From: Candidatus Aminicenantes bacterium | GTDB lineage: Bacteria; Acidobacteriota; Aminicenantia; UBA2199 | Assembly: GCA_011772425.1 (NCBI GenBank) | Contig: WVZO01000393.1 | Span: 1,615-65,614, forward strand | Direction: 5' to 3' | DNA: 64,000 nucleotides | Part shown: piece after piece, positions 1-64,000 of the stretch | How positions within the stretch are numbered: position 1 is the stretch's first letter | How the letters are laid out: every line of letters begins with the position of its first letter | Translations under genes and position numbers: made by a program | The notes under the pieces: generated by a model | The model's input: the letters and a program-made list of their open reading frames with translations, nothing else | Database searches by the model: none | Told to the model about the DNA's origin: nothing

Positions 1-1
1 G

Positions 2-1456
2 TTTAAAAACGTGGATTTTAACCGAGCATCATTGGAAAAAGGGATTTTAACTGACACGATGTTTGAAAACATCACATTTGGGAAAAGCCTGTTAAAAAGC
101 AGTGATTTCAGTCATTCCGTTTTTAAGAATGTAAAATTTGAACAGGCAGTAGCCGCACACTGCGATTTTAAAAGCTGTGTATTTGAAAATTGTACCTTTG
201 TGAAATCCGATTTTAGCCTGTCCAATTTTATGGGTTCTACTTTTATCGATTGTGAAATAGAAGATAATGATTTTACCGGTGCAGGCTTTTTAAAAAGTAA
301 TTTCGACATAAGGCAGTACAAAAATAATCGGTTTTTTGGAACCGGGGAACCCCACACCGAATTGATGGCATTGCTGCCGGTGCTAAACCTGGGACATCGA
401 GGACCTGTCTATGCCGTGGCTGTCAGCCCGGATAATCGCTGGATTGTGTCCGGGAGTGGAGATAAAACCGTGAAATTGTGGGATATTAAGGAACTGGAAA
501 CCAGGCGCCTGCACCACACCCTTGAAAGGCACAAAGGTTTTGTCAGTTCCGTGTTCATCAGTCCGGATAATCGCTGGATTGTGTCCGGGAGTGAAGATAA
601 AACTGTGAAATTGTGGGATATTAAGGACCTGGAATCCGGGCGCCTGCACCACACCCTGGAAGGGCACAAAGGTTGGGTCCATTCCGTGTTTATCAGCTCG
701 GATAATCGCTTCATTGTGTCCGGGAGTTCAGATTCTACGGTGAAATTGTGGGACCTGGAAACTGGGCGCCTGCACCACACCCTGGAAGGGCACAAAGGTT
801 TTGTCAATTCCGTGTTCATCAGCCCGGATAATCGCTTCATTGTGTCCGGGAGTGACGATTCTACGGTGAAATTGTGGAATATTAAGGACCTGGAAACCGG
901 GCGTCTGCAAAAAACCCTTGGGGGGCATGAATATCCTGTCATTTCCGTATTCATCAGCCCGGATAATCGCTTCATTGTGTCCGGGAGTGAAGATAAAACC
1001 GTGAAATTGTGGAATATTAAGGACCTGGAAACCGGGCGCCTGCACCACACACTGGAAGGGCACACAGGTTGGGTCACTTCCGTGTTCATCAGCCCGGATA
1101 ATCGCTGGATTGTGTCCGGGAGTTCAGATTCTACGGTGAAATTGTGGGACCTGGAAACCGGGCGCCTGCACCACACACTGGAAGGGCACACAGATTGGGT
1201 CCGTTCCGTGTTCATCAGCCCGGATAATCGTTTCATTTTTTCCGGGAGCAGTGATAATACCATCAAAACCTGGGATATCAATACCGGCAAACTCATTTAT
1301 TCCATCACTCTTCTCCCGGGAAATCAAGCAATTACCCTATTCAAAGATAATAAATTCCTCCCTTCATCGGAAACCGCCCTCCAATACCTCTATTATACCG
1401 ACGGCCTGGCCAGCTATCCGGCAAAGGATTTGCCAGAGCTGAGGTTGAGAAGTTGA
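2..1456 (+). CDS. Pentapeptide-repeat + seven-blade WD40-repeat protein; 5' end probably lies outside the window
   Basis: The track ORF 11..1456 starts at GTG, but the frame is open back to nt 2. The preceding codons (FKN) continue the pentapeptide pattern (SVFKNVKFEQA, CVFENCTFVKS, STFIDCEIEDN). From about nt 392 there are seven units of the form GHxxxVxSVFISPDNR(W/F)IVSGSxDxTVKLWD..GRLHHTLE, the classic WD40 blade signature. Confidence 0.85.
   Translation, partial: FKNVDFNRASLEKGILTDTMFENITFGKSLLKSSDFSHSVFKNVKFEQAVAAHCDFKSCVFENCTFVKSDFSLSNFMGSTFIDCEIEDNDFTGAGFLKSNFDIRQYKNNRFFGTGEPHTELMALLPVLNLGHRGPVYAVAVSPDNRWIVSGSGDKTVKLWDIKELETRRLHHTLERHKGFVSSVFISPDNRWIVSGSEDKTVKLWDIKDLESGRLHHTLEGHKGWVHSVFISSDNRFIVSGSSDSTVKLWDLETGRLHHTLEGHKGFVNSVFISPDNRFIVSGSDDSTVKLWNIKDLETGRLQKTLGGHEYPVISVFISPDNRFIVSGSEDKTVKLWNIKDLETGRLHHTLEGHTGWVTSVFISPDNRWIVSGSSDSTVKLWDLETGRLHHTLEGHTDWVRSVFISPDNRFIFSGSSDNTIKTWDINTGKLIYSITLLPGNQAITLFKDNKFLPSSETALQYLYYTDGLASYPAKDLPELRLRS
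392..1296 (+). repeat. Seven tandem 123-135 bp coding repeats (WD40 blades) with very high nucleotide identity
   Basis: gtgttcatcagcccggataatcgc(t/g)... recurs with 0-4 mismatches near 812, 947, 1082 and 1208. The long antisense ORFs in the track (409..1296 and others) are by-products of this periodicity. Confidence 0.9.
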
Positions 1457-1530
1457 GAAGTTGAGAGGTTGAGAAAGGGAGAAGTGAAGAAGCGAGGAAG
1501 CGAAGAAGTTGAGAAGAGAAGAAAAAAGAA
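1437..1530. repeat. Purine-rich stutter of GTTGAGAA / GAAGCGAG words spanning the stop codon of the WD40 gene
   Basis: The sequence reads gagctgaggttgagaagttgagaagttgagaggttgagaaagggagaagtgaagaagcgaggaagcgaagaagttgagaagagaag. Confidence 0.8.
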
Positions 1531-1542
1531 AACTGGTTCTTA

Positions 1543-1571
1543 TTGACAAATAAACATAATTTGCTTATATT
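1543..1571 (+). promoter_or_regulatory. Sigma70-type promoter (TTGACA-N17-TATATT) for the small coiled-coil gene
   Basis: TTGACA lies at 1543-1548, followed by a 17-nt spacer and TATATT at 1566-1571. AGGAG at 1578-1582 precedes the ATG at 1586/1589. Confidence 0.5.
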
Positions 1572-1585
1572 AATGCCAGGAGAAA

Positions 1586-1843
1586 ATGATGAAGATTCAA
1601 ATGCTAAAAACCGCTGTAGAAGAAATAATCATTCCCGAACTTGATAAGATAAAATCAAATTTGTGCGAACCTCATTTAGCCCTGGAAATAACCAATGAAC
1701 GAATTAGTTACATATTCACCCTATTAAATGATTTAAGCAGAAGAATAGACGAGACGAATAAGCGAATAGATGAAATAAATAATCGGTTAAACAGAAGGCT
1801 GGATGAAACCCACAACAGAATTAGCAACCTAACCCATTCATAA
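1586..1843 (+). CDS. Small coiled-coil protein of unknown function
   Basis: It has its own promoter-like boxes and an AGGAG Shine-Dalgarno. The C-terminal half has a heptad-like repeat (RRIDETNKRIDEINNRLNRRLDETHNRISNL). I recognise no family. Confidence 0.55.
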   Translation: MMKIQMLKTAVEEIIIPELDKIKSNLCEPHLALEITNERISYIFTLLNDLSRRIDETNKRIDEINNRLNRRLDETHNRISNLTHS

Positions 1844-2049
1844 TCCATCATATCATCATAGTCCATCATACCCATCAGCGTAACAATTAAGCAGCAAGCA
1901 CCAGCCAAAGCTTTAAACAGCAGTAAATCTTCGATTAAAGTACAGCTTATAGTTTTCATCTTTCTGCTTGTGGCTTGCGGCTTATGGCTGGAGCTTAACT
2001 ATTACCCATCAGCGTTCATCAGCGGTTCAGACACTTTCCCGGATTCCAT

Positions 2050-2161
2050 TAGAAATCGTTCTGCACCGTCTAGAAATGGCTCTGCAGCACCTAGAAATCG
2101 TTCTGCAGCATCTAGAAATGGTTCCGCAGCACCTAGAAATCGTTCTGCACCGTCTAGAAGG
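2050..2161. repeat. 21-bp tandem repeat, 5.3 copies, alternating A/B variants (42-bp super-unit)
   Basis: The units are tagaaatcgttctgcaccgtc / tagaaatggctctgcagcacc / tagaaatcgttctgcagcatc / tagaaatggttccgcagcacc / tagaaatcgttctgcaccgtc / tagaagg. Units 1 and 5 are identical. Confidence 0.9.
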
Positions 2162-2487
2162 GGTTTCAGCTCTCCCGCCGCAGGCGTTTATTTGTCCGAA
2201 GGACGCCTTCCCATACCCGCATTACTCCAATACCCCATCACCCCAAAAAAAATTTTTTTTTTTTAAAAAAAACAAAACCTTTTTTAAAAAAATTTCGTAT
2301 AAATAATTTTAGGGACAAAAGACAAAAAATGGCTGAAAAAAAAATGGAACAACTGACATGGGAAATGGTTATCCTTTCAAAAATAAAAGATATCCCAGGT
2401 GGGATAAGAAATATCCCTGAAAAAGGCACTTAAAACAAAACGGTTTGTTTTGGCTGGGCTTTTGATCATACAAAAATTCTCCTTTTG

Positions 2488-2545
2488 AAGGGCACAGGGA
2501 AAAGGGTTAAACTTTCCCTGTGCCCTTTTCATTTTGTTTTCTTTT
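2488..2545 (+). terminator. Rho-independent terminator-like hairpin
   Basis: A perfect 15-bp stem pairs aagggcacagggaaa (2488-2502) with tttccctgtgccctt (2513-2527) around a 10-nt loop. It is followed by ttcattttgttttctttt. The T-rich tail is present only on the + strand. Confidence 0.6.
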
Positions 2546-2765
2546 AAGCACGAAATCGCGCAGAGTCCAATTTCGAAATCCGAAACAAATCCAAACTCCA
2601 AATGTTCAAAATTCAAAACAAAAGCAGCATGATACGACACTTTTAGGTTCTTTTCGTTTTGGTCATTTAAATTTTGATCATTCGAATTTTTTTCGAATTT
2701 CGTGCTTCGAATTTCGGATTTCCGCGGGGGAAGTAGCTTTTTTAAAGAATTTGATATCCCCGTGG

Positions 2766-4517
2766 CTAATATAATCCAAGATGCTTCAAATACAACGTAC
2801 CCTCAGTACCAGGATACGCACAAGCATTGTTAATCGAAACAAAAACCGAATTTACCCTCGTTAACACCGGCATGCGCTTCTTGTTCTCACCAAAATACCC
2901 ATGAAACTTATTAAAAGATATAACAAACTTCTTCCACTTCATATCCGCTAAAAACGAATGACGATACCACGTCTCATCATCCTTGTTTCCAGACTTTGTC
3001 CTGAACTCCATCCAGAACCGGCCCTTCTTATCCGACCGCGCCTCAAACACAAACCCCTTATACCCCGAAAAATCAAACCGCTCCCTCAACGCCATCGCCG
3101 ACCAAAAATCCTTAACCCCCGGAGAGTCCTTATCCAATTTAAAAGAAAAACGGGTTATTTTAACCTTTTTCTTCTTATCCATATCAAACCCAATAGTCCC
3201 CTCAGATCCACTGTTTTTTTCCACTTTAAACGCATCCTGCGCTTCCTGAAGCAGCCGTTTAGGTATGATTTCCTTCTTTTCCCGGGAAGAGGGTAGGGGA
3301 ACCGCTCCACTTACCCCAATAAAAAACGGGTTGGTCATGATCCAGGGCAATTCATCAAAGGTATTCCCGGGTACATACACTTCAACCCGGTAAACACCCG
3401 GTTCATTTACGTTTATTTTAAGTATTTTGCCCTGGATGCCCTTAATTTGTTTGTATTTCTTTCCATACTTTAAAACATATGCATCAACAGCAAACTTAAA
3501 AGGCAAATGAATCACCAGCGTACCTGTTCTCGAAGCCGAATACCCACCCATATCAATGCGTTTTCTCTTATCTTCCTCAGTAAAATATGCCTCAAACCCA
3601 TTGGCTGCCGAAATCCCTTCGATGACATTGAAAAAATTCCCCTCCCTTAAAGACCATACAACATCAGACGACGCCTGGATGGCATCTTTCTCAAAATCGC
3701 TGTCAACTTTTACATACACGGTCATGATCTCAAACATGGATTTATACGTAGGAAAATTTAATTGCATATCTTCTGAAATCGGTAATTTGGCATGGGCATC
3801 CAATGCATAAATCCCATAATACCGGTGCGATTCGTCAGCATTCAAGGAATCCCATTTCTTTACATTCTCTGTAGGGTATCCCATAGTATTCAATAACGCA
3901 TACTTTGAATTTATCCAGTATTTCAAAGGAAAAATCAGCACCTTTAAAACACCGGCTTTCATGGCTTCACTATAAGAACTTAATACCTCAAGACCGGAAA
4001 ATCTTTTAATATCCCAATCCGTCCACGGGACTTTACGATCAAAAGGATGGGAGATGAAACACACTCCGTCATCACCAATAATCTCATTGATCGCTTCTTG
4101 CGGTTCTGGGGGAAAGATATAATCCGGCACCTTAAATCCCACTGCTGCCAGGTGACCGGAATTTAACGATAATTCCGTACCACCAATCAACAACACATTA
4201 CCCCTCCATGATGTGCAGGTAGACGACTTGATATTGGGCCTGCCATGGTCGGTCAGGATCACAAAATCCAGGTTTAAATCAGCAGCAGCATCCGCAATTT
4301 CATCCACGGTTCCTTTACCATCCGAAAATACCGAGTGCATATGGTAGACGCCTTTTTTATAATAAGAGGGTAGGGGATTGGTGTTTACTTCCGGTCGATA
4401 AAAAAACGCAGGTGCTATATTCAACACCAACAACACCACAACCAGGATAAACAAATATTTCAAAATTTTTCTAAATTTTCTTTTTTTCTTTGTCTTTGTT
4501 TTTTTCAATTCTTGCAT
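2766..4517 (-). CDS. Membrane-anchored PHP-domain (CehA/McbA-type) metal-dependent phosphoesterase-like protein with a C-terminal beta-sandwich-like domain
   Basis: There is an N-terminal K-rich segment plus a TM helix. The PHP signature is GVYHMHSVFSDGKGTVDEIADAAADLNLDFVILTDHG ... FISHPFD. The C-terminal domain assignment is weak. Confidence 0.75.
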   Translation of the reverse strand: MQELKKTKTKKKRKFRKILKYLFILVVVLLVLNIAPAFFYRPEVNTNPLPSYYKKGVYHMHSVFSDGKGTVDEIADAAADLNLDFVILTDHGRPNIKSSTCTSWRGNVLLIGGTELSLNSGHLAAVGFKVPDYIFPPEPQEAINEIIGDDGVCFISHPFDRKVPWTDWDIKRFSGLEVLSSYSEAMKAGVLKVLIFPLKYWINSKYALLNTMGYPTENVKKWDSLNADESHRYYGIYALDAHAKLPISEDMQLNFPTYKSMFEIMTVYVKVDSDFEKDAIQASSDVVWSLREGNFFNVIEGISAANGFEAYFTEEDKRKRIDMGGYSASRTGTLVIHLPFKFAVDAYVLKYGKKYKQIKGIQGKILKINVNEPGVYRVEVYVPGNTFDELPWIMTNPFFIGVSGAVPLPSSREKKEIIPKRLLQEAQDAFKVEKNSGSEGTIGFDMDKKKKVKITRFSFKLDKDSPGVKDFWSAMALRERFDFSGYKGFVFEARSDKKGRFWMEFRTKSGNKDDETWYRHSFLADMKWKKFVISFNKFHGYFGENKKRMPVLTRVNSVFVSINNACAYPGTEGTLYLKHLGLY

Positions 4518-4586
4518 GAAGCCAATCTCCTTGAATAATGAATTGATATTATATCATTTTTAGCACCCGTTAAGAAACTTTTTTTT

Positions 4587-4778
4587 GCCTTCGGCGACCA
4601 GGGGGGCTCTTTTCGAGAAAACTGCCCCCCTGGACCCCCCGCAAAAGCTTTTGTTTAAAGGAGTTATCACTTGGGGTACGATGTTTAAAGGCCCCGTAAC
4701 ACAGGCTGACCATGAATAAAAAATTTTTGCGGGGTCCAGGGGCGGTTTTTCAAAAGAGCCCCTGGCCGCCGGAGGCCA
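4587..4778. repeat. Inverted pair of a ~60-bp GC-hairpin element (REP/BIME-like) in a divergent intergenic region
   Basis: The left arm is gccttcggcgaccaggggggctcttttcgagaaaactgcccccctggaccccccgcaaaagctttt. The right arm is aaaaatttttgcggggtccaggggcggtttttcaaaagagcccctggccgccggaggc, its imperfect reverse complement. About 65 bp separate the arms. Each arm is itself a hairpin (CCAGGGGGGC...GCCCCCCTGG). Confidence 0.85.
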
Positions 4779-4818
4779 AGGAGTTCAGGATTTCGTGGTT
4801 CAAAATCTAAAAATTATC

Positions 4819-4847
4819 TTGACTTCACAAACAATACATTCTAAAAT
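4819..4847 (+). promoter_or_regulatory. Sigma70-type promoter (TTGACT-N17-TAAAAT) ending 9 nt before the CDF start codon
   Basis: TTGACT lies at 4819-4824 and TAAAAT at 4842-4847, with the ATG at 4856. No Shine-Dalgarno lies between them, which implies a leaderless or 1-3 nt leader transcript. Confidence 0.5.
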
Positions 4848-4855
4848 TACCCCTC

Positions 4856-5785
4856 ATGAAAAAAAATGCATATTCATCTCTACCTGTTATATTGACAGCG
4901 CTAATCGCCAATCTTTTTATTGCTATTCTCAAGCTCATCGTTGCCGTGTTAACCGGATCATCTGCCATACTGGCAGAAGCGATCCACTCTTTTGCCGACA
5001 CCATGAACCAGGTGCTCCTGTTAGTAGGCATTAAAAAAGGTGGAAAAGCCCCGGATTCCCTTCATCCTTTTGGATTCTCCGGTGAATTGTATTTCTGGTC
5101 TTTTATTGTTGCCATAATCCTGTTCACTGCCGGCGGGGTGTTTTCCATTTATGAAGGCATTCATAAACTGTTTCATCCCCAGGCCATTGAAAACGTCAAC
5201 TACGCCTTTGTGGTATTGATCTTTTCCATTGCCGCTGAAGGCACCGCCTTTTATAAAGCCTTGAAGAAAGTTAACAGGGAACGCCAGGGCATACCGGTAT
5301 ACCAATACTTGCGGAAAACTAAAAAATCCGAACTCATCGTGGTATTCCTTGAAGACCTGGCAGCTATATGCGGGCTCACCACTGCGCTGCTCCTCATCTT
5401 CTTGCAACACATCACCGGCATCTTGATATTCGACGGCATCGCCTCTATACTCATCGGGCTTATCCTCTGTGTCGTAGCCCTGTTTCTGGGCAATGAAATC
5501 CGCTCCTTGCTCATCGGCGAAAGCGCCGACCCCGGAATCATCAAAAAAATAGCCGCTCTATTCAATCAAGAAGAAAGTATTAACCGGCTCATTTTCATCA
5601 AATCCTTGCAACTGGGGCCACACGATATCCTGATCTCAGTAAAAGCCGAATTCAACCACCGCCTCACTTCAGTGGAAATCAGCAACCTGATTAACGGTAT
5701 TGAAAAAGAAATCCGGGAAAAATTCCCGGACGTTAAAAAAATCTTCATCGAACCCGATATTTATTATGGAGATAATAAATGTTGA
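4856..5785 (+). CDS. Cation diffusion facilitator (CDF) family metal efflux transporter
   Basis: There are six hydrophobic segments. The CDF signature is SSAILAEAIHSFADTMNQVLLL, followed by a C-terminal cytoplasmic domain (HDILISVKAEF...). Confidence 0.85.
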   Translation: MKKNAYSSLPVILTALIANLFIAILKLIVAVLTGSSAILAEAIHSFADTMNQVLLLVGIKKGGKAPDSLHPFGFSGELYFWSFIVAIILFTAGGVFSIYEGIHKLFHPQAIENVNYAFVVLIFSIAAEGTAFYKALKKVNRERQGIPVYQYLRKTKKSELIVVFLEDLAAICGLTTALLLIFLQHITGILIFDGIASILIGLILCVVALFLGNEIRSLLIGESADPGIIKKIAALFNQEESINRLIFIKSLQLGPHDILISVKAEFNHRLTSVEISNLINGIEKEIREKFPDVKKIFIEPDIYYGDNKC

Positions 5786-5839
5786 AAATATTAACTCTCC
5801 TTTGATTTTCAGCTCATTTTGTGATAATATAAACTTGAT

Positions 5840-8800
5840 ATGAAAATTACGAAAATACTACTCTTACTTGTTCTTCTCGCCCCGTTTCACCTGTTTGCTG
5901 TCAAGTATCCCATTATCAATTACCTGGCCTCGGACGGGCTGCCTCAAAGCTATATCAATGCATTAATACAGGACCATCTGGGCTATATATTTGTAGGTAC
6001 CCAAAGCGGTATCGGCAAGTTTGATGGGAATAACTTTGAAGTCATTACAATAAGAAACGGGTTACCCAATAATTTCATAAACGATTTTGCCATGGATAAC
6101 CAGGGGAATATATGGGCAGCCACCCTGGAAGGACTGGCAAAAATCGACAAAACCTACAAAATTAGCAGCTATATGACAGCAAAATCCATCCGCTCCCTTA
6201 AAAATGACAGCACCGCCAATACCCTGTGGATTTTCACCCAAAATGGCGTTTATTATCTAAAAAACAATAAATTCGTCATTTACAAACTCCTGGACTACAC
6301 ATTTCAAGAAGGTGATGAAAACAAGGTAAAAGGTTTAATAATCACCGATCCAGGAGTTAAATACTTTTACTCCGATCGGGAAATCCTGGAAATAAAGGAT
6401 AAAAAAATCCATACCATTAAAAGTGAGCACAACATCAATGTCTTAAAATGGCTGGACAGCGAGAAAAAAATAGTCGTTGGCACGAAAGACGGTTTATTTG
6501 TGTTGAAAATTGAAACTGCTCCCCCCCGATTCATCCCATACATTGACTTACCACCTGGCGGCCGCAATGTTACCGATATAGTGGTTGATGAGAGGAAGAG
6601 AATCTGGGTGGGTACGGAAGGTGGTTTACTTATTTATACGCGGCCATTTGCTGACCCCATCATTATTACCGATGAAAACGGTTTTATTTCCAGGAGAGTT
6701 ACAAAAATTATTATCGACAGGGAAAAGAGCATCTTTATCGGCACCCGTTGGGGATTAGCACAACTCTCACCCAATCTTTTCAAGATGTACGATGACAGCG
6801 ATGGATTACCCAGCGAATTTGTCTGGGACTTTTTAGAAGACGAAGAAAATGATTCCCTACTGATAGCTTGTGACAATGGAATCGCTGAATTCAACAGGAA
6901 AACCGGCGAAATCATCCCGTTCTCCTTTCTCAATCGACAATTAAAAGATCACTCCGTGCGGGTCATTGAAAAGATAGGGCAAAATGATTTCTTGTTAGGC
7001 ACCAGGGAGCGAGGCCTTTACCGGTGGGATCGAAAGGTCCGGCTAACCAGAATTCTCCCCAACACCGGTGTATTAGACGGTGCCAAAACAAGTAACAACA
7101 TTGCCTGGTTTGGAACAGACCACGGTCTTCTTAAATATGATAATAAAAACAACCGCTTCAGGTTCTACCGGGATGGCTTAAAAGATGATACGATATGGGC
7201 ACTGGCCGTGGTTTACAATGATACACTCCTGGTGGGCACGGGCAAAGGTGTGCAAAAATTTTACCGGGAAAAATTCGTACCTTCGGAGTTTGAAAGCCAA
7301 ATTCATGAAAATACCGTGGTCAACGATATCGAAGTGATATCCCCCTCTGAAATCATGGTAGCCACAGAACTAAATGGTTTATACATTTTTAAAGACAACC
7401 AATTGAAACGTATTACCACAGCCAATGGGTTACTGCACAACGACGTATGGTCAGTCATAAAAGACAACTACGGCAATATTTGGTTGAATACCACCATCTC
7501 CCTTGCCCGCCGGTATACGGACGGGTTTATTTCTCATTTTAACAGGAAAACAGGCCTATTTGGTGATGAAGGCTCTATCCATTCCGCCTTTAAAGCTCGC
7601 AGCGGAACCATTTATTTCGGGATCACACCGGGGATTGTGGAAATACCTGAAAACCCCATCCATAAAACCGACATCGATATCAAAACCCCCATTCTTCATA
7701 TAAAAGAAATAAAAGTCAAAGGAAAAAAAGTACCGTTAGACACAACCAGCTCCTCTCATCACCCGATTCACTTAAATTACAGTCAAAACAACATCGAATT
7801 TGCCTACATCACAGTCTCCACCCGGAAAGAAAATCCGGTTTTTTATAAAACCTGTCTTCACCCCCTGGATACTCAATGGTCGGAGCCTACCCGGGAAACC
7901 CATATCAAATACTTGAATCTTCCCCCAGCCGATTATACCTTTGAAGTAATTGCCAACAACGGAGGAGGGGAGAACCAATGGTTCAAATCGAAAAATAAAA
8001 TCTTCCTGGTAATTAAAAAGCCTTTTTGGGTGACCTGGTGGTTTATTTCATCACTGGTTATCTTGTGTATCTTTGTTGTGTTTTTCCTGGTTAAACTCCG
8101 ACTCAACCGCCTGGAAAAACAGAAAGAACACCTTCAGCAACTGGTTGAAAAAAGGACAACGGAGCTGCAGCACCTTTCTATCACCGACCCCTTAACCGAT
8201 TTAAAGAACCGGAGGTACCTGGAAGAGAAAATCAAAGAAGACATCAATCTCATTGAACGATCTATATATGATAAAACAAAATATCCCCATAAAGAATCTC
8301 TTGCTGAAGCGCCGATATTAGGGGTATTTATACTGGACATCGATCATTTCAAAAAAGTAAACGACGATTACGGGCATAAAGCCGGAGATATCGTTATCGT
8401 GAATATTGCTCAACTGTTAATCGAAATGCTCAGGAATTCAGACACCATTGTCAGATGGGGAGGTGAGGAGTTCTTAGTCATCACCCGGCAATACGGAAAA
8501 AGCAACTCTTTTGAGTTGGCTGAACGGATTCGCAAAAAAGTCGCATCCTTCGAATTTGAAATCAATGAAGGAATTACCTTACGAAAAACCATTAGTGTGG
8601 GTTTTGCCCATTTCCCTTTTATCCCTGAGGAGATTAACCGGGTCAATTGGCCTCATGTGGTATCGCTGGCAGACAGTGCCCTTTACATTGCAAAAAACAG
8701 CGGCAGGAACTTAAGCATCGGTATCGAATACGGGGAAAAAGAATTGGATATTGACTTTAAAGAAATCGTATCCAACATTAAAATGGGAGTAGAAAAAAAT

Positions 8801-8863
8801 TACCTGAAATTAGTTAGTGTGAAAGATAAAAATAAACTTAAGTTAGCGCAGCATAAAAGCTGA
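5840..8863 (+). CDS. Periplasmic beta-propeller (two-component-regulator propeller / Y_Y_Y type) sensor fused to a GGDEF diguanylate cyclase
   Basis: A signal peptide is followed by repeated G(L/I)xxxxI..i..D..G.iW(v/a)gT propeller units. One TM helix (WWFISSLVILCIFVVFFLV) precedes a GGDEF domain with an intact RWGGEEFLV active site and DHFKKVND. Confidence 0.9.
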   Translation: MKITKILLLLVLLAPFHLFAVKYPIINYLASDGLPQSYINALIQDHLGYIFVGTQSGIGKFDGNNFEVITIRNGLPNNFINDFAMDNQGNIWAATLEGLAKIDKTYKISSYMTAKSIRSLKNDSTANTLWIFTQNGVYYLKNNKFVIYKLLDYTFQEGDENKVKGLIITDPGVKYFYSDREILEIKDKKIHTIKSEHNINVLKWLDSEKKIVVGTKDGLFVLKIETAPPRFIPYIDLPPGGRNVTDIVVDERKRIWVGTEGGLLIYTRPFADPIIITDENGFISRRVTKIIIDREKSIFIGTRWGLAQLSPNLFKMYDDSDGLPSEFVWDFLEDEENDSLLIACDNGIAEFNRKTGEIIPFSFLNRQLKDHSVRVIEKIGQNDFLLGTRERGLYRWDRKVRLTRILPNTGVLDGAKTSNNIAWFGTDHGLLKYDNKNNRFRFYRDGLKDDTIWALAVVYNDTLLVGTGKGVQKFYREKFVPSEFESQIHENTVVNDIEVISPSEIMVATELNGLYIFKDNQLKRITTANGLLHNDVWSVIKDNYGNIWLNTTISLARRYTDGFISHFNRKTGLFGDEGSIHSAFKARSGTIYFGITPGIVEIPENPIHKTDIDIKTPILHIKEIKVKGKKVPLDTTSSSHHPIHLNYSQNNIEFAYITVSTRKENPVFYKTCLHPLDTQWSEPTRETHIKYLNLPPADYTFEVIANNGGGENQWFKSKNKIFLVIKKPFWVTWWFISSLVILCIFVVFFLVKLRLNRLEKQKEHLQQLVEKRTTELQHLSITDPLTDLKNRRYLEEKIKEDINLIERSIYDKTKYPHKESLAEAPILGVFILDIDHFKKVNDDYGHKAGDIVIVNIAQLLIEMLRNSDTIVRWGGEEFLVITRQYGKSNSFELAERIRKKVASFEFEINEGITLRKTISVGFAHFPFIPEEINRVNWPHVVSLADSALYIAKNSGRNLSIGIEYGEKELDIDFKEIVSNIKMGVEKNYLKLVSVKDKNKLKLAQHKS

Positions 8864-8891
8864 ATGGAGTAGTATAATAAATAGGAGGACT

Positions 8892-9203
8892 ATGTTTGGT
8901 TCAATTGGATTCCCGGAAATTATAATGATATTTGTGGTGGTATTGTTGGTATTCGGCCCCAAAAAATTGCCCGACTTTGCCAAAAATTTCGGAAAAGCGC
9001 TCCGAGAATTCAGGAAAACAGTCAACGAAGCCAAATCCACCATCGAAGAAGAGATCGAAAAAGCGGATGTATCTGAAGATATAAAAAACATCAATCAAGA
9101 TATTAAAGATATCGATCGAGATATAAAGCAAATTTCCAGGTTTGATTTGGATATGCATACGGAAGATGACAATGACCAAAACAGTAAACGAAAAAAACAA
9201 TAA
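8892..9203 (+). CDS. tatA: Twin-arginine translocase subunit TatA/E
   Basis: The N-terminus MFGSIGFPEIIMIFVVVLLVFGPKKLPDFAKNFGKALREFRK is the canonical TatA TM helix plus amphipathic helix. AGGAGG lies 5 nt upstream. Confidence 0.9.
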   Translation: MFGSIGFPEIIMIFVVVLLVFGPKKLPDFAKNFGKALREFRKTVNEAKSTIEEEIEKADVSEDIKNINQDIKDIDRDIKQISRFDLDMHTEDDNDQNSKRKKQ

Positions 9204-10026
9204 CAATAAAATCGCCGAAAGCCAAAATCAAAACGAAGAAATCCAGGAAGAAATAAATAAAAAAGCAAAAACAAAAAAACATAAACATAAAAGAGGCCGA
9301 GATCCCAACCACATGAGTTTCTTTGAGCACCTGGGAGAACTTCGCAAACGCATTTTCTATTCGTTAGGGTTTATTATGGTCTTTTTTATGATCTCCTGGG
9401 CGTTTGTGGATACAATCTATCACTGGCTGTCCATACCTCTGCTAAGATTCCTACCGGAAGGTGAGAAACTGGCATTTACCTCCCTGCCTGAACCCTTTAT
9501 GATGTATATAAAACTGGCCTTTATTTCCGGGTTGTTTTTGGCCTCACCCTTTATTTTTCACCAATTATGGTTGTTTATATCGCCAGCCCTCTATAAAAAA
9601 GAGAGAAGGTTGGTATTTCCCTTTGTGTTTTTTACTACCCTATTTTTCCTGTTGGGAGGGGCCTTTGGGTACTTTTACGTATTTCCCTTTGCCTGTCGGT
9701 TTTTCCTGCATATCGGAGAAGACTTTCGTGCCATCATTACCATCAGGGAATACTTTACACTGGCCTTCCGGGTTCTGATCGGCATCGCCATTATTTTTGA
9801 ACTTCCTATATTGGTGTTCCTGCTCGCCAAAATCGGTATCCTGACATCCAGGTTCCTGGTTAAATACTTTAAATATGCCGTGGTGGCGATTTTTATTATA
9901 GCCGCAATCATTACACCAACCCCTGATATCATCACCCAGTCCATGTTTGCTGGTCCCATGATATTGCTCTATCTCCTGAGCATATTAATCGCCAAAGTTG
10001 CCGGTCCTAAACCCGAAGGGGATTAG
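9142..10026 (+). CDS. tatC: Twin-arginine translocase subunit TatC (start uncertain)
   Basis: The conserved core begins at MSFFEHLGELRKRI (ATG 9313) and has six TM segments. The track start at 9142 overlaps tatA by 62 nt. ATG 9166/9172 (GGAAG upstream) or 9313 are alternatives. The K/N-rich 57-aa extension may or may not be translated. Confidence 0.85.
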   Translation: MIWICIRKMTMTKTVNEKNNNNKIAESQNQNEEIQEEINKKAKTKKHKHKRGRDPNHMSFFEHLGELRKRIFYSLGFIMVFFMISWAFVDTIYHWLSIPLLRFLPEGEKLAFTSLPEPFMMYIKLAFISGLFLASPFIFHQLWLFISPALYKKERRLVFPFVFFTTLFFLLGGAFGYFYVFPFACRFFLHIGEDFRAIITIREYFTLAFRVLIGIAIIFELPILVFLLAKIGILTSRFLVKYFKYAVVAIFIIAAIITPTPDIITQSMFAGPMILLYLLSILIAKVAGPKPEGD

Positions 10027-10121
10027 TGGCCTGGTAGGATAAAAAATATTGTTTTTTTATTTTTTAGAGGTGGAAAAAAATAATTTTATTTGGTAAACTA
10101 TAGAGCTGCAGGAGATTTAAA

Positions 10122-11105
10122 ATGTTAATATATGTGTATAAACTAGTTTTCATCTTAGTCTTTGCCTTTATAGGGTACAATAATCCGCCGTTCCAGGGCA
10201 CAAAGCTTCAGGGTGCCATAATCGGTGGAAGTTTTGCTTTTGCCTTATCGCTGCTAGCAGTACGCATTAAAAAAACCGAATTAAGAAATTTGTGGAGCGC
10301 CACGATTGGTATTTTGGGCGGTGCAGTTGTGGGTTTTGTCGTCTATATATTGTTAGAGAAAGTAGTTCTCACCTTCTCTGCTTATATCTTCTTTAAAACT
10401 CTGTTTTTATTTGGGTTTCCCATAACCGGGCTCTTTATCGGCATTCAAAAACCCAACATGTTTTCTCCCTTGAATATCCGCGAGTTTTTCAGGGGCAGCA
10501 GTGCCTTCACAGATTCCTTCCTGCTGGACACCAGCGCTATTATCGACGGCAGAGTCCTTCCCATTACCCTTTCCGGCTTTATCCAGGGTGAACTGATCAT
10601 CACCAATTTTGTCCTGGCTGAGCTGCAATCGATTGCAGATTCCACCGACCCCACCAAAAAAGTCAGAGGACGACGGGGACTCGATGTGATTGAAAAATTG
10701 CGCAGCAATCCCCAAATCAATGTTACCATCCTGAATAAAAATATTGCCGGGGCCAAAACAGTCGATCAAAAGATCGTCTTACTGGCAAAAGATCAGAATT
10801 TTAAAATCGTTACCAATGACATCAACCTGAGCCGGATTGCCAAATTACAGGACGTCATCGTTCTAAATGTAAATGAACTGGCCTTTGCCTTGAAGCCTAT
10901 TGTGTACCCTGGAGAGCATTTGAAAGTGCATATTACCAAAGCCGGTAAAGAAAAGAAACAGGGCATTGCCTACCTGGAAGATGGCACCATGGTAGTCATC
11001 GATGACGCCAAATCAGATATCGGCAGAGATTTGGATGTGGAAGTCACATCAGTGCTGCAAACCACTTCCGGTAAAATGATATTCGGGAGAAAACTAACGT
11101 ATTAG
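10122..11105 (+). CDS. Membrane-associated PIN + TRAM domain protein (YacL-like)
   Basis: Four N-terminal TM helices are followed by a PIN domain (FLLDTSAIIDGRV ... VTNDINLSRIA) and a TRAM-like C-terminus (GEHLKVHITKAGKEKKQGIAYLEDGTMVVIDDA). Confidence 0.8.
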   Translation: MLIYVYKLVFILVFAFIGYNNPPFQGTKLQGAIIGGSFAFALSLLAVRIKKTELRNLWSATIGILGGAVVGFVVYILLEKVVLTFSAYIFFKTLFLFGFPITGLFIGIQKPNMFSPLNIREFFRGSSAFTDSFLLDTSAIIDGRVLPITLSGFIQGELIITNFVLAELQSIADSTDPTKKVRGRRGLDVIEKLRSNPQINVTILNKNIAGAKTVDQKIVLLAKDQNFKIVTNDINLSRIAKLQDVIVLNVNELAFALKPIVYPGEHLKVHITKAGKEKKQGIAYLEDGTMVVIDDAKSDIGRDLDVEVTSVLQTTSGKMIFGRKLTY

Positions 11106-11191
11106 TGTACAGCGTATAATTGTGGAATGTAGAGCACAGTAGAGCGTAAACCAGAGAGTGGAGCACGTAAAAGGAGGCGAGGTATAGGACC

Positions 11192-11677
11192 ATGTTGAAA
11201 ATACGATCCGGAATCGGCTATGATATTCATCGAATCGAGAAGGGAGACGGTCTTTCCCTGGGAGGCGTACAAGTATCGAACGAACTCCGTTTTGTGGCCC
11301 ATTCGGATGGCGACCTGCTGATTCATGCTCTAATCGATTCGCTGTTGGGTGCCATTGGAGAAAAAGATATTGGGGAACTTTTTCCCGATACTGACCTTCG
11401 CTACAAAAATATAAAAAGCACCGTGCTGCTGGAAAAAACCCTGGAAATCCTGAAACAAAAACACTTCGAAATCATGAATATTGATGCCGTCATCATTGCC
11501 GAATCCCCAAAAATCAGCCCATTTAAAGAAAAAATACGGGAAAATATTGCTTCGATCCTGGGAATTGCCAAAGAGGATTTTAACCTAAAAGCAAAGACCA
11601 AGGAAAAAACCGGGGCAGTGGGTAGGGGAGAGGCCATGGAGTGTTACTGTGTATCAATGGTCAGGAGTTTAGAGTGA
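11192..11677 (+). CDS. ispF: 2-C-methyl-D-erythritol 2,4-cyclodiphosphate synthase
   Basis: The motifs are RSGIGYDIHR...LGGV...HSDGDLLIHALIDSLLGA...DIGELFPDTD, the IspF zinc and substrate motifs. Confidence 0.92.
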   Translation: MLKIRSGIGYDIHRIEKGDGLSLGGVQVSNELRFVAHSDGDLLIHALIDSLLGAIGEKDIGELFPDTDLRYKNIKSTVLLEKTLEILKQKHFEIMNIDAVIIAESPKISPFKEKIRENIASILGIAKEDFNLKAKTKEKTGAVGRGEAMECYCVSMVRSLE

Positions 11678-11680
11678 AAA

Positions 11681-13030
11681 ATGTCAAAAGCGCGCATTCC
11701 TTTAATCACCATTATTGGCGTACCCAATACCGGGAAATCCACGCTTTTTAACCGTCTCATCGGTCAACGAAAAGCCCTGGTTCATACGGATGCAGGTATG
11801 ACCAGAGACATCTACAAAAAATCTTTTGCAATAAATGGTAAAGAGTTTTATCTCCAGGATTCCGGTGGTTTTTTCCCGGATTCCCACATCATTACGGATG
11901 AAATCAATAAACGAATATTCAAGGAAGCCCAGGCTTCGGATCTTATTATCTTTTTATTTGACGGCAAACGGGATTTACTGGGATATGAAAAAGATCTGTT
12001 CCTGGATATCAAGAAAATAAATCCTAATATTATTCCTGTGGTCAATAAGGTGGATAACCCAGAAACCTTTATTCTATCCCCATCATACTACCAATTGAAA
12101 CAGGATTTTTTATTTGTCTCTGCAGAACACAACCTGGAAGTTGAAACTGTCCTGGAAGCCATTGAAAAGAAATTTGAGAACCACATTAAATCAATGGCGA
12201 AAGCGGATATAGAGGCAGCAAAAACCAGGATCAGTATCGTGGGAAAACCCAACGTGGGAAAATCTTCCATTGTCAACAAAATTTTGCAAGATGATCTTGT
12301 CATCGTCAGTCCTATTCCCGGGACCACCCGGGATTCGGTGGATCTTGAGGTGAAGCGTTACAATAAAACCTTTATCCTTGTGGACAATGCCGGAATCCGA
12401 AAATTAAAAAAGGTCAAAGAGAGAACCGAAAGTGCAGCGGTTATCCGTGCAGAAAAAGACATTCGCAGCGCCGATATCGTAATATTTGTGATAGACATCT
12501 CCAAACGAATCGATCAAAACGATCTACTCATTGCCCACAAGATTTTAAAATCTGCTAGGCCGTTGGTGGTAGCCTGTAATAAATGGGACCTTGTTGCGGA
12601 TGCAGATACGGACACAGATAAGCGTCGTGGGCAATCCCTTCTATCAAGAGCAAAGGAAAAACTCAATTTTTTCTATTTTGCTCCTTTTATTCTTGTTTCA
12701 GCAGTTACCGGTAAGAATATTTTCAATTTACTGGACCGGGCAGCAGCGATTCACACCAAATTGAGTGGCAAAATCAAGACCTCTTATCTCAACAAAGTGG
12801 TCCTGCAAATATCAAAGGAGAAGAAAATTTTAACCGAAACCAATCGGCCCTTTAATCCCAGGTATGTATCTATTGAATCTTACCGGCCCTTTTTTATTCG
12901 TTTTCATGCCGGCAGCAGCCATAAGTTGAAACCCTTCCATGAAATATACTTGAAGAAAAGAATTAGTGAAGCATTGGATTTGGAAGGCATCCCGGTATTT
13001 TTTAAGATTTCCAGCAAAAAGAAAAAGTAA
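11681..13030 (+). CDS. der: Ribosome-biogenesis GTPase Der/EngA
   Basis: There are two tandem G domains (GVPNTGKST...DSGG...NKVD; GKPNVGKSS...DNAG...NKWD) and a KH-like C-terminus. Confidence 0.92.
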   Translation: MSKARIPLITIIGVPNTGKSTLFNRLIGQRKALVHTDAGMTRDIYKKSFAINGKEFYLQDSGGFFPDSHIITDEINKRIFKEAQASDLIIFLFDGKRDLLGYEKDLFLDIKKINPNIIPVVNKVDNPETFILSPSYYQLKQDFLFVSAEHNLEVETVLEAIEKKFENHIKSMAKADIEAAKTRISIVGKPNVGKSSIVNKILQDDLVIVSPIPGTTRDSVDLEVKRYNKTFILVDNAGIRKLKKVKERTESAAVIRAEKDIRSADIVIFVIDISKRIDQNDLLIAHKILKSARPLVVACNKWDLVADADTDTDKRRGQSLLSRAKEKLNFFYFAPFILVSAVTGKNIFNLLDRAAAIHTKLSGKIKTSYLNKVVLQISKEKKILTETNRPFNPRYVSIESYRPFFIRFHAGSSHKLKPFHEIYLKKRISEALDLEGIPVFFKISSKKKK

Positions 13031-13077
13031 TTCGTGTAAATTCGTGTAAATTCGTGTAAATTCGTGTAATTCGTGGG
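13031..13077 (+). repeat. 10-bp tandem word TTCGTGTAAA x4 ending in TTCGTGGG, starting right after the der stop codon
   Basis: The sequence is ttcgtgtaaa ttcgtgtaaa ttcgtgtaaa ttcgtgtaat tcgtggg. Confidence 0.9.
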
Positions 13078-13087
13078 CTGTAAACAG

Positions 13088-13678
13088 ATGATAAAACTGG
13101 CGATTTTTGACATGGACGGAACGGTTTTTGAGAGTCATTTGGACTGGTTAAAAATCAGGGAGGAATTGGAAATCGAGAAGGGTGGGAATATCCTTAAAGC
13201 AATATACAGGGATGATGGTGTGGATGAAGGCCGCCTGGAAATCCTGGAAAATTATGAAAAAGAGAACACCTTAAAAACCAGGCCTATCAGGGGAATATCG
13301 GATTTTCTCCTGTATTTAACGGATGAGAATATCACCACGGTACTCATCACCAACAATAATCGTGAGAACACCTATTTTTTATTAAATAAGTTTAATCTTA
13401 ATTTTGACCTGGTAATCACCCGTGAGATGAAATTATGGAAGCCTGACCCGGATGCGTTTTTGTACGCGATGGCTGAGTACCAATGTAAACCGGAGGAGAC
13501 CATTGCCATAGGAGACAGTTTTTACGATGTCAGGGCTTCCAGGCGTGCCCATGTGCCCCATATTTTCATTATCAAGAACAGCCGTGTTATTCAATTGATT
13601 GGTACGAATGCGGAGGATGTGACGTACTTCGAGGATTACAGGGATTTAAAAGAGATGTTGCCGACGTTCAACATCTAA
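13088..13678 (+). CDS. HAD-superfamily hydrolase
   Basis: MIKLAIFDMDGTVFES is the DxDGT motif I, followed by ITNN and GDSFYDV (motif IV). The track start (GTG 13073) lies inside the tandem repeat, so I prefer the in-frame ATG at 13088. Confidence 0.85.
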   Translation: MIKLAIFDMDGTVFESHLDWLKIREELEIEKGGNILKAIYRDDGVDEGRLEILENYEKENTLKTRPIRGISDFLLYLTDENITTVLITNNNRENTYFLLNKFNLNFDLVITREMKLWKPDPDAFLYAMAEYQCKPEETIAIGDSFYDVRASRRAHVPHIFIIKNSRVIQLIGTNAEDVTYFEDYRDLKEMLPTFNI

Positions 13679-13709
13679 TGTCGACATGTCGACATGTCGA
13701 CATTCGTGG
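13678..13709 (+). repeat. 8-bp palindromic word ATGTCGAC x3 ending in ATTCGTGG, starting at the HAD stop codon
   Basis: The sequence is taatgtcgacatgtcgacatgtcgacattcgtggc. ATGTCGACAT is self-complementary. Confidence 0.9.
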
Positions 13710-13717
13710 CCGGGGGC

Positions 13718-13746
13718 TTGACAAAAGGGGGGAAATTGAATAAGAT
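13718..13746 (+). promoter_or_regulatory. Sigma70-type promoter (TTGACA-N17-TAAGAT) upstream of parA
   Basis: TTGACA lies at 13718-13723 and TAAGAT at 13741-13746. A ~90-nt leader with GGAGAA precedes the GTG at 13836. Confidence 0.45.
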
Positions 13747-13835
13747 TATATTAGCTAGCTAAAGGGCTTTTGTTAAGGAAAAAAATGCTGCTCGCTCAAC
13801 TTGTAAATTTGTAACGTGACTAGAGGAGAAACGAA

Positions 13836-14591
13836 GTGATTATAACGATTGCAAACCAAAAAGGTGGTGTTGGAAAAACAACCACCTCCATCAATGTCTG
13901 TGCTGCATTGGCTTTACTGGGTTACAAAACACTCCTGGTAGATATGGATCCCCAGGCCAATTCAACAGTATCTTTTTTAGACCCTCATGAATTAAAATAC
14001 ACCATTTATGATTTCCTGGAAAATAGTGACCTGGCCTTTGAGGATGTTGTTCAATCTACCGGCATCAAAAATCTCCAATTATTGCCGTCATCCATTTCGC
14101 TGGCCAAACTGGAAGCCAAGCTGATAGGGGAGATAGACGGCCATTTTCGCTTAAAAGATAGAACCGAGTCTTTCAGGTACAATTATGATTATGTGATTAT
14201 CGATACACCGCCAACCCTGGGGTTAATTACCATCAATTCATTCGTCGCAGCCACCCACTTAATTATTCCCATTCAATCTTCTTATTTTGCCCTGGAAGGC
14301 ACTGATGATCTCCTGGAAACCATTGACAAAGTGAGGTCCAGGAGTAACCCGGATTTGGCACTGTTGGGGGTAGTGGTCACCATGTATGATAAACGTACTG
14401 TTATCTCTAAGGACAGCGTAGACCATATCAACAAACTATTCGGTCGAAAAGTATTTAATACAATTATCTCCAGGAGCGTAAGATTGGAAGAAAGCCCGGC
14501 CTATAAAGAATCCATATTTACATTTGCACCTGATTCAAAAGGTGCGGAAGAATACCAGCGGTTGGCGAAGGAGATCGTGGAAAATGGCTAG
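13836..14591 (+). CDS. parA: Chromosome-partitioning ATPase ParA/Soj
   Basis: The deviant Walker A is ANQKGGVGKTTT, with DMDPQAN and IIDTPP. A parB gene follows. Confidence 0.92.
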   Translation: MIITIANQKGGVGKTTTSINVCAALALLGYKTLLVDMDPQANSTVSFLDPHELKYTIYDFLENSDLAFEDVVQSTGIKNLQLLPSSISLAKLEAKLIGEIDGHFRLKDRTESFRYNYDYVIIDTPPTLGLITINSFVAATHLIIPIQSSYFALEGTDDLLETIDKVRSRSNPDLALLGVVVTMYDKRTVISKDSVDHINKLFGRKVFNTIISRSVRLEESPAYKESIFTFAPDSKGAEEYQRLAKEIVENG

Positions 14592-15459
14592 GGCAAAGAA
14601 AGTTGGCTTACCGGATTTTGTTAAGTCAAAATTTGACAACCATTTCGTCGAGGAAATATCGGCACGAACGCGAACCCCGGTAATTCGCAATATACCGATA
14701 GAGAGAATAGTAACCAATACCTTGCAGCCCAGGAAAGATTTTGGCGATTTAAAGGAAATGGCCGACTCCATAAAAGAAAAAGGCATACTGGAACCCGTCC
14801 TGATACGGCCCAGGAACGGAAAATTTGAAATCGTAGCGGGTGAACGCCGATATCGGGCTGCCAAGTTGGCCGGATTGACCCAAATACCGTGTATTGAGCA
14901 TGATGTTGCCGATAACGAGGCACTGGAGTTATCCATTATCGAGAATATTCAACGAAAAGATTTAAGTATATACGAGCAGGCATTTTCTTTAAAATCCCTG
15001 TCTGAAATCTACGGCTATACTCACCAGGAGATCGCACAAAAAATCGGTAAATCCCGCGTAACCGTAACAGAATTGATCCGAATTACCGATTTACCGGAAG
15101 AAATTCTAAAAACCTGTGCGGAATTGAATATCAATTCCAAAACATTTCTCCTGGAACTGGTTAAGCTGAAAGACGTTGAAGAAATGACCGAAATGCTGAG
15201 AAGTTATTCGGAAAAACCATTCTCTAGAGATAAAATCAAAGAAAAAAGAAAAGGTAAAGAAGAAGAAAAGGAAGAGAAAGAAGAAAAAGAACCAATCGAT
15301 AAAACTTTAAGATTTAACGTTATATCTGAGGATAAAGCAGTTAAAATTAAATTCGACATCAAATCTGGCAAGACCGATAAAAATACAATTATAAAATTAC
15401 TGGAAAAATTAATTGCAGATATAAAGGCGAATAAGATCAAAGAATTCAATCTTGATTAG
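14584..15459 (+). CDS. parB: Chromosome-partitioning protein ParB/Spo0J
   Basis: The ParB box is LEPVLIRPRNGKFEIVAGERRYRAAKLAG, followed by an HTH (HQEIAQKIGKSRVTVTE) and a K/E-rich linker. I prefer ATG 14584 (MARAKK, ATGGCTAG overlap with the parA stop) over the track start at 14524. Confidence 0.9.
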   Translation: MARAKKVGLPDFVKSKFDNHFVEEISARTRTPVIRNIPIERIVTNTLQPRKDFGDLKEMADSIKEKGILEPVLIRPRNGKFEIVAGERRYRAAKLAGLTQIPCIEHDVADNEALELSIIENIQRKDLSIYEQAFSLKSLSEIYGYTHQEIAQKIGKSRVTVTELIRITDLPEEILKTCAELNINSKTFLLELVKLKDVEEMTEMLRSYSEKPFSRDKIKEKRKGKEEEKEEKEEKEPIDKTLRFNVISEDKAVKIKFDIKSGKTDKNTIIKLLEKLIADIKANKIKEFNLD

Positions 15460-15726
15460 GATAATAGTGGTATTTATGGTACCATGGCACCGCAGCATTG
15501 GGATTTTGGTCTTTGGTTAACATAATATGACTTATGCGAAGTTACAACAATAGCCCAAAGAAAGGTCGATTTATTCAGGTTATAATAACACGGTGTGCTA
15601 TAAAGCCAAGCCTGAATGGCCCTTATCTTTTTATAGAGTACGGCTGGCGCATAAACGTAAAATGCACTATGTACCCTGAGCGCATAATGTATTCCTGGCA
15701 AGCATTTTAATTGAGGGTTTTAATAT

Positions 15727-16680
15727 ATGGCAAAGAAAAAAATGATATTTATCTTCTTTGATGGCGTGGGAATCGGCAATGCGTCGTCCACCAATCCGTT
15801 TTTTGCAGCAGATACTGATTATTTACCTTTCTTTGAAGGTGGCTGTCTCCTCCCTGATACCCTTCAGACACCTGTTAAATCTATTGATGCCCAGTTAGGA
15901 GTAAAAGGAATGCCCATGAGTGCAACCGGCCAAACAGCTCTTTTCACCGGCGTCAATGCAGCCGCCATTTTCAACGAGCACAGGGAGAGTTACCCGGATA
16001 AATTTATGAGAAGAATAATCAAAGAAAAGAATATATTTTCCATTTTAAGGAAGAATAATTTGAATCCCAGGTTTATCAACGCCTTCCCCGGCTCCACTCA
16101 CCTATTTACGCCGGAGCATATTTATATCAAGGATGACGGAGAGTTTCACCTTTCAGCGCATTTCAAAGCCCAATACAAACGTTCTATCTCTGTTACCACA
16201 TGTATGATGATCGCAAACTGTATGCTCCCTTTTGGTGCACAGGATATTTTAAGAGAAAGAGCATTGTATCATGATTTTTCCAATCAGTCACTGGATGGAA
16301 GAGAACCGAACCTGCCGAAATTTACGCCTGAAAAAGCAGCAGAAATCATATATAGGGTCTCTCGCAATTTTGATTTGCTCTTATATGAATATTTTCAAAC
16401 TGATTTCTATGGTCATGGATTTGATTTTGCTGAATGCATCGATTTAGTTCGGCAGTTGAATCGTCTGGTAAAACACCTGGTTTCTCTGCTGGATAGAGAA
16501 ACCGATACCCTTTTGATCACCAGTGATCACGGTAATCTGGAGGACAGCACGACTCAATTGCATACCAGCAATCCTGTTCCGCTGGTGACTTGGGGCTATA
16601 AGAGTGCTGAATTACGAGATAGAATTAAAAGTATAGTGGATGTTAAACCTGCTGTGGTTAACTTTTTTTTTAATGGTTAA
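15727..16680 (+). CDS. Alkaline-phosphatase-superfamily metalloenzyme (cofactor-independent phosphoglycerate mutase / phosphopentomutase-like)
   Basis: The N-terminal metal motif is IFIFFDGVGIG and the C-terminal motif is ITSDHGNLED. Substrate cannot be determined from sequence. Confidence 0.7.
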   Translation: MAKKKMIFIFFDGVGIGNASSTNPFFAADTDYLPFFEGGCLLPDTLQTPVKSIDAQLGVKGMPMSATGQTALFTGVNAAAIFNEHRESYPDKFMRRIIKEKNIFSILRKNNLNPRFINAFPGSTHLFTPEHIYIKDDGEFHLSAHFKAQYKRSISVTTCMMIANCMLPFGAQDILRERALYHDFSNQSLDGREPNLPKFTPEKAAEIIYRVSRNFDLLLYEYFQTDFYGHGFDFAECIDLVRQLNRLVKHLVSLLDRETDTLLITSDHGNLEDSTTQLHTSNPVPLVTWGYKSAELRDRIKSIVDVKPAVVNFFFNG

Positions 16681-16702
16681 TGGTTACTCCCCTACCCGCA
16701 GC

Positions 16703-17164
16703 TTATAAATCTTTTAGTTCAAGTGAATCTCTTACCAGCTCCAATTCTTCCTGCTTTTCCATATCCAATAAACTTTGAAAGACCTCCCTGACTTCTTCTG
16801 ATCCTGAACCTCTAATCATTTCTTTATACAAATCTATCAGACAATTATCCAATTCCAGGGCCAGTTTGATCACTCCATCCACGGATAAATCTTCTACCTC
16901 GTCAACGGCCAGGGTCTTACATATCCCCAGAATTTCTTTTGGCGGTGGATATTGAAACCAGGTTTTAAGGACCCTTTCAGATACTTCAGCCTCATACCGG
17001 ACCATGCTCTCCTCCAAGTGTTTTTCGTGCCGGCTCAAGTAGTCCAACAACATCCTCACACGTTCCTTATCGGTTTTGTCAATCAAATTCCGATAAAATT
17101 CGCTCAGTTGTTGGTGGAATTCACGGACATGATCCAGCACATCTTTTGTGGTTTCAAATGCCAT
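16703..17164 (-). CDS. Hypothetical acidic helical protein
   Basis: This is a clean 153-aa ORF with GGAGGA 7 nt upstream of the ATG. I recognise no motif. Confidence 0.6.
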   Translation of the reverse strand: MAFETTKDVLDHVREFHQQLSEFYRNLIDKTDKERVRMLLDYLSRHEKHLEESMVRYEAEVSERVLKTWFQYPPPKEILGICKTLAVDEVEDLSVDGVIKLALELDNCLIDLYKEMIRGSGSEEVREVFQSLLDMEKQEELELVRDSLELKDL

Positions 17165-17280
17165 GGTGGGTTCCTCCTTTAATCATTTTCATACGTTTTA
17201 TTTTAAGCTAAAACAACCTCTATTTTCAATAGAAGCATCCATTATTTTCCATTTTTTTAGTTGAAATTTTGCCAGGAATA

Positions 17281-17300
17281 TGTGAGAATATATTCTCACA
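17281..17300. promoter_or_regulatory. Perfect 20-bp palindrome (operator-like) upstream of the GH89 gene
   Basis: tgtgagaata|tattctcaca lies 67 nt before the ATG at 17367. It is followed by GTACAAAA-type words (tacaaaagtacaaaatacaatgtacaaaacg). Confidence 0.5.
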
Positions 17301-17366
17301 CAAAAATATACAAAAGTACAAAATACAATGTACAAAACGAAATAAGAAATAACCAAAAAAACAGAA

Positions 17367-19655
17367 ATGAAAGTATTTTTAATGAAGCTCTTATTGGTTG
17401 TAAGCGGTTTGTGTTTGCTGATGACCACCTGTGCCCGAACCACACCCGTCACTGATCATTATCGGTATCGGTCTCAGTCTCATCTCAGTGCCAATGGGAA
17501 TACAGGCGAAGGTTTTGTAAAAGCTGCGGATGCCCTATTGAAACGCCTATTACCAGACCATACCCATTACTTTGTCTTTGAATTCATTCCCAAAGAAAAT
17601 GGAAAAGATGTATTTGAGATTGAAAGCAGGGAGGGAAACATTATTATCAGGGGAAACAATGGGGTATCCATGGCTTCCGGGTTGAACTGGTATCTTAAAT
17701 ATTATTGCGGCTGTCATGTTTCACTTAACGCCAACCAGTTAAATTTACCGGAACCTCTGCCGGTGATAAAAGATAAAGTACGCCTTACCAGTCCTTTTCG
17801 ATACAGGAACTTCTTTAATTATTGCACATTTAGTTATACGATGGCCTGGTGGGACTGGGCCAGATGGGAAAAAATGATCGATTATATGGCACTCAATGGT
17901 GTCAATATGCCCCTGGCAATAACCGGGCAAGCAGCAGTGTGGCAGGCTGTTTTACGCAGATTGGGATTTAATGAGGACCAAATACAGGGATTTATTGCTG
18001 GACCAGCCTACTTACCATGGGGCTGGATGGGCAATATCGATGGACTGGGAGGTCCTCTTCCCCAAGGCTGGATAGATAGTCACGTCAACCTCCAGCAGAA
18101 AATATTGGCACGGGAACGAGCGCTGGGCATGACTCCTATTTTACAAGGATTCACCGGCCATGTTCCAGAGGGGATAAAAACGGTATTTCCCCAGGTCAAG
18201 ATTCATCAAACCACGGATTGGGCGGGGATGCCGGGCACCTGGTTTTTAGACCCTCAAGAGCCTCTATTTAAAAAGATTGGCGAGTATTTTATCCAGGAAC
18301 AAACCCGTATTTTCGGTACCGATCATCTATATGATGTTGACTGTTTTAATGAAATTAATCCTCCTACCAATGATCCTACGTTTATTTCTAAAGTAGGAAA
18401 ATCTGTATATGAGAGCATGCAGGCCGCAGACCCGGATGCCGTATGGGTATTTCAAGGTTGGTTTTTGTTCTGGCAGGCAGATTTCTGGAAAGCCCCACAG
18501 GCCAGGGCCCTGTTGGGGGCTGTTCCCGATGACCGCATGCTGGGCCTGGACCTTTACGCCGAATCCAATCCGGTGTGGAAAAAAACCGAAGCCTTTTATG
18601 GAAAGCCCTGGGTGTGGAATGTGTTGTGTAACCTGGGACAAAAGGTTAACATGAGCGGTGACCTGGAGGCCATGCAAAAAAATTTAATTGAGGCGTTGAG
18701 AAGCGAAAAATCCGGGAAATTGCGCGGCATTGGGATGATGATGGAAGGATTCGGTTATAATCCCATCGTACAGGAATTTGTTACTGAAAAAACCTGGAAA
18801 CCTGAAAATGTTAATCTCAACGAATGGGTGACTGCTTATGCGCGGCGAAGGTACGGAAGCAGTGATCCCAGGCTTCAACATGCATGGCAGCTGTTGTTGG
18901 AAGGTCCTTACAGCCGAAACATCACCAATGGATACACATCCATTATATGTTATACTCCTAAATTAAGCCGGTTTGCTCCAACAGGATCCGATCGTTTTGG
19001 TGTCGGTTATAATGCCGCATCCATATCCAGGGCCTGCGAATTACTGTTGAGCTGTTCCCGGCAATTAAAGGATATGCCCACCTATCGCTTTGATGTTACC
19101 CATGTGACCCGGGAAATGCTGAGTAATCTGGCGAATCTACTCAATTATAATACCACCCTGTCCTATAAGAATCAAGATTTAACCGGATTGATTGAAAATG
19201 GGGAAATCTTTTTACAGTTGATTCGGGACCTGGATGAACTGTTGAGCACCAATGAAAACTTTCTCCTGGGAAAATGGATTGCAGATGCCAGGAGATGGGG
19301 TAACAGGGCAGAAGAAAAGGATTTTTACCAATGGAATGCCCGTGCTATTGTTACTATGTGGGAACCGGCCAAGACGAGTCAACTGCGGGATTATGCATCA
19401 AAGCAGTGGAGTGGTCTGTTAAGCGACTTTTATCTCCCCCGCTGGAAACTGTTTTTGGATAGGTTGGCCGAATCGTTGAAAGATAATAAGCGCCTGGATA
19501 AGAAGAAATTTTTTAACGATTTAAAAGAGATGGAACTGCGGTGGATTCAGCAAACAGACAATTATCCATCCCAACCCAACGGCAATACCCTGGAAGTGGC
19601 GCACCGGCTCTTTAAAAAGTATATCCCCTATTATAATAACTCTAATAAAAAATGA
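17367..19655 (+). CDS. Secreted alpha-N-acetylglucosaminidase (NAGLU, GH89 family)
   Basis: A signal peptide is followed by the NAGLU N-terminal domain (FEIESREGNIIIRGNNGVSMASGLNWYLKYYCG). The TIM-barrel core is WDWARWEKMIDYMALNGVNMPLAITGQAAVWQ and GPAYLPWGWMGN. Confidence 0.88.
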   Translation: MKVFLMKLLLVVSGLCLLMTTCARTTPVTDHYRYRSQSHLSANGNTGEGFVKAADALLKRLLPDHTHYFVFEFIPKENGKDVFEIESREGNIIIRGNNGVSMASGLNWYLKYYCGCHVSLNANQLNLPEPLPVIKDKVRLTSPFRYRNFFNYCTFSYTMAWWDWARWEKMIDYMALNGVNMPLAITGQAAVWQAVLRRLGFNEDQIQGFIAGPAYLPWGWMGNIDGLGGPLPQGWIDSHVNLQQKILARERALGMTPILQGFTGHVPEGIKTVFPQVKIHQTTDWAGMPGTWFLDPQEPLFKKIGEYFIQEQTRIFGTDHLYDVDCFNEINPPTNDPTFISKVGKSVYESMQAADPDAVWVFQGWFLFWQADFWKAPQARALLGAVPDDRMLGLDLYAESNPVWKKTEAFYGKPWVWNVLCNLGQKVNMSGDLEAMQKNLIEALRSEKSGKLRGIGMMMEGFGYNPIVQEFVTEKTWKPENVNLNEWVTAYARRRYGSSDPRLQHAWQLLLEGPYSRNITNGYTSIICYTPKLSRFAPTGSDRFGVGYNAASISRACELLLSCSRQLKDMPTYRFDVTHVTREMLSNLANLLNYNTTLSYKNQDLTGLIENGEIFLQLIRDLDELLSTNENFLLGKWIADARRWGNRAEEKDFYQWNARAIVTMWEPAKTSQLRDYASKQWSGLLSDFYLPRWKLFLDRLAESLKDNKRLDKKKFFNDLKEMELRWIQQTDNYPSQPNGNTLEVAHRLFKKYIPYYNNSNKK

Positions 19656-19743
19656 AAAATAGCTAAAAAAAGGAGATTTAACCATGGATATGAAGATTTA
19701 TTTTCCTGACGAATCTTGATTTGCTTGCTTTATTGGAAATGTA

Positions 19744-19772
19744 TTGTAAGGGGGGTTTATTTGTGCTATAAT
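19744..19772 (+). promoter_or_regulatory. Sigma70-type promoter (TTGTAA-N17-TATAAT, with TG extension)
   Basis: TTGTAA lies at 19744-19749 and tgcTATAAT at 19764-19772, 28 nt before the ATG at 19800. Confidence 0.5.
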
Positions 19773-19799
19773 GTAACGGTTACTACAGAATACATTCCC

Positions 19800-20369
19800 A
19801 TGAAAAATTTGGAATTTAGAATAATAATCAGTTTAATAATATTTACACTTTTTTCCCTGAAAAATGCCGTCAAAGCTGACAATATATCTAGGCAAGCGGA
19901 AACAGATAATCCCGATGGCCTCAAAGCAGCTATTATTGTAAAATTTCCGGAATTTATCAAATGGCCGTCCCATTCTACTGTATCGGACCCTCATTCTCCA
20001 TTCGTCATTGGTGTACTGGGTGATACTCCAATTTTTTCCGTTTTAGGAAGATATGCAAAACACAATAAAATAAGAAGTAAAGAAGTAAAAGTTATTGCTA
20101 TTTCAGATTATTCTCAGATAAAAACGTGCAATCTCCTGTTTATAGCAGCCTGTTCTCGAAAAAAACTTAGAGAAATCCTGCAAGAAATTGATCATATGCC
20201 GATATTAACTATAAGCGACACCAAAAACTACGAAAAAAGAGGCGTGATGATCAATCTCTTTATCTTAGGCGAATATGTAAGATTCAATGTCAATTGTGAA
20301 GCTGCTAAAAAGTGCGGCCTCATGATGACAGCGAAAATGGTAAGATGGGCTAAAAACATTATAAAGTAG
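19800..20369 (+). CDS. YfiR-family (DUF4154) periplasmic protein
   Basis: A signal peptide begins at MKNLEF. The family pattern is LKAAIIVKFPEFIKWPS...FVIGVLGD...LLFIA...ILTISD...GVMINL. I prefer ATG 19800 over the track start at 19716. Confidence 0.75.
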   Translation: MKNLEFRIIISLIIFTLFSLKNAVKADNISRQAETDNPDGLKAAIIVKFPEFIKWPSHSTVSDPHSPFVIGVLGDTPIFSVLGRYAKHNKIRSKEVKVIAISDYSQIKTCNLLFIAACSRKKLREILQEIDHMPILTISDTKNYEKRGVMINLFILGEYVRFNVNCEAAKKCGLMMTAKMVRWAKNIIK

Positions 20370-20376
20370 TATCAAA

Positions 20377-22656
20377 ATGAGACACTTAAGAAACCTTAAA
20401 TTCAAATATAAATTAATCGCAATCATACTGTCGATTACGATAATGACCTTAGCCGTTGCTTTTACCGGCGCTGTCATATATAATCGAATTACGCTCTGGG
20501 AGTATTATAGAGACAACGCGCAAACAACCGCGCGTGTTGTCAGGAATGGCATAATAGGTGCCCTTGCTTTGGGGACTCCAACAGATACAGAGGAGGAATT
20601 AACCCTGATTCTTGCGGATGCCCCGGATATTAAGAATGCTATTGTTTTTGATGAAAATGATAACGTGTATGGACAATATCACCAGGAAAAAACCGATAAG
20701 TTAAAGGCACCGCCGGTTAGTAGAGGCGATGTAACTCAATTTAAAGATGGCTACCTCCATATATTTCGCCCCATATATTATAAGGAGAGGAGATACGGGA
20801 CAATATATTTACGAGTATCAACCGAACAACTGAACAAGCGAATACAAAACCTCATCTTTTCTATGATCGTCATTTTAGTCTTACTTATTCCTATCTCCTT
20901 CTTCCTGGCCTCAAAGCTGCAGGGAATTGTATCCAGGCCTATATTTGATCTGGTTCGTGTAAACAAGGAGGTGTCTTCTGAAGGCAATTATTCCATAAGG
21001 GTTCAGAAGACCTCTAATGATGAAGTAGGAATGTTGTACGACAGTTTCAATGATATGATGGAACAAATTCACAACCGGGATATTCAAAGGGATAAGGTGG
21101 AGAATGAATTAAAAGCAGCGGAATTTTTCTTAAGCAGTATTATGGAATCCATGCCGTCCTCTTTGATCACGATTAACCAGGATGGAATCGTCACCCAGTG
21201 GAATAATTCTGCGGTTAGACTAACAGGAATAGATGCTGTCGAAGCCAAAGGAAAAAATCTGTGGGAGTTATTGCCGGATTTAAAAAAGTATAAAGAGGCA
21301 ATAAATGACGTCTTGCAAACAAACCGCACCATCCAGTTTTATAAAGAACTGGTTGAAATTAGTGGGAATACAATTTATTTGAACGTTATCATATTTCCTC
21401 TTTTGGACATCCGGGCGCCCAAATTTGTTATAATGATAAATAATGTGACGGATCTCGAAGTCAAAGAGCAGCAGCTGCGTCAATCTCAAAAAATGGAAAC
21501 AATGGGGACCCTGGCCGGTGGTCTGGCCCATGATTTTAATAATGTGTTGGGAGGAATTATTGGAACCATTTCATTATTTAAGTATAAAATGTCCAAAAAC
21601 AGGGAAGTCACCAAAAAGGACCTGGAAAAATATTTTACCACCATTGAAGAGTCGGCAAACCGTGCGTCTGATATGGTACAGCACCTGTTGTCACTGACTC
21701 GAAAACAGGAACTCTCTTTTGCACCTACTGACCTGAACTCAATCATTGAGAGTACGGTGAAGATTTGCAGAAATACCTTTGACAAGAGTATAGAGATAAA
21801 TGCCTGGTACCCGGAAGAAAAAGCCATCACATATGCCGATTCCACCCAGATTGAGCAATGCCTTCTCAATTTATGCATCAATGCTTCTCATGCAATGACC
21901 ATTATGAGAAAGGAGGGTGAGAAATTTGGCGGTAATCTAAATATATTCCTGGAACGAGTTCAAGCTGATAAGTACTTTTTTAAGCTGCATCCTGAAGTAA
22001 AGCCGGAAGAGTTTTATTGGACAATTTCTGTCCAGGACACCGGAATCGGAATGAGCCCGCAAACGTTGGGAAAAATATTTGATCCCTTTTTTACTACCAA
22101 AGGGGAAGGAAAAGGCACTGGATTGGGACTAGCAATGGCTTATACTACTATAAAACAGCATAATGGGTTTATCGATGTCTATTCGCAAGAAGGAGTCGGT
22201 ACAACGTTTCATATTTACTTACCTGTTCTCAGGAGCAAATTCATTGAAAAAGATATTAAACTTAAAAAAGTAAAAATACAGCGAGGAGAAGGGTTGATAC
22301 TCGTTATTGACGATGAGCAAGTCATGCGGCAGACGGCAAAATCAATCTTAGAAGAATGCGGATACGATGTTCTCCTGGCTGGTGATGGAGAAGAAGGGGT
22401 GCAGATGTACAAAAAACACCACGGTAGAATTAAAGCTGTGATACTGGATATGGTGATGCCTAAGATGTCAGGCAAACAAGCTTATATCGAACTGTACAAA
22501 GTAAATAAGAATGTAAAGGTTCTTCTGGCTTCGGGTTTTAAACAGGATACCAGGGTGGAATCGATACTGGAGCTGGGAGTGAAGGGATTTATTCAAAAGC
22601 CTTATGGGTTGGTAAATTTAGCTAATTCGATTCACGATGTCATCAACAATCGTTGA
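20377..22656 (+). CDS. Hybrid sensor histidine kinase (2 TM periplasmic loop-HAMP-PAS-HisKA-HATPase-REC)
   Basis: The H-box is LAGGLAHDFNNVLGGI. The N/G boxes are NLCINASHAM and DTGIGM...GTGLGL. The receiver has LVIDDE...LDMVMPKMSG...K. Confidence 0.9.
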   Translation: MRHLRNLKFKYKLIAIILSITIMTLAVAFTGAVIYNRITLWEYYRDNAQTTARVVRNGIIGALALGTPTDTEEELTLILADAPDIKNAIVFDENDNVYGQYHQEKTDKLKAPPVSRGDVTQFKDGYLHIFRPIYYKERRYGTIYLRVSTEQLNKRIQNLIFSMIVILVLLIPISFFLASKLQGIVSRPIFDLVRVNKEVSSEGNYSIRVQKTSNDEVGMLYDSFNDMMEQIHNRDIQRDKVENELKAAEFFLSSIMESMPSSLITINQDGIVTQWNNSAVRLTGIDAVEAKGKNLWELLPDLKKYKEAINDVLQTNRTIQFYKELVEISGNTIYLNVIIFPLLDIRAPKFVIMINNVTDLEVKEQQLRQSQKMETMGTLAGGLAHDFNNVLGGIIGTISLFKYKMSKNREVTKKDLEKYFTTIEESANRASDMVQHLLSLTRKQELSFAPTDLNSIIESTVKICRNTFDKSIEINAWYPEEKAITYADSTQIEQCLLNLCINASHAMTIMRKEGEKFGGNLNIFLERVQADKYFFKLHPEVKPEEFYWTISVQDTGIGMSPQTLGKIFDPFFTTKGEGKGTGLGLAMAYTTIKQHNGFIDVYSQEGVGTTFHIYLPVLRSKFIEKDIKLKKVKIQRGEGLILVIDDEQVMRQTAKSILEECGYDVLLAGDGEEGVQMYKKHHGRIKAVILDMVMPKMSGKQAYIELYKVNKNVKVLLASGFKQDTRVESILELGVKGFIQKPYGLVNLANSIHDVINNR

Positions 22657-22667
22657 TGTTATATGGT

Positions 22668-23873
22668 TTATCCTGATTTTTTTAACACCTCGGCAAAATA
22701 GGCCAATTCTTCCTTTGTCCCCAGTGTCGCACGAATGTATCGCTGTAGTATTAAATCTTCCCCTGGTACTTTGGCGACAATAATCCCATGTTTTTCCAGG
22801 TGATTCATCAACTTATTTGCGGATAATTTTATATGCCGGATCATCATGATATTGGTTTCTGAGTTCATATGAATGATATGGGGAAATTTTTCAATCTTGT
22901 TAATAAAAAATTTTTTACGTTTCGCTACTTTCTGGCGAACCGTTTTCAAGTAATCGATTTGATCGAGGGCGGTACTGGCAAAATCAAAAGAAAATTGGGT
23001 AATGGGGAAATAGGTGCGGTGAATTTTTAAAGCACGTAGAATATCTTCATTTCCGGTCATGGCATACCCTACTCTTAAATTGGCAAGGCCATATCCTTTA
23101 GAAAAGGTTCGTAAAACCATAAGATTTTTATAGTCATGCAACAGAGAGGAAGCAGAGCGAACGCCTTCATCACCATCGGTGTATTCCCCATAGGCTTCAT
23201 CCATTACCACGAAGGCATAATAGTTGGCAGCTACCCTGACAATATCCTCCACCAGGTCCAGGGGAATGAAAGTGCCGCTGGGGTTGTTGGGGTTGGCAAT
23301 CCAGATTAATTTGGGATTTAATCGGCTTAAGATTTTCTTGTATTCAGCAAACGTACTATCTATCCATTCGAAATTGTCTTCTTCTCTTAGATCAAGATAA
23401 ATAGGAACCGCCCCCATTCGCCTGGAGAACTCCTCGAAAAGGTAAAAAGTGGGAGAAGTTACCATAATGCGATCGTTGAGTTCGAGAAAAGAAGAGGCAA
23501 TATGGGCCAGCATCTGCTCGAGACCGGCCGACAGTTGAATCCACTCCGGGAAGATGTTGTGCAGTTCAGCGATCTTTTTCCTTAAATCCAGGCAAATGAA
23601 ATCCGGATAATTCTTCAGAAATTCCCGGATATTGGTCTGGCTGAGTTCTTTAAACCGTTGTTCGATTTCTTCAGCACATCCGTCATTGTTCTGTCCCAGA
23701 TCAAAGCGGTATACTTTATCTAAATTATACCTTTCTTTGAGTATTTTTATATATTCCTGGATATAAAATTCTTTGCTGATATATCCTCCTACGGTTTCGT
23801 AGAGAGCGCGCTGTGTACCGATATTAAAAAATGATTGGGTTTTTATTTTTACTTTCGATTTCATAATAACCAT
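22668..23873 (-). CDS. Class I/II PLP-dependent aminotransferase (histidinol-phosphate aminotransferase-like)
   Basis: The motifs are NPNNPSG, VVMDEAYGEY and LRTFSKGYGLANLRVGY (the PLP lysine motif). Confidence 0.85.
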   Translation of the reverse strand: MVIMKSKVKIKTQSFFNIGTQRALYETVGGYISKEFYIQEYIKILKERYNLDKVYRFDLGQNNDGCAEEIEQRFKELSQTNIREFLKNYPDFICLDLRKKIAELHNIFPEWIQLSAGLEQMLAHIASSFLELNDRIMVTSPTFYLFEEFSRRMGAVPIYLDLREEDNFEWIDSTFAEYKKILSRLNPKLIWIANPNNPSGTFIPLDLVEDIVRVAANYYAFVVMDEAYGEYTDGDEGVRSASSLLHDYKNLMVLRTFSKGYGLANLRVGYAMTGNEDILRALKIHRTYFPITQFSFDFASTALDQIDYLKTVRQKVAKRKKFFINKIEKFPHIIHMNSETNIMMIRHIKLSANKLMNHLEKHGIIVAKVPGEDLILQRYIRATLGTKEELAYFAEVLKKSG

Positions 23874-23930
23874 AATACGTTACTAATATAGTTTATTATA
23901 AATGACATTTTCCTTATTGTCAAATAGAAA

Positions 23931-24662
23931 TCAGGCGTCTTGCAATTGAAGTTTGCCGTTGGTGATATCCGCAACCGCCTGCGCCACCATATTTAAAGAA
24001 GCAAGGGGCACAGCAAGCTTCATCAATACCCCTTTGTCCGTATACTCCCGGCGAACAACCTCCAGGGAGAAGCGATTGACAATCTGCATCATTTCGCCGG
24101 TAAGGTCATAGGGAAAATCCAGTAAGACCTCTTTTTTAATATATGAGGTAATGGTTTCTGCCGTATCGATGACTTTTCGTGCAGCTCCGGCATAAGCTCT
24201 TACCAGCCCGCCAGTGCCAAGTTTGCTGCCGCCAAAATACCGGATGACTGCAGCCAATACATTGAAAAACTCTTTACTTTTGATTTCATTGTAAATGGGA
24301 AGTCCTGCTGTGCCCCCGGGTTCACCGTCATCACTGAAACGGAAATAGTCTTCTTTGCCTTTTCCCAACCGAAAAGCAAAACAGACATGGGTGGCATCAT
24401 GGTACTTTTTCCGAAGTCCGGCAATAAGCGATTCGGCTTCTTCCGGGGTGCTTACCGGGTAGAGATATGAGATAAAACGGGACCCTTTTTCTTTGAGTTC
24501 TTCTGGGCCGCAGGATTTTCCAATGGTTAAAAAGGATTCATTTTCATAAGACATCGCGTATATAATATAGTGATTATTCGCTTCTGTCAATAGAATAATC
24601 TCTTTTTCATTGCCCAGGACTTCCGACCATGCCCGGACCAGTTTTTTATCTATTTGTCTCAC
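23931..24662 (-). CDS. yigZ: IMPACT/YigZ family protein
   Basis: The family signature is KGSRFISYLYPVSTPEEAESLIAGLRKKYHDATHVCFAFRLG...SDDGEPGGTAGLPI. Confidence 0.85.
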   Translation of the reverse strand: MRQIDKKLVRAWSEVLGNEKEIILLTEANNHYIIYAMSYENESFLTIGKSCGPEELKEKGSRFISYLYPVSTPEEAESLIAGLRKKYHDATHVCFAFRLGKGKEDYFRFSDDGEPGGTAGLPIYNEIKSKEFFNVLAAVIRYFGGSKLGTGGLVRAYAGAARKVIDTAETITSYIKKEVLLDFPYDLTGEMMQIVNRFSLEVVRREYTDKGVLMKLAVPLASLNMVAQAVADITNGKLQLQDA

Positions 24663-24792
24663 AATTAGGGTTTCGATGAAAATCTGGAATGTTTACATAA
24701 AAATGCAACAATTTTTTTGAGAGTTGGCAGTAACAGCTCTTGACTTTCTTTGTCTTTTGGTTTATTTTTTTCCTGGAAAACAGGTGAAATCA

Positions 24793-25581
24793 ATGAGGAT
24801 AAAAATGAAAAAAGCTTTCCACATCAATGAGGGGAGTCAAAGGATTACATTTCTTCTTTTATTCATGATATTATTAATGTCTTCTTTGCTGTGTGCTTTT
24901 TGTGACGACAGAACCGGTATAAATGAAGAAAAAGGGTCATTGGCTCAAAAGGATATGCGCCAGGATCGTGAGAGAATGGTGATAATTCTGCGGGCGTATG
25001 GTATAAAAGATAAAGCGGTCCTGGCTGCCATGGCAAAAGTGCGCCGCCATATGTATATACCAATGCAATATCGCTGGCGCTGCAATCCCTATGGTGACTA
25101 TCCCTGCCCTATCGGTCACGGTCAAACTATCTCACAACCCTACATCGTGGCCTATATGACTGAACGAATGAAAGTCAAAACCGGTGAGAAAGTGCTGGAA
25201 ATCGGTACCGGTTCCGGCTACCAGGCAGCCATCCTGGCAGAATTGGGTGCAGAAGTTTACAGCATTGAAATTGTCAGGGAACTGGCAGACCACGCTAAAA
25301 AGGTCTTAAAAGGTGAGGGGTATAGGAAGGTAAAAGTCCTGAGGGGTGACGGGTACAAAGGGTGGCCGGAGCACGCACCCTTTGATGTGATTATTGTAAC
25401 CTGTGCACCGGAAAAAGTGCCGAAAAAACTGGTGGAACAACTTAAAGAAGGAGGGCGAATGATCCTCCCGGTGGGAAAATATTTCCAGCGGCTGGTAATA
25501 TTACGAAAGAAAAAAGGCAAAGTTATCCGTGAAAGCGACCTCAGTGTCCGCTTCGTCCCAATGGTACACGAGAAGAATTAA
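24793..25581 (+). CDS. pcm: Protein-L-isoaspartate O-methyltransferase with an N-terminal signal/anchor sequence
   Basis: The motifs are GQTISQPYIVAYMTE and the SAM motif VLEIGTGSGYQAAILAE. An N-terminal hydrophobic stretch (ITFLLLFMILLMSSLLCAF) is present. I prefer ATG 24793. Confidence 0.88.
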   Translation: MRIKMKKAFHINEGSQRITFLLLFMILLMSSLLCAFCDDRTGINEEKGSLAQKDMRQDRERMVIILRAYGIKDKAVLAAMAKVRRHMYIPMQYRWRCNPYGDYPCPIGHGQTISQPYIVAYMTERMKVKTGEKVLEIGTGSGYQAAILAELGAEVYSIEIVRELADHAKKVLKGEGYRKVKVLRGDGYKGWPEHAPFDVIIVTCAPEKVPKKLVEQLKEGGRMILPVGKYFQRLVILRKKKGKVIRESDLSVRFVPMVHEKN

Positions 25582-25621
25582 CAAGGGAATTTCCTGCGCT
25601 AGAAAACGAATTTCATGGTTT

Positions 25622-25978
25622 TCACTCATAGAGTTCCCGTAAAAATTGAAAATAGGGTTCTGGAGCGTGTTGGATAAATAAGCCGATTTTAGAGTGGAGT
25701 GCGTCGCTTTGGATCCACATGACTCTCCCTTTAATACGAATCCACTGCTCCTGCAATTTCAATTCAAAATCAATAATCTTGTCAAGGGGAAAAAAGTATA
25801 ATGGTATCCTGGTTTGCAGTAAGACGCCTTTGTTAGAGACATTCAGTACGCTGCAGTTTTCATCTTCAAGTTTAGCTGAGAGTCGCTCATCGAAACGTTT
25901 GCTGTTCCGTCTTTCCCGTCTTGGGACTTCAAAATCTTTCTCTGTAATATCTTTTAAATCATCATCTTCATTTATCAT
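25622..25978 (-). CDS. PilZ-domain c-di-GMP receptor
   Basis: RRERRNSKR (the RxxxR motif) and NVSNKGVLL (the D/NxSxxG motif) occur at the expected spacing. Confidence 0.8.
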   Translation of the reverse strand: MINEDDDLKDITEKDFEVPRRERRNSKRFDERLSAKLEDENCSVLNVSNKGVLLQTRIPLYFFPLDKIIDFELKLQEQWIRIKGRVMWIQSDALHSKIGLFIQHAPEPYFQFLRELYE

Positions 25979-26200
25979 ATCGTCTCACCTTTGCACATTT
26001 CCTTCAGTGTATTTATACACAATTTTGAAGAAATTATCAAGTACAAAAATCAAGTTTTTATTTTACCAAATTCTTATCGGCAAATTAGCAAAGATACTTT
26101 AGGATATACGTTCTTTTTTGTGGTTGATTTCCAAAAAAATTTGAAAATCGATCTATTTTATACTAAAATTATCTATTGATTATAACTGGATAAATAAAGA

Positions 26201-26791
26201 ATGATAAAGATATTGATTGTAAACAACGCAGAAAAAGGAATTACAGAATTTGTGGAGCCCATTCGGGAAATCCTGGATGAGGCCGGAGTAGTCTCAGATA
26301 CGATTGAGTATGAAGAAACATTAAATACGAACATGTCCAAATATGACGGCATCATATTAAGTGGTTCACCGCGGGGCAACGATATCGCAGACCATCACCT
26401 CCCCTATTTCCACTGGATAAAAACCTGTGCCATTCCTATCTTTGGATTCTGTGCCGGTCATCATATAACCGGGAAATTGTATGGTGCGGAACTTTTAAGG
26501 AGTGTTGAAAAGGAAGTGGGAGATAATTTTTTGTTTATCGATCGGATGGACCCTATTTTTAACGGATGCCCCAAAAAGTTTTTGGTTCAGCAGAATCACC
26601 ATGATTCCATCACGCTGCCTGAAGAATTCATACTGTTGGCCCATTCACAGGGGTGCAAGGTATCCATGATAAAACACCGGACAAAACCGATATACACCAC
26701 CCAATTTCACCCGGAAATATTAAACAAAAACCTATTTTTTAATTTTATTGGGATTGTAAAAAAACATTCCCAAAATCAACCGAGGAGTTAA
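26201..26791 (+). CDS. Class I glutamine amidotransferase (GuaA-N-like, stand-alone)
   Basis: The nucleophile elbow is IFGFCAGHH and the catalytic His-Glu is TTQFHPE. Confidence 0.85.
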   Translation: MIKILIVNNAEKGITEFVEPIREILDEAGVVSDTIEYEETLNTNMSKYDGIILSGSPRGNDIADHHLPYFHWIKTCAIPIFGFCAGHHITGKLYGAELLRSVEKEVGDNFLFIDRMDPIFNGCPKKFLVQQNHHDSITLPEEFILLAHSQGCKVSMIKHRTKPIYTTQFHPEILNKNLFFNFIGIVKKHSQNQPRS

Positions 26792-26793
26792 AA

Positions 26794-27465
26794 ATGATCA
26801 AAAAATGGTGGTATTTTATTTTGATGTTATCAATTATTGGCGGTCATATTTATGGAGAAGGTGCAAATCCTCACTTAATGTTAAATGACGGTGTGGAAAA
26901 TCTCAATTTTCTCACCCACCTGGAAAAAGAGGTGGTCAGGGAATTGAACCTGGCACGTACCAATCCTGCTGCTTACGCGGAATATATCGAAGATTTCAAA
27001 AAACATTATGTGGGGAAATACATATACGTTGGAGGAGAAACTCAAATCGTTACCCAGGAGGGAGTGCCTGCGGTTAATGAAGCGATTGCTTTTCTGAAAT
27101 CAATAAAACCGGTTCCACTGCTGCGGGTGTCGCGGGGACTTTCCTATGCTGCCAAAGCACATGTAAACGATCAGGGGCCAAAAGGCCTTGTGGGACACAC
27201 TGGAAGCGATCAAAGTACCCCGGCGGCACGCATGAACCGTTTCGGCACAGTAAAAAAGGCCTATGGAGAAGTCATCGAATACGGCAACTGGACGGCCCGG
27301 CGAATTGTGATGGGGTTGATCATCGATGATGGGGTCAAAGACAGAAATCACAGGAAAAATATTTTTAACCCTGTATTCCGGGTAGTGGGAGTTAGTTTCG
27401 GCTCACACCAAAGCTACACCTATATGTGTGTCATTGATTTCGCCGGGGTCTATATCGAGCGGTGA
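26794..27465 (+). CDS. Secreted CAP/SCP/PR-1-like domain protein
   Basis: A signal peptide is followed by the CAP-domain pattern: NLARTNP...AKAHVNDQ...GHTGSD...RNHRKNIFNP. Confidence 0.75.
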   Translation: MIKKWWYFILMLSIIGGHIYGEGANPHLMLNDGVENLNFLTHLEKEVVRELNLARTNPAAYAEYIEDFKKHYVGKYIYVGGETQIVTQEGVPAVNEAIAFLKSIKPVPLLRVSRGLSYAAKAHVNDQGPKGLVGHTGSDQSTPAARMNRFGTVKKAYGEVIEYGNWTARRIVMGLIIDDGVKDRNHRKNIFNPVFRVVGVSFGSHQSYTYMCVIDFAGVYIER

Positions 27466-27962
27466 AGGTGGCTAAAGAACCGCCACAAGAAAACAAGAGA
27501 ACACAAAAAAGACACAAAAAAAATTTAAATGTCTGGGATGAGGCAAATATGAACATTAGAGAAGAAGTGGAAGAATTAAAAGAGATGCTGCAAACCGAAG
27601 AGGATTTCGGTGCCATTGCTCAAAAATTTATGAACCTGACAGAATCGAGCAAATTCCTGGAGATGGGCAAGTTCAAGAAAAACAAACTCCTGGAAACAGT
27701 CGTTAATAAAGCCTTGAGCGATATCGATATGCCGGGAATCCTGGGTATCAGGATTAGCTATATCAGGAAATTCAATTTCTACCACGGCTCTTTTATTACT
27801 GAATTTCTACCTGGAGCCGTTATTTATTTCTCGGATATCCAGATGGGCTTGATTGTCGTGCCCAGGGACTTCAAGGGAAATAATTCTTATTTCCGGTTTA
27901 CCGGTACGATCGTTGCCCCGGGAAGTTTTACAGCCGTGAAAAAATCAGAAGAAAATCATTAA
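27462..27962 (+). CDS. Hypothetical protein
   Basis: The ORF is coupled to the previous stop (GTGA overlap). An alternative start is MNIREE at 27549. I recognise no motif. Confidence 0.5.
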   Translation: MKVAKEPPQENKRTQKRHKKNLNVWDEANMNIREEVEELKEMLQTEEDFGAIAQKFMNLTESSKFLEMGKFKKNKLLETVVNKALSDIDMPGILGIRISYIRKFNFYHGSFITEFLPGAVIYFSDIQMGLIVVPRDFKGNNSYFRFTGTIVAPGSFTAVKKSEENH

Positions 27963-27976
27963 GGCTGTCGGCAATT

Positions 27977-29143
27977 TCAACCGTTCTTGCTTTTTAGTTT
28001 CAGGATAAACGGGATGGCAGCAAGTGCCAATACCACCGATACCCGGTAGGTATTTTCCAGGCCAAGCCAATCCCCCATCAATCCTACCACCATGATGCCG
28101 ACAGCGGCCAGAAAAAAATTAATGGTCATTAAAATACTGTTCAAAAACGCGGGCCGGTCTGAGTCCAAGTCCTGCACCAGCGCCAACAGCACCGGTGTGG
28201 CGGCTGTGAGAGAAAATCCCAACAATACCAGTAAAGGAATGACCAAAATCCCTTCCACGATTAAAAAAAACACCATAAACACAGGAGAGGCAATACAAAT
28301 AATTAAAAGGGTGGTTTTTCTGCCGATTTTATCGGATAGGGAACCGGCAAGAAAGGTCCCGGCAGCCCCGGCAAGTTGAATAATAGACAGCGATATGCCG
28401 CTTATCCACAGGTCTTTACCTTTTTCCAGGTTCAAATAGGTGGGCAAAAACGATGTTAAGGCACCGCGCATAAAGGACCTGGAAAGGGTAATCCCTGCCA
28501 GGATGATAAAAAAAGGAAAATACATGAAAAGGGTTTTATTCAACCGGGTTTTGGCTTCTTTCTTTTTAAAATCTTCGGATATTTTGATGTTTCGTACCCT
28601 GAGATAGAGAACCAGGGAAGCCATGATACCAAAAGGGATTAAACGGTAACTGCCTTCCAGTTCCCACAGGGAGACGGCTCCCAGGATAACCATGGGTCCA
28701 ATGGTGCGTGCCAGTTCGCCGCCCAGCATGTAAAAACTCATGCCTTTGCCGACCCGGTCTCCTGCTACGTGTTTGATCATCACCGGTGCGGGCACATGGA
28801 AGAGAGTGGCACTCACTCCCATAATAAAACAAAAGATTGCCAATAGAACATAGCTGGGGGCAACGCCCAGTAAACTCATGGATACAGCCGTGATGGAAGG
28901 GGAGATAATAATAAAATACCGCACACTGATCTTGTCAGCTAAAATCCCTACAATAGGGTTAAGCAGGGATGGTAATCGTCCAATCACCGATAAAAATCCG
29001 GCCAATGACAAAGATAGTTGAAATTTAGAAATCAACAACGGTAATATGGGGGCCAGGAATGAGGAGTATATATCATGGACCAAATGGGTGATGGAGATGA
29101 TTATAACATTACCCAATTGGAATTTCTTTTTCGCCTCAGTCAT
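27977..29143 (-). CDS. MFS transporter
   Basis: There are about 12 hydrophobic segments and two motif-A-like loops (GILADKISVRY; GSLSDKIGRKTT). Confidence 0.85.
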   Translation of the reverse strand: MTEAKKKFQLGNVIIISITHLVHDIYSSFLAPILPLLISKFQLSLSLAGFLSVIGRLPSLLNPIVGILADKISVRYFIIISPSITAVSMSLLGVAPSYVLLAIFCFIMGVSATLFHVPAPVMIKHVAGDRVGKGMSFYMLGGELARTIGPMVILGAVSLWELEGSYRLIPFGIMASLVLYLRVRNIKISEDFKKKEAKTRLNKTLFMYFPFFIILAGITLSRSFMRGALTSFLPTYLNLEKGKDLWISGISLSIIQLAGAAGTFLAGSLSDKIGRKTTLLIICIASPVFMVFFLIVEGILVIPLLVLLGFSLTAATPVLLALVQDLDSDRPAFLNSILMTINFFLAAVGIMVVGLMGDWLGLENTYRVSVVLALAAIPFILKLKSKNG

Positions 29144-29195
29144 CCATTATTGTCTACTTTTTCTTTGCTTTTGTCAACAGCCTATTCACCCGTGT

Positions 29196-30308
29196 TTATC
29201 TGTGGCTAAAATAAATCTCCCTGAGCCCGGAAAGCATCTTTTCCAGGCTGTAATTGGTTTGTATCTCCTTGTAAAGATTCTCCGCAAACGCAGCCAAATC
29301 GTATTTATTTTGAAGCACTTCCATGATGATTTGCGCCAATGCTTCGACGTCCAGGTTCTTAAACAGGATTCCATTACCTTCTTTAATCACTTCACGATTG
29401 CCATAGGTGTCGGACGCAATCACCGGTACTTTTAAAAGACCGGTTTCCAGTAACACAATAGGCAGCCCTTCCCATCGAGAAGGTAAGAGAAAGACATCAC
29501 CAGCCTTTAGAATATCATACACATCGGTCCGGGCACCCAGGAATAAGATATATTGGGAAACTAATAGGCACTGGCTTAACACCTTCATGTCTTCATACTC
29601 AGAACCATCCCCTACAAAAACAAACCGGCAATTGCTTTTGGTTCGCTCCAGGGTATCCTTGATTTTAGCAATCGCCTTAATCAAGATATCGTAGCCCTTT
29701 TGAAAATCAAACCGCGCCACGGTAATAAACAAAAAATCATCTTCGGGCAAAATCAATTTTTTTCGCAGTACCGCTTTTGATTCTCCGCTGCCGCTGTCAG
29801 GGGTAATGGCTGAAAAATCAATGCCATTGGTCAGATAGGTAACATTTTTTAACCGGTATTTTTCTTCAAGAAAGTGTTTGTCTTCCCGGGACACAGCGAT
29901 GATTCGCCGGGCTTTGGGAAGAATACGTTTTTCCAGTTGAAACCTGAGAAAATACTTTATTTTTGCAATGATAGAACCGTAAAATTCATACTTGCGGATA
30001 TGCAGCCCATGAGCCGTATAAAGGATGGGAATGTAATACTTTTTACCGGGTTTTTTAAAAAACGCTGCCAGCGGTTTCAGGTGATGGATGTGCACCAGGT
30101 CCGGTTCTTTTTCCATTACCATATCCGGTGCGTATCCTTTGCTGCAAATCTCCACATTCTTCAGTTCGCTGAATTTTTCATAAACAAAATCGGTTCCCGG
30201 TTTAGCAAATATCCCGAATTGGATATCCTTTAGTCCTTTTGCCACCTGGTAGATATGTTCGAGACCGCCGCCCAGGTGGAATCGGTCGGTTACCAGGTGA
30301 ATACGCAT
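29196..30308 (-). CDS. Glycosyltransferase family 4 (GT-B, group 1)
   Basis: The C-terminal E-x7-E region is FLLPSRWEGLPIVLLETGLLKVPVIASD. Confidence 0.85.
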   Translation of the reverse strand: MRIHLVTDRFHLGGGLEHIYQVAKGLKDIQFGIFAKPGTDFVYEKFSELKNVEICSKGYAPDMVMEKEPDLVHIHHLKPLAAFFKKPGKKYYIPILYTAHGLHIRKYEFYGSIIAKIKYFLRFQLEKRILPKARRIIAVSREDKHFLEEKYRLKNVTYLTNGIDFSAITPDSGSGESKAVLRKKLILPEDDFLFITVARFDFQKGYDILIKAIAKIKDTLERTKSNCRFVFVGDGSEYEDMKVLSQCLLVSQYILFLGARTDVYDILKAGDVFLLPSRWEGLPIVLLETGLLKVPVIASDTYGNREVIKEGNGILFKNLDVEALAQIIMEVLQNKYDLAAFAENLYKEIQTNYSLEKMLSGLREIYFSHR

Positions 30309-30327
30309 AATTTCTATTTTTTTTTAA

Positions 30328-30353
30328 CCACGAAGGCACGAAGGGACACGAAG
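30328..30353 (-). repeat. CTTCGTG word array (CTTCGTGTCCCTTCGTGCCTTCGTGG on the minus strand) 20 nt upstream of the GT4 start
   Basis: The plus strand reads ccacgaaggcacgaagggacacgaag. The same 26-mer occurs at 45829-45875, split there by a 20-bp insertion. Confidence 0.85.
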
Positions 30354-30366
30354 AAAAAAATAGACA

Positions 30367-31317
30367 TCACACTCTCTCTCTCCAGTAATTTAAAAGGTCG
30401 GATAATGTCTGTTTAATTTCGTATTCCGGGGACAAGTTAAATTTTTGTTTTATCAGGCTGTTGTCCCCCCAGAGCTTCGGTACATCTACGGGTCTCAACT
30501 TGTTTTCATCCACGATGACTTCAATCTTCTTGAATGATAAAGAGATGAGTATATCCAGGATCTCTTGAATGGAATAGGTTTTACCGGAGCACAGGTTGTA
30601 AATGTTACCGCTTTCTCCTTTTTCAGCAATTACCGTCAAATACCGGGCAATATCCCTAACATCGGAAATATCACGAATGGCGGAAAGGTTTCCCACCCGA
30701 ATTACAGGTTCCTGTTTTCCCTTCTCGATTTCCGCAATTTGATAGGAGAAATCTGAAGCCATAAACTGTTTACTCTGCCGGGGCCCGGTAAAATTAAAAG
30801 ACCGCACTCGAATAACTTCCAGGTTAAACGCTTTCATATATAACTCCCCCACCATTTCCATGGCAACCTTTGACAATGAGTACGGGTTTTTGGGGGGGAC
30901 TATTGGCGTGGTTTCATTACAAGGTTTGCCGCTGCAGCCGCCGTAAAGTTCCGCAGAACTCATCAATAAAACACGTGAACCCGGTGAAATTTCGCTGACA
31001 GCTTCCAGTAAATTGGACGTGCCTATAAAATTCACCTCATAGGTTAATTTCTGGTGTTTCCATGAAAACCCCACATTGGCAATGGCAGCCAGATGAAACG
31101 TCAGGTCCGGTTGAATCGCTTCCACAGCCGCAAACACTTTTTGCCTGTCCCTGAGATCCACATGATAAACGTCCAATCTGGGAGAACTGAATTCAATAAT
31201 TTCAGTTATACCGGAAAATTTTAGTGCTCCCTTGTTCCTGTTTTCTTTTTCCAAACCATCGATTAGATGAGAACCCAGGAATCCTGAACAACCGGTTATC
31301 AAAATCTTCTTACTCAT
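30367..31317 (-). CDS. NAD-dependent sugar-nucleotide epimerase/dehydratase (SDR, extended)
   Basis: The Rossmann motif is ILITGCSGFLGSHL and the catalytic motif is YSLSK. Confidence 0.85.
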   Translation of the reverse strand: MSKKILITGCSGFLGSHLIDGLEKENRNKGALKFSGITEIIEFSSPRLDVYHVDLRDRQKVFAAVEAIQPDLTFHLAAIANVGFSWKHQKLTYEVNFIGTSNLLEAVSEISPGSRVLLMSSAELYGGCSGKPCNETTPIVPPKNPYSLSKVAMEMVGELYMKAFNLEVIRVRSFNFTGPRQSKQFMASDFSYQIAEIEKGKQEPVIRVGNLSAIRDISDVRDIARYLTVIAEKGESGNIYNLCSGKTYSIQEILDILISLSFKKIEVIVDENKLRPVDVPKLWGDNSLIKQKFNLSPEYEIKQTLSDLLNYWRERV

Positions 31318-31318
31318 T

Positions 31319-33538
31319 TTACCTTTCTATTCCCAGGAAATCTTTTACCGTTCCCAGGTTCCCGAGACTGAATCCCACGTTGAATTGGGTTTCAATCCGG
31401 CCGCCGTACTTAAACAATTGTAATTCGGAATGAAATGTAATACACTGGTAATCGTAACTGAACTTAAAGGTGGCATTACGAAATTCTTTAGCTGTGATAT
31501 CATAATTAACGAAGGAGTCAAGTTTAATAGGGAAATTGCGTATGTCAAAACGGAGTCTGCCGCCGATGGTATCCCGGTTAAAAATATGGTCTTTTTTGGC
31601 ATATTGATTGATAAACCTGTTGTAATAGAAATTTCCGTATAAAAAGCTGTTCCTGTTGTTGTAGGCGATGTTCACCCGGAGACGTGTGAACCTGTCCAGG
31701 AAAGTATCAGCTTCGAGATAGTGGCTTAAAATTACTGAAGCATCCACGTTAAAGAATTTAAAAGGCCTGATGCGCAGTGTGTTTTTAAGCTCTGAGAATT
31801 CGGGAAACATACCGTTAATTTTTCGGCCTCGATGAGCAGCTTCAGGGTCAAAATAATAATCCTGGGATATGGTATAAGATAAAATTTCCTGGGCGGATTT
31901 ATCTTCGTTTCCCTTGTGCAGCAGCCGGTTGGTCAATGAAAAACCCACAAATGAATAAGAAGGATAATCAAAATTATCCACAGGCATCAACCGTGCCCGC
32001 TCTTCCGGGTCCACCTTGGTCACATAGCGAATGGTGATTCCAGGTATGACCAGGTGCTTAAGTTTACTGCTGCGAAACCTAAAAATTTTAAAAAATATCG
32101 GACCTTTGAGGTCCACCCTGGCGGTTTGATAATGCAAATGCAGGGATTTGTCCGTTTCTTCTTTGGTTTCAGGATCCAGGCTTTTGGGATAAATGCTGTG
32201 TTTTGAAGATAAGGTGAGGTTCGCCCATAGCCATGGTGCCTGGACTAAATTCACACTGAAAGAGGGTTGGATATTTAATCGCTGCGTACTGATGTCAGTG
32301 AAATAAATGGTTTCATCTTCCTCGTAACTTTTCCCCTGCCTGGTGAGGCTGGAATAAGACATACCTAAGGAAAAATAACCCGGGAGTTTCCATATTTTTT
32401 GCTGGTTCAAATTAAAGATGAACTGGGGTAAATAACGAAGGGTCCGGGCTTGATTATTAAAGGTATAGTACGTATCATGCTGGGCTGCATTGATAGAAAA
32501 CTTCATGTTAGATATAGAAGAGTTAATGGATACCGAGGACCTGGACGTGCGGCTCAGCACACTGTAAAAATCATTACTAAAAAGTCGTAAAAAATTTGCA
32601 TCACTCTGCCTGTCGATATTTACGATTATCCTGGTATTCAAGAAATTGATCTTCTGCTTATGGGTCATCTTTAAATAGTAATCCGATGTCGAGGTGGTCT
32701 CCAGGATATTATCTTTCTTGTACTTAAAAAAATAGAATTTAATATTTCCATCCATACCCTTGAACAGGTAGCGAAACTCTTCAGCCATACCAATTCCGGC
32801 TTTGGCATAGTAATCCAGGTACAGTGTCAAATCGATGTTGTCTCTGATGTCCCAGAAAAAGGAGTTTTGTATGAAGAATCCCCGCCATGAGGAGGAGCCA
32901 ATGTTGGGAAATAACAACCCGGTGGCCCGGCCAGTTTTGTCCAATGGATACCTGACATAGGGAATATAGAAAATTGGAATTTTTTTTATTTTGAGTACCG
33001 CATGGCTCATTTCAATGTATTTTTCTTTCTTTATTTTTCCTTTTGAACAGGTGATTTTCCAACGGGGAACACATTGGGCACAGGAGGTAAATTCGATGTT
33101 ATTAAAGGAGAGGGTTTCATTGTCCACCTGTGTCAATTTATCGGTTTTGTACCTCACTGCCGGGGGCGATTGCCCAAAAACGTCGTACATCACACCGGTC
33201 CTGTCTTTCAAACTGAATCGCAGTTTTTCACCGCTCAAGACAGTTTGATGGGAGGACATGGTTACCCTACCCCTGGCGATAATTTCCCTGGTTTTGGGAT
33301 TGTACTCCATGTAGTCCGCGTATATCCTGTACTCTTTCCAGCTGATTTCAATATTCCCAGAGGCAACGATGCGGTCCTCGGTTATTTCCTGGTGTTCCGC
33401 CTGGATTTTAAAGGGTAAAACCGTGGGGGCCTGGCCATAAACAACCGGGGGTATAAAACCAATCCATCCCCATAAACACAGCATAAATGAAACTGTGGTA
33501 CATGTTTTTAATGTTTTCGTCTTCATAGTCATCGTCAA
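31319..33538 (-). CDS. lptD: LPS-assembly outer-membrane protein LptD (OstA family)
   Basis: A signal peptide is followed by an OstA-like N-terminal domain (ASGNIEISWKEYRIYADYMEYNPKTREIIARGRVTM). A long Y/F/N/S-rich beta-barrel part follows. Confidence 0.8.
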   Translation of the reverse strand: MTMTMKTKTLKTCTTVSFMLCLWGWIGFIPPVVYGQAPTVLPFKIQAEHQEITEDRIVASGNIEISWKEYRIYADYMEYNPKTREIIARGRVTMSSHQTVLSGEKLRFSLKDRTGVMYDVFGQSPPAVRYKTDKLTQVDNETLSFNNIEFTSCAQCVPRWKITCSKGKIKKEKYIEMSHAVLKIKKIPIFYIPYVRYPLDKTGRATGLLFPNIGSSSWRGFFIQNSFFWDIRDNIDLTLYLDYYAKAGIGMAEEFRYLFKGMDGNIKFYFFKYKKDNILETTSTSDYYLKMTHKQKINFLNTRIIVNIDRQSDANFLRLFSNDFYSVLSRTSRSSVSINSSISNMKFSINAAQHDTYYTFNNQARTLRYLPQFIFNLNQQKIWKLPGYFSLGMSYSSLTRQGKSYEEDETIYFTDISTQRLNIQPSFSVNLVQAPWLWANLTLSSKHSIYPKSLDPETKEETDKSLHLHYQTARVDLKGPIFFKIFRFRSSKLKHLVIPGITIRYVTKVDPEERARLMPVDNFDYPSYSFVGFSLTNRLLHKGNEDKSAQEILSYTISQDYYFDPEAAHRGRKINGMFPEFSELKNTLRIRPFKFFNVDASVILSHYLEADTFLDRFTRLRVNIAYNNRNSFLYGNFYYNRFINQYAKKDHIFNRDTIGGRLRFDIRNFPIKLDSFVNYDITAKEFRNATFKFSYDYQCITFHSELQLFKYGGRIETQFNVGFSLGNLGTVKDFLGIER

Positions 33539-33733
33539 AATATAATAATTTTAATCCGCTAAAGTAGAATTTATCATATATCACCCCTTTAAATCAATAC
33601 TCTCTGCGATTTTTATTTAAATACCAGGATAAAAAAATAAAAAAATAAAGAAACCGGGGCTGTTTTTCTTTGCGTCTATTCTTGGTTTATAGAGGTTGGG
33701 GTTTATTTTTTTACCGGTTGATATTTTTTTGAA

Positions 33734-33762
33734 TTGACATAAGCAAAAGATTTGATTACAAT
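33734..33762 (+). promoter_or_regulatory. Consensus sigma70 promoter (TTGACA-N17-TACAAT) placed for a leaderless transcript
   Basis: TTGACA lies at 33734-33739 and TACAAT at 33757-33762. The ATG at 33769 is 7 nt after the -10 box, and there is no Shine-Dalgarno. Confidence 0.55.
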
Positions 33763-33768
33763 TCTAAC

Positions 33769-34401
33769 ATGATAAAGATTTCTTTTTCAGGATTTTCCGG
33801 CAGCGGCAAGACGTCGCTGATGACAGAAGTAAAAAAGATTTTATCTTTGAAGTCCAGGGTAGAAACCATCGAGGAACTTAAAGGGAAGAATCCCTTTGAC
33901 AGCGACAAAAAATCGTGTTTTGTCAGCCAGTTCTTTTTTGTTTCCACCCAGATCAACGAAGAAAACAGGAAAGCATTGGCGCCCCTGGATTACCTCCTGT
34001 GTGACCAATCGGTGCTGGACCAGTGGATCTATTGGAACCGTTATCTTGCCGATAAAGAGATGACTTCGCAGTTGGAAGAAAAAAACAATCTATTGAAAGC
34101 CCTGTATCAATTTTGGATTAAAACCTATGACTTGATTTTTTTGATCCGAATGGATTTAAACGAGCTGGAAAAGCGAGATATTGCCAATGAAATCCGCATC
34201 ACTGATGTGGAACACATCAAAAAAATAGAAGAGCTGTATAAAAAGTCAATCCAGGAAGACAATCTGAAGGTGATTGAAATCTGGAATAACAACACCATCG
34301 ATGAGAGTGCCCTCGAAATCATCCGAGAGATTTCAGAGTACACGGAAAGAGAACGAGAAAAGGAAAAAGAGCAATTGCAAGAAACCGATGCAGGAGTGTA
34401 A
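33769..34401 (+). CDS. P-loop kinase-like protein (deoxynucleoside/nucleotide-kinase fold candidate)
   Basis: The Walker A is FSGFSGSGKTS. A dNK/TMPK-like second motif is present (LLCDQSVLDQ). The C-terminus is an acidic ERE-rich tail. It lies 28 nt upstream of thyX. Confidence 0.6.
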   Translation: MIKISFSGFSGSGKTSLMTEVKKILSLKSRVETIEELKGKNPFDSDKKSCFVSQFFFVSTQINEENRKALAPLDYLLCDQSVLDQWIYWNRYLADKEMTSQLEEKNNLLKALYQFWIKTYDLIFLIRMDLNELEKRDIANEIRITDVEHIKKIEELYKKSIQEDNLKVIEIWNNNTIDESALEIIREISEYTEREREKEKEQLQETDAGV

Positions 34402-34429
34402 CCATTAAAGGTTAATTGTTTATTGTTAA

Positions 34430-35941
34430 TTGGGACACGTGGAAATCATACTGGCTGGTTATAATGTTGAAGCTGAACTCCTGGAGAAATTCCCTGTAAA
34501 TGTTTCTCTAACTCCTGAGACCCTGAGTGCGGCGTATGCGCGGATAAGTCGCAGTTCGGATGATATCAAAACATTACGCAAAAAAGCCAGGGAAGATGTC
34601 CATAAGGCCAGGAAATCCAACCGGCGAATTATTTTTGATATGGGCCATCATTCGGTGGCAGAGCATGCGGTGTTTAATTTTGATGTGATTGGTGTATCCC
34701 GGTTGGCCCTGGAAGAGGTGGAAAAATTCCGCCTGGTTTCTTATACGGAGAAATCCCAGCGCTATGTGACCCTTGAAGGGGATTATGTACTGCCGGCGGA
34801 GATTGAAGACAGCGACTCCAGGGTGCTTTTTAAAGAGACCGTTGAAATTCAAAACGAATTTTATAAAAAAGCGTTTTCGATTTTAAAGGAGTATGTTTTT
34901 GATAAATACCCGGATGGTGCGGGGAAAAAATCCCGGCGAAAACTCCTGGAAGGTTGGGCAAAGGAAGATGCGCGGTATATTCTTTCGCTGGCTGCTGAAG
35001 GCCAGGTAGGGGTTACTATCAATGCCCGGAACCTGGAGCATTTATTTCGCCGCTTTGCCATGAGCCGGAGGCAGGAAGTCCGGGAAATCGGCAAAAAGAT
35101 GGTTGAACTGGTGGAAAAAGTTGCACCATCCCTGATTCTTTTCCCGGAACCCTCGACATTCGAAGCCGCTTTGAATACGTCGTTTAAAACGCATTTATTG
35201 GAAAACGTCTCTATTGACACCAGCGAACCCCCGGAAGAAATACGCGATGAACCCATGCTCATCGATTATACCCCGGATGGGGATCATATGATACTGGCTT
35301 CTCTTTTGGCTCTTTACAACAATATAAATTACTTTGAGGCGTACCATGCCGTAGAAAAATTAGAGCCCGGGGAAAAGGAAAATTTGTTTAAGGAGTTATT
35401 TAAACATATGGAATTCTTTGATAGGCCGCCCCGGGAATTTGAGCTGCCGGATTTCACGTTCCAGGCAGTGATTAGTGCGTCCAATTTTGCCCAATTAAAA
35501 CGGCACCGCATGGCAACGCTGCTTTCCGGGGATTATGATATCCGTTTTGGGAATACCGTGCCGGAGAGTATTAAAGCAGTGGGCCTGGAAAAGGAATTCA
35601 ACTCGATTATCCATACCATCAACGAAACCTATTTGAAATTAAAAGAAAAATGTGGGAATGCGGCGGATTACATTTTGACCAATTCTCACTGCCGGTTGGT
35701 GGTGATGAAGATGAATTTACGGGAAGTATATCATTTTATCCGGCTGCGTGCGGATGAGCATGCCCAGTGGGACATCCGCAGCCTGGCCCATCAACTGCTG
35801 CGGGAAATCAAAGAAGTCATGCCGTTATCCGCCAGGTTGTTGTGCGGCAAGAGTGATTATGAAAAAGAATTCGAGAAGATATTCCAGCGAAAGCCGGATT
35901 TTTTAATACAGGATAACACCGCTGTTCCCACCGGTCCGTGA
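34430..35941 (+). CDS. thyX: FAD-dependent thymidylate synthase ThyX, double-length (tandem ThyX-fold) form
   Basis: The first half carries HHSVAEH and EKSQRY. The ThyX motif KRHRMAT and MNLREVYHFIRLRADEHAQWDIR are in the second half. Confidence 0.85.
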   Translation: MGHVEIILAGYNVEAELLEKFPVNVSLTPETLSAAYARISRSSDDIKTLRKKAREDVHKARKSNRRIIFDMGHHSVAEHAVFNFDVIGVSRLALEEVEKFRLVSYTEKSQRYVTLEGDYVLPAEIEDSDSRVLFKETVEIQNEFYKKAFSILKEYVFDKYPDGAGKKSRRKLLEGWAKEDARYILSLAAEGQVGVTINARNLEHLFRRFAMSRRQEVREIGKKMVELVEKVAPSLILFPEPSTFEAALNTSFKTHLLENVSIDTSEPPEEIRDEPMLIDYTPDGDHMILASLLALYNNINYFEAYHAVEKLEPGEKENLFKELFKHMEFFDRPPREFELPDFTFQAVISASNFAQLKRHRMATLLSGDYDIRFGNTVPESIKAVGLEKEFNSIIHTINETYLKLKEKCGNAADYILTNSHCRLVVMKMNLREVYHFIRLRADEHAQWDIRSLAHQLLREIKEVMPLSARLLCGKSDYEKEFEKIFQRKPDFLIQDNTAVPTGP

Positions 35942-35976
35942 TTGAAAAAAAAGGGTAAGGGTATTATAATTAAAGC

Positions 35977-37065
35977 ATGAAAAAAAATAAATTGGATTAT
36001 AAGCAATATGTGACCTTTATTAACAGGGAAACCGAACTAAACGAGCTGAGAAATTTTGTGGATAAAGAACCGTTCGAAATTCTATTTCTTCATGGTCCCA
36101 AATCATCGGGAAAAACAACACTGCTGTATAAATTTTTTGAGCAGGTAGAAAAAGAACAAAAAATGGATGTCAAGTACCTGAACCTGAGAAAAAAATTCAA
36201 AGGTAATTATAAAGATTTCATCCGGATTTTTTTCGGTATCGATTATTCCCGGTCAAAAGAAGATGTGAAAGAGAAACGGGAATACAGTTTATTCAATTTT
36301 TTTAAACTATCGGTTGAAGTTTTAAAAGGGGTGGAGAGCGGCGAACTGGACCCCTTTGAAATAATGGAAAAGGAGTTCATAAAGCTAAATCAAAAAGGCA
36401 TCAAACCTGTGGTGATTATCGACGAACTCCAGGCCATCGATCATATCTACATGAACAATGGGAAAGACCGGCAGGTGGTCATCGAATTGTTTAATTTTTT
36501 TGTGGCCATGACCAAGGAGAGTCATTTGGCCCACATCATTATTGCTTCCTCGGATGGGTATTTTTTAAATACGGTGTATACCGATTCACGATTGAAAAAA
36601 ACCTCTAAATTTTACAAAGTGGATTATCTTCCCAAGGAAGATGTCATGGAGTGGTTATTGAACCTGGAAAAGTATTCGAAGATAAAAGATTATAAGTTAA
36701 CGCGGGAAGACGCAGAAAAGATATGGGATGTAGTAGGCGGCAGTATGTGGGAAATCAATGATATATTGGGCGATCTTTTCGACAAACCCATTGACGAGGT
36801 CTTAACTCTTTATAAAAAGAAAATGAGGGGATTGATCGTGGATTATGTGGTAAAACCGGAACAGGAAGATATTGTACGATTACTCAACCATTTTGTTAAA
36901 AATGATCAATTGCCCAAAGAGATGATAAATTCTGAAGAGGAGAAACTTCTTAGAGATTTGGTAAGGAACAACCTTTTATATTTTGACCCCACGGAAGCCA
37001 CCTATTATCCCCAGGGCAGGAGTTACCATTGGGGAATTCGCTTGTATTTTAAACGTTTAACCTGA
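35977..37065 (+). CDS. Archaeal-type AAA+/STAND-like ATPase (Arch_ATPase-like) with a C-terminal winged-helix-like region
   Basis: The N-terminus is FINRETELNELRNFVDKEPFEILFLHGPKSSGKTTLL (Walker A). The Walker B is VVIIDELQ and a sensor-like segment is HIIIASSD. Confidence 0.7.
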   Translation: MKKNKLDYKQYVTFINRETELNELRNFVDKEPFEILFLHGPKSSGKTTLLYKFFEQVEKEQKMDVKYLNLRKKFKGNYKDFIRIFFGIDYSRSKEDVKEKREYSLFNFFKLSVEVLKGVESGELDPFEIMEKEFIKLNQKGIKPVVIIDELQAIDHIYMNNGKDRQVVIELFNFFVAMTKESHLAHIIIASSDGYFLNTVYTDSRLKKTSKFYKVDYLPKEDVMEWLLNLEKYSKIKDYKLTREDAEKIWDVVGGSMWEINDILGDLFDKPIDEVLTLYKKKMRGLIVDYVVKPEQEDIVRLLNHFVKNDQLPKEMINSEEEKLLRDLVRNNLLYFDPTEATYYPQGRSYHWGIRLYFKRLT

Positions 37066-37086
37066 TAGCATGTTATCCGGAAAATA

Positions 37087-40000
37087 TCAATCATTTTGGG
37101 TTTCTTTTCCAACTTTCTCTAATATTGCCCTCAATGCTTTTTTGGTCTCTTCTTCCACCTCTAACTGTTCGATGGCTCCCGCTACATCCCAGTTCTTTAT
37201 CTTCATCAATTTGTAAAGGTTCCTAATTGTTATATTTGTATTATAATCATCCCCATATTTGTAAAAAATTTCCAAGGTGAGACTAAAATACCACATAGAT
37301 AATACATAATCCTTCTCAGCTTTTGCTATATTACCTAACTCACCATAGACCATCGCCTGCCCATACTTATCATTGAATTCTTGACAAATCTTTAAATCTT
37401 GCAATAAATTTTTTTTTGCCTCATTCAAGTCTCCCTCTTCTTGAGCAACAATTCCCAATCCATGGTAAGTCTTTGCTTGAGCATAAACATCATTGAATTC
37501 ATGGTGAATTTTTAAAGCCTCATTGAAATTTTTTTTCGCCTCTTCCCAGTTTTGCTCTTCAAATGCCACCATACCTAATTGATGGTAATTGTTTGCTTGA
37601 CTTTGTCTGTCATTGTAATCCTGGTTAATTTTTAATGCTTTCAAGTAATTTTTTTTTGCTTCTATCCAATCTTCCTCCTCATAAGCAACATTTCCTAACT
37701 GGTGATAAGTAGATGCTTGGCCACGTTTGTTATATAATTCTTGCTTTATTTTCAATGCTTCATGATAATTTCGCTTTGCTTCCTTAAAATCCCGCTCTCC
37801 ATGGGCAACCATGCCTAATTGGTGGTAATTCACAGCTGTATCTTTTAAATTTCCAACCTGTTTAAGAAGGTTCAAAGACCTTTCATAGTTTTTTCTTGCT
37901 TCTGAAAATCTATTAATCTGTAAGTAATTTGTTCCCAAATCTCCAATTACATAGGCATATTCTGTCAAAAATTTTTGGTCTTTTTTTGAAAATAAATTTA
38001 ATTTATTAAGTACACCTTCTATTATTTTGATGGCCTCTTGATAAAGTGGTTGATGGAGATAAAATTTCGCAAATAACGAATAAATAGGATAAAAATCATC
38101 TTTGGTATCCAATAGCCAGTGCATAGCTTTGAAGAGGTTTTCCTTATCATATTCAAAAAGTTTGAACCCTAACTGCTTTATTTCTGCATTATCTGTATTG
38201 TTGGCTTCCATGAAAAGCTTATAGTTATTTGCAATAGTTGTCATATAGCCACAGAAGGCCTGTTCAAGGGTTACCTTTTCTTCCCTATCAAGAAATTGCT
38301 CAACCCGCTGCCCTAGAAAAAATGGAAGGACCGGTTGAATGGTATAGCAATTGGGAAAGATTTTTTTAAGTAATCCTTGTATTTCTCCCTGATGCAGGGC
38401 CTCCTTCAAGTTTTCAAGTGTGAGATTGGAATATGAAGTAGATTTCTGGAGACCTTTTAAATAGACTTCCAAGGACATAGTATTCAGGAAGGATGTGAAA
38501 GGGGCGAAAACCAACAGACTATTTTGGACTTCAGGATCTAAAAGGGAGAAGGAGATATTAATGCATTTGAAAATCTCTTCCGATACCTTTCTTCCTTTGA
38601 GATCGATATCTCTACCCATCAGCATTTCCCGCAATTCTTTCGCACTTCGAGTGCCCAGATTGGGTAGAATAATTTCCATTGCCAACGGGTAACCTGCAAG
38701 GATATTCATTAACCGGTTAAATTCATCACGGTCATCGATAGGGATATTCTTCACTATTCTCTCGGCCATGGCGTAACGGGACACCATATCCAACCCTTCA
38801 AGAACATAAACTTTGTCCTTAAAGGTATGTTTACCCAACCATGGCTCGTTTGAACGAGAACCCAGTAAGATTTTAATACTGGACCGCATCAAGGTTTTGA
38901 GTACTCGAACTAATTTATCCTGCTCTGTTTTTTCAAGCCTGCTTCCAGCAGCCTGCTCCGTGCCGGCAATAGACTCCATGTTATCCAATATCAAAAGCAC
39001 GGCGGATGTTTCCTTGCTTTTTTTGAGAAAATCCGCAAGGGCCATCGCTTTCATTTCTACATCCGGGGTCGCCAAGAATGTCCCATATTCTCCTTGGGGC
39101 GTCACGATTTCCGCAATGGTATTCAAAATCTCTTCCGCATGATACGGTTTTCTGTCGTATCCGAAATAAAACACATGATCGATCCATCCGGTTTTCATCC
39201 ACCATTGTGCCATGTGTCCCAACAGCGTAGTCTTGCCTGTTCCCCCCATACCTTTAATCAGTAAGATATTTTTTTCCAATAAAAGTGATTCGATAGAGAG
39301 AATATCCACGTCTCTACCCAGGAAACCATATTGACCTTCGGTTTTCACACCTTCCAGTTCCTTTTCCCTCTGCCGTTCTTGTTCCAGGTAAGCAATTTTC
39401 TCGTCTGTATCCAGCTTTTGCAACTGCAAATGGAGTGTAAAATCCCCTTTCCCCCAGACCACCGGCAAGAGCCAGTCTTCCAGGTCAACTCTCATCTCTT
39501 TGCTAAAGAATCTACATCCATCATCGAACATACCCTGGCGGGCCTTGTTCAAGGCATTACCCGGCTCTTCTCCCTGTGTTAAAGCATCGTAAAGAGTTTT
39601 CATCATGATTTGTGCACCAATCACGGTTAAGGACCAGGTCATACCTAACACCAACCTCACTCCCCTTTCAAGGAAAGTCATAGCCAGTGAAGCATCAAGG
39701 GCTAAGGCTCTTTCTACTGATTCTTTCTCTTTTTCAGACAACTTCCATGTCGCCATACTGGACTGGCAGGCATTGAGAAAACAAACCGGCACATGGGCCT
39801 CCCTGAGAAGATCGGCTGCCACATCCGCAGGCACCAGGTCATCACCCCATTCTCTCCCTACAAGGTCGATAAATGCACGTGTTCCTTCATACGCTTCCAC
39901 AGCCCTTTGTCCCCTACTCTTCCCGTTCAAGCTTTTATCCATTAATGTTTTATACTGGGGGAAACTCAGCACACAACCGTGTACGTCGAAATGGACAATA

Positions 40001-40677
40001 TGGTAAAATCCCTTCTTCTCCCTCAAATGTTCTGTTAACGACTGAAGGGTTGGCGGCCGAAGCAAGTGGACTCGTACCTGCATCCGGTTTTTCTCAATAG
40101 TTTCCACCACTGGACGAGTAATGGTGCGGTATTCGATGTCATCTTTACCCCCTGGCCGTGCAGTTACCATTAAAAGATTCAAACAGGAACTGGACTGTAC
40201 TTTCAAATCGGGAGTAACCGCCCCCGACGTCCGGATGAATTCCACGCCCATTAAACAAAATGCCTTCGATTCTTGTGGGTCTTTTAAAGATTCCCAGTGC
40301 ATTGCCTGGAATGCCGGATCCCTGGAATATACCTGAACTCTAATCTTATCCAGATCGTTCACCAGGTTTCGCCACTCTGTCAGCGCTTCGTTTTGGATAA
40401 ACAGGCTGGAAAACAATGATTCCCCATAAAAGGCGATACTTTTCTCTGCACGTTTTGCCCGTTCCCTATCGGTAAAGGGTGAAGACAGGTGGTCCTCGAA
40501 ATACCATCGCAACCTTTCTTCCTGATCGGTTTCGATCTCTCCCGGTTCTATGAATGGGTCCCGGATCGTCACTTCATAACAATTGTCCGAAGGGAAAACC
40601 ACTTCCGCCCGGAAAACGCGGTCCTCAACTTTCTCCTTTCCAATAATCTTAACAATTTTCATATCTACTTTTACCAC
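37087..40677 (-). CDS. CHAT (caspase-like protease)-NB-ARC/STAND NTPase-TPR protein
   Basis: YHIVHFDVHG and VPVCFLNACQS form the His/Cys dyad. The Walker A is GMGGTGKTT and the Walker B is AVLLILDN. The C-terminus has ~40-aa TPR units (YHQLGMVA..AKKNY..ALKI). The track start is GTG 40677; ATG 40662 (MKIVKIIG) is an alternative. Confidence 0.88.
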   Translation of the reverse strand: MVKVDMKIVKIIGKEKVEDRVFRAEVVFPSDNCYEVTIRDPFIEPGEIETDQEERLRWYFEDHLSSPFTDRERAKRAEKSIAFYGESLFSSLFIQNEALTEWRNLVNDLDKIRVQVYSRDPAFQAMHWESLKDPQESKAFCLMGVEFIRTSGAVTPDLKVQSSSCLNLLMVTARPGGKDDIEYRTITRPVVETIEKNRMQVRVHLLRPPTLQSLTEHLREKKGFYHIVHFDVHGCVLSFPQYKTLMDKSLNGKSRGQRAVEAYEGTRAFIDLVGREWGDDLVPADVAADLLREAHVPVCFLNACQSSMATWKLSEKEKESVERALALDASLAMTFLERGVRLVLGMTWSLTVIGAQIMMKTLYDALTQGEEPGNALNKARQGMFDDGCRFFSKEMRVDLEDWLLPVVWGKGDFTLHLQLQKLDTDEKIAYLEQERQREKELEGVKTEGQYGFLGRDVDILSIESLLLEKNILLIKGMGGTGKTTLLGHMAQWWMKTGWIDHVFYFGYDRKPYHAEEILNTIAEIVTPQGEYGTFLATPDVEMKAMALADFLKKSKETSAVLLILDNMESIAGTEQAAGSRLEKTEQDKLVRVLKTLMRSSIKILLGSRSNEPWLGKHTFKDKVYVLEGLDMVSRYAMAERIVKNIPIDDRDEFNRLMNILAGYPLAMEIILPNLGTRSAKELREMLMGRDIDLKGRKVSEEIFKCINISFSLLDPEVQNSLLVFAPFTSFLNTMSLEVYLKGLQKSTSYSNLTLENLKEALHQGEIQGLLKKIFPNCYTIQPVLPFFLGQRVEQFLDREEKVTLEQAFCGYMTTIANNYKLFMEANNTDNAEIKQLGFKLFEYDKENLFKAMHWLLDTKDDFYPIYSLFAKFYLHQPLYQEAIKIIEGVLNKLNLFSKKDQKFLTEYAYVIGDLGTNYLQINRFSEARKNYERSLNLLKQVGNLKDTAVNYHQLGMVAHGERDFKEAKRNYHEALKIKQELYNKRGQASTYHQLGNVAYEEEDWIEAKKNYLKALKINQDYNDRQSQANNYHQLGMVAFEEQNWEEAKKNFNEALKIHHEFNDVYAQAKTYHGLGIVAQEEGDLNEAKKNLLQDLKICQEFNDKYGQAMVYGELGNIAKAEKDYVLSMWYFSLTLEIFYKYGDDYNTNITIRNLYKLMKIKNWDVAGAIEQLEVEEETKKALRAILEKVGKETQND
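37258..38070 (-). other. TPR sensor array
   Basis: From about aa 870-1140 there are at least six 40-42 aa units with a Y(H/G)xLGxVAxxxxxxxEAKKNYxxALKIxxE core. Confidence 0.75.
38398..39330 (-). other. NB-ARC/STAND NTPase module
   Basis: The P-loop GMGGTGKTT lies at nt 39226-39252. The Walker B is LLILDN near aa 561-566. LLGSRS and GYPLAMEI follow, resembling NB-ARC RNBS/GLPL-type motifs. Confidence 0.75.
39448..40185 (-). other. CHAT/caspase-like protease domain of the STAND protein
   Basis: It covers about aa 165-410. The catalytic-type His is near aa 233 (nt 39979-39981, context HFDVHG). The Cys is near aa 304 (nt 39766-39768, context LNACQS). Confidence 0.75.
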
Positions 40678-40696
40678 ACCCTGTAAAAAAAATCAA
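40668..40696 (-). promoter_or_regulatory. Promoter-like TTGATT-N17-TAAAAG immediately upstream of the ATG at 40662
   Basis: The minus strand reads aattgattttttttacagggtgtggtaaaagtagatATG. If this promoter is used, the transcript would start at or next to ATG 40662. Confidence 0.35.
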
Positions 40697-40778
40697 TTAT
40701 TAGGCCGCAGTTTGACACAGATTTACGCAGATATAATTTTTGTTTACGAAGGGCACGAAATTTTTTGTCGTTTGTTGA

Positions 40779-41312
40779 TTATCCCTCAATCATCACTTTT
40801 ACAGTTTCGGCAAGTGGGAATTTATCCTTTTGAAGCCCTATCATTTTCTCAAAATAGTTAAATATACGAGAATAGCATTCCATAAAGATTTTCCCGGCAA
40901 CCAAAAAAACAATTAAATCAAAGCAGACTTTTGTCGAATCAAATCCACCTAAATCAATCCATTTGTCAGTATAATTGGATTTCTGTAAATGCTCATCATA
41001 TTTGGACTCCACCATTTCTACAATCTTATCATAGGTTTTGGCTTTCCGTATGGCATCATACAAATATGAAAAATCCTCTTCGGGTTCAAATATTTCCAAT
41101 TGAGCTTTGATAAAATCCACCAATCCGTCCTCTATCAATTCCTTCTTAATGATCCAGGAAACACTCTCATCATCTTCGATTTTATCGTACAAACTTAAAT
41201 TCACTTCTTTTTTTAATGCTTCGTCTGCCCTGTCCAGGGAAGCACCGTGTTTCAAATCTTCCTTGTAAATCGTAATTTTCCTGCATACTCCGACGCACAT
41301 AAACTGTCCCAT
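40779..41312 (-). CDS. Hypothetical acidic 177-aa protein (candidate partner of the CHAT-STAND gene)
   Basis: GGAGG lies 7 nt upstream of the ATG. The N-terminus is MGQFMCVGVC, with no TM segment and a composition that looks mostly helical. I recognise no family. Confidence 0.65.
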   Translation of the reverse strand: MGQFMCVGVCRKITIYKEDLKHGASLDRADEALKKEVNLSLYDKIEDDESVSWIIKKELIEDGLVDFIKAQLEIFEPEEDFSYLYDAIRKAKTYDKIVEMVESKYDEHLQKSNYTDKWIDLGGFDSTKVCFDLIVFLVAGKIFMECYSRIFNYFEKMIGLQKDKFPLAETVKVMIEG

Positions 41313-41332
41313 AAATAACCTCCTTCTTTATA

Positions 41333-41362
41333 CTTTTACCATAAGCCATAGGAAAAAATCAA
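41333..41362 (-). promoter_or_regulatory. Promoter-like TTGATT-N18-TAAAAG upstream of the 177-aa gene
   Basis: The minus strand reads aattgattttttcctatggcttatggtaaaagtataaagaaggaggttatttATG. It shares the AATTGATTTTTT and TGGTAAAAGTA blocks with the region upstream of the CHAT gene. Confidence 0.35.
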
Positions 41363-41436
41363 TTTTTTTGCCACAGATTACAACGATCATAATGGGGCAC
41401 GACATTAAGAAGCAACGTACAATGGTTGACCGTGTA

Positions 41437-41493
41437 TAAAAAGCTTTTGCGGGGGTCCAGGGGGCAGTTTTCTCGAAAAGAGTCCCCTGGCAA
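41437..41493. repeat. Third copy of the GC-hairpin REP-like element seen at 4587-4778
   Basis: aaaaagcttttgcgggggtccagggggcagttttctcgaaaagagtcccctggcaaa matches the reverse complement of the 4598-4655 arm. The differences are G-run lengths and one substitution. It lies 19-75 nt downstream of the kbl-like stop codon. Confidence 0.85.
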
Positions 41494-41511
41494 AATAAAT
41501 ACAATATTTTT

Positions 41512-42759
41512 CTATTGCCCGTACATGTCGATGACTTCTTGTTTGGTTTTGTGCAGGATGTCGTACTTCTTCCCTACGTTGATGAAGGCATCCAATGCTT
41601 TTTCCAGGTGGTGCAGCTCATGAGCGGCTGAAATCTGGGTGCGAATCCGGGCCTGACCTTTAGGTACCACAGGAAAGAAAAAGCCAATAGCATAAATACC
41701 AAGATCATAAAGGTCTTTGGCAAAATCCTGCGAAAGCTTGGCATTGAAAAGCATTACCGGTACAATTGGGGTTTCACCTTCTTTAAGAATAAAACCGGCA
41801 TCGGTCAGTCCTTTTCTCCAAAAATTGGTGTTGTTTTCCAATTTGTCCCGCCGTTCCGTGGTTTTTGAAATCAGGTTCAACACAGCCAACGCACCTTCCA
41901 CAATGACGGGAGGCATGGTGTTGGAAAAAAGATACGGTCTGGCTTTTTGCCGGCACATTTCTACCAGCTCTCCCCGGCCGGATACACAGCCGCCGGACGC
42001 TCCACCTAACGCTTTACCCAGGGTAGTGGTAATAATATCGATCTTTCCGAATACGCCGCAGTGTTCATGGGTTCCTCTCCCGGTTTTGCCGATAAACCCG
42101 GTGGCGTGAGAGTCATCCACGAAAACCATGGCGTTATATTTTTCCGCCAGTTCCACGATCCGGTCCAGTTTGGCCAAGTCACCGTCCATGGAAAAGTTGC
42201 CATCGGTGATAATCATTTTCAACCGCCTGTCCTGGTGCAGTTGGAGTTTCTTCTCCAGGTGTTTCATGTCAGAGTGCTTGAAGCTGTCTTGCATGGCTTT
42301 ACACAACCGCATCCCGTCGATGATGGAAGCATGCACCAACCGGTCGGCGATCATGACGTCATCTTCGGTTAATATGGCCTCAAATACACCGCAGTTGGCA
42401 TCCATGCAGGAGGGAAAAAGAATGGTGTCTTCGGTTCCCAGGAATTCGCTTAATTTATCTTCCAGTTGTTTATGGATATCCTGGGTGCCGCAGATAAATC
42501 GAACCGAAGACATCCCATAACCCCGGTGGTCCAATCCTTTGCGCGCCGCCTCAACCACTTCAGGAAGAGAGGAGAGTCCCAGGTAATTATTGGCACACAT
42601 GTTAATGACTCTCTTCTCTTTGGTCCCCACAGGAAAAACCACTTCAATCTCCGAATCCTGGGGAGCACAAATGATTCGTTCCTCTTTGAAAAGTCCTGCT
42701 TCCTTAAGATTGCTCAACTCATCCTGGAAAATCTTTCTATTCTCATCGCTAAAAGCCAT
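41512..42759 (-). CDS. kbl: Alpha-oxoamine synthase, closest by motif to glycine C-acetyltransferase (2-amino-3-ketobutyrate CoA ligase)
   Basis: The match to the Kbl pattern I remember is near-collinear: GLFKEERII, NMCANNYLGL, SVRFICGTQDIHK, HASIIDGMRLCKA, DDSHATGFIGKTGRGTHE, TTLGKALGGASGG, RPYLFSNT, FFFPVVPKGQARIRTQISAAH. Confidence 0.85.
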   Translation of the reverse strand: MAFSDENRKIFQDELSNLKEAGLFKEERIICAPQDSEIEVVFPVGTKEKRVINMCANNYLGLSSLPEVVEAARKGLDHRGYGMSSVRFICGTQDIHKQLEDKLSEFLGTEDTILFPSCMDANCGVFEAILTEDDVMIADRLVHASIIDGMRLCKAMQDSFKHSDMKHLEKKLQLHQDRRLKMIITDGNFSMDGDLAKLDRIVELAEKYNAMVFVDDSHATGFIGKTGRGTHEHCGVFGKIDIITTTLGKALGGASGGCVSGRGELVEMCRQKARPYLFSNTMPPVIVEGALAVLNLISKTTERRDKLENNTNFWRKGLTDAGFILKEGETPIVPVMLFNAKLSQDFAKDLYDLGIYAIGFFFPVVPKGQARIRTQISAAHELHHLEKALDAFINVGKKYDILHKTKQEVIDMYGQ

Positions 42760-42777
42760 GATGATCTCTCCTTCCGA

Positions 42778-43029
42778 CTATTCCACGCCGAATTCTTTCA
42801 TTAGTGACACAATACTATCGACAGTATCAAACGCTTCAGGGGTGGCTTTGGCATCGGGAATCTGGATATTATACTTGGTTTCCAGGAATCGTTTTAGAGA
42901 AACCATTGAAAACGAATCCACGATACCACCGGAAATCAACGGTGTATCATAGCTGACCTCGATATCATCATCATCTTCCAGGTATTCTTCTTGCACATAC
43001 TCTAAAATAACATCTTTAATATCAGACAT
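42778..43029 (-). CDS. Acyl/peptidyl carrier protein (stand-alone)
   Basis: This is an 83-aa acidic protein with a phosphopantetheine-site-like motif GGIVDSFSMVSL. It lies 18 nt upstream of the kbl-like gene and 35 nt downstream of the ligase gene. Confidence 0.75.
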   Translation of the reverse strand: MSDIKDVILEYVQEEYLEDDDDIEVSYDTPLISGGIVDSFSMVSLKRFLETKYNIQIPDAKATPEAFDTVDSIVSLMKEFGVE

Positions 43030-43064
43030 GTTTATCTCCTTCTTCTGAATTTATTTATATGATT

Positions 43065-44771
43065 TTATTCGTTATCTTCCAGTGTTGACGTGTCGCCAAT
43101 TTCTTCGCCCCATTCTTTGGCCCTGAGCAGTCGTCGCATGATTTTACCGCTGCGGGTCTTGGGGAGCGAATCCATAAACTCAATCTCCTGCGGCATAGCC
43201 AGGGGAGATAATTTTTTACGGATAAAATTCATGATTTTCAATTCCAGTTCATCAGAGCCTTTATACCCGGGTTTCAAGGCAATGAAAGCTTTTACCACTT
43301 CCATATTCACCGGGTCGGGTTTACCCACACAGGCAGATTCTGCTACTGCCTCATGCTCCAGGAGAGCCGATTCGATTTCAAATGGTCCCACCAGGTGACC
43401 ACCGGTATTGATCACATCATCGTCCCTACCCACAAACCAAAAATATCCATCCTCATCGATACTGGCACGGTCACCGCAGATGTACCAACCATTTCTAAAT
43501 TTGCTCCTATAAACCTCTTCGTTTTTCCAATAACTCCTGAACATGGACGGCCATCCGGGGATGATGGCAATCAGGCCGACGGTCCCAGATTTTTTTACCG
43601 GTTCATAGGTTTTCATATCCACCACATCGGCAGTAATTCCGGGAAAGGGTTTGCCCATGGAACCGGGTTTGATTTTCATGCCCGGGTAGTTGCATATCAT
43701 TATGCTGCCGGTTTCGGTTTGCCAGAAGGTGTCGTGAAAGCTCAACCCAAACGTTTCGCCAGACCAGATGACCGCCTCGGCATTTAAAGGCTCACCCACG
43801 GAACACATATGCCGGAGAGACGAAAGATCATATTGCTGCACCAGTTCTTTGCCTTCTCTCATAAGGGAACGGATGGCTGTGGGTGCGGAATACCAGGTGG
43901 TGATTTTATGGTCTTCAATAAATTGGTACCAGGTGTCGGCTCTGAAACCGGAATCCAACACGCATTGGGTGATGCCGTTGGACCAAGGGCCGATAATCCC
44001 ATAAGACGTACCGGTTACCCAGCCGGGATCAGCCGTGCACCAGTAAATATCTTCATCGGTTAAATCCAATACATATTTGGCGGTAATGTACTGGGAAATT
44101 AATGAGTAATGCACATGTTGGGCACCTTTGGGTTTACCGGTGGTGCCGGAGGTATAGTGAAGCACGGATGGTGTTTCGGCTGTAGAAGGAAATATCTCAA
44201 AATCTTCCACCGACGCTGCGGTTTCCATGGAAAACGCTGTCTCTCTTTGGCGCAGGGGTTTGCTGCCGTCATCATCCACGATAATTACATGCTTTAAACG
44301 GGGTAAATCATTTAAGATTTTCCTGACTTTGCCCACATGTTTTTTTTGGGTAATAATGGCAGTGGCTTCTGCATCCTCCAACCGGGTGAATAAAGATTCA
44401 CCACCAAAAGCAGAAAAAAGAGGTTGGGCAATGGCGCCCATTTTTAATATCCCCAGAAATCCAAAGTAAAGTTCCGGGACTTTATCCAGGAACAAACAAA
44501 CCCGTTCGCCTTCCTTTATACCCAGGTCTTTAAGGTACCGGGCAATGGTATTGGTAAGAACACGCATCCGGTTAAAGGTGTATTTTTTTATCTCACCGGT
44601 ATATCCCTGCCAGAAAAGGGCTGGTTTTTCTCCTTTTCCCATCCGGCAAATACGGTCCGTACAGTATTCACCGATGTTGATGATGTCTCCTTTTTTGTAT
44701 CCCAATTCAGCTTCGCAATCGTCCCATTTGAAGTTCTTGACCTTTTCTTCATAGCTGCCGATGTTACTCAT
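43065..44771 (-). CDS. AMP-forming acyl-CoA/acyl-carrier ligase, AcsA (short-chain acetyl-CoA synthetase)-like
   Basis: The motifs are LHYTSGTTGKPKG, YWCTADPGWVTG, DTFWQTETGS, GDRASIDEDGYFWFVGRDDDVI and PKTRSGKIMRR. From memory, it is collinear with Bacillus-type AcsA. Confidence 0.85.
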   Translation of the reverse strand: MSNIGSYEEKVKNFKWDDCEAELGYKKGDIINIGEYCTDRICRMGKGEKPALFWQGYTGEIKKYTFNRMRVLTNTIARYLKDLGIKEGERVCLFLDKVPELYFGFLGILKMGAIAQPLFSAFGGESLFTRLEDAEATAIITQKKHVGKVRKILNDLPRLKHVIIVDDDGSKPLRQRETAFSMETAASVEDFEIFPSTAETPSVLHYTSGTTGKPKGAQHVHYSLISQYITAKYVLDLTDEDIYWCTADPGWVTGTSYGIIGPWSNGITQCVLDSGFRADTWYQFIEDHKITTWYSAPTAIRSLMREGKELVQQYDLSSLRHMCSVGEPLNAEAVIWSGETFGLSFHDTFWQTETGSIMICNYPGMKIKPGSMGKPFPGITADVVDMKTYEPVKKSGTVGLIAIIPGWPSMFRSYWKNEEVYRSKFRNGWYICGDRASIDEDGYFWFVGRDDDVINTGGHLVGPFEIESALLEHEAVAESACVGKPDPVNMEVVKAFIALKPGYKGSDELELKIMNFIRKKLSPLAMPQEIEFMDSLPKTRSGKIMRRLLRAKEWGEEIGDTSTLEDNE

Positions 44772-44918
44772 TTACTGTTCTTTCTCCTTCGTAAGTAATA
44801 AGATTATTGCTCTTTAGACGTTCGCATATATTTTCACACTCGAACCACTAACCACTATAAAATCGCTTTGTAGACTAATTTATAAAATAAAACACACAAA
44901 AAGTCAAGGCGTTTCACC

Positions 44919-45764
44919 CTATAACCCCCTCTTTTTTTCTCCGGTTTCAATTGTTAATGAGAAAATAGGCTGCCCCACTTTCACTGGCTGGCCGATGACC
45001 CCTGGAATGGGTTCTGCCATTTTTTGGGGAAACACCAAAACAATGGTGGACCCCATTTCAAATCGTCCCATCTCTTCCAGTTGATTTACTTCCAGGTCTA
45101 ATGGTATCCACCGGTGCCGCTTTTTAGGGGTTTTAATAAATTCCATTTTGATGCTGCCGACAAAGGTGGCACCCACAGCCGCCGCATAACAGGGCAGTCC
45201 CTTCGATTCAAATTGGGTGACAATCCGTTCGTTGCGGACAAACAATCGTTCGATATTATGAATTCCCATTGGATTGACAGGAAAGAGTCTCCTGCCGGTA
45301 TGAAGGTATCGTTTAATATTTCCTGTTAAAGGATAGTGATAGCGGTGATAATTAAAGGGCGCCAGGTAAATGACAGCCACATGCCAACCTGGTGAAAAAT
45401 CAATGTTATCACAGATCAGACTGGAAATTCGATAGGTTTTTCCCTTTACCTGGGCGGCCTGATCGTGGTAAATAGTCTCCACGTTTGTCAGTATGCCGTC
45501 TGCCGGTGAAACAATGGCATTATTGTCCGGGATCAACGGCCGTTTTTCCGGGTCCAAAGGTCTAACGAAGAAATCGCATAAACTCTTATAGTCTTCCACC
45601 TGCCCCGCATATTCGTCCATATCGATATTATATGATTGGCAATACAATTCAACCAGTCCTTTGATTATAAAACGGGGATGACGAAGACGAGCAATGCGTC
45701 CCCATATCCGGCTGAATATCCGCAAGGATAAAATGGAAAGGAATAATTTCACCAAAAATTTCAT
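44919..45764 (-). CDS. psd: Phosphatidylserine decarboxylase proenzyme
   Basis: The motifs are FFVRPL, VSPADG, YLAPFNYHRYHYP and NER, plus the self-cleavage site FEMGSTIV. Confidence 0.88.
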   Translation of the reverse strand: MKFLVKLFLSILSLRIFSRIWGRIARLRHPRFIIKGLVELYCQSYNIDMDEYAGQVEDYKSLCDFFVRPLDPEKRPLIPDNNAIVSPADGILTNVETIYHDQAAQVKGKTYRISSLICDNIDFSPGWHVAVIYLAPFNYHRYHYPLTGNIKRYLHTGRRLFPVNPMGIHNIERLFVRNERIVTQFESKGLPCYAAAVGATFVGSIKMEFIKTPKKRHRWIPLDLEVNQLEEMGRFEMGSTIVLVFPQKMAEPIPGVIGQPVKVGQPIFSLTIETGEKKRGL

Positions 45765-45828
45765 GGTTAATTTCTTCTAATTTTTAATTTATTGGTATAT
45801 TTTAATCAATATCCGGGTAAGTGTCAAA

Positions 45829-45875
45829 CTTCGTGTCCCTTCGTGCTTTTTACCGCATTGTAAATGCCTTCGTGG
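45829..45875 (+). repeat. CTTCGTG word array (cttcgtgtcccttcgtgc ... ccttcgtgg), copy of the 30328-30353 element with a 20-bp insertion
   Basis: The sequence is cttcgtgtcccttcgtgc tttttaccgcattgtaaatg ccttcgtgg. It ends 15 nt upstream of a -35 box. Confidence 0.8.
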
Positions 45876-45889
45876 CTAAAATCAGCCCC

Positions 45890-45918
45890 TTGTAATTGCC
45901 GGAGATAATGTATATAAT
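45890..45918 (+). promoter_or_regulatory. Sigma70-type promoter (TTGTAA-N17-TATAAT)
   Basis: TTGTAA lies at 45890-45895 and TATAAT at 45913-45918. GGAGG at 45944-45948 precedes the start codons at 45954/45963. Confidence 0.5.
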
Positions 45919-45953
45919 ATACCACTTGCTTAAAGAAACAAATCCCGGAGGAA

Positions 45954-46508
45954 TTGAAAAATATGAACTTTAAAGAGTATTATGATAAAGCCATGAATTA
46001 TGAAGATTATGTCTCCTTATTGGGAGAAAACTTTAAGATGCATCAAGTGCACTGCAAGAGGTTTGAGAAAGATATTACCGAGGAAGAAGAAAAATATATA
46101 AAAACGGTTAAGCCGGTGAACATATTGGTATTGACAGAACCCTGGTGTGGGGATTCGTTGGCGGTTCTACCGGTGGTGAGGAATATAGCGGAAATCAATG
46201 GTTCCTGGTCCATGAAGGTGTTGCGGCGGGATGAGAACCTGGATTTAATGGACCGGTTTTTGACTCGCGGCGGCCGTGCCGTGCCCTTGTTTTTCTTTTT
46301 AGCGGACAATTATTCGCTGATATTTAAATGGGGGCCGCGGCCAAAGGCGGCGCAGGATATTTTTGAAGCACACCGCCAGCAGCTCCAAGAAGGAACAATC
46401 GAAAAGATGGAAGTGGTCAAAAAAATCCGCAACTTTTATTCCAAAAACCACGGCAAAGCCATTCTCACCGAATTGATGTCAGCTTTGAAAGAAAATCACC
46501 TCATCTAA
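45954..46508 (+). CDS. Thioredoxin-fold family protein
   Basis: LVLTEPWCGDSLAVLPV is a WCxD-type thioredoxin-like motif. The track start is TTG 45954; the in-frame ATG 45963 is equally plausible. Confidence 0.7.
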   Translation: MKNMNFKEYYDKAMNYEDYVSLLGENFKMHQVHCKRFEKDITEEEEKYIKTVKPVNILVLTEPWCGDSLAVLPVVRNIAEINGSWSMKVLRRDENLDLMDRFLTRGGRAVPLFFFLADNYSLIFKWGPRPKAAQDIFEAHRQQLQEGTIEKMEVVKKIRNFYSKNHGKAILTELMSALKENHLI

Positions 46509-46512
46509 TTTT

Positions 46513-47238
46513 TTATTCTTTATGCTCTTTATATGCGTGAAGAAGCGTGTTATTGATAATTCTTACGATTTGTTCGGTTTCGTCGTGGATAAAAAAGTGT
46601 TCTCCTGCAAAATAATAGATGGTACAGACTTTATTGGTATGTTCTCTCCAGCCGTGCATTTGTTCGGCATTCACTTCTTCTTCTTTACCGATGAAGACCG
46701 TAATATCATAATCTAATGGTTTTATTTCGCCGTTATGTTCGTAGGTTTCAGCGATTTTAAAATCGCTTCTCAGCATGGGCAGGAGGACTTCCAGTAATTC
46801 CAGGTGATCAAAGAATTCTTTGGGAGTACCCCCCAATTCGATGATTTTTTCCCTGAATTCGTCTTCAGGCAGGAGGTGGTACATCTCATCATCTTCGCAG
46901 GGGATATTGGGTGCTCCCCGTCCTGAGAAAAATATATGAAGGGGCTCGGGCAGGTTATTATCTCTTATTTTATAGGCCAGTTCATAGGCAATGATTCCGC
47001 CCATACTGTGGCCGTAAAAGGCATAAGGGCCTTTAGCCAATTCCTCGGAAATCAGGTTGAATACGTCGTCTACGGCTTCTTCTATTGAATTGTACGGCGG
47101 GTCGTAGATGCGTTTTCCCCTGCCTGCCAATTCCACGGCCCGCAGATCGATATATTTGTCCAGGTACTGGCGCCATTTATTAAAAGCAGCCGCAGCACCA
47201 CCCGCATAAGGAAAACAGAATAGTTTTATTTTTTTCAT
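46513..47238 (-). CDS. Type II thioesterase (alpha/beta hydrolase, NRPS/PKS-editing type)
   Basis: The N-terminus is KLFCFPYAGGAAAAFNKW. The nucleophile elbow is FYGHSMGG and the C-terminal His region is GEHFF. Confidence 0.8.
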   Translation of the reverse strand: MKKIKLFCFPYAGGAAAAFNKWRQYLDKYIDLRAVELAGRGKRIYDPPYNSIEEAVDDVFNLISEELAKGPYAFYGHSMGGIIAYELAYKIRDNNLPEPLHIFFSGRGAPNIPCEDDEMYHLLPEDEFREKIIELGGTPKEFFDHLELLEVLLPMLRSDFKIAETYEHNGEIKPLDYDITVFIGKEEEVNAEQMHGWREHTNKVCTIYYFAGEHFFIHDETEQIVRIINNTLLHAYKEHKE

Positions 47239-47453
47239 CTTTCAGTCTAGAAGTTGTGAATGTATTGATTTAATGGGGATATTATACCATAATCTCACTA
47301 AAAAATAAAAAAAAGTTGAATTTTGAATTTCTTAATACATAATAAATAGATGAAATTAACAATTAAAATTCAGGTGGGAACAGATGAAAATTTTCAATCC
47401 ACTTACATCCGGGCAGCGTTTTAGAGGAAAAGGCTGTAAAAGCGAGGTCAAAC

Positions 47454-48860
47454 ATGTCTTATGATCCAAGTAAACGAGACGATTATGATTATGGGAAGCG
47501 CATTTACCGGCAGAAGCCTAAAGGCAAACCGCCTTATCTACTTGTTTTTGCCCTGGTAGTGGTGCTTGCCGGTCTTATTTTATTGATTCTACATAAAAAA
47601 TCCATTCAAGAGACCCATGTTCCCGGTTATGATGCTGCCGATTCTCCAGGTCAGAGCAGACCGGCTGTTTCACATGTTGAAAACAGCAGTGAAGATCATG
47701 GAGACAGGAATACACCCGGGGAAACGTTTCCGGGTACGGATCCATATACAGATACGGATAAAGATACGAGTACGGGTTCAGGCACAACCTATCCATCTAT
47801 CGATAAAAGGATATATGGAGATATCAAAAAAAAGATATATGGAGAGACAGATACTCAGACCCAGCCTGGTGAACTGTATGATCGTGCCGAACGGTATTGT
47901 AAGGCAGGGGAATTTGAAAAAGCACTCCCCCTGTTTAAGGAACTGGCGATTACGGATGACAGGATGTCAGTGTTTGTGGGCCTTTGTTATTACGAGATGG
48001 AAGATTACCCGAATGCGCGTTATTACTTGCAAAAAGTATTGACAACCGATGAGAGTAATGCATTGGCCCTGAAATACCTGGCTTTGACTTGCTACAAACT
48101 GGATGACCTGGAAAACAGTTTAAGATATGCGGAGGCCGCATTAGAGATTAAAGGGGACCCTCAACTCCAGGCACTTCACAGCAAACTTCAACGGGAAATC
48201 AAGGCCATGGTCGGCTATGGCAATGCCAAACGGGTCAATTTCACTATTGTCTTCAGCAAATTCAAGCACGGAGAAGCCAGGAATGCCGTCATCGAGATAC
48301 TGGAAGATGCCTACCGCGAAATCGGGCAACAACTGGATACGTTTCCTTCCACGCCAGTATCGGTTATTCTTTACAATGAAAAAAACTTTTCCGATGTCAC
48401 CCGGGCACCTGGTTGGGCCGGGGGTCTTTTCAGTCGTTTAGACGGCAAAATCCGGCTTCCCATCAAAGGAATGAACGTCAATGAACCCCAGTTGAGACGT
48501 ATCCTCTACCACGAATACACCCATGCACTGATACACTCGATCACGCCCCAGTGCCCCAGGTGGCTTCACGAAGGCCTGGCAAAATATTTCTCCCGTGACT
48601 ACAGCCAGGTTAACACCATCGGACAAAAAATCCCACTGAAACTCCTGGACGCAGCACTACTGGCAAGAAACCCAACAGTGGTGCGCATTGCTTACCAGCA
48701 GAGTTATTCTGTTGTCTCGTACCTGGTAGATAGATACAGGCTCTACAGCATAAAAGAACTTTTACAAGAACTTGGCAAAGGTACGAATCTTAATACCGCT
48801 TTTTCCTCGGTTTTTTCTATCTCCTTCAACCAGTTCGCAGAAACATGGGGAAGAGAATAA
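47454..48860 (+). CDS. Membrane-anchored TPR protein with a C-terminal HExxH peptidase-MA-like domain
   Basis: One TM helix is followed by a D/T/G-rich low-complexity linker and TPR units. The metallopeptidase-like motif is ILYHEYTHALIHSITPQCPRWLHEGLAKYF. Confidence 0.75.
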   Translation: MSYDPSKRDDYDYGKRIYRQKPKGKPPYLLVFALVVVLAGLILLILHKKSIQETHVPGYDAADSPGQSRPAVSHVENSSEDHGDRNTPGETFPGTDPYTDTDKDTSTGSGTTYPSIDKRIYGDIKKKIYGETDTQTQPGELYDRAERYCKAGEFEKALPLFKELAITDDRMSVFVGLCYYEMEDYPNARYYLQKVLTTDESNALALKYLALTCYKLDDLENSLRYAEAALEIKGDPQLQALHSKLQREIKAMVGYGNAKRVNFTIVFSKFKHGEARNAVIEILEDAYREIGQQLDTFPSTPVSVILYNEKNFSDVTRAPGWAGGLFSRLDGKIRLPIKGMNVNEPQLRRILYHEYTHALIHSITPQCPRWLHEGLAKYFSRDYSQVNTIGQKIPLKLLDAALLARNPTVVRIAYQQSYSVVSYLVDRYRLYSIKELLQELGKGTNLNTAFSSVFSISFNQFAETWGRE

Positions 48861-48936
48861 GAGAGCTCAGTAGGTCAAACGGTCAGAGTACAGACATTTA
48901 GAATATCCAAAATATAAAACAAAAAATGATGGATGA

Positions 48937-48965
48937 TTGATATTTAGCAATTAACGTGATATAAC
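48937..48965 (+). promoter_or_regulatory. Sigma70-type promoter (TTGATA-N17-TATAAC) upstream of the MNT-HEPN pair
   Basis: TTGATA lies at 48937-48942 and TATAAC at 48960-48965. AAGGAA precedes the ATG at 48990. Confidence 0.45.
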
Positions 48966-48989
48966 ATATTAATAAAGGAAAAAAGAAAC

Positions 48990-49310
48990 ATGACGTATGA
49001 TAGAAAGATAATGATTGAATTAAAAGCTTTGTTGAAGCAAAGATTTTCAGAAGAAATAGAAAAAGTGATTTTATACGGTTCCAGGGTAATTGGGGATGCG
49101 GATGAATATTCGGATTATGATATACTGATCGTATTGAAACATGATTATGACTGGCAGTATAAATACCTAATCCAGGATGTGTGCTGGGAAATCGATTATA
49201 AATACGATGTCTTAACCGATGTTAAAATTATTTCGTTGAAAGAGCTTCATTCACTCAGAGGCAAACAACCTTATATTCAAAATGCGCTGGAAAACGGAGT
49301 TTTAATATGA
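48990..49310 (+). CDS. Minimal nucleotidyltransferase (MNT) antitoxin-type protein
   Basis: The motif LYGSRVIGDADEYSDYDILIV fits the pattern GSxxxGxxxxxSDxD. Confidence 0.85.
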   Translation: MTYDRKIMIELKALLKQRFSEEIEKVILYGSRVIGDADEYSDYDILIVLKHDYDWQYKYLIQDVCWEIDYKYDVLTDVKIISLKELHSLRGKQPYIQNALENGVLI

Positions 49311-49762
49311 CATTATCTGAAGAAGACAGAGAACAACTGATAAAATATCATATTGAGAAAAGTCAACAGGCTGTCGATGATGTTAAATTTTTAATAGAAA
49401 ACAAAAAGCTGTACCTTGCTGCCAATAGAATTTATTATGGAATTTTTTATATTTTGTCAGCACTTGCTCTCAAACATAATTTTTCCACCAGGAACCATGG
49501 GCAACTAATTGGATGGTTTAACAAAAATTTTATAAAAACCGGTATCGTTGATAAGAAATACAGCGGCATTGCCAGAAACTCTTTTGAATTAAGGTCGGAA
49601 GCGGATTATGATGTGTTAACCAGTTTCACGAAAGAGGAAATAAAAAAATCTTACGATAATATGAAAGATTTTATATCTGTGATAAAAAAGTTGCTGGAAG
49701 ACAGGAACAGTGCCAATGAAGACAAAAGAAAGGACGAGAAAGCTGGGAATTCAAAAATTTAA
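49307..49762 (+). CDS. HEPN-domain protein (toxin-type partner of MNT)
   Basis: An ATGA start/stop overlap links it to the MNT gene. The helical HEPN pattern includes ANRIYYGIFY and ELRSEADYD. Confidence 0.8.
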   Translation: MTLSEEDREQLIKYHIEKSQQAVDDVKFLIENKKLYLAANRIYYGIFYILSALALKHNFSTRNHGQLIGWFNKNFIKTGIVDKKYSGIARNSFELRSEADYDVLTSFTKEEIKKSYDNMKDFISVIKKLLEDRNSANEDKRKDEKAGNSKI

Positions 49763-49817
49763 AATCTTTTTCTCCTCTCCGTTTCTCCGTTTCTTCTCTT
49801 CCCGCTGACTCACTGAC

Positions 49818-51997
49818 TCACTGATCTACTGAACTTCCGACCTTCTCAGCTAACTTCTCTTGTGCCATCTCCAGATTTTCCCGGACGGTTTTGGTATGCG
49901 GATGATCTTTCCCCAGGAATTTTTCGCAAATAGGAAGGGCTTTTTTTGCATATTCAATTGCTTTCTTGTATTTACCTATTGAAAAATAAACACCTGCCAG
50001 GTTGTTCCAAATGGTGGCTACATATGGATGTGTTTCTCCAAATACTTCAATCTCTATATCCAGTGCCTTTTGATAGTATTGGATTGCCGTTTCATACCTG
50101 CCCAATGCCTGATACGCCCCACCCATGTTGTTCCAAACTGTGGCAACATGGGGGTGAGACGCACCATAAATTTTAATATCGATATCCAAGGACTTTTCAT
50201 AGTATTGGATGGCCGTTTTATACCGGCCCATTGAATCATACGCACTCCCCAGGTTGCTCCAACTAGTGGCAACTGATGGATGTTCTTCTCCATATATTTT
50301 AATTCCTAAATCCAGCGCTTTTTTATGATATTGGATGGACGTTTCATACTGGCCCATTGAATGATACACACTCCCCAAATTGTTCCAACTGGTGGTAACT
50401 GATTGATGTTCTTCTCCATATATTTTAATTCTTAAATCCAGCGCTTTTTTATGATATTGGATGGACGTTTCATACTGGCCCAATGCCTGATATGCACTCC
50501 CCAGGTTGTTCCAACTTTGGGCAACATCCGGATGGGATTCGACATAAATCTTAATTCTCACATCCAGCGCTTTTTTATGGTATTGGATACCTGATACGCA
50601 CCCCCCAGGTTGTTCCAACTAGTGGCAACTAATGGATGTTCTTCTCCATATATTTTAATTTTTAAATCCAGCGCTTTTTTATGATATTGGATGGCCGTTT
50701 CATACTGGCCCATTGAATGATACACACTCCCCAGGCTGTTCCAACCGGTGGCAACATGGGGATGTACTTCTCCATATACTTTAATAAACGTTTCCATGGC
50801 CTTTTGACAATATTGGATGGCTGTTTCATACCGACCCAATTCCATGTTAGCTTCCCCCAGGTTGTTCCAACTGGTGGCAACATAGGGATGAGTTTTCCCA
50901 AATACTTTAATCACTATATCCAGTGCCTTTTGATAGTATTGGATGGCCGTTTCATACTGGCCCAATGCCTGATACACACTCCCCAGATTGTTCCAACTGG
51001 TGGCAACATCCTCGTGCGATTCACCATAAATTTTAATTCTCACATCCAGCGCTTTTTTATGGTATTGGATGGCTGTTTCATACCGACCCAATTCCATGTT
51101 AGCTACCCCCAGGTTGTTCCAACTGGTGGCAACATAGGGATGAGTTTTCCCAAATACTTTAATCTCTATATCTAGTGCCTTTTTATGGTATTGAATGGCC
51201 GTTTCATAATGACCCAGTGAATCATACGCACTCCCCAGGTTGTTCCAACTGGTTGCGACATGGGAATCATCTTCTCCATAGGATTTTACATTCAACTCAA
51301 GAGATTTATCAAAAAATTCCCTCGCAAGCTGATAGTTTCCAAGCCAACAATAACAAACTCCGATTGAATTCTTATATTCCGCATTCCCAGTGTCCAATTG
51401 CTCAGCTTCAAGATAAGACGCCAGGGCATCTTTATATTTCAATTGCAGAAAATATACATTCCCCAGATTATAAGCTGTTTCAGCATATTCTTTTTGCTTC
51501 AACTTCTCTTTTTTTCTCTGTTTTTCAAACAATTCTTTCGCTTTTAAAAAATCACCTTTTCTGTACGCTGCCAACGCTTCTTCCCTTGCCTTCTTATCCC
51601 CTTCTTTTAATTCCTTTAACGCCTTTTCCGTTTCTTCCAGTTTTTTTTCATATTCTTGAATTATTAAGGGATCAGCAATTTTCTTTCTAATCTCCCTTTT
51701 AAGGTCTTCCAAATCTCTGGAATCCTTTTGACCGGGCCAAAGGACCAAAATAAGGGCAACAATGCTTGTGATTGAACCCAAAATAGTGAGAACCGCGGTA
51801 ATCTTTTTCCGCTTCTTCTTTGGTTTCTCCGGCTGAATCCCCAGGGCGGCCTCGATTTCTTCTGGCGTTCGATTATCAATGATCAACGCCTTTAATTCAT
51901 CTTTTTTTAAACCGGCAAAATTTTCAAGATTTAATTTTCCGGCCAGTGTCTGTAACTCATATTTCTTCAGCTTTTTAAGCCGTTCCTGGTAATCCAT
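49818..51997 (-). pseudogene. Rho_N/SAP-like-TM-coiled-coil-TPR(x~14) gene split into two overlapping ORFs by a net 22-bp deletion in one repeat
   Basis: ORFs 50558..51997 and 49818..50618 carry the same 42-aa TPR unit (SWNNLGxxYxxxGxYETAIQYHKKALDxxIKxxGExHPxVAT). At 50581-50595 the unit reads attggat-a-cctgatacgca, where neighbours read attggatggacgtttcatactggcccaatgcctgatatgca. Confidence 0.7.
49880..51290. repeat. 126-bp tandem coding repeats (TPR units) with high nucleotide identity
   Basis: The string tccagcgcttttttatg(g/a)tattggatgg(c/a)cgtttcata recurs every 126 bp. The antisense track ORFs in this span are periodicity artefacts. Confidence 0.85.
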
Positions 51998-52159
51998 ATT
52001 TCCATCCTTTTTGTATTGTAAACAAAGGAGAAGATTTTGTCAAGAGAAATCTCGGAAGGACATAAAGTCAGAGGACAGACGGTCATAGGGTGGAATTTGG
52101 GGACAGTTAAGAAGTCCTATACGGAAATATTGCCTTTTTTCAGGTTCCAGTTTTGAGGT

Positions 52160-52465
52160 TTATGAAAGGCTGATTATTTCATCCACGGTAAGACCGGTTA
52201 CACGGGATATGGTTTCAGGATTCATACCTTCTTTCAGCATGATAAGGGCGATGGTTCGCTTCTCATTAAATTTTCCTTCATCAAAACCGATCTTTTTCCC
52301 TTCATCCAGACCGATTTTTTTCCCTTCATCCAGACCGATTTTTTTTCCTTCATCCAGGCCGATTTTTTTCCCTTCTTCCAGGGCATACTCTATCCGTCCC
52401 CGTTCGTCCTGGATATATATTCCCCTGGCATCATAAGCATCCAGTTCTTCTTTGGTCCAGCTCAT
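52160..52465 (-). pseudogene. C-terminal remnant of an Rpn/YhgA-type (PD-(D/E)XK 'transposase') protein
   Basis: EELDAYDARGIYIQDERGRIEYA, then (EGKKIGLD)x4, then TIALIMLKEGMNPETISRVTGLTVDEIISL matches the family's C-terminal tail. The nuclease domain is absent: only 45 nt separate this ORF from the next gene. Confidence 0.5.
52287..52382. repeat. 24-bp tandem repeat x4 inside the Rpn-like remnant
   Basis: The units are ccgatctttttcccttcatccaga / ccgatttttttcccttcatccaga / ccgattttttttccttcatccagg / ccgatttttttcccttcttccagg. Confidence 0.9.
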
Positions 52466-52510
52466 TTAATCAAACATTTGCTGCTGTTAAAAGCTCAATT
52501 GGCGGTTTAA

Positions 52511-53533
52511 CTACTTAGTGGCGTCATTTCTGTGCAGTTCCCAGACCTCTTCGTCTTCGTTTTCTACCAGGGTGTAAAAGGCCCGGTTATAAAAATCATA
52601 TTTGGGGTAATAATCCATTCCCCACATATCCGGGACATAGACAAAAACTCTCTTTAGTTCATTTCCTTTCAAATCCATGATAATGCATTCGCTGTTGCCT
52701 TCTTGTTTTTTATAGGTCAATACATAAATCCTGTCGTCCGTTACATCCATATCCCGAATGGCAGGATAATGGGTTTTAAAGGAGATTCGATTCTTAAAAA
52801 ATTCCCAGGCCTGCTTATAAAAAGAATTTGATTTAAACCAGTCCAGGGTTTTCTTTTTGTAATCTTCAGGTACTTTCAATGGTTTATAATCTTTCTTAAT
52901 TCTGTACAATTTCGTTCCCTCCTTATCAAACACATCGATAACAAAACCTTCTTTCCCGGCAACGATATAAATCCTGTCTTTGTAAGGAGGAAAATTGAAT
53001 GAGTTGAAAGGAAATTCCATCATAAATGAAGCCCCAATTTGCATATCCGAGACATAAAGTTCTTTTACTTTTTCAAACCTTTCATTATATAAATTAACCG
53101 ATAATAGAGTCTTGTTTTTATCATCGGCAGTGGTTCCGGTAGCTAAATATTTATCCAGGAAGGGTATAAAAACCGTAAAGGGCATTACCTTTGATTCTTT
53201 GATAAATTTACCATCTTTGGTAAAAACAGAAAGTTTTGTATCACTGCTGACGTAAATCTTATCGTTATAAGGCATTGCCACCATCGGGGGACCGAACGGA
53301 TTAATTTTGAATTCCCGGGGGCCTTCGCCTTCTTTTCCGAATTTTTTAATCAGCCGGAAATCCTCCAGCGAATAGATATAAATGGTCGCCCTTTCGGTAA
53401 TATAGATGCGATTATTTCCTATATCTATCATATCCGGCCTCATCAATCCTTCCAACACTGCAATCTTTTTAGCCTGGATGAAAGGCCCCAATAACAATAA
53501 AATCATAAAGACACAAACGCAATTTTTTTTCAT
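52511..53533 (-). CDS. Secreted 6-bladed beta-propeller protein (BF3164-like family)
   Basis: A signal peptide (MKKNCVCVFMILLLLGPFIQA) is followed by repeated hydrophobic-D-x-x-x-IYV/L blade patterns (NRIYITE, DKIYVSS, DRIYIVA, DRIYVLT). Confidence 0.65.
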   Translation of the reverse strand: MKKNCVCVFMILLLLGPFIQAKKIAVLEGLMRPDMIDIGNNRIYITERATIYIYSLEDFRLIKKFGKEGEGPREFKINPFGPPMVAMPYNDKIYVSSDTKLSVFTKDGKFIKESKVMPFTVFIPFLDKYLATGTTADDKNKTLLSVNLYNERFEKVKELYVSDMQIGASFMMEFPFNSFNFPPYKDRIYIVAGKEGFVIDVFDKEGTKLYRIKKDYKPLKVPEDYKKKTLDWFKSNSFYKQAWEFFKNRISFKTHYPAIRDMDVTDDRIYVLTYKKQEGNSECIIMDLKGNELKRVFVYVPDMWGMDYYPKYDFYNRAFYTLVENEDEEVWELHRNDATK

Positions 53534-54420
53534 TTTATCCCTCCATCGATGTGGACGCCGTCCACTTTATGCTTAATAAATGTACCTTTTTGATATTCTT
53601 CAAACGCCAGTTGCAGTTCCTCTTGCGTATTCATCACAATAGGGCCGTACCAGGCCACCGGTTCTCTTAACGGTTTACCGGATATAAGAAGAAAACGCAC
53701 CAACATCGACGCGTCATCGGCTGTAATTTTTATTTTATCACCATCCGTGAAAATAACCAGATGGTCTTCATCGATGCGCTTTTCCTTGACTTCATCAAAA
53801 TAGCCGGCCCCGGCAAGCACATAAGCAAATGCCGTATAGCCTTTGCTTATGGGATATTCGCATTCTGCCCCGGAAGGAACCGTTACATCCAGGTATTGGA
53901 TATCGACAACGATATCGCGGACCGGTCCCCGCGTGCCTTCGACTTCCCCGGAAATGATCTTGATTTTAATACCATTTTTTAGAGAGATTTCCGGGATTTG
54001 CTCATTCTTTACTTCCCGGTACCGGGGGTCCATCATTTTATGAGAGGAAGGCAGATTGACCCATAACTGGAGACCCCGAAGCAGGCCGTTGGTTTGCTGC
54101 GGCATTTCCGAATGGACGATACCGCTGCCGGCGGTCATCCATTGGACGTCACCGGGCTCGATAACGCCGCCATTGCCAAGACTGTCTTCATGTTTAACGT
54201 TTCCATGGAGCATATAAGTGACCGTCTCGATCCCGCGGTGGGGATGCCAGGGAAACCCGGCAATATAATCATCCGGGTTATCGGAATGAAAATCATCCAG
54301 CAGCAAGAAAGGGTCCAATAAATTCACATTGGCATTGCCAAATGCGCGTTTTAAATGGACCCCTGCACCTTCTATGGTGGGTTGACTTTTTAATACCCGT
54401 GAAATTTTTCTATTGTTCAT
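53530..54420 (-). CDS. Pirin-family bicupin
   Basis: The motifs are GFPWHPHRGIETVTYMLHG, GDVQWMTAGSGIVHSE and QLWVNLP. I prefer ATG 54420 (MNNRKI) over the track start at 54486. Confidence 0.88.
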   Translation of the reverse strand: MNNRKISRVLKSQPTIEGAGVHLKRAFGNANVNLLDPFLLLDDFHSDNPDDYIAGFPWHPHRGIETVTYMLHGNVKHEDSLGNGGVIEPGDVQWMTAGSGIVHSEMPQQTNGLLRGLQLWVNLPSSHKMMDPRYREVKNEQIPEISLKNGIKIKIISGEVEGTRGPVRDIVVDIQYLDVTVPSGAECEYPISKGYTAFAYVLAGAGYFDEVKEKRIDEDHLVIFTDGDKIKITADDASMLVRFLLISGKPLREPVAWYGPIVMNTQEELQLAFEEYQKGTFIKHKVDGVHIDGGIK

Positions 54421-54482
54421 AATTATAATCTCCTGTTTTCTTATACTCAAGGGTATTATTATGTATTGCAGATCTATTTTTG

Positions 54483-55469
54483 TCAACCAATGAAAGTAGG
54501 CCGATTAGCAATGATGCAGACAGATCGTTCAGTCAGGGGAAATAAATTGAATATTTTAAAACCCACTTGTTCGATCCATTGGCTTAAAAGAGAAACTGAA
54601 ATAAACTCCCGCTGCGGATTATCCAGGAGCCGGGCTAAATTGAAGAGAGAGCCAAAACCAGGATTGGCACCGCCGGGATCAGCATAGTATCCCCTTACAA
54701 TTAGGGTTCCTCCCGGAGCAAGGGCCTTATATGCTGACTGAAGGATGGTCATACAGAAAGATTTTTCCTGGTAAAGCACATCGGATAAAAGCACAACATC
54801 CAGGTTATCTCCATAGGAATCTTTGCTAATATCTGCCTTGCGCGTTTTGATGCGGTCCTGGAGGTTATTCATTTCTATAATGTGTTGAGTGGTTTCCAGT
54901 ACCTCTTTCATGTCCAGGAGTGTGGCATGGAGATCAGGATAACAGCGGCAAAGAAATATGGAGTACAATCCTGAACCGCAGCCCACATCAACCATGTTTT
55001 TGCAACCTGAGAGGTCCACAGCAGCGGCCAGGGCACCGGCTTCCCCCTGCATCGCCAAATTGTTCATTGCCATGGTAAACCGGTGAGGGCTTACTTCCTT
55101 CTTCGCTTCTTTCATGCCGGTTTCACCGCTGCCCGTCACCAGGCTGTATAGTCTTTCCCAATTACCCGTTTCATTGTACATCACTTCAATGATGTCTCCA
55201 AGATAAAACGGTTTTCCTTCAACCAGGTAGATATTACTTAGATAAGAATTCTTATATTGATTGTCTTTCAATTGTAAAAGCCCGATGGCCACACAACCGT
55301 CCAGTAAAGCGCTGAGAAACCTGGGTACGGCTCCCACCGCTGCTGCAAGTTCTTCTGCGGTTTTATTTTTCTCTGTCAGAAGGTTGAATATTTTTAGCCT
55401 GTTGGCACAGTACAGTACGTTTACCGCCCAGGGGGCAAATACGATATCCAGGATTTTGTTGCCAAACAT
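54483..55469 (-). CDS. SAM-dependent O-methyltransferase (family-2 type with an N-terminal winged-helix dimerisation domain)
   Basis: The N-terminal wHTH-like segment is IFNLLTEKNKTAEELAAAVG and the SAM motif is MVDVGCGSGLYSI. Confidence 0.75.
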   Translation of the reverse strand: MFGNKILDIVFAPWAVNVLYCANRLKIFNLLTEKNKTAEELAAAVGAVPRFLSALLDGCVAIGLLQLKDNQYKNSYLSNIYLVEGKPFYLGDIIEVMYNETGNWERLYSLVTGSGETGMKEAKKEVSPHRFTMAMNNLAMQGEAGALAAAVDLSGCKNMVDVGCGSGLYSIFLCRCYPDLHATLLDMKEVLETTQHIIEMNNLQDRIKTRKADISKDSYGDNLDVVLLSDVLYQEKSFCMTILQSAYKALAPGGTLIVRGYYADPGGANPGFGSLFNLARLLDNPQREFISVSLLSQWIEQVGFKIFNLFPLTERSVCIIANRPTFIG

Positions 55470-55496
55470 CGCTGCACTCTCCTTTTCCCTAAAACC

Positions 55497-55874
55497 TTAC
55501 TTCCATTTCCAGAAGTAAGGATTGGGTATCTCACCGGTTATTTTTTTGATGGCTTTTTCCACTTCATATTGATCATACCGTTCATTTCGGAGAAGACCCT
55601 CAAGTGTGGGAAGTGCGCGTTTATCGCGTAATTCACCAAGTGTCCAGACGACGTGATTTCTTTCCTGGTAATTTAACGATTCCGAATTAAAATACCTGGT
55701 TAATGCTTCGACGTTATCACCGGGATATTTTTGCCGGGCTTTGGCGCACATGGTCTCTATTTCCTTATGGACCACATACGAAATCCCGGTAAACGCAGCC
55801 AAAAGGATCACAACGATAATTAATAGACCGTGCAAGAGTTTTATCGAGGTAGGACCTCGTTTCATTCTCATCAT
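55497..55874 (-). CDS. Small membrane-anchored protein with a HEAT-like repeat
   Basis: One TM helix (LLHGLLIIVVILLAAFTGISYV) is present. A HEAT/PBS-lyase-like segment follows (VVWTLGELRDKRALPTLEGLL). Confidence 0.55.
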   Translation of the reverse strand: MMRMKRGPTSIKLLHGLLIIVVILLAAFTGISYVVHKEIETMCAKARQKYPGDNVEALTRYFNSESLNYQERNHVVWTLGELRDKRALPTLEGLLRNERYDQYEVEKAIKKITGEIPNPYFWKWK

Positions 55875-56008
55875 CTAATCACTCCCAATTCTTAATTCAA
55901 TATGACGGAATAATATCATTCAAGCAATTATTTGTCAATACTTTCATCGGAAAACGAAGAAACTTTTTTTCCAAATTTATAATTCTCCAGGAAATGTGAT
56001 TATAGATG

Positions 56009-56037
56009 TTGAAATTTAGTTTATTTTTAACTATAAT
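56009..56037 (+). promoter_or_regulatory. Sigma70-type promoter (TTGAAA-N17-TATAAT) upstream of cheR
   Basis: TTGAAA lies at 56009-56014 and TATAAT at 56032-56037. AAGGAG precedes the ATG at 56130. Confidence 0.45.
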
Positions 56038-56129
56038 ATATAATACGAGAAAGAAAGTAACAAGGATTACCGATCGCCGATTAACGGTAACAGTTTTGAC
56101 GTGAGAAATAAGCGAAAAGGAGCGGACCA

Positions 56130-56996
56130 ATGAGCCGGGATGTAGAAATAGAAGCTGTTCTTGCCGTGCTAAAAGAGAAGAAAGGAATCGATCTTACCGG
56201 CTACAGGCGTGAAACAATAAAAAAGCGTGTTTCAGAAAGAATAACCCGGTATCATATGGTGGATCCCGGGAAATACCTGGAATTAATACAAACGGACATA
56301 CATGAATGCGAGGCATTGTTGAGTGAGATATTGATTCATGCCAGTTGGTTCTTTCGAGACCCCATTGTGTTTGAAATCATTGAACAATCCCTATTACCTT
56401 CAATTATTGCCGAAAAAAGCAAACGCCCGTTAAAATCCAGGGAAATCCGCATATGGAGTGTCGGGTGTGCTGCGGGAGAAGAGCCTTACTCCACGGCGAT
56501 CCTGGTGCACCAGGCATTGGAAAGGACAAACATGAATTGGAAAACCTACATCTTTGCTACCGATATCGATCCCGGGGCACTGGAGAGGGCGAAAACCGGT
56601 ATATACATGCGCGAAAGTTTTATGAGCACAAAACTTGGCAACCTCGACAGGTATTTTATTTCTAAAGAAAACAGCAGCATGTTCGAGGTTCGCCCCTTTA
56701 TAAAGGCCATGGTGTTTTTTTCCCTGGAGGACTGCACCTCGGCAAAAATCATGGCGCCTGCTGAAAGCGTATTCGGGACCTTTGATATGGTGTTGTGCCG
56801 GAATTTGCTGATCTATTTTTCCCGGGAACTTCAAAAAAAAGTACTCAGCAAACTAACCAAAACCATTCTCCCGGGCGGGTACTTGATCCTGGGGGAATCG
56901 GAGTCTCTTATCGGGGATGTTGAATCCGAATTTCTCACCGTAGATTCGAGGAACAAAATATTCCAGAAAATTTTAAGGAATACAACCAGGAAGTGA
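56130..56996 (+). CDS. cheR: CheR-type protein-glutamate O-methyltransferase
   Basis: The motifs are SWFFRD, IRIWSVGCAAGEEPYSTAIL, ATDID and FDMVLCRNLLIYF. Confidence 0.9.
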   Translation: MSRDVEIEAVLAVLKEKKGIDLTGYRRETIKKRVSERITRYHMVDPGKYLELIQTDIHECEALLSEILIHASWFFRDPIVFEIIEQSLLPSIIAEKSKRPLKSREIRIWSVGCAAGEEPYSTAILVHQALERTNMNWKTYIFATDIDPGALERAKTGIYMRESFMSTKLGNLDRYFISKENSSMFEVRPFIKAMVFFSLEDCTSAKIMAPAESVFGTFDMVLCRNLLIYFSRELQKKVLSKLTKTILPGGYLILGESESLIGDVESEFLTVDSRNKIFQKILRNTTRK

Positions 56997-57063
56997 TGGA
57001 AATGGAATTAAATGATATGATATTCAACGTTATGTTGATGAACGGAGTGGTAAAGGAGGCAAA

Positions 57064-60000
57064 ATGGCGCTGAAATTACAATTCAGGAGTTTAAAAACAC
57101 GGCTCATTTTCCTGTTTTCAATCGTGGCCCTGGTCCCATTAATTACTGTTAGTTCGATCGAATACAGCCAAAGGGTGCTGTCCATCAAAAACCAGCAGTT
57201 TATAAAACTGGAAGCCATTCGCGATCTTAAAGTAGATCAGGTCAACAACTGGCTGGATGAACGAACCGGGGATATCCGCACGCTTACGGAAGATTATAAA
57301 ACCAGGGAAGTGACAGAAGCATTTTGTGAGCAAAAGGAAATTCAAGTGGATCAAGAGAAAGTGACCCGGGCAAGGGAGTTCCTGGACCGGTATGTCCGGA
57401 ACTATGAAAGTTTTCACGAAGTTTTCATCATCGATGCGGCTTCCGGGAAAATCCTTATTTCATCCCGGCCCGACATAGAAGGTAAGGATAAGTCCGATGA
57501 CAAATATTTTACCGCTCCCCTGCGGACAAGAGATGTATACATAAAGGATATATATTATTCAAAGACCGAAAACAGACCTGCCATGGCTTTCTCCTGCCCG
57601 ATCTTTTCTATTACCGATAACAACCGGGTTGTAGGGATTGCAGTGGCCAGGATAAACCTGGAACGCTCATTGTACCATTTACTGCTCCATCGTACCGGTC
57701 TTGGCGAAACCGGCGAAACCCTTATCATAAACAATAAGGGGACGGCCCTGAATGAATTGCGATGGTATGCACATGCTCCCCTACAATTAAATATAGAGGC
57801 CGAACCGGCATTATTGGCTGCACAGGGCAGAACCGGGATCGTGGAAACAACCGATTACCGGAAAGTAAAAGTCCTGGCCGCTTACGCCCACATTCCCAGG
57901 ACCGGGTGGGGGTTTGTGGCCAAGCAGGACCAACAAGAAGTCTATGCCCCCATCGTTAAAATGTTCAACCATTTGCTGGTAGTCCTGGCAATATTCGTCC
58001 TGCTTATCATTTTAATAGCCGTATTCACGGCCAACAGCATTGTCAGGCCAATTCTTGAAATGACAAACGTCTCTAAAAAAATCCAAGAGGGAGACTTTTC
58101 TGCCCGTAATAAAATTCAGCAAGCAGACGAATTCGGCTTCCTGGGACAGGTATTCAATGATATGACAGGCTCGATACAATCTAAAATTCTTATCCAGCAA
58201 AAGAGTGCCCAATTAACCGGGGTAATGGTGGAATCCGAAACCCTGGAGGATTTCAGTTGGAATATCCTGGAAACACTCCTGGAAATAACGGGTTCCAATT
58301 TCGGCGTCTTCTTTATATATGATGAAAATAAGAAAAAATTTATGCCTCTCAACTCTATCGGGGCCCACCTGGAACTTATCGAATCCTTCAAAGCCGATAT
58401 TTTCGAAGGGGACATCGGTGCGGCCCTGGCTTCGGGAAAGATTCACCATATTAAAGATATCCCGGCAGATACGGTTTTTAAAATCAAAACCTTCATCAGT
58501 ACTGCCGTCCCCAAAGAAATATTGAACATCCCCATTTTAGTGGACAACACGGCCAGGGCGTTCATATCACTGGCATCCCTTAAAAAATATTCCCGGGAGA
58601 GCCTGGAAATCGCCAATAATACCTGGTTGTCCCTGAACACGGCATTATCGAATCTTATGGCGAATATTAAAACCGCAAAAATGGCAGAAGATTTAAAAGA
58701 AAAAAACCAGGAAATTACCACCATTAATAGAGAATTGATGGACCAGGCCGAGGAATTAAAAATTCAGCAAATGCAACTGGCAGACGCGAACCGGCTCAAA
58801 TCCGAATTTCTTTCCAACATGAGCCATGAACTGCGCACTCCCCTGAACAGCATCCTGGCCCTGTCTCAATTAATGATCTCGAAAGGGACCGGGAGAAATC
58901 CCGGGAAAGAGGTAGAAAACCTGAAGATCATCGAACGCAACGGCCGTATCCTCTTGAACCTGATTAACGATATTCTCGACCTGACGAAAATAGAATCGGG
59001 CCGTATGAAATTAAACCTTAAGGAGTTTAAGCCCGAACGGATAACGTTAACATCCATGGAAACCATTAAACCGGTAGCTGAATCTAAGGGATTGGCCGTG
59101 AAATTGAACTTAGTTGATAACCCGACGATGTATTCCGACAAGGAGAGGGTCCAACAGGTCCTGTTTAACTTACTTTCCAATGCCGTTAAATTCACGGAGA
59201 AAGGCGAGGTCGAATTAACGGTAACCTCCGCTGCCGGCCAGGTATTTTTTGCGGTCAGGGATACCGGGATAGGTATAAAAAGTGAAGATTTACCCTATAT
59301 TTTCACTGAATTCAGGCAGGTGGACGGTTCGGCCTCAAGGCAATACGGGGGAACCGGGTTGGGTTTGACCATATCCCAAAAATTTGCCGGGTTCCTGGGA
59401 GGTAAAATAACGGTAGACAGCGAGCCGGGGAAAGGCAGTACCTTTACATTGGTGCTGCCGCTTCGCATCGGAGGCGGCAGCGATGAAAAAGCAGGCCCCC
59501 CGGACCTGGAATCCCCCCGGGTAAGCGATGATACGTCGGATTCGCAGCAGCAGCCTTCAGGTGAAGCTGCGGTTCGGGGGAAACCGCCCCGAATACTGGT
59601 GATCGAGGACAATGACGTGGCCATGATGCAGATCAGTTCGGCACTGGAGGAGAATGGATTTGCCGTCACCACGGCCGCAAACGGCAGCGAAGGGCTGGAA
59701 AGTCTAGGTAAAGCCTTACCTGACGCCGTCATACTGGACTTGATGATGCCGAAAGTCAGCGGCTTCGAAGTCCTGGAACAGATTCGCTCGACTCCCGGTA
59801 CCTCCGGGTTACCGGTACTGATTTTAACGGCAAAAGAATTGACCCGGGAGGAACTGGCAAATCTGAAACGCAACAATGTCCGGCAGTTGGTCCGCAAAGG
59901 AACCCTGGACAGGGACCAGTTGACGGCACGTGTTAAGGAGCTCATTTCTAAACCTGCACCATTAAAACAGTCACAGCCGACGTCAACGTCACAGGCAAGC

Positions 60001-60381
60001 CGGTTGATCCTGGTAGTGGAAGATAACCCGGACAACCGCTACCTCATCACCGCGATACTGGAGGAAGCGGAATATAAATATATCACGGCGCAGAACGGTA
60101 AAGAAGCGGTAACCAGGGCGAAAGAATCTCTTCCCGGCTTGATATTAATGGATATCCAACTTCCTATCTTGAGCGGTCTGGACGCAGCCGGGGAAATCAA
60201 GGCAGACCCGCGGCTGGCTCAAATACCCATCATTGCATTGACCGCCAAAGCAATGAAAGGCGATAAAGAACAAATACTTTCCGCCGGCTGCAGTGATTAT
60301 ATCTCGAAACCCATTGATGCAGAAACTCTTCTGAAAGCGATAGAGAAATGGATGAATAGACGAACTCATGGAGGTAAATGA
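57064..60381 (+). CDS. Hybrid sensor histidine kinase (dCache-HAMP-GAF-HisKA-HATPase-REC-REC)
   Basis: A TM helix is followed by a Cache-like periplasmic domain and a second TM helix. The HAMP segment is PILEMTNVSKKIQEGDFS. The H-box is SNMSHELRTPLNSI and the G-boxes are DTGIGI and GTGLGL. Two receivers are present (ILVIEDN..DLMMPKVSG; ILVVEDN..MDIQLPILSG). Confidence 0.9.
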   Translation: MALKLQFRSLKTRLIFLFSIVALVPLITVSSIEYSQRVLSIKNQQFIKLEAIRDLKVDQVNNWLDERTGDIRTLTEDYKTREVTEAFCEQKEIQVDQEKVTRAREFLDRYVRNYESFHEVFIIDAASGKILISSRPDIEGKDKSDDKYFTAPLRTRDVYIKDIYYSKTENRPAMAFSCPIFSITDNNRVVGIAVARINLERSLYHLLLHRTGLGETGETLIINNKGTALNELRWYAHAPLQLNIEAEPALLAAQGRTGIVETTDYRKVKVLAAYAHIPRTGWGFVAKQDQQEVYAPIVKMFNHLLVVLAIFVLLIILIAVFTANSIVRPILEMTNVSKKIQEGDFSARNKIQQADEFGFLGQVFNDMTGSIQSKILIQQKSAQLTGVMVESETLEDFSWNILETLLEITGSNFGVFFIYDENKKKFMPLNSIGAHLELIESFKADIFEGDIGAALASGKIHHIKDIPADTVFKIKTFISTAVPKEILNIPILVDNTARAFISLASLKKYSRESLEIANNTWLSLNTALSNLMANIKTAKMAEDLKEKNQEITTINRELMDQAEELKIQQMQLADANRLKSEFLSNMSHELRTPLNSILALSQLMISKGTGRNPGKEVENLKIIERNGRILLNLINDILDLTKIESGRMKLNLKEFKPERITLTSMETIKPVAESKGLAVKLNLVDNPTMYSDKERVQQVLFNLLSNAVKFTEKGEVELTVTSAAGQVFFAVRDTGIGIKSEDLPYIFTEFRQVDGSASRQYGGTGLGLTISQKFAGFLGGKITVDSEPGKGSTFTLVLPLRIGGGSDEKAGPPDLESPRVSDDTSDSQQQPSGEAAVRGKPPRILVIEDNDVAMMQISSALEENGFAVTTAANGSEGLESLGKALPDAVILDLMMPKVSGFEVLEQIRSTPGTSGLPVLILTAKELTREELANLKRNNVRQLVRKGTLDRDQLTARVKELISKPAPLKQSQPTSTSQASRLILVVEDNPDNRYLITAILEEAEYKYITAQNGKEAVTRAKESLPGLILMDIQLPILSGLDAAGEIKADPRLAQIPIIALTAKAMKGDKEQILSAGCSDYISKPIDAETLLKAIEKWMNRRTHGGK

Positions 60382-61862
60382 TGAAACGAATCGAGCAATC
60401 GCCAGGCAAAGACACCACGGTTATCATTCTTGCGGTGGATGACAAGCCGGATAACCTGTATGTTATCCAGCAGTTGATCGAGGACCAGCTGCCAAATGCC
60501 AAGGTTTTAGTCACTACAGACCCGGAAGAAGGACTGGCAATAGCTCATGAACATCTGCCGGATGTAATATTGCTGGACCTCAAGATGCCGGGAATGAGCG
60601 GAATCGACATGTGCAAACGGTTGAAAGCTGATGAAAAAACGTTTTATCTCCCGGTCATTCTTATAACCGCCACTGATACGACAACAAAATTACGGGTTGA
60701 AGGACTTGAAGCAGGAGCAGAAGATTTTATTACCAAACCCATCGATAATATTGAACTGGCTGCACGGATAAAAGCGATGCTGAGAGTTAAAAAAGCGGAA
60801 GATGAACTAAGACAAATAAATGAAAATCTTGAGAAGATGGTCGAGGAGAAATCCGCGGCTTTATTTGAAAGTGAGAAGCAATTTCGTACATTGACTTCCA
60901 TGTCCCCATCAGGAATTTACCTGACTGATGCGAAGGGTGATTGCGTTTACGTAAGTGAGCATTGGTGTAAAATGGCCGGACTAACTGTCGATGAAGCTAA
61001 AGGAACAGGCTGGGTCATGGGAATTTACCTGGAAGACCGGGAAAAAATAAAAGAGGCATGGTATAAAATGGTTTCCTCAAAGGGACATTGGGAGGAGGAA
61101 TACCGGTTCCAGGATAAAAAAGGTAAGATTACCTGGGTGTACGGTGTGGCAGTTCCATCATACGATGCCAATGGAGTTGTTAATGGATATATCGGTACAA
61201 ATGTGGATATTAGCGAACGGAAGCGGGCAGAGGAAGAAATCAGGGCATCACTCAATGAAAAAGAAATACTATTAAAGGAAATCCATCACCGGGTCAAGAA
61301 TAACATGGCTGTCATTTCTGGCCTGTTGAAGCTCCAGTCCCATTCATTTAAGGACCCTGATGTTATCCGGGCATTTTCGGAAAGTCAACAGCGAATCCGC
61401 TCCATGGCCCTGGTTCATGAAAAATTGTACAATGCCCAGGACCTCTCACAAATAGATTTTTCCAACTATATACCGGACCTGGTAAACCAAATTTACCAAA
61501 CATACGAAGTTCAACGAGAAAAAATTTCCTCAAAAATACAGACAAACAATATTTCAATGGGGATAGATATTGCAGTTCCCTGCGGCCTGATCATAAACGA
61601 ACTGGTGACCAATGCCTTTAAATATGCGTTTCCCGGTGAACAGCGGGGAGAGATTTCTATCGCACTCTCACACAGCAATAATGACTATTCTCTTGAAGTT
61701 TCCGATAACGGAGTGGGCCTTCCTATGGATATCGATTTTCAAACCATCTCCTCCTTCGGGCTCTACCTGGTCAACCTGCTCACCCAACAACTGAAAGGAA
61801 CCATTGAAATCGACAGAAGCAAGGGAACATCCATCAAAATCACATTTCCAAAAGAAATATAA
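60378..61862 (+). CDS. Response-regulator receiver-PAS-HisKA_2/HWE-type histidine kinase
   Basis: An ATGA overlap links it to the upstream kinase. The receiver motifs are ILAVDDKPDN and LDLKMPGMSG. A PAS domain follows. The H-box is EIHHRVKNNMAVISGLL and the ATPase motif is ELVTNAFKYAF. Confidence 0.88.
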   Translation: MMKRIEQSPGKDTTVIILAVDDKPDNLYVIQQLIEDQLPNAKVLVTTDPEEGLAIAHEHLPDVILLDLKMPGMSGIDMCKRLKADEKTFYLPVILITATDTTTKLRVEGLEAGAEDFITKPIDNIELAARIKAMLRVKKAEDELRQINENLEKMVEEKSAALFESEKQFRTLTSMSPSGIYLTDAKGDCVYVSEHWCKMAGLTVDEAKGTGWVMGIYLEDREKIKEAWYKMVSSKGHWEEEYRFQDKKGKITWVYGVAVPSYDANGVVNGYIGTNVDISERKRAEEEIRASLNEKEILLKEIHHRVKNNMAVISGLLKLQSHSFKDPDVIRAFSESQQRIRSMALVHEKLYNAQDLSQIDFSNYIPDLVNQIYQTYEVQREKISSKIQTNNISMGIDIAVPCGLIINELVTNAFKYAFPGEQRGEISIALSHSNNDYSLEVSDNGVGLPMDIDFQTISSFGLYLVNLLTQQLKGTIEIDRSKGTSIKITFPKEI

Positions 61863-61898
61863 ATTGATATCCGGCCCGGGAAAATGACACCTGGGGAA

Positions 61899-61986
61899 CC
61901 CACAGATTACACAGATTACGCAGATTTTTTTATATTTTTATTATAATCTGTGTAAATCTGTGTAATCTGTGGACTTTTTTCATTTT
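61899..61986 (+). terminator. Long hairpin built from CACAGATTAC words, followed by a T-run (terminator-like)
   Basis: ccacagattacacagattacgcagatt (61899-61926) pairs with aatctgtgtaaatctgtgtaatctgtgg (61945-61972) with one bulge and one mismatch. The loop is AT-only. The hairpin is followed by acttttttcatttt and lies 37 nt after the kinase stop codon. Confidence 0.6.
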
Positions 61987-62055
61987 ATTGGAACAATATA
62001 ATTTACTATCTTTCCTTAATGTATTATAATGAGGGCTTAAAATGGAGGTTACAAA

Positions 62056-63822
62056 ATGAAGCTAAAAAACAATGTCGTATTCATATTCTCGTTGGTATTG
62101 GTATTTGTTTTAAGTTCATCAATGCTGTTAATGGGAGCCAAATTTTCCAAATACGATGATTTCAACATGCACCAACTCAAGAAAAAGGCGGATGAAAAAG
62201 GGTTTGTCCGCATCATTGTAAAGTTGGACGTGCCCGATATTGAGGAACTTACCGCACAGTCAACCCGCTTTAAAACCGGGATTACAGATACAACCTATAT
62301 CCAGGCGGCGATCGATGCCGACCTGGCCCTGGAAGAAGCCATTTCCATCACCGGGAATACAGTGCTTCACCGCTTAAATGGCATGAACTACAACGTCATC
62401 CGCACATTTTCCACTATTCCCTTTATAGGATTGGTGGTAACTGCACAAACCCTGGATAAACTTAAAACCATCCCCGAAGTACTGAATATTGTCGAAGACG
62501 AGGTCATTCCTCTTCCCGAAACCTGGGAATCTCCAGTGGACGATAATATGGATGTCAGCGAACCAAAGCTGCGTGAATCCACGGTGCTTGTCGGGGCGGA
62601 TGTTGCCTGGTCCTTTGGTTATAACGGAAGCGGGTGGTATGTTGCCATTCTTGATACCGGGATACTGACCAGTCATGAAATGTTCCAGGGCAAAAATATT
62701 GTTGAACATTGTTTTGCCTCAGGTCCTGATTATGATGACGAGGCTCATGGGGACTGTCCCAATGGTCAAGTCGAAATGTCCGGTCCCGGTTCAGCCGCTC
62801 ATTATGACCCCCGCTTTGGCCACGGCAGCCATGTGGCCGGGATTGCAGCCGGGAACAACCAATATTCCCAATTCGGAGTGGCCAGGGGTGCCGATATCAT
62901 TGCGGTCCAGGTATTTAGTTATTTCCCCGAAGATGGCTCTATAGGAAGCTGGGTTTTGGATCAAATGGCAGCTCTTGAATATATATATAACCAGCGCAAT
63001 AATTACAAGATTGCCGCGGCTAATTTGAGCCTTGGTGGTTATACAAAATATACGAGTTATTGTGATACGGATTATCGCCAACTCGCCATCACCAACCTGA
63101 GAGCCGCAGGGATTGCCACCACTGTTTCCGCCGGTAATGAAGCCAATTGTGACGGGGTAACCTCCCCTGCTTGCGTATCCACTGCCCTGGGCATAAACGC
63201 CGTGGATAAATCCGATAATGAATATCAAAACGGCAACTGGCACGACCTGATGGTGGATTTGATGGCACCGGGCGTAAGAATCAATTCAGCAGGAGGACGT
63301 TCTAACCTCGATTACGGTAACCGTACCGGCACCTCCATGGCAGCACCTCATGTGGCAGGAGCATGGGCCATCATGAAACAATTTGACCCCAATATGACTG
63401 TCGATGAAATATTAACGTTAATGCAGGATACCGGGAACATGATTACCAGTTCCAGGTGCGAAGGAAGAATACCAAAAGCCAGGATCAATATCGGAGATGC
63501 CCTCACAACTCTTTTAATCGTGGCACCGCCAATAAATCTGTCCGCACAACAGAAAATCAACCAATCCCTTTTGATGACCGAATATATCAACGAAATAACC
63601 TGGGAAAGTAATCCTTATAATGAGAATAGAACCATCACCCTTTACAATATTTACCTGGTTCAAGGTGAACAGCTCAATCTCCTGACACAGGTGAACTCGT
63701 CTACCTTCTCCTACCTGCACCGAAAAGCTGAAAAAGAACAGGAAGTTACCTATGCGGCAACGGCCGTAGATGCTGACGGCCAGGAAAGCCCACCAGCCTA
63801 TTTTACCCTCGAATTTAATTAG
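62056..63822 (+). CDS. Secreted subtilisin-family (S8) serine peptidase with a C-terminal beta-sandwich-like domain
   Basis: A signal peptide is followed by the catalytic triad contexts VAILDTG, GHGSHVAGI and GTSMAAPHVAG. Confidence 0.9.
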   Translation: MKLKNNVVFIFSLVLVFVLSSSMLLMGAKFSKYDDFNMHQLKKKADEKGFVRIIVKLDVPDIEELTAQSTRFKTGITDTTYIQAAIDADLALEEAISITGNTVLHRLNGMNYNVIRTFSTIPFIGLVVTAQTLDKLKTIPEVLNIVEDEVIPLPETWESPVDDNMDVSEPKLRESTVLVGADVAWSFGYNGSGWYVAILDTGILTSHEMFQGKNIVEHCFASGPDYDDEAHGDCPNGQVEMSGPGSAAHYDPRFGHGSHVAGIAAGNNQYSQFGVARGADIIAVQVFSYFPEDGSIGSWVLDQMAALEYIYNQRNNYKIAAANLSLGGYTKYTSYCDTDYRQLAITNLRAAGIATTVSAGNEANCDGVTSPACVSTALGINAVDKSDNEYQNGNWHDLMVDLMAPGVRINSAGGRSNLDYGNRTGTSMAAPHVAGAWAIMKQFDPNMTVDEILTLMQDTGNMITSSRCEGRIPKARINIGDALTTLLIVAPPINLSAQQKINQSLLMTEYINEITWESNPYNENRTITLYNIYLVQGEQLNLLTQVNSSTFSYLHRKAEKEQEVTYAATAVDADGQESPPAYFTLEFN

Positions 63823-64000
63823 GCACTTACAGTGCGGTAAATGGCAACATGCTTTACATATTAAGTGTTCCATCGCAGGTGGCTCTTGTGTCAAGCGCAG
63901 TCTTGAAACAAACGTAGAATGAGCGTAGGTAAATTCTATACCCTTGACCGGCTAAAAACAGTGCTGGAAAAAGAAAGAAACCAACAAAAAACCATTGCCC

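Follow-up and report, generated by a model that had tools for sequence, protein, structure and literature searches.

Csx29 and SAVED-CHAT are two-lobed CHAT proteases that are allosterically activated, and the work of Johnson et al. on bacterial gasdermin (bGSDM) systems reportedly appeared in Science in 2022. Published bGSDM systems include ones in which CHAT/C14 proteases are fused to NACHT or repeat domains (10.1101/2021.06.07.447441). The EACC2-caspase systems described by Kaur, Iyer, Burroughs and Aravind (eLife 2021; PMC8195603) consist of a constant α+β domain, next to it a caspase-like domain, and then a C-terminal part that varies and may be a STAND NTPase; they occur with a small upstream partner or alone, and have been linked to ECF sigma factors and transcriptional outputs. 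We compared with these systems a locus in a 64-kb window (the whole stretch of DNA analysed). Its features are as follows.

37087..40662, minus strand: CHAT-STAND-TPR gene, 1191 aa from the ATG at 40662, as in the public gene call
40183..40662, minus strand: non-catalytic N-terminal α+β lobe of the protease module, aa 1-160 (conservation, AF2, Foldseek)
39343..40182, minus strand: catalytic CHAT (caspase-like) lobe, aa 161-440 (PF12770, invariant dyad, AF2 model)
39979-39981, minus strand: codon of catalytic His228, in YHIVHFDVHG (sequence)
39766-39768, minus strand: codon of catalytic Cys299, in VPVCFLNACQS (sequence)
38023..39342, minus strand: STAND-type P-loop NTPase/oligomerisation module, aa 441-880 (Walker motifs, sub-cutoff Pfam)
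39226-39252, minus strand: Walker A, GMGGTGKTT (sequence)
38980-39003, minus strand: Walker B, AVLLILDN (hhhhD; sequence)
37090..38022, minus strand: TPR sensor array, aa 881-1191, six units of about 40 aa (TPR_12, repeat cores located)
40666..40713, minus strand: promoter-like element (TTGATT, N17, TG-n-TAAAAG) directly upstream of the CHAT gene (repeat search)
40779..41312, minus strand: 177-aa acidic α/β protein of a widespread unannotated family (dN/dS, ribosome-binding site, family search, AF2)
41331..41379, minus strand: second copy of the ~48-nt element, upstream of the small gene (repeat search, direct repeats D2 and D3)
35977..37065, plus strand: ATPase_2 (PF01637) orphan ATPase gene, convergent with the CHAT gene (Pfam)

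The large ORF encodes a CHAT protease, a STAND P-loop NTPase and six TPR units in one polypeptide, and Pfam places the domains in that order. At its longest it runs from 37087 to 40677(-) with a GTG start at 40677, which is the 1196-aa ORF of the preliminary description. The ORF stands, but its start is likely the ATG at 40662, giving the 1191 aa of the public gene call; His228 and Cys299 are numbered from this ATG, and counted from it the gap from the small gene to the CHAT gene is 116 nt rather than the 101 nt given before. The four motifs listed above, all named in the preliminary description, are present, and those for which it gave coordinates lie exactly there. Its CHAT-NB-ARC-TPR architecture was borne out by Pfam for CHAT (PF12770) and TPR_12 and by the presence of a P-loop, but NB-ARC found no match. 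The CHAT-STAND-TPR family has 453 protein matches and occurs on at least 546 metagenome stretches. It is enriched in cyanobacteria, Chloroflexi and Desulfobacterales, which are often described as multicellular.

The CHAT match scored 47.4 bits over aa 193-383, above the curated Pfam threshold of 24. His228 and Cys299 are invariant in 106 homologues and, as in caspases, directly follow β-strands in the AF2 model (residues 222-226 and 293-296, respectively), in agreement with the caspase-type dyad originally proposed. The ~160 aa before this lobe had been regarded as a motif-less unknown region. They are kept across several hundred homologues, most of the 120 homologues listed cover about 85-100% of the 440-aa N-terminal query, and the 106-homologue alignment reveals near-invariant LEWYFE and FQALHWEALKDP motifs (also written LEWYFE and HWE..KDP). 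The pLDDT of this lobe is mostly >90. A Foldseek search with the 440-aa model returned Csx29, SAVED-CHAT, DdvA and separase at E = 6e-9 to 1e-6 and probability 1.00, with modest TM-scores of about 0.5; the model also resembles caspases. The best matches were Csx29 (8eex_B, E = 6e-9) and SAVED-CHAT (8tl0, E = 6e-8), at an identity of only 9-16%, and the CHAT-containing anti-sigma factor DdvA was matched at E = 1.1e-7 (8rot_A). The alignments to Csx29, DdvA and separase run about 410-430 columns and take in the N-terminal region. Since the N-terminal 160 aa are conserved family-wide and these alignments span most of the model, they are part of a two-lobed protease module and not an extra unknown domain. 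As modelled, the 440-aa module matches separase as well as the two-lobed CHAT proteases Csx29 and DdvA. The protein also shares the layout of the EACC2-caspase systems, including a conserved α+β N-lobe, and by analogy this lobe, which matched no Pfam model, may be a candidate EACC2 domain (PMC8195603). The optional upstream partner of those systems is a TRADD-N protein. The gene upstream here has no Pfam match and is unrelated to the ~105-aa upstream partner of distant relatives, itself at most a candidate TRADD-N.

Walker A and hhhhD Walker B motifs were found in a P-loop domain set between effector and repeats. No Pfam STAND model was matched above its cutoff: nSTAND3 (25.6 bits, cutoff 27.2) and NACHT (25.2 bits, cutoff 26.7) scored best, both just below, and a sequence search of this module against solved structures gave no match. 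NB-ARC was considered as the identity of this NTPase and rejected as a specific call, because PF00931 is absent from the 23 Pfam families matching the large protein with E <= 0.01 and nSTAND3 and NACHT score best. Many homologues carry precomputed PF00931 matches, and PF05729 also occurs in homologues. TPR_12 matched at 130 bits in six stretches and the repeat cores could be located, in line with the at least six ~40-aa units counted earlier.

The locus shares with the bGSDM-CHAT/NACHT/TPR systems of Johnson et al. a CHAT protease, a STAND NTPase and TPRs, with sensor and protease in one polypeptide, and presumably their logic. In contrast to those systems it has no gasdermin: Bact_GSDM was absent among the neighbours (Pfam), a tblastn search of the whole window with the bGSDM of the related locus L007 gave nothing significant, the 177-aa protein is not gasdermin-like, and the PADLOC models miss the protease. 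The three-part layout is also that of Avs and bNACHT proteins, with the sensor as the most variable part, but the effector is a CHAT protease and not a nuclease, SIR2 or TIR domain, the NTPase falls below every curated STAND cutoff, and no PADLOC Avs or bNACHT model matched. No curated PADLOC model recognised the CHAT/STAND part; its matches were confined to generic TPR models and, weakly, mad8 (E = 8e-4). Unlike the Csx29 Craspase, the locus has no Cas7-11/gRAMP, CRISPR array or SAVED domain (eight flanking ORFs; 36900-41700), and the repeat search of 36900-41700 detected no CRISPR-like array. Activation would presumably proceed via the fused STAND NTPase rather than an RNA-guided complex or a cyclic nucleotide.

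The 177-aa ORF has a dN/dS of 0.12-0.22 and is preceded by a strong AAGGAGG ribosome-binding site, and by these sequence criteria it is a real, separately conserved gene. It is no orphan, since an exhaustive HMMER search found 311 representative clusters of its family, which is widespread and uncharacterised. As first noted, the protein has no recognisable domain (no Pfam, NCBIfam, PADLOC or PHROG match) and is no gasdermin, being neither homologous (tblastn) nor structurally similar (Foldseek) to one. It is indeed acidic (pI 4.8), but its helical appearance did not hold: the AF2 model (pLDDT 95.8, >84 throughout) is compact and mixed α/β with long β-hairpins. This model has no fold match in PDB or BFVD (no PDB match better than E = 0.035, TM <= 0.24) and contains no disordered linker hinting at a cleavage site.

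To see whether the two genes belong together, their co-occurrence was examined from both sides. A profile HMM of the small family detected no member in 89 other CHAT loci (9 CHAT loci and 80 metagenome CHAT loci). Conversely, of the 62 genome loci retrieved with the small family 54 were analysed and none held a CHAT, STAND or TPR gene; no segment of the large protein was homologous to any ORF of these 54. The commonest Pfam families among 93 immediate neighbours included no CHAT, caspase, STAND or TPR family, and the sole peptidase among the families listed was one M13 peptidase. For the 81%-identical homologue the gene that follows (316 aa) is unrelated, the 54% homologue lies near an LVIVD β-propeller gene, and the 46% homologue adjoins an apparent PD-(D/E)XK (PDDEXK_2-like) gene, judged from its N-terminal sequence only. 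We found the pair only in the window (with L006 as an identical copy) and in L001, a syntenic relative; common ancestry of the two suffices to explain it there. The earlier suggestion that the 177-aa protein is a substrate, pro-toxin or regulator of the protease is therefore not supported, as its family is not conserved beside homologous CHAT-STAND genes.

CHAT relatives were seen paired with a gasdermin (one locus), with a protein of ~105 aa (20/53 loci) or with nothing. The gasdermin locus, L007, encodes a 67%-identical orthologue of the large protein and has a bGSDM gene 131 nt downstream (PADLOC bGSDM, E = 3.6e-58), an arrangement in keeping with the published bGSDM-CHAT/NACHT/TPR systems (10.1101/2021.06.07.447441). 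The ~105-aa protein, a different upstream partner found in distant relatives, matches no Pfam model. No conserved partner gene accompanies the other close orthologues (L008, L072, L078 and L079).

Gene content varies at this spot. When the window is compared with L001, the ATPase_2 gene falls within a gap in their homology and represents an indel. In L001 there is also a DUF4276 gene that matches HEC-01B/PDC-M25B, which are candidate defence systems. We regard the ATPase_2 gene as context outside the proposed system. The eight flanking ORFs scanned (about 33.8-45.8 kb) include AAA_28, thyX, ATPase_2, aminotransferase, AMP-binding enzyme and PS decarboxylase; because the flanks are housekeeping (thyX, aminotransferase), this is a mini-islet and not a classical defence island. 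Between the window and L001, identity falls from 96% in the N-lobe to 89% in CHAT, 77% in STAND and 55% in the TPR array, which in L001 has three extra units. Divergence rising from effector to sensor is as expected for immune receptors.

Could the pair nevertheless form a two-gene system, in which the activated protease cleaves the 177-aa protein as substrate, pro-toxin or regulator in place of a gasdermin? The two neighbours share a strand, no terminator is predicted in the gap that separates them, and the pair is retained as a block in L001 despite a differing upstream flank. The ~48-nt element occurs only twice in the window (none expected by chance), once before each gene, and the copy that ends 3 nt before the CHAT ATG is conserved in L001. 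Because of the shared strand, the lack of a predicted terminator and this shared unique element, co-regulation or a locally evolved link is conceivable, and the frequent partner genes of this CHAT clade make a partner swap plausible. On the other hand, the element is missing before the small gene in L001, the small protein is unrelated to gasdermin and to the ~105-aa family (hhalign probability 0.3%), its compact model offers no disordered linker, and the two families are not found together in the other loci compared, the 81% and 54% small homologues having, and the 46% one appearing to have, other neighbours. A two-gene system is thus decidedly unlikely. We consider it very unlikely that in this lineage the protease recruited this member of a widespread ~180-aa family of novel structure as substrate or effector in the slot of the gasdermin or ~105-aa protein, co-regulated through the ~48-nt element.

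The protease might instead be regulatory or developmental, processing an endogenous regulator on a cellular signal in the manner of HetF-type or DdvA-type CHAT proteins. The DdvA match, the transcriptional links of EACC2-caspase proteins, the lineages in which the family is enriched and the housekeeping flanks are consistent with this. No sigma factor, DUF1822 or transmembrane segment was found at the locus, however, the sensor end diverges fast with a repeat number that varies between close relatives, one orthologue is gasdermin-linked, and the locus shows presence/absence variation, with a neighbouring candidate defence cassette in L001; we therefore judge such a role unlikely. That the small gene works with other island genes of the orphan AAA/PD-(D/E)XK type (here ATPase_2) and not with CHAT is highly improbable. 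Its homologues have PDDEXK_2 genes within four genes in 11 of the 54 analysed loci, AAA-ATPase_like with PDDEXK_9 in 6 and AAA_14 with DUF4143 in 4; in the window the ATPase_2 gene is about 3.7 kb away. There is, however, no fixed order, orientation or spacing to these neighbours, and L001 retains the small gene but lacks ATPase_2. Orphan families of this type are multi-copy island residents, so co-location need not mean shared function.

Collectively, these results make it probable that the locus holds a self-contained NLR-like conflict/defence protein next to an unrelated island gene. Of the protease-armed NLR-like immune module first proposed, the CHAT-STAND-TPR protein is retained, with L007 as a gasdermin-linked relative, and the two-gene system is not. 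We infer the role of the large gene in conflict or defence from its domain architecture, the size of its family, the divergence that rises towards the sensor, the gasdermin-linked orthologue and the variability of the locus. The 177-aa gene, whose family tends to occupy variable islands of the defence type, is adjacent but probably functionally independent, and appears to have come to lie there by lineage-specific history rather than as a dedicated substrate or regulator. In the self-contained protein, the TPR array would bind a trigger, in all likelihood a protein of phage or other foreign origin, freeing the central STAND NTPase to oligomerise. Oligomerisation would gather the two-lobed CHAT proteases and render the His228/Cys299 site active, and the protease would then cleave one or more target proteins encoded away from the locus; for the L007 relative, the bacterial gasdermin encoded next to it is the presumed target. 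The cell would be expected to stop growing or to die.

The large gene is of an already-known type, and represents a new member of it rather than a new two-gene system. If the very unlikely recruitment of the ~180-aa partner were nonetheless true, that partner would be a new class of protease-activated effector and would provide the first function for the small family.

The two minus-strand ORFs proposed in the preliminary description are both present, at 37087-40677 and 40779-41312, and every motif assigned to the larger one lies exactly where it had been placed (His codon 39979-39981, Cys codon 39766-39768, P-loop 39226-39252, Walker B 38980-39003). The start of the large gene is probably the ATG at 40662, giving a protein of 1191 aa, as in the public gene call. 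In the Pfam analysis the proposed CHAT domain was recovered (PF12770; 47.4 bits, cutoff 24), and TPR_12 matched strongly over six stretches, in keeping with the proposed TPR array. The NB-ARC assignment was not borne out, as that Pfam profile had no match in the window protein, although many of its homologues carry NB-ARC. Instead, the NTPase region matched STAND-type families alone, including nSTAND3 at 25.6 bits and NACHT at 25.2 bits, each match falling slightly under its Pfam cutoff; comparison of this region by sequence with solved structures gave no match. No Shine-Dalgarno sequence precedes the CHAT gene. The hexamer that may serve as its -10 box stops about 5 nt 5' of the ATG at 40662 (window 40660-40700, minus strand), so that translation may proceed from a leaderless mRNA. 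In contrast, the small gene has a strong AAGGAGG site.

A homologue search with the first 440 aa of the large protein returned 453 matches. Among the 120 listed, most covered about 85-100% of the query; they came from cyanobacteria, Chloroflexi, Desulfobacterales and other groups, and in many of them NB-ARC or NACHT domains follow the CHAT module. In an alignment of 106 homologues, His228 and Cys299, counted from the ATG (233 and 304 in the preliminary description), were invariant, and the N-terminal 160 aa showed near-invariant motifs of their own, LEWYFE and FQALHWEALKDP. Residues 1-440 were modelled confidently by AlphaFold2 (pLDDT 87.5, pTM 0.88). Foldseek matched this model to Csx29/TPR-CHAT, SAVED-CHAT, the CHAT-containing anti-sigma factor DdvA, separases, gingipain and caspases, with alignments spanning about 410-430 columns. 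The N-terminal region, previously reported as devoid of recognised motifs, is present as described, but its conserved motifs and the full-module Foldseek alignments argue against an additional domain. We infer from the model that it would form the non-catalytic one of two lobes in a CHAT/separase-type protease module. The large gene encodes a CHAT/caspase-STAND-TPR, NLR-like protein of an already known type. In layout it resembles the "EACC2-caspase" systems, in which an α+β domain and a caspase domain are followed by a C-terminus that varies and may be a STAND NTPase (PMC8195603).

In the gene calls, several close CHAT-STAND-TPR homologues (L007, L008, L072-L074 and L081) are each represented by two or three successive ORFs, such as 710+451, 735+350 and 330+815 aa; frameshifts or pseudogenes, genuine splits, or errors of assembly could account for this.

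The small gene has a dN/dS of 0.12-0.22 across three sequences, all of which retain the AAGGAGG ribosome-binding site, indicating that the ORF is a real gene. It initially appeared to be an orphan, with two relatives in a word-indexed search; exhaustive HMMER searching overturned this, yielding a family of 311 representative clusters at E <= 1e-3, 122 of which reach E <= 1e-10. Members are nearly all standalone proteins of about 175-190 aa, with the motifs MGxYL..GI at the N-terminus, GKIxME(C/S)Y, in which G140, K141, E145 and Y147 are invariant, and YPIA.CVKV at the C-terminus. A Pfam scan of 116 members gave no match to any family and a PADLOC scan of the same members gave a single marginal one; the window's small protein had no NCBIfam, PADLOC or PHROG match, and no family members were found in IMG/VR, INPHARED phages or PLSDB. 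AlphaFold2 with a deep alignment predicted an α/β fold (pLDDT 95.8, pTM 0.90), for which searches of PDB and BFVD returned nothing significant (best E-value 0.035; TM-scores <= 0.24 and <= 0.31, respectively), and a sequence-profile search of PDB chains with the family also found nothing. The protein is acidic, as had been noted, with a pI of 4.8. Its most hydrophobic stretch falls within a modelled β-hairpin region and is therefore not a transmembrane helix. A gasdermin or gasdermin-like identity was rejected by both sequence comparison and comparison of the predicted fold, in agreement with the preliminary description.

The two genes had been proposed to form a protease-output system in which the 177-aa protein is a substrate, pro-toxin or regulator of the CHAT protease. 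From the side of the small family, 62 genome loci were retrieved from Rickettsiales, Legionellaceae, Burkholderiales, Paenibacillus, Clostridia, Bacteroidales and other groups. None of the ORFs in the 54 analysed was homologous to any of the four segments into which the large protein was divided. The Pfam families seen most often among 93 immediate neighbours were PDDEXK_2, AAA-ATPase_like/PDDEXK_9, AAA_14/DUF4143, HEPN/MNT-type nucleotidyltransferases and GmrSD, and none of the families listed was of CHAT, caspase, STAND or TPR type. From the side of the protease, a small-family profile HMM had no hit in nine further CHAT loci (L007, L008, L071-L077) or in 80 metagenome CHAT loci. The closer homologues of the small protein lie in other surroundings: one of 81% identity (L002-L005) is preceded by a WD40 gene and followed by a 316-aa gene, one of 54% has an LVIVD β-propeller gene nearby, and one of 46% adjoins an apparent PD-(D/E)XK gene, judged from its N-terminal sequence alone. 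The 316-aa gene was considered as a truncated CHAT gene, which would have extended the pairing to three lineages, and was found by tblastn to be unrelated. The pair was found in the window (with its identical copy, L006) and in the syntenic relative L001 alone. With this restriction and no co-occurrence from either direction, the small ORF is not conserved beside homologous CHAT-STAND genes, which counts on the proposal's own terms against it, and support for a protease-substrate pairing is lacking.

Across the small-family loci L009-L070, PDDEXK_2 (Rpn-like) genes were nearby in 11, AAA-ATPase_like with PDDEXK_9 in 6 and AAA_14 with DUF4143 in 4, in varying order and orientation relative to the small gene. 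At least two copies of the family occur in a Caedimonas MAG (L013, L014).

The window and L001 are homologous from about 41345 to about 37074, at 83% nucleotide identity; homology is interrupted across an ATPase_2 gene and then returns at 91.5%. In both, thyX and AAA_28 lie downstream. Two genes distinguish the loci:

Window 35977-37065, plus strand: orphan ATPase_2 gene (PF01637; C-terminus MJ1010-like), downstream of the pair and missing at the same position in L001
L001 70-801: DUF4276 gene, a PADLOC candidate defence match (HEC-01B/PDC-M25B), immediately upstream of the pair

In the alignment, the ATPase_2 gene that separates thyX from the CHAT gene is an indel. With this insertion and the candidate DUF4276 cassette, the site acts as a small islet of variable content flanked by housekeeping genes, and the cassette in L001 indicates that one chromosomal spot holds differing defence-type cassettes in close relatives. 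Searches of the whole 64-kb window (1-64000) found neither rRNA nor tRNA genes, and nothing from Rfam at the gathering threshold. Related sequences hint, tentatively, at a Desulfobacterales-like source. Identity between the two large proteins falls from 96% in the N-lobe to 89% in CHAT, 77% in STAND and 55% in the TPRs, and the L001 orthologue (1562-5482, against 37087-40662 in the window) has three extra TPR units, in insertions of 40 and 80 aa. Divergence rising from effector to sensor would be the pattern expected for an immune receptor with a diversifying sensor end.

Both genes are preceded in the window by a promoter-like element of about 48 nt:

40666-40713, minus strand: element before the CHAT gene (pattern TTGATT, about 17 nt, TG-n-TAAAAG)
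41331-41379, minus strand: second copy of the CHAT-gene element, before the small gene

The element reads AAnCTGnGGC..AATTGATTTTTT, N12-13, TGGTAAAAGTA. By eye and by pattern search, these two copies are the only ones in 64 kb, with 0 expected by chance; a sigma-70 scan found promoter-like sites no commoner than in shuffled sequence. An element common to both genes and missing elsewhere in the window would favour their functional coupling, as would a terminator scan that found none, including between the two genes. However, the L001 small gene lacks the element, which is therefore not a conserved feature of the pair, and we consider functional coupling quite improbable. Window/L001 homology ends within the small-gene copy (~41345), and the sequence suggests that the CHAT promoter was duplicated locally or recombined to give the second copy.

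Other members of the CHAT clade have different partners. The 67% orthologue (L007) appears divided between ORFs of 710 and 451 aa, the latter corresponding to the TPR tail, and a bacterial gasdermin (PF26164; PADLOC bGSDM E = 3.6e-58) lies 131 nt downstream at L007 7198-8040, matching published bGSDM-CHAT/NACHT/TPR systems. In 20 of 53 more distant CHAT loci (about 35% identity), a homologous ORF of ~100-125 aa lies immediately upstream:

~105-aa upstream family: L090, L094, L099, L102, L108, L110, L115, L120, L123, L124, L126, L139, L143-L146, L148, L149, L151, L153

This ORF lies -22 to +49 nt from the CHAT-STAND gene, to which it is probably translationally coupled. In this family the N-terminus and an acidic tail are conserved (motifs YxIALSPDLxIS..F..AWN and, in the tail, PDG..LLV..EE), and the centre holds a hydrophobic segment; neither Pfam nor PADLOC gave a match. 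Candidate identities are the TRADD-N partner described for caspase systems (Kaur et al. 2021, PMC8195603) and a membrane-active effector. A relationship to the 177-aa family was rejected (hhalign probability 0.3%). No conserved partner accompanies the remaining close orthologues (L008, L072, L078, L079). With a gasdermin, a ~105-aa protein or none beside it, the CHAT clade appears to work alone or with interchangeable partners, which leaves a small opening for the two-gene idea and gives it no support.

Most likely, the TPR array would recognise a ligand, the STAND NTPase would oligomerise in a nucleotide-dependent manner, proximity would switch on the CHAT protease, and the protease would cleave target proteins. 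If this reading is right, the large protein is a further case of a well-documented bacterial class that joins caspase-like proteases to NLR-type sensors, and adds little past cataloguing. The small family, which recurs in variable islands beside PD-(D/E)XK and AAA-type genes, is of modest interest as a large, taxonomically broad and wholly unannotated family with a confident predicted fold unmatched in PDB or BFVD. The CHAT clade, with its exchangeable partners, would be useful for asking what caspase-like NLR proteases cleave without a gasdermin.

What the first reader, a model, noticed from the sequence alone, without database searches (positions are those of the whole stretch)
41512..47238. 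AcsA-like ligase, dedicated carrier protein and Kbl-like alpha-oxoamine synthase operon beside psd and a type II thioesterase
Seen in sequence: three tightly spaced minus-strand genes (gaps of 35 and 18 nt).
- A 568-aa AMP-forming ligase has short-chain AcsA-type motifs (YTSGTTGKPKG, DTFWQTETGS, PKTRSGKIMRR).
- An 83-aa carrier protein carries a DSFSM phosphopantetheine-type site.
- A 415-aa PLP enzyme is collinear with Kbl motifs (SVRFICGTQD, HASIIDG, TLGKALGGASGG, PVVPKGQARIRTQ).

Phosphatidylserine decarboxylase lies 147 nt upstream. A GrsT-like type II thioesterase lies 1.7 kb upstream.

Established knowledge: canonical Kbl works with threonine dehydrogenase on free acetyl-CoA and needs no carrier protein. 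By contrast, the trio of alpha-oxoamine synthase, ACP and acyl-ACP synthetase is the first module of bacterial sphingolipid (Spt) pathways, and related trios occur in other amino-lipid or amino-ketone pathways.

Inference: this operon probably makes a carrier-tethered alpha-amino ketone (a lipid long-chain base or a small signalling or secondary metabolite) rather than degrading threonine. No ceramide synthase or reductase is visible in the window, so the product is open.
Basis: partly seen in the sequence, partly recalled or inferred. Interest (0 to 1): 0.6.

Follow-up and report, generated by a model that had tools for sequence, protein, structure and literature searches.

The report
Carrier-protein-linked acetate ligase and Kbl paralogue
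Three genes that databases would label as ordinary acetyl-CoA synthetase, a small carrier protein and the threonine/glycine enzyme Kbl are a uncharacterised unit conserved across many mostly uncultured phyla, and it most likely joins acetate to glycine on its own carrier protein rather than on coenzyme A; it is not a sphingolipid-type pathway.

Summary
In detail: all coordinates, gaps and motifs are correct.

- **Conserved unit.** Ligase, carrier and oxoamine synthase (AOS1) stay together. In 80 loci from Aminicenantes, Ignavibacteria, Zixibacteria, Calditrichia, KSB1, Fibrobacteres and others, AOS1 follows the carrier in 78 and the ligase precedes it in 63.
- **Carrier link.** An AcpS-type phosphopantetheinyl transferase gene lies directly upstream of the ligase in 11 of 96 loci. 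Ligase-carrier and AcpS-carrier fusion proteins exist.
- **Substrate.** The ligase keeps the four acetate-pocket residues of Acs, so a long-chain base or lipid is not supported.
- **AOS1.** It is a distinct clade (bootstrap 100) nested inside the Kbl family with all Kbl catalytic residues. In relatives it often sits beside a classical kbl and tdh.
- **Neighbours.** psd is the housekeeping orthologue, adjacent only in near relatives. The thioesterase is adjacent only within this genus.

Best reading: acetate is loaded on the carrier and condensed with glycine to 2-amino-3-oxobutanoate. Direction and physiological role remain unresolved.

This scan has already reported the same module on other genomes, with the same conclusion. 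I found no paper describing it.

The parts
43065..44771 (-). Acetate-activating adenylate-forming ligase of the short (B. subtilis AcsA-like) type; member of a module-specific clade
   Evidence: NF003313 scores 769 against a cut-off of 729. It scores 558 bits to the solved 572-aa AcsA 9g79. Acetate-pocket residues and catalytic Lys543 are conserved, and the clade is separate from canonical short AcsA. It is the only Acs-family gene found in this assembly.
42778..43029 (-). Dedicated 83-aa acidic carrier protein (pI 4.05); phosphopantetheine-attachment Ser39 lies in GGIVDSFSM
   Evidence: Ser39 is invariant in alignments. The AlphaFold model has pLDDT 86 and Foldseek hits are all carrier proteins such as PigG, PltL, DltC and AcpP. 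The family holds more than 8000 proteins, most over 80% identical. AcpS is adjacent or fused in relatives.
41512..42759 (-). AOS1: Kbl-family PLP-dependent alpha-oxoamine synthase paralogue that always follows the carrier gene
   Evidence: It passes both Kbl equivalog cut-offs and scores 438-454 bits to solved Kbl structures. It forms a monophyletic clade with UFBoot 100 inside the Kbl family. Clade-specific substitutions and a 14-aa C-terminal extension are listed.
41437..41493 (-). G+C-rich hairpin followed by a T-run just after the AOS1 stop; likely 3' end of the operon, and a copy of a repeat noted by another reader
   Evidence: The sequence was read. In same-genus G366 this position holds a classical kbl instead.
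44919..45764 (-). psd (phosphatidylserine decarboxylase): a neighbour, not part of the conserved module
   Evidence: Pfam scores 172 bits. It is orthologous to the single-copy psd of relatives and keeps the GST self-cleavage motif. A weak terminator-like site lies at 44905-44921 between psd and the ligase. It is adjacent to the trio only in the nearest relatives.
46513..47238 (-). Type II thioesterase: a genus-specific neighbour, not part of the conserved module
   Evidence: Pfam Thioesterase scores 159 bits. It is absent from the 96 related loci. In same-genus G366 the order is TE-psd-ligase-ACP-AOS1-AOS2 on one strand, with a 6-nt gap between TE and psd.

Best explanation
A three-gene operon encodes a private-carrier version of the Kbl reaction.

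Proposed steps:
1. The AcsA-clade ligase adenylates acetate. This is shown only by conserved pocket and catalytic residues.
2. It transfers the acetyl group to the phosphopantetheine thiol of the dedicated 83-aa carrier. This is inferred from synteny, ligase-carrier fusions and AcpS linkage.
3. The Kbl paralogue AOS1 condenses acetyl-S-carrier with PLP-bound glycine to give 2-amino-3-oxobutanoate and free holo-carrier. This is inferred from the retained Kbl catalytic residues and the invariable carrier-AOS1 adjacency.

The product can be reduced to L-threonine by Tdh, which is present elsewhere in this genome, or can decay to aminoacetone.

I favour the ATP-driven condensing direction, about 60:40 over the reverse. 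The reason is that an AMP-forming ligase with a private carrier pool is the usual way to push a Claisen condensation, as in Spt modules. psd and the thioesterase are neighbours, not parts of the module.
For: Synteny:
- Carrier and AOS1 are adjacent in all 12 family loci and all 16 phylum loci.
- They are adjacent in 78 of 80 loci from many phyla, and the ligase is upstream in 63 of 80.
- Where the ligase is not adjacent, it is still in the genome.

Co-occurrence in 301 genomes of the phylum:
- Ligases scoring 711-781 bits occur in 26 of 32 carrier-positive genomes and in no carrier-negative genome.
- Canonical short AcsA (859-935 bits) occurs in 9 genomes that lack a strong carrier match.

Carrier nature:
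- The fold is a carrier-protein fold and Ser39 is invariant.
- acpS abuts the ligase in 11 of 96 loci.
- G247 has acpS-ACP-AOS1.
- AcpS-carrier fusions exist: P0276, P0280, P0285.
- Ligase-carrier fusions exist: P0279 (659 aa, 5 contigs) and P0284.

Acetate specificity:
- V310, T311, V386 and W414 (E. coli Acs numbering) are kept in 51-54 of 54 module ligases.

Kbl chemistry:
- 118 columns are shared as invariant with classical Kbl. They include N50, H136, S185, D210, H213, T241, K244, S274 and R368.

Non-redundancy with Kbl:
- AOS1 is its own clade (UFBoot 100).
- It coexists with a higher-scoring classical Kbl in many genomes, often in tandem.

Possible docking surface for an acidic carrier (suggestive only):
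- Extra conserved basic residues in the ligase: R150, K519, K/R277.
- Changes in AOS1: L298R, D334N and a Lys-bearing C-terminal extension.
- The carrier has pI 4.05.
Against: - No biochemical data exist for any member, and no paper was found.
- The ligase keeps R584, a residue that I recall (not checked here) contacts the CoA nucleotide in Salmonella Acs. It is also the only Acs-family gene in this genome and in family f1. It may therefore still make acetyl-CoA.
- AOS1 passes the Kbl equivalog cut-offs and is the only Kbl-class gene in this assembly, with tdh present. It may therefore simply serve as Kbl.
- Genus g12 keeps acpS-ACP-AOS1 with no module ligase found, so the ligase is not always required.
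- Direction is unresolved. Carrier presence is not complementary to thrC, and it does not track Zn-type tdh across families: f5 has the carrier in 23/23, thrC in 23/23 and tdh in 0/23.
Confidence: 0.45

Rival explanations
1. The same module and chemistry run in the cleavage direction. Tdh makes 2-amino-3-oxobutanoate from threonine. AOS1 cleaves it with holo-carrier to glycine plus acetyl-S-carrier. The ligase then runs backwards (acetyl-carrier + AMP + PPi gives acetate + ATP), conserving energy in a fermenter.
For: - A classical kbl and tdh sit beside the module in many relatives.
- No ackA was found in this assembly, and the module ligase is its only Acs-family enzyme.
- Genus g12 keeps ACP-AOS1 without the ligase, which fits cleavage better than ligase-driven synthesis.
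- From my own knowledge, reverse operation of AMP-forming Acs is reported for Syntrophus aciditrophicus.
Against: - Family f5 has the module in 23/23 genomes and no Zn-type Tdh in 0/23. An SDR-type Tdh was not searched.
- Relatives in family f1 do have ackA.
- There is no obvious reason to replace CoA for this purpose.
- The assembly is only 87.65% complete.
Confidence: 0.2
2. These are ordinary housekeeping genes. The ligase is acetyl-CoA synthetase and AOS1 is CoA-dependent Kbl working with Tdh. The small carrier has an accessory or unrelated role.
For: - Both enzymes pass NCBIfam equivalog cut-offs.
- They are the only Acs-class and Kbl-class genes found in this assembly, and tdh is present.
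- R584 of the ligase (which I recall as a CoA-nucleotide contact) is conserved.
Against: - Both enzymes belong to module-specific clades distinct from canonical short AcsA and from classical Kbl.
- A classical Kbl coexists with AOS1 in many genomes, including same-genus G366.
- The carrier is under strong conservation and is glued to AOS1 in 78 of 80 loci.
- Ligase-carrier and AcpS-carrier fusions exist.
Confidence: 0.12
3. The module makes a different small alpha-amino ketone. Either the ligase loads another C2-C3 acid (propionate, glycolate), or AOS1 uses an amino acid other than glycine and decarboxylates. The product would be a signalling or cofactor precursor such as aminoacetone or aminopropanol.
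For: - W413 is replaced by F or Y in all module ligases.
- AOS1 has clade-specific changes next to active-site residues: N135V beside H136, G240T beside T241/K244, and Y253C/T254V/A255S.
- Many carriers of the module lack Zn-type Tdh.
Against: - The four acetate-pocket residues and the glycine/carboxylate-binding residues N50 and R368 are unchanged.
- No tailoring enzyme is a conserved neighbour.
Confidence: 0.13
4. One reading: the first module of a sphingolipid-like, aminolipid or secondary-metabolite pathway using a long or medium acyl chain, functionally tied to psd and the type II thioesterase.
For: - The gene order ligase-ACP-AOS is the same as in the AasR/AcpR/Spt module (abstract of PMC9386255).
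- TE-psd-ligase-ACP-AOS1 is colinear in same-genus G366.
Against: - The ligase has an acetate-sized pocket.
- Spt models score far below their cut-offs.
- AOS1 is nested in Kbl.
- The thioesterase is in 0 of 96 related loci and psd in 3 of 80.
- psd is the housekeeping orthologue.
- No reductase or N-acyltransferase is conserved nearby.
Confidence: 0.05

Closest known systems
AasR / AcpR / serine palmitoyltransferase module of Caulobacter and other 'Rhodobacteria' (PMC9386255)
   Same: It has the same three-part logic and gene neighbourhood. An AMP-forming ligase loads a specialised carrier protein, which donates the acyl group to a PLP-dependent alpha-oxoamine synthase.
   Different: Here the ligase is an AcsA-clade enzyme with an acetate pocket, not a long-chain acyl-ACP synthetase. 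The AOS is a Kbl paralogue with glycine-type residues, not Spt (Spt HMMs score 228-309 against cut-offs of 500-670). No downstream ceramide genes are present.
Tdh-Kbl threonine cleavage (E. coli kbl-tdh; Kbl structures 1FC4, 7BXP, 7V58)
   Same: AOS1 scores 438-454 bits to solved Kbl structures and keeps all catalytic residues. In relatives a classical kbl and tdh are often next to the module.
   Different: Classical Kbl uses free CoA or acetyl-CoA and has no carrier or ligase partner. AOS1 is a separate clade with specific substitutions and a C-terminal extension. In this genome tdh lies on another contig.
Short-type acetyl-CoA synthetase AcsA (solved 572-aa chain 9g79, presumably B. subtilis; NCBIfam NF003313)
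   Same: It scores 558 bits to 9g79, has the same length class and acetate pocket, and keeps the catalytic lysine in SGKIMRR.
   Different: Module ligases form their own clade and score band (711-781 bits, against 859-935 for canonical ones). They carry W413F/Y and extra conserved basic residues, and are sometimes fused to the carrier.
Acetate:[carrier protein] ligases of citrate lyase and malonate decarboxylase (CitC, MadH) - from my own knowledge, not tested here
   Same: They are a precedent for the proposed chemistry: acetate + ATP + HS-carrier gives acetyl-S-carrier + AMP + PPi.
   Different: They belong to an unrelated enzyme family, use a different prosthetic group on the carrier, and have no AOS partner.

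Membership tests
Glycine C-acetyltransferase / Kbl (EC 2.3.1.29) | Sequence passes the curated equivalog models | tested here: met
   NF005394 scores 572.7 against 460, and TIGR01822 scores 570 against 493.
Glycine C-acetyltransferase / Kbl (EC 2.3.1.29) | PLP lysine and substrate-binding residues (N50, H136, S185, D210, H213, T241, K244, S274, R368) | tested here: met
   All are invariant across AOS1, AOS2 and E. coli Kbl.
Glycine C-acetyltransferase / Kbl (EC 2.3.1.29) | Orthology to the classical (tdh-linked, CoA-dependent) Kbl lineage | tested here: not met
   AOS1 is a separate clade (UFBoot 100). Classical Kbl of carrier-negative relatives groups with AOS2. AOS1 and classical Kbl coexist in one genome.
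Glycine C-acetyltransferase / Kbl (EC 2.3.1.29) | Uses free CoA / acetyl-CoA | not testable with these tools
   This needs an enzyme assay. Synteny and fusions point to a carrier protein instead.
Acetate-CoA ligase AcsA (EC 6.2.1.1) | Passes the equivalog model; acetate pocket and catalytic lysine present | tested here: met
   NF003313 scores 769 against 729. V310, T311, V386, W414 and K609 equivalents are conserved.
Acetate-CoA ligase AcsA (EC 6.2.1.1) | CoA is the thiol acceptor | not testable with these tools
   R584 is kept. However, the ligase is in a module-specific clade and ligase-carrier fusions exist.
Bacterial Spt / AcpR / AasR sphingolipid module | AOS is a serine palmitoyltransferase | tested here: not met
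   The three Spt equivalog models score 228-309 bits against cut-offs of 500-670.
Bacterial Spt / AcpR / AasR sphingolipid module | Long-chain acyl-ACP synthetase | tested here: not met
   The acetate-sized pocket retains the Trp414 equivalent.
Bacterial Spt / AcpR / AasR sphingolipid module | Dedicated carrier protein encoded beside the AOS | tested here: met
   The gap is 18 nt in the window, and the pair is adjacent in 78 of 80 loci.
Phosphopantetheine carrier protein (ACP/PCP superfamily) | Helical-bundle carrier fold with a conserved Ser at the start of helix 2 | tested here: met
   The model has pLDDT 86, and the Foldseek hits listed are carrier proteins or carrier-protein chains of complexes, with TM 0.62-0.83. 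Ser39 is invariant.
Phosphopantetheine carrier protein (ACP/PCP superfamily) | Matches a curated family model above threshold | tested here: not met
   There is no Pfam hit at E <= 0.001. The best NCBIfam hit, ACP_for_OlsHI, scores 58.8 against a cut-off of 130.
Phosphopantetheine carrier protein (ACP/PCP superfamily) | Association with a phosphopantetheinyl transferase | tested here: met
   acpS abuts the module in 11 of 96 loci and in G247. AcpS-carrier fusions exist. Two PPTase genes lie elsewhere in this genome.

The most novel reading that the evidence does not exclude
The module is an ATP-driven, carrier-channelled reversal of threonine cleavage. Together with Tdh it would make threonine from glycine plus acetate, and it would be the only route to threonine in lineages without threonine synthase.

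The lead comes from family f1:
- At least 20 of 50 genomes have no thrC match at E <= 1e-35.
- 19 of those 20 carry the carrier.
- 17 of those 20 carry Zn-type Tdh, against 17 of the 30 with thrC.
Probability: 0.15. Interest if true: 0.8.

Novelty: new variant of a known kind. Interest (0 to 1): 0.55.

Why it matters
If the reading is right, a classic CoA-dependent reaction of central amino-acid metabolism has a carrier-protein-dependent twin. That twin is present in at least 548 loci among one-per-species representative genomes of mostly uncultured anaerobes, and annotation pipelines silently name it acs and kbl.

This has two consequences:
- Metabolic reconstructions of Aminicenantes, Ignavibacteria, Zixibacteria and their relatives would be wrong about acetate use and about threonine/glycine turnover.
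- It would add a C2, Kbl-derived member to the ligase-carrier-oxoamine-synthase design so far known from sphingolipid and natural-product pathways.

It is directly testable with three small soluble proteins.

Tried and rejected
- **Complex prediction.** AOS1 dimer plus carrier gave no verdict. The median score was 0.48 and one control scored 0.35. It is not used as evidence either way.
- **Riboswitch or leader search.** Nothing relevant was found in the window region or in 9 related loci. The only hit was a sub-threshold sRNA match.
- **Apparent ligase-carrier fusion in L035.** The long open frame reported is an out-of-frame ORF of a G+C-rich genome. The ligase ends before the carrier.
- **P0287, an apparent carrier-AOS fusion.** It contains garbled stretches typical of frameshifts and was rejected as an artefact.
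- **thrC complementarity.** Families f5, f10 and f11 have both the module and thrC. Reduced families lack both, so there is no clean replacement pattern.
- **Zn-tdh co-occurrence.** It is not universal among carriers of the module. SDR-type Tdh was not searched.
- **Promoter scan.** It gave no more sites than shuffled sequence.
- **First search for related loci attempt.** It failed because the alignment was too diverse. It was repeated with closer sequences.
- **My simple longest-ORF caller.** It was unreliable in G+C-rich loci and was corrected.
- **Conserved extra neighbours.** Only lineage-specific genes turned up: GH3, LptF/G, a histidine kinase and others.


Full report
**1. Observation**

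Every quoted motif is present in the translations. Pfam and NCBIfam assign them as follows:
- The 568-aa protein has AMP-binding and AMP-binding_C domains. It exceeds the cut-off of the short-type acetate-CoA ligase model NF003313 (769 against 729).
- The 415-aa protein exceeds both Kbl equivalog cut-offs (573 against 460; 570 against 493).
- The 281-aa protein is a phosphatidylserine decarboxylase.
- The 241-aa protein is a thioesterase.

The 83-aa protein matches no Pfam model and only sub-threshold ACP models. Its best hit is the OlsHI carrier, at 58.8 bits against a cut-off of 130. Its AlphaFold model (pLDDT 86) superposes only on carrier proteins such as PigG, PltL, DltC, the glycine:carrier-protein-ligase carrier, AcpM and AcpP. 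Ser39 in GGIVDSFSM is invariant.

**2. The host genome**

The assembly is a 10.4-Mb MAG of 768 contigs, 87.65% complete and 6.86% contaminated. Names attached to the closest carrier homologues place it among Aminicenantes. Within this assembly:
- The window's AOS is the only gene above the Kbl cut-off.
- The window's ligase is the only Acs-family gene; the next AMP-binding hits are 27-29% identical.
- A Zn-type tdh passes its cut-off on another contig, next to a transketolase-like gene and not next to kbl.
- Two PPTase genes lie elsewhere.

**3. The trio is a conserved unit**

The carrier family is large and tightly conserved. More than 8000 proteins were found, and the best 120 are at least 81% identical. 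At 50% clustering it collapses to a few dozen clusters.

A pattern scan of one genome per species found at least 548 loci. They come from Aminicenantes, Ignavibacteria (including a MAG assigned to Ignavibacterium album), Zixibacteria, Calditrichia, KSB1, Fibrobacteraceae, Chrysiogenales, Delongbacteria and others.

In the 80 loci kept:
- An AOS 67-86% identical to the window's (AOS1) follows the carrier in 78.
- The ligase lies directly upstream in 63. Several of the rest are cut by contig ends.

The same holds in 12 family loci and 16 phylum loci. Where the ligase is not adjacent it lies elsewhere in the genome, for example 29-38 kb away in G058 and G187.

In a sample of 301 genomes of the phylum:
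- Ligases scoring 711-781 bits on NF003313 occur in 26 of 32 carrier-positive genomes and in no carrier-negative one.
- Nine genomes without a strong carrier match have a canonical short AcsA scoring 859-935 bits.
- One of those nine, G152, is flagged unpublished. G024 and G049, also unpublished, are among the genomes with only long-type Acs. None of their sequences was used.

Related genomes are not independent, so these counts overstate the statistics.

**4. Evidence that the carrier is phosphopantetheinylated and served by the ligase**

- An AcpS-type PPTase gene abuts the ligase on the same strand in 11 of 96 loci, from several phyla.
- In G247 the order is IS200 transposase - acpS - carrier - AOS1, with no module ligase found in that genus.
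- Single-ORF fusions exist in public data:
  - AcpS-carrier: P0276, P0280 and P0285, with the carrier at residues 153-230 of P0285.
  - Ligase-carrier: P0279 (659 aa, 6 member sequences on 5 contigs; ligase at 10-569 with 66% identity, carrier at 573-650 with 67% identity) and P0284.
- An apparent carrier-AOS fusion (P0287) is a frameshift artefact.

**5. What the ligase activates**

The best solved match is a 572-aa AcsA (9g79, 558 bits). I aligned 54 module ligases, 8 canonical short AcsA from the same phylum and E. coli Acs.
- The module ligases form a clade (support 0.999) sister to the canonical ones.
- V310, T311, V386 and W414 (E. coli/Salmonella numbering; from memory, the acetate-pocket residues of Salmonella Acs) are kept in 54, 54, 51 and 53 of 54 sequences.
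- The catalytic residues K609, D500, R515 and G524 are also kept.
- W413 is F or Y in all module ligases.
- R150, K519 and usually K/R277 are conserved basic residues. Canonical short forms have neutral or acidic residues at these positions.
- R584 is kept.

The substrate is therefore acetate or something of that size, not a fatty acid. The thiol acceptor cannot be read from sequence.

**6. What AOS1 is**

AOS1 scores 438-454 bits to solved Kbl structures (about 60% identical residues by eye in the two alignments shown). It shares 118 invariant columns with classical Kbl, including every residue assigned to PLP and glycine binding.

Many loci carry a second Kbl-class gene, AOS2. It is 51-60% identical to AOS1 and is often immediately downstream. 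AOS2 scores higher on the Kbl model than AOS1 does: 596-664 bits against about 570. In Ignavibacteriaceae it is followed by a bona fide tdh. In Zixibacteria and some Ignavibacteria a Tdh-like gene precedes the ligase.

An IQ-TREE analysis (LG+G4, 1000 ultrafast bootstraps, 75 sequences) gave this picture (FastTree versions):
- AOS1 is monophyletic (bootstrap 100).
- It is nested within the Kbl family.
- The single Kbl of carrier-negative Aminicenantia groups with AOS2.
- E. coli Kbl lies outside both.

AOS1-specific features, in E. coli Kbl numbering:
- N135V, next to the PLP-stacking His136.
- Y108F and S109P.
- G/S240T.
- Y/F253C, T254V and A/T255S.
- L298R and D334N.
- A conserved 14-residue C-terminal extension with two lysines.

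The carrier is very acidic (pI 4.05). The gain of basic residues on both enzymes fits a docking surface, but this is only suggestive.

Across 121 genomes of the class:
- Carrier-negative families have one high-scoring Kbl (635-683 bits).
- Carrier-positive genomes have AOS1 alone or AOS1 plus AOS2.
- Same-genus G366 has both in tandem.

In the window, a hairpin repeat, a 177-aa ORF and the CHAT-STAND gene occupy the place of AOS2. No AOS2 was found anywhere in the assembly.

**7. psd and the thioesterase**

- **psd.** It is near the trio only in the window, in same-genus G366 and in the three closest loci of the 80. It is the orthologue of the single-copy psd of relatives and keeps the GST self-cleavage motif. 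The genome's second PSD-family gene is a divergent 430-aa protein. A weak terminator-like site separates psd from the ligase.
- **Thioesterase.** It is absent from all 96 related loci. In G366, however, TE-psd-ligase-carrier-AOS1-AOS2 are colinear, with 6 nt between TE and psd. In the window a Thioredoxin_9 gene on the other strand interrupts this order.

Neither gene belongs to the conserved module. A genus-specific editing role of the thioesterase on the carrier cannot be excluded.

**8. Function and direction**

Shown: the unit is conserved, its enzymes are module-specific clades, the ligase has an acetate pocket, AOS1 has Kbl catalytic residues, and the carrier is linked to AcpS and to the ligase.

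Inferred: acetate is converted to acetyl-S-carrier, and acetyl-S-carrier plus glycine interconvert with 2-amino-3-oxobutanoate plus holo-carrier.

I tested three physiological predictions across the class.
- **Replacement of threonine synthase.** There is no clean pattern. Family f5 has the carrier in 23/23 genomes and thrC in 23/23, while reduced families lack both. In family f1, however, at least 20 of 50 genomes lack thrC. Of those 20, 19 carry the carrier and 17 carry Zn-type Tdh. This is a lead, not a result.
- **Dependence on Zn-type Tdh.** This is not met: f5, f6, f10 and f11 have none. SDR-type Tdh was not searched.
- **Absence of other acetate enzymes.** ackA was not found in this assembly but is present in relatives.

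Direction is therefore open. I favour ligase-driven condensation, by analogy with other ligase-carrier-AOS modules.

**9. Comparison and novelty**

- The design matches the AasR/AcpR/Spt module (PMC9386255).
- The chemistry and ancestry are those of Kbl.
- The ligase ancestry is that of AcsA.

Five full-text searches found no description of this module. Earlier agents of this scan reported the same module on at least six other genomes and reached the same reading. I re-derived it independently here. I class it as a new variant of a known kind, of moderate interest.

Noticed in passing
window 40779-41493, compared with L142 (G366:C96) 11605-12864: In same-genus G366 a classical kbl (AOS2) follows AOS1. 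In the window that place holds a G+C-rich hairpin repeat, a 177-aa ORF and the CHAT-STAND-TPR gene. No AOS2 exists anywhere in the assembly. This suggests AOS2 was lost or replaced here, possibly by insertion of the defence-like module.
   Followed up: partly
window 45954-46508 (+), compared with L142 6510-8063: In G366 the thioesterase and psd are 6 nt apart on one strand. In the window a Thioredoxin_9-family gene on the opposite strand sits between them, which indicates a local insertion or rearrangement.
   Followed up: partly
L149 (G247:C23) 3724-7006: Genus g12 has an IS200-like transposase, then acpS, the carrier and AOS1, with no module-type ligase detected in three genomes. The carrier-AOS1 pair can therefore persist without the ligase.
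   Followed up: partly
L115 3616-7249; L100 4442-7951: One Bacteroidetes MAG has two carrier genes flanking the ligase (ACP-ligase-ACP-AOS1). One Ignavibacteria MAG has two tandem ligase copies (63% and 70% identical to the window's) upstream of the carrier.
   Followed up: no
Genomes of family f1: At least 20 of 50 genomes of the window's family, many 92-97% complete, have no threonine synthase match at E <= 1e-35. All 14 control genomes have one. These lineages may be threonine auxotrophs or may use another route.
   Followed up: partly
G000:C638:18644-19276 and G366:C133:38411-38992: A second, divergent PSD-family gene (about 430 aa, 23-28% identical to psd, with GGS instead of GST at the cleavage site) is present in the window's genus. 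It is absent from three relatives searched.
   Followed up: no
G000 as a whole: The window's assembly is 10.4 Mb. Same-genus genomes are 6.3-6.9 Mb and most of the family is 2-3.5 Mb. With 6.86% contamination and 768 contigs, part of the size may be bin inflation, although a 9.1-Mb closed relative exists (CP070627).
   Followed up: no
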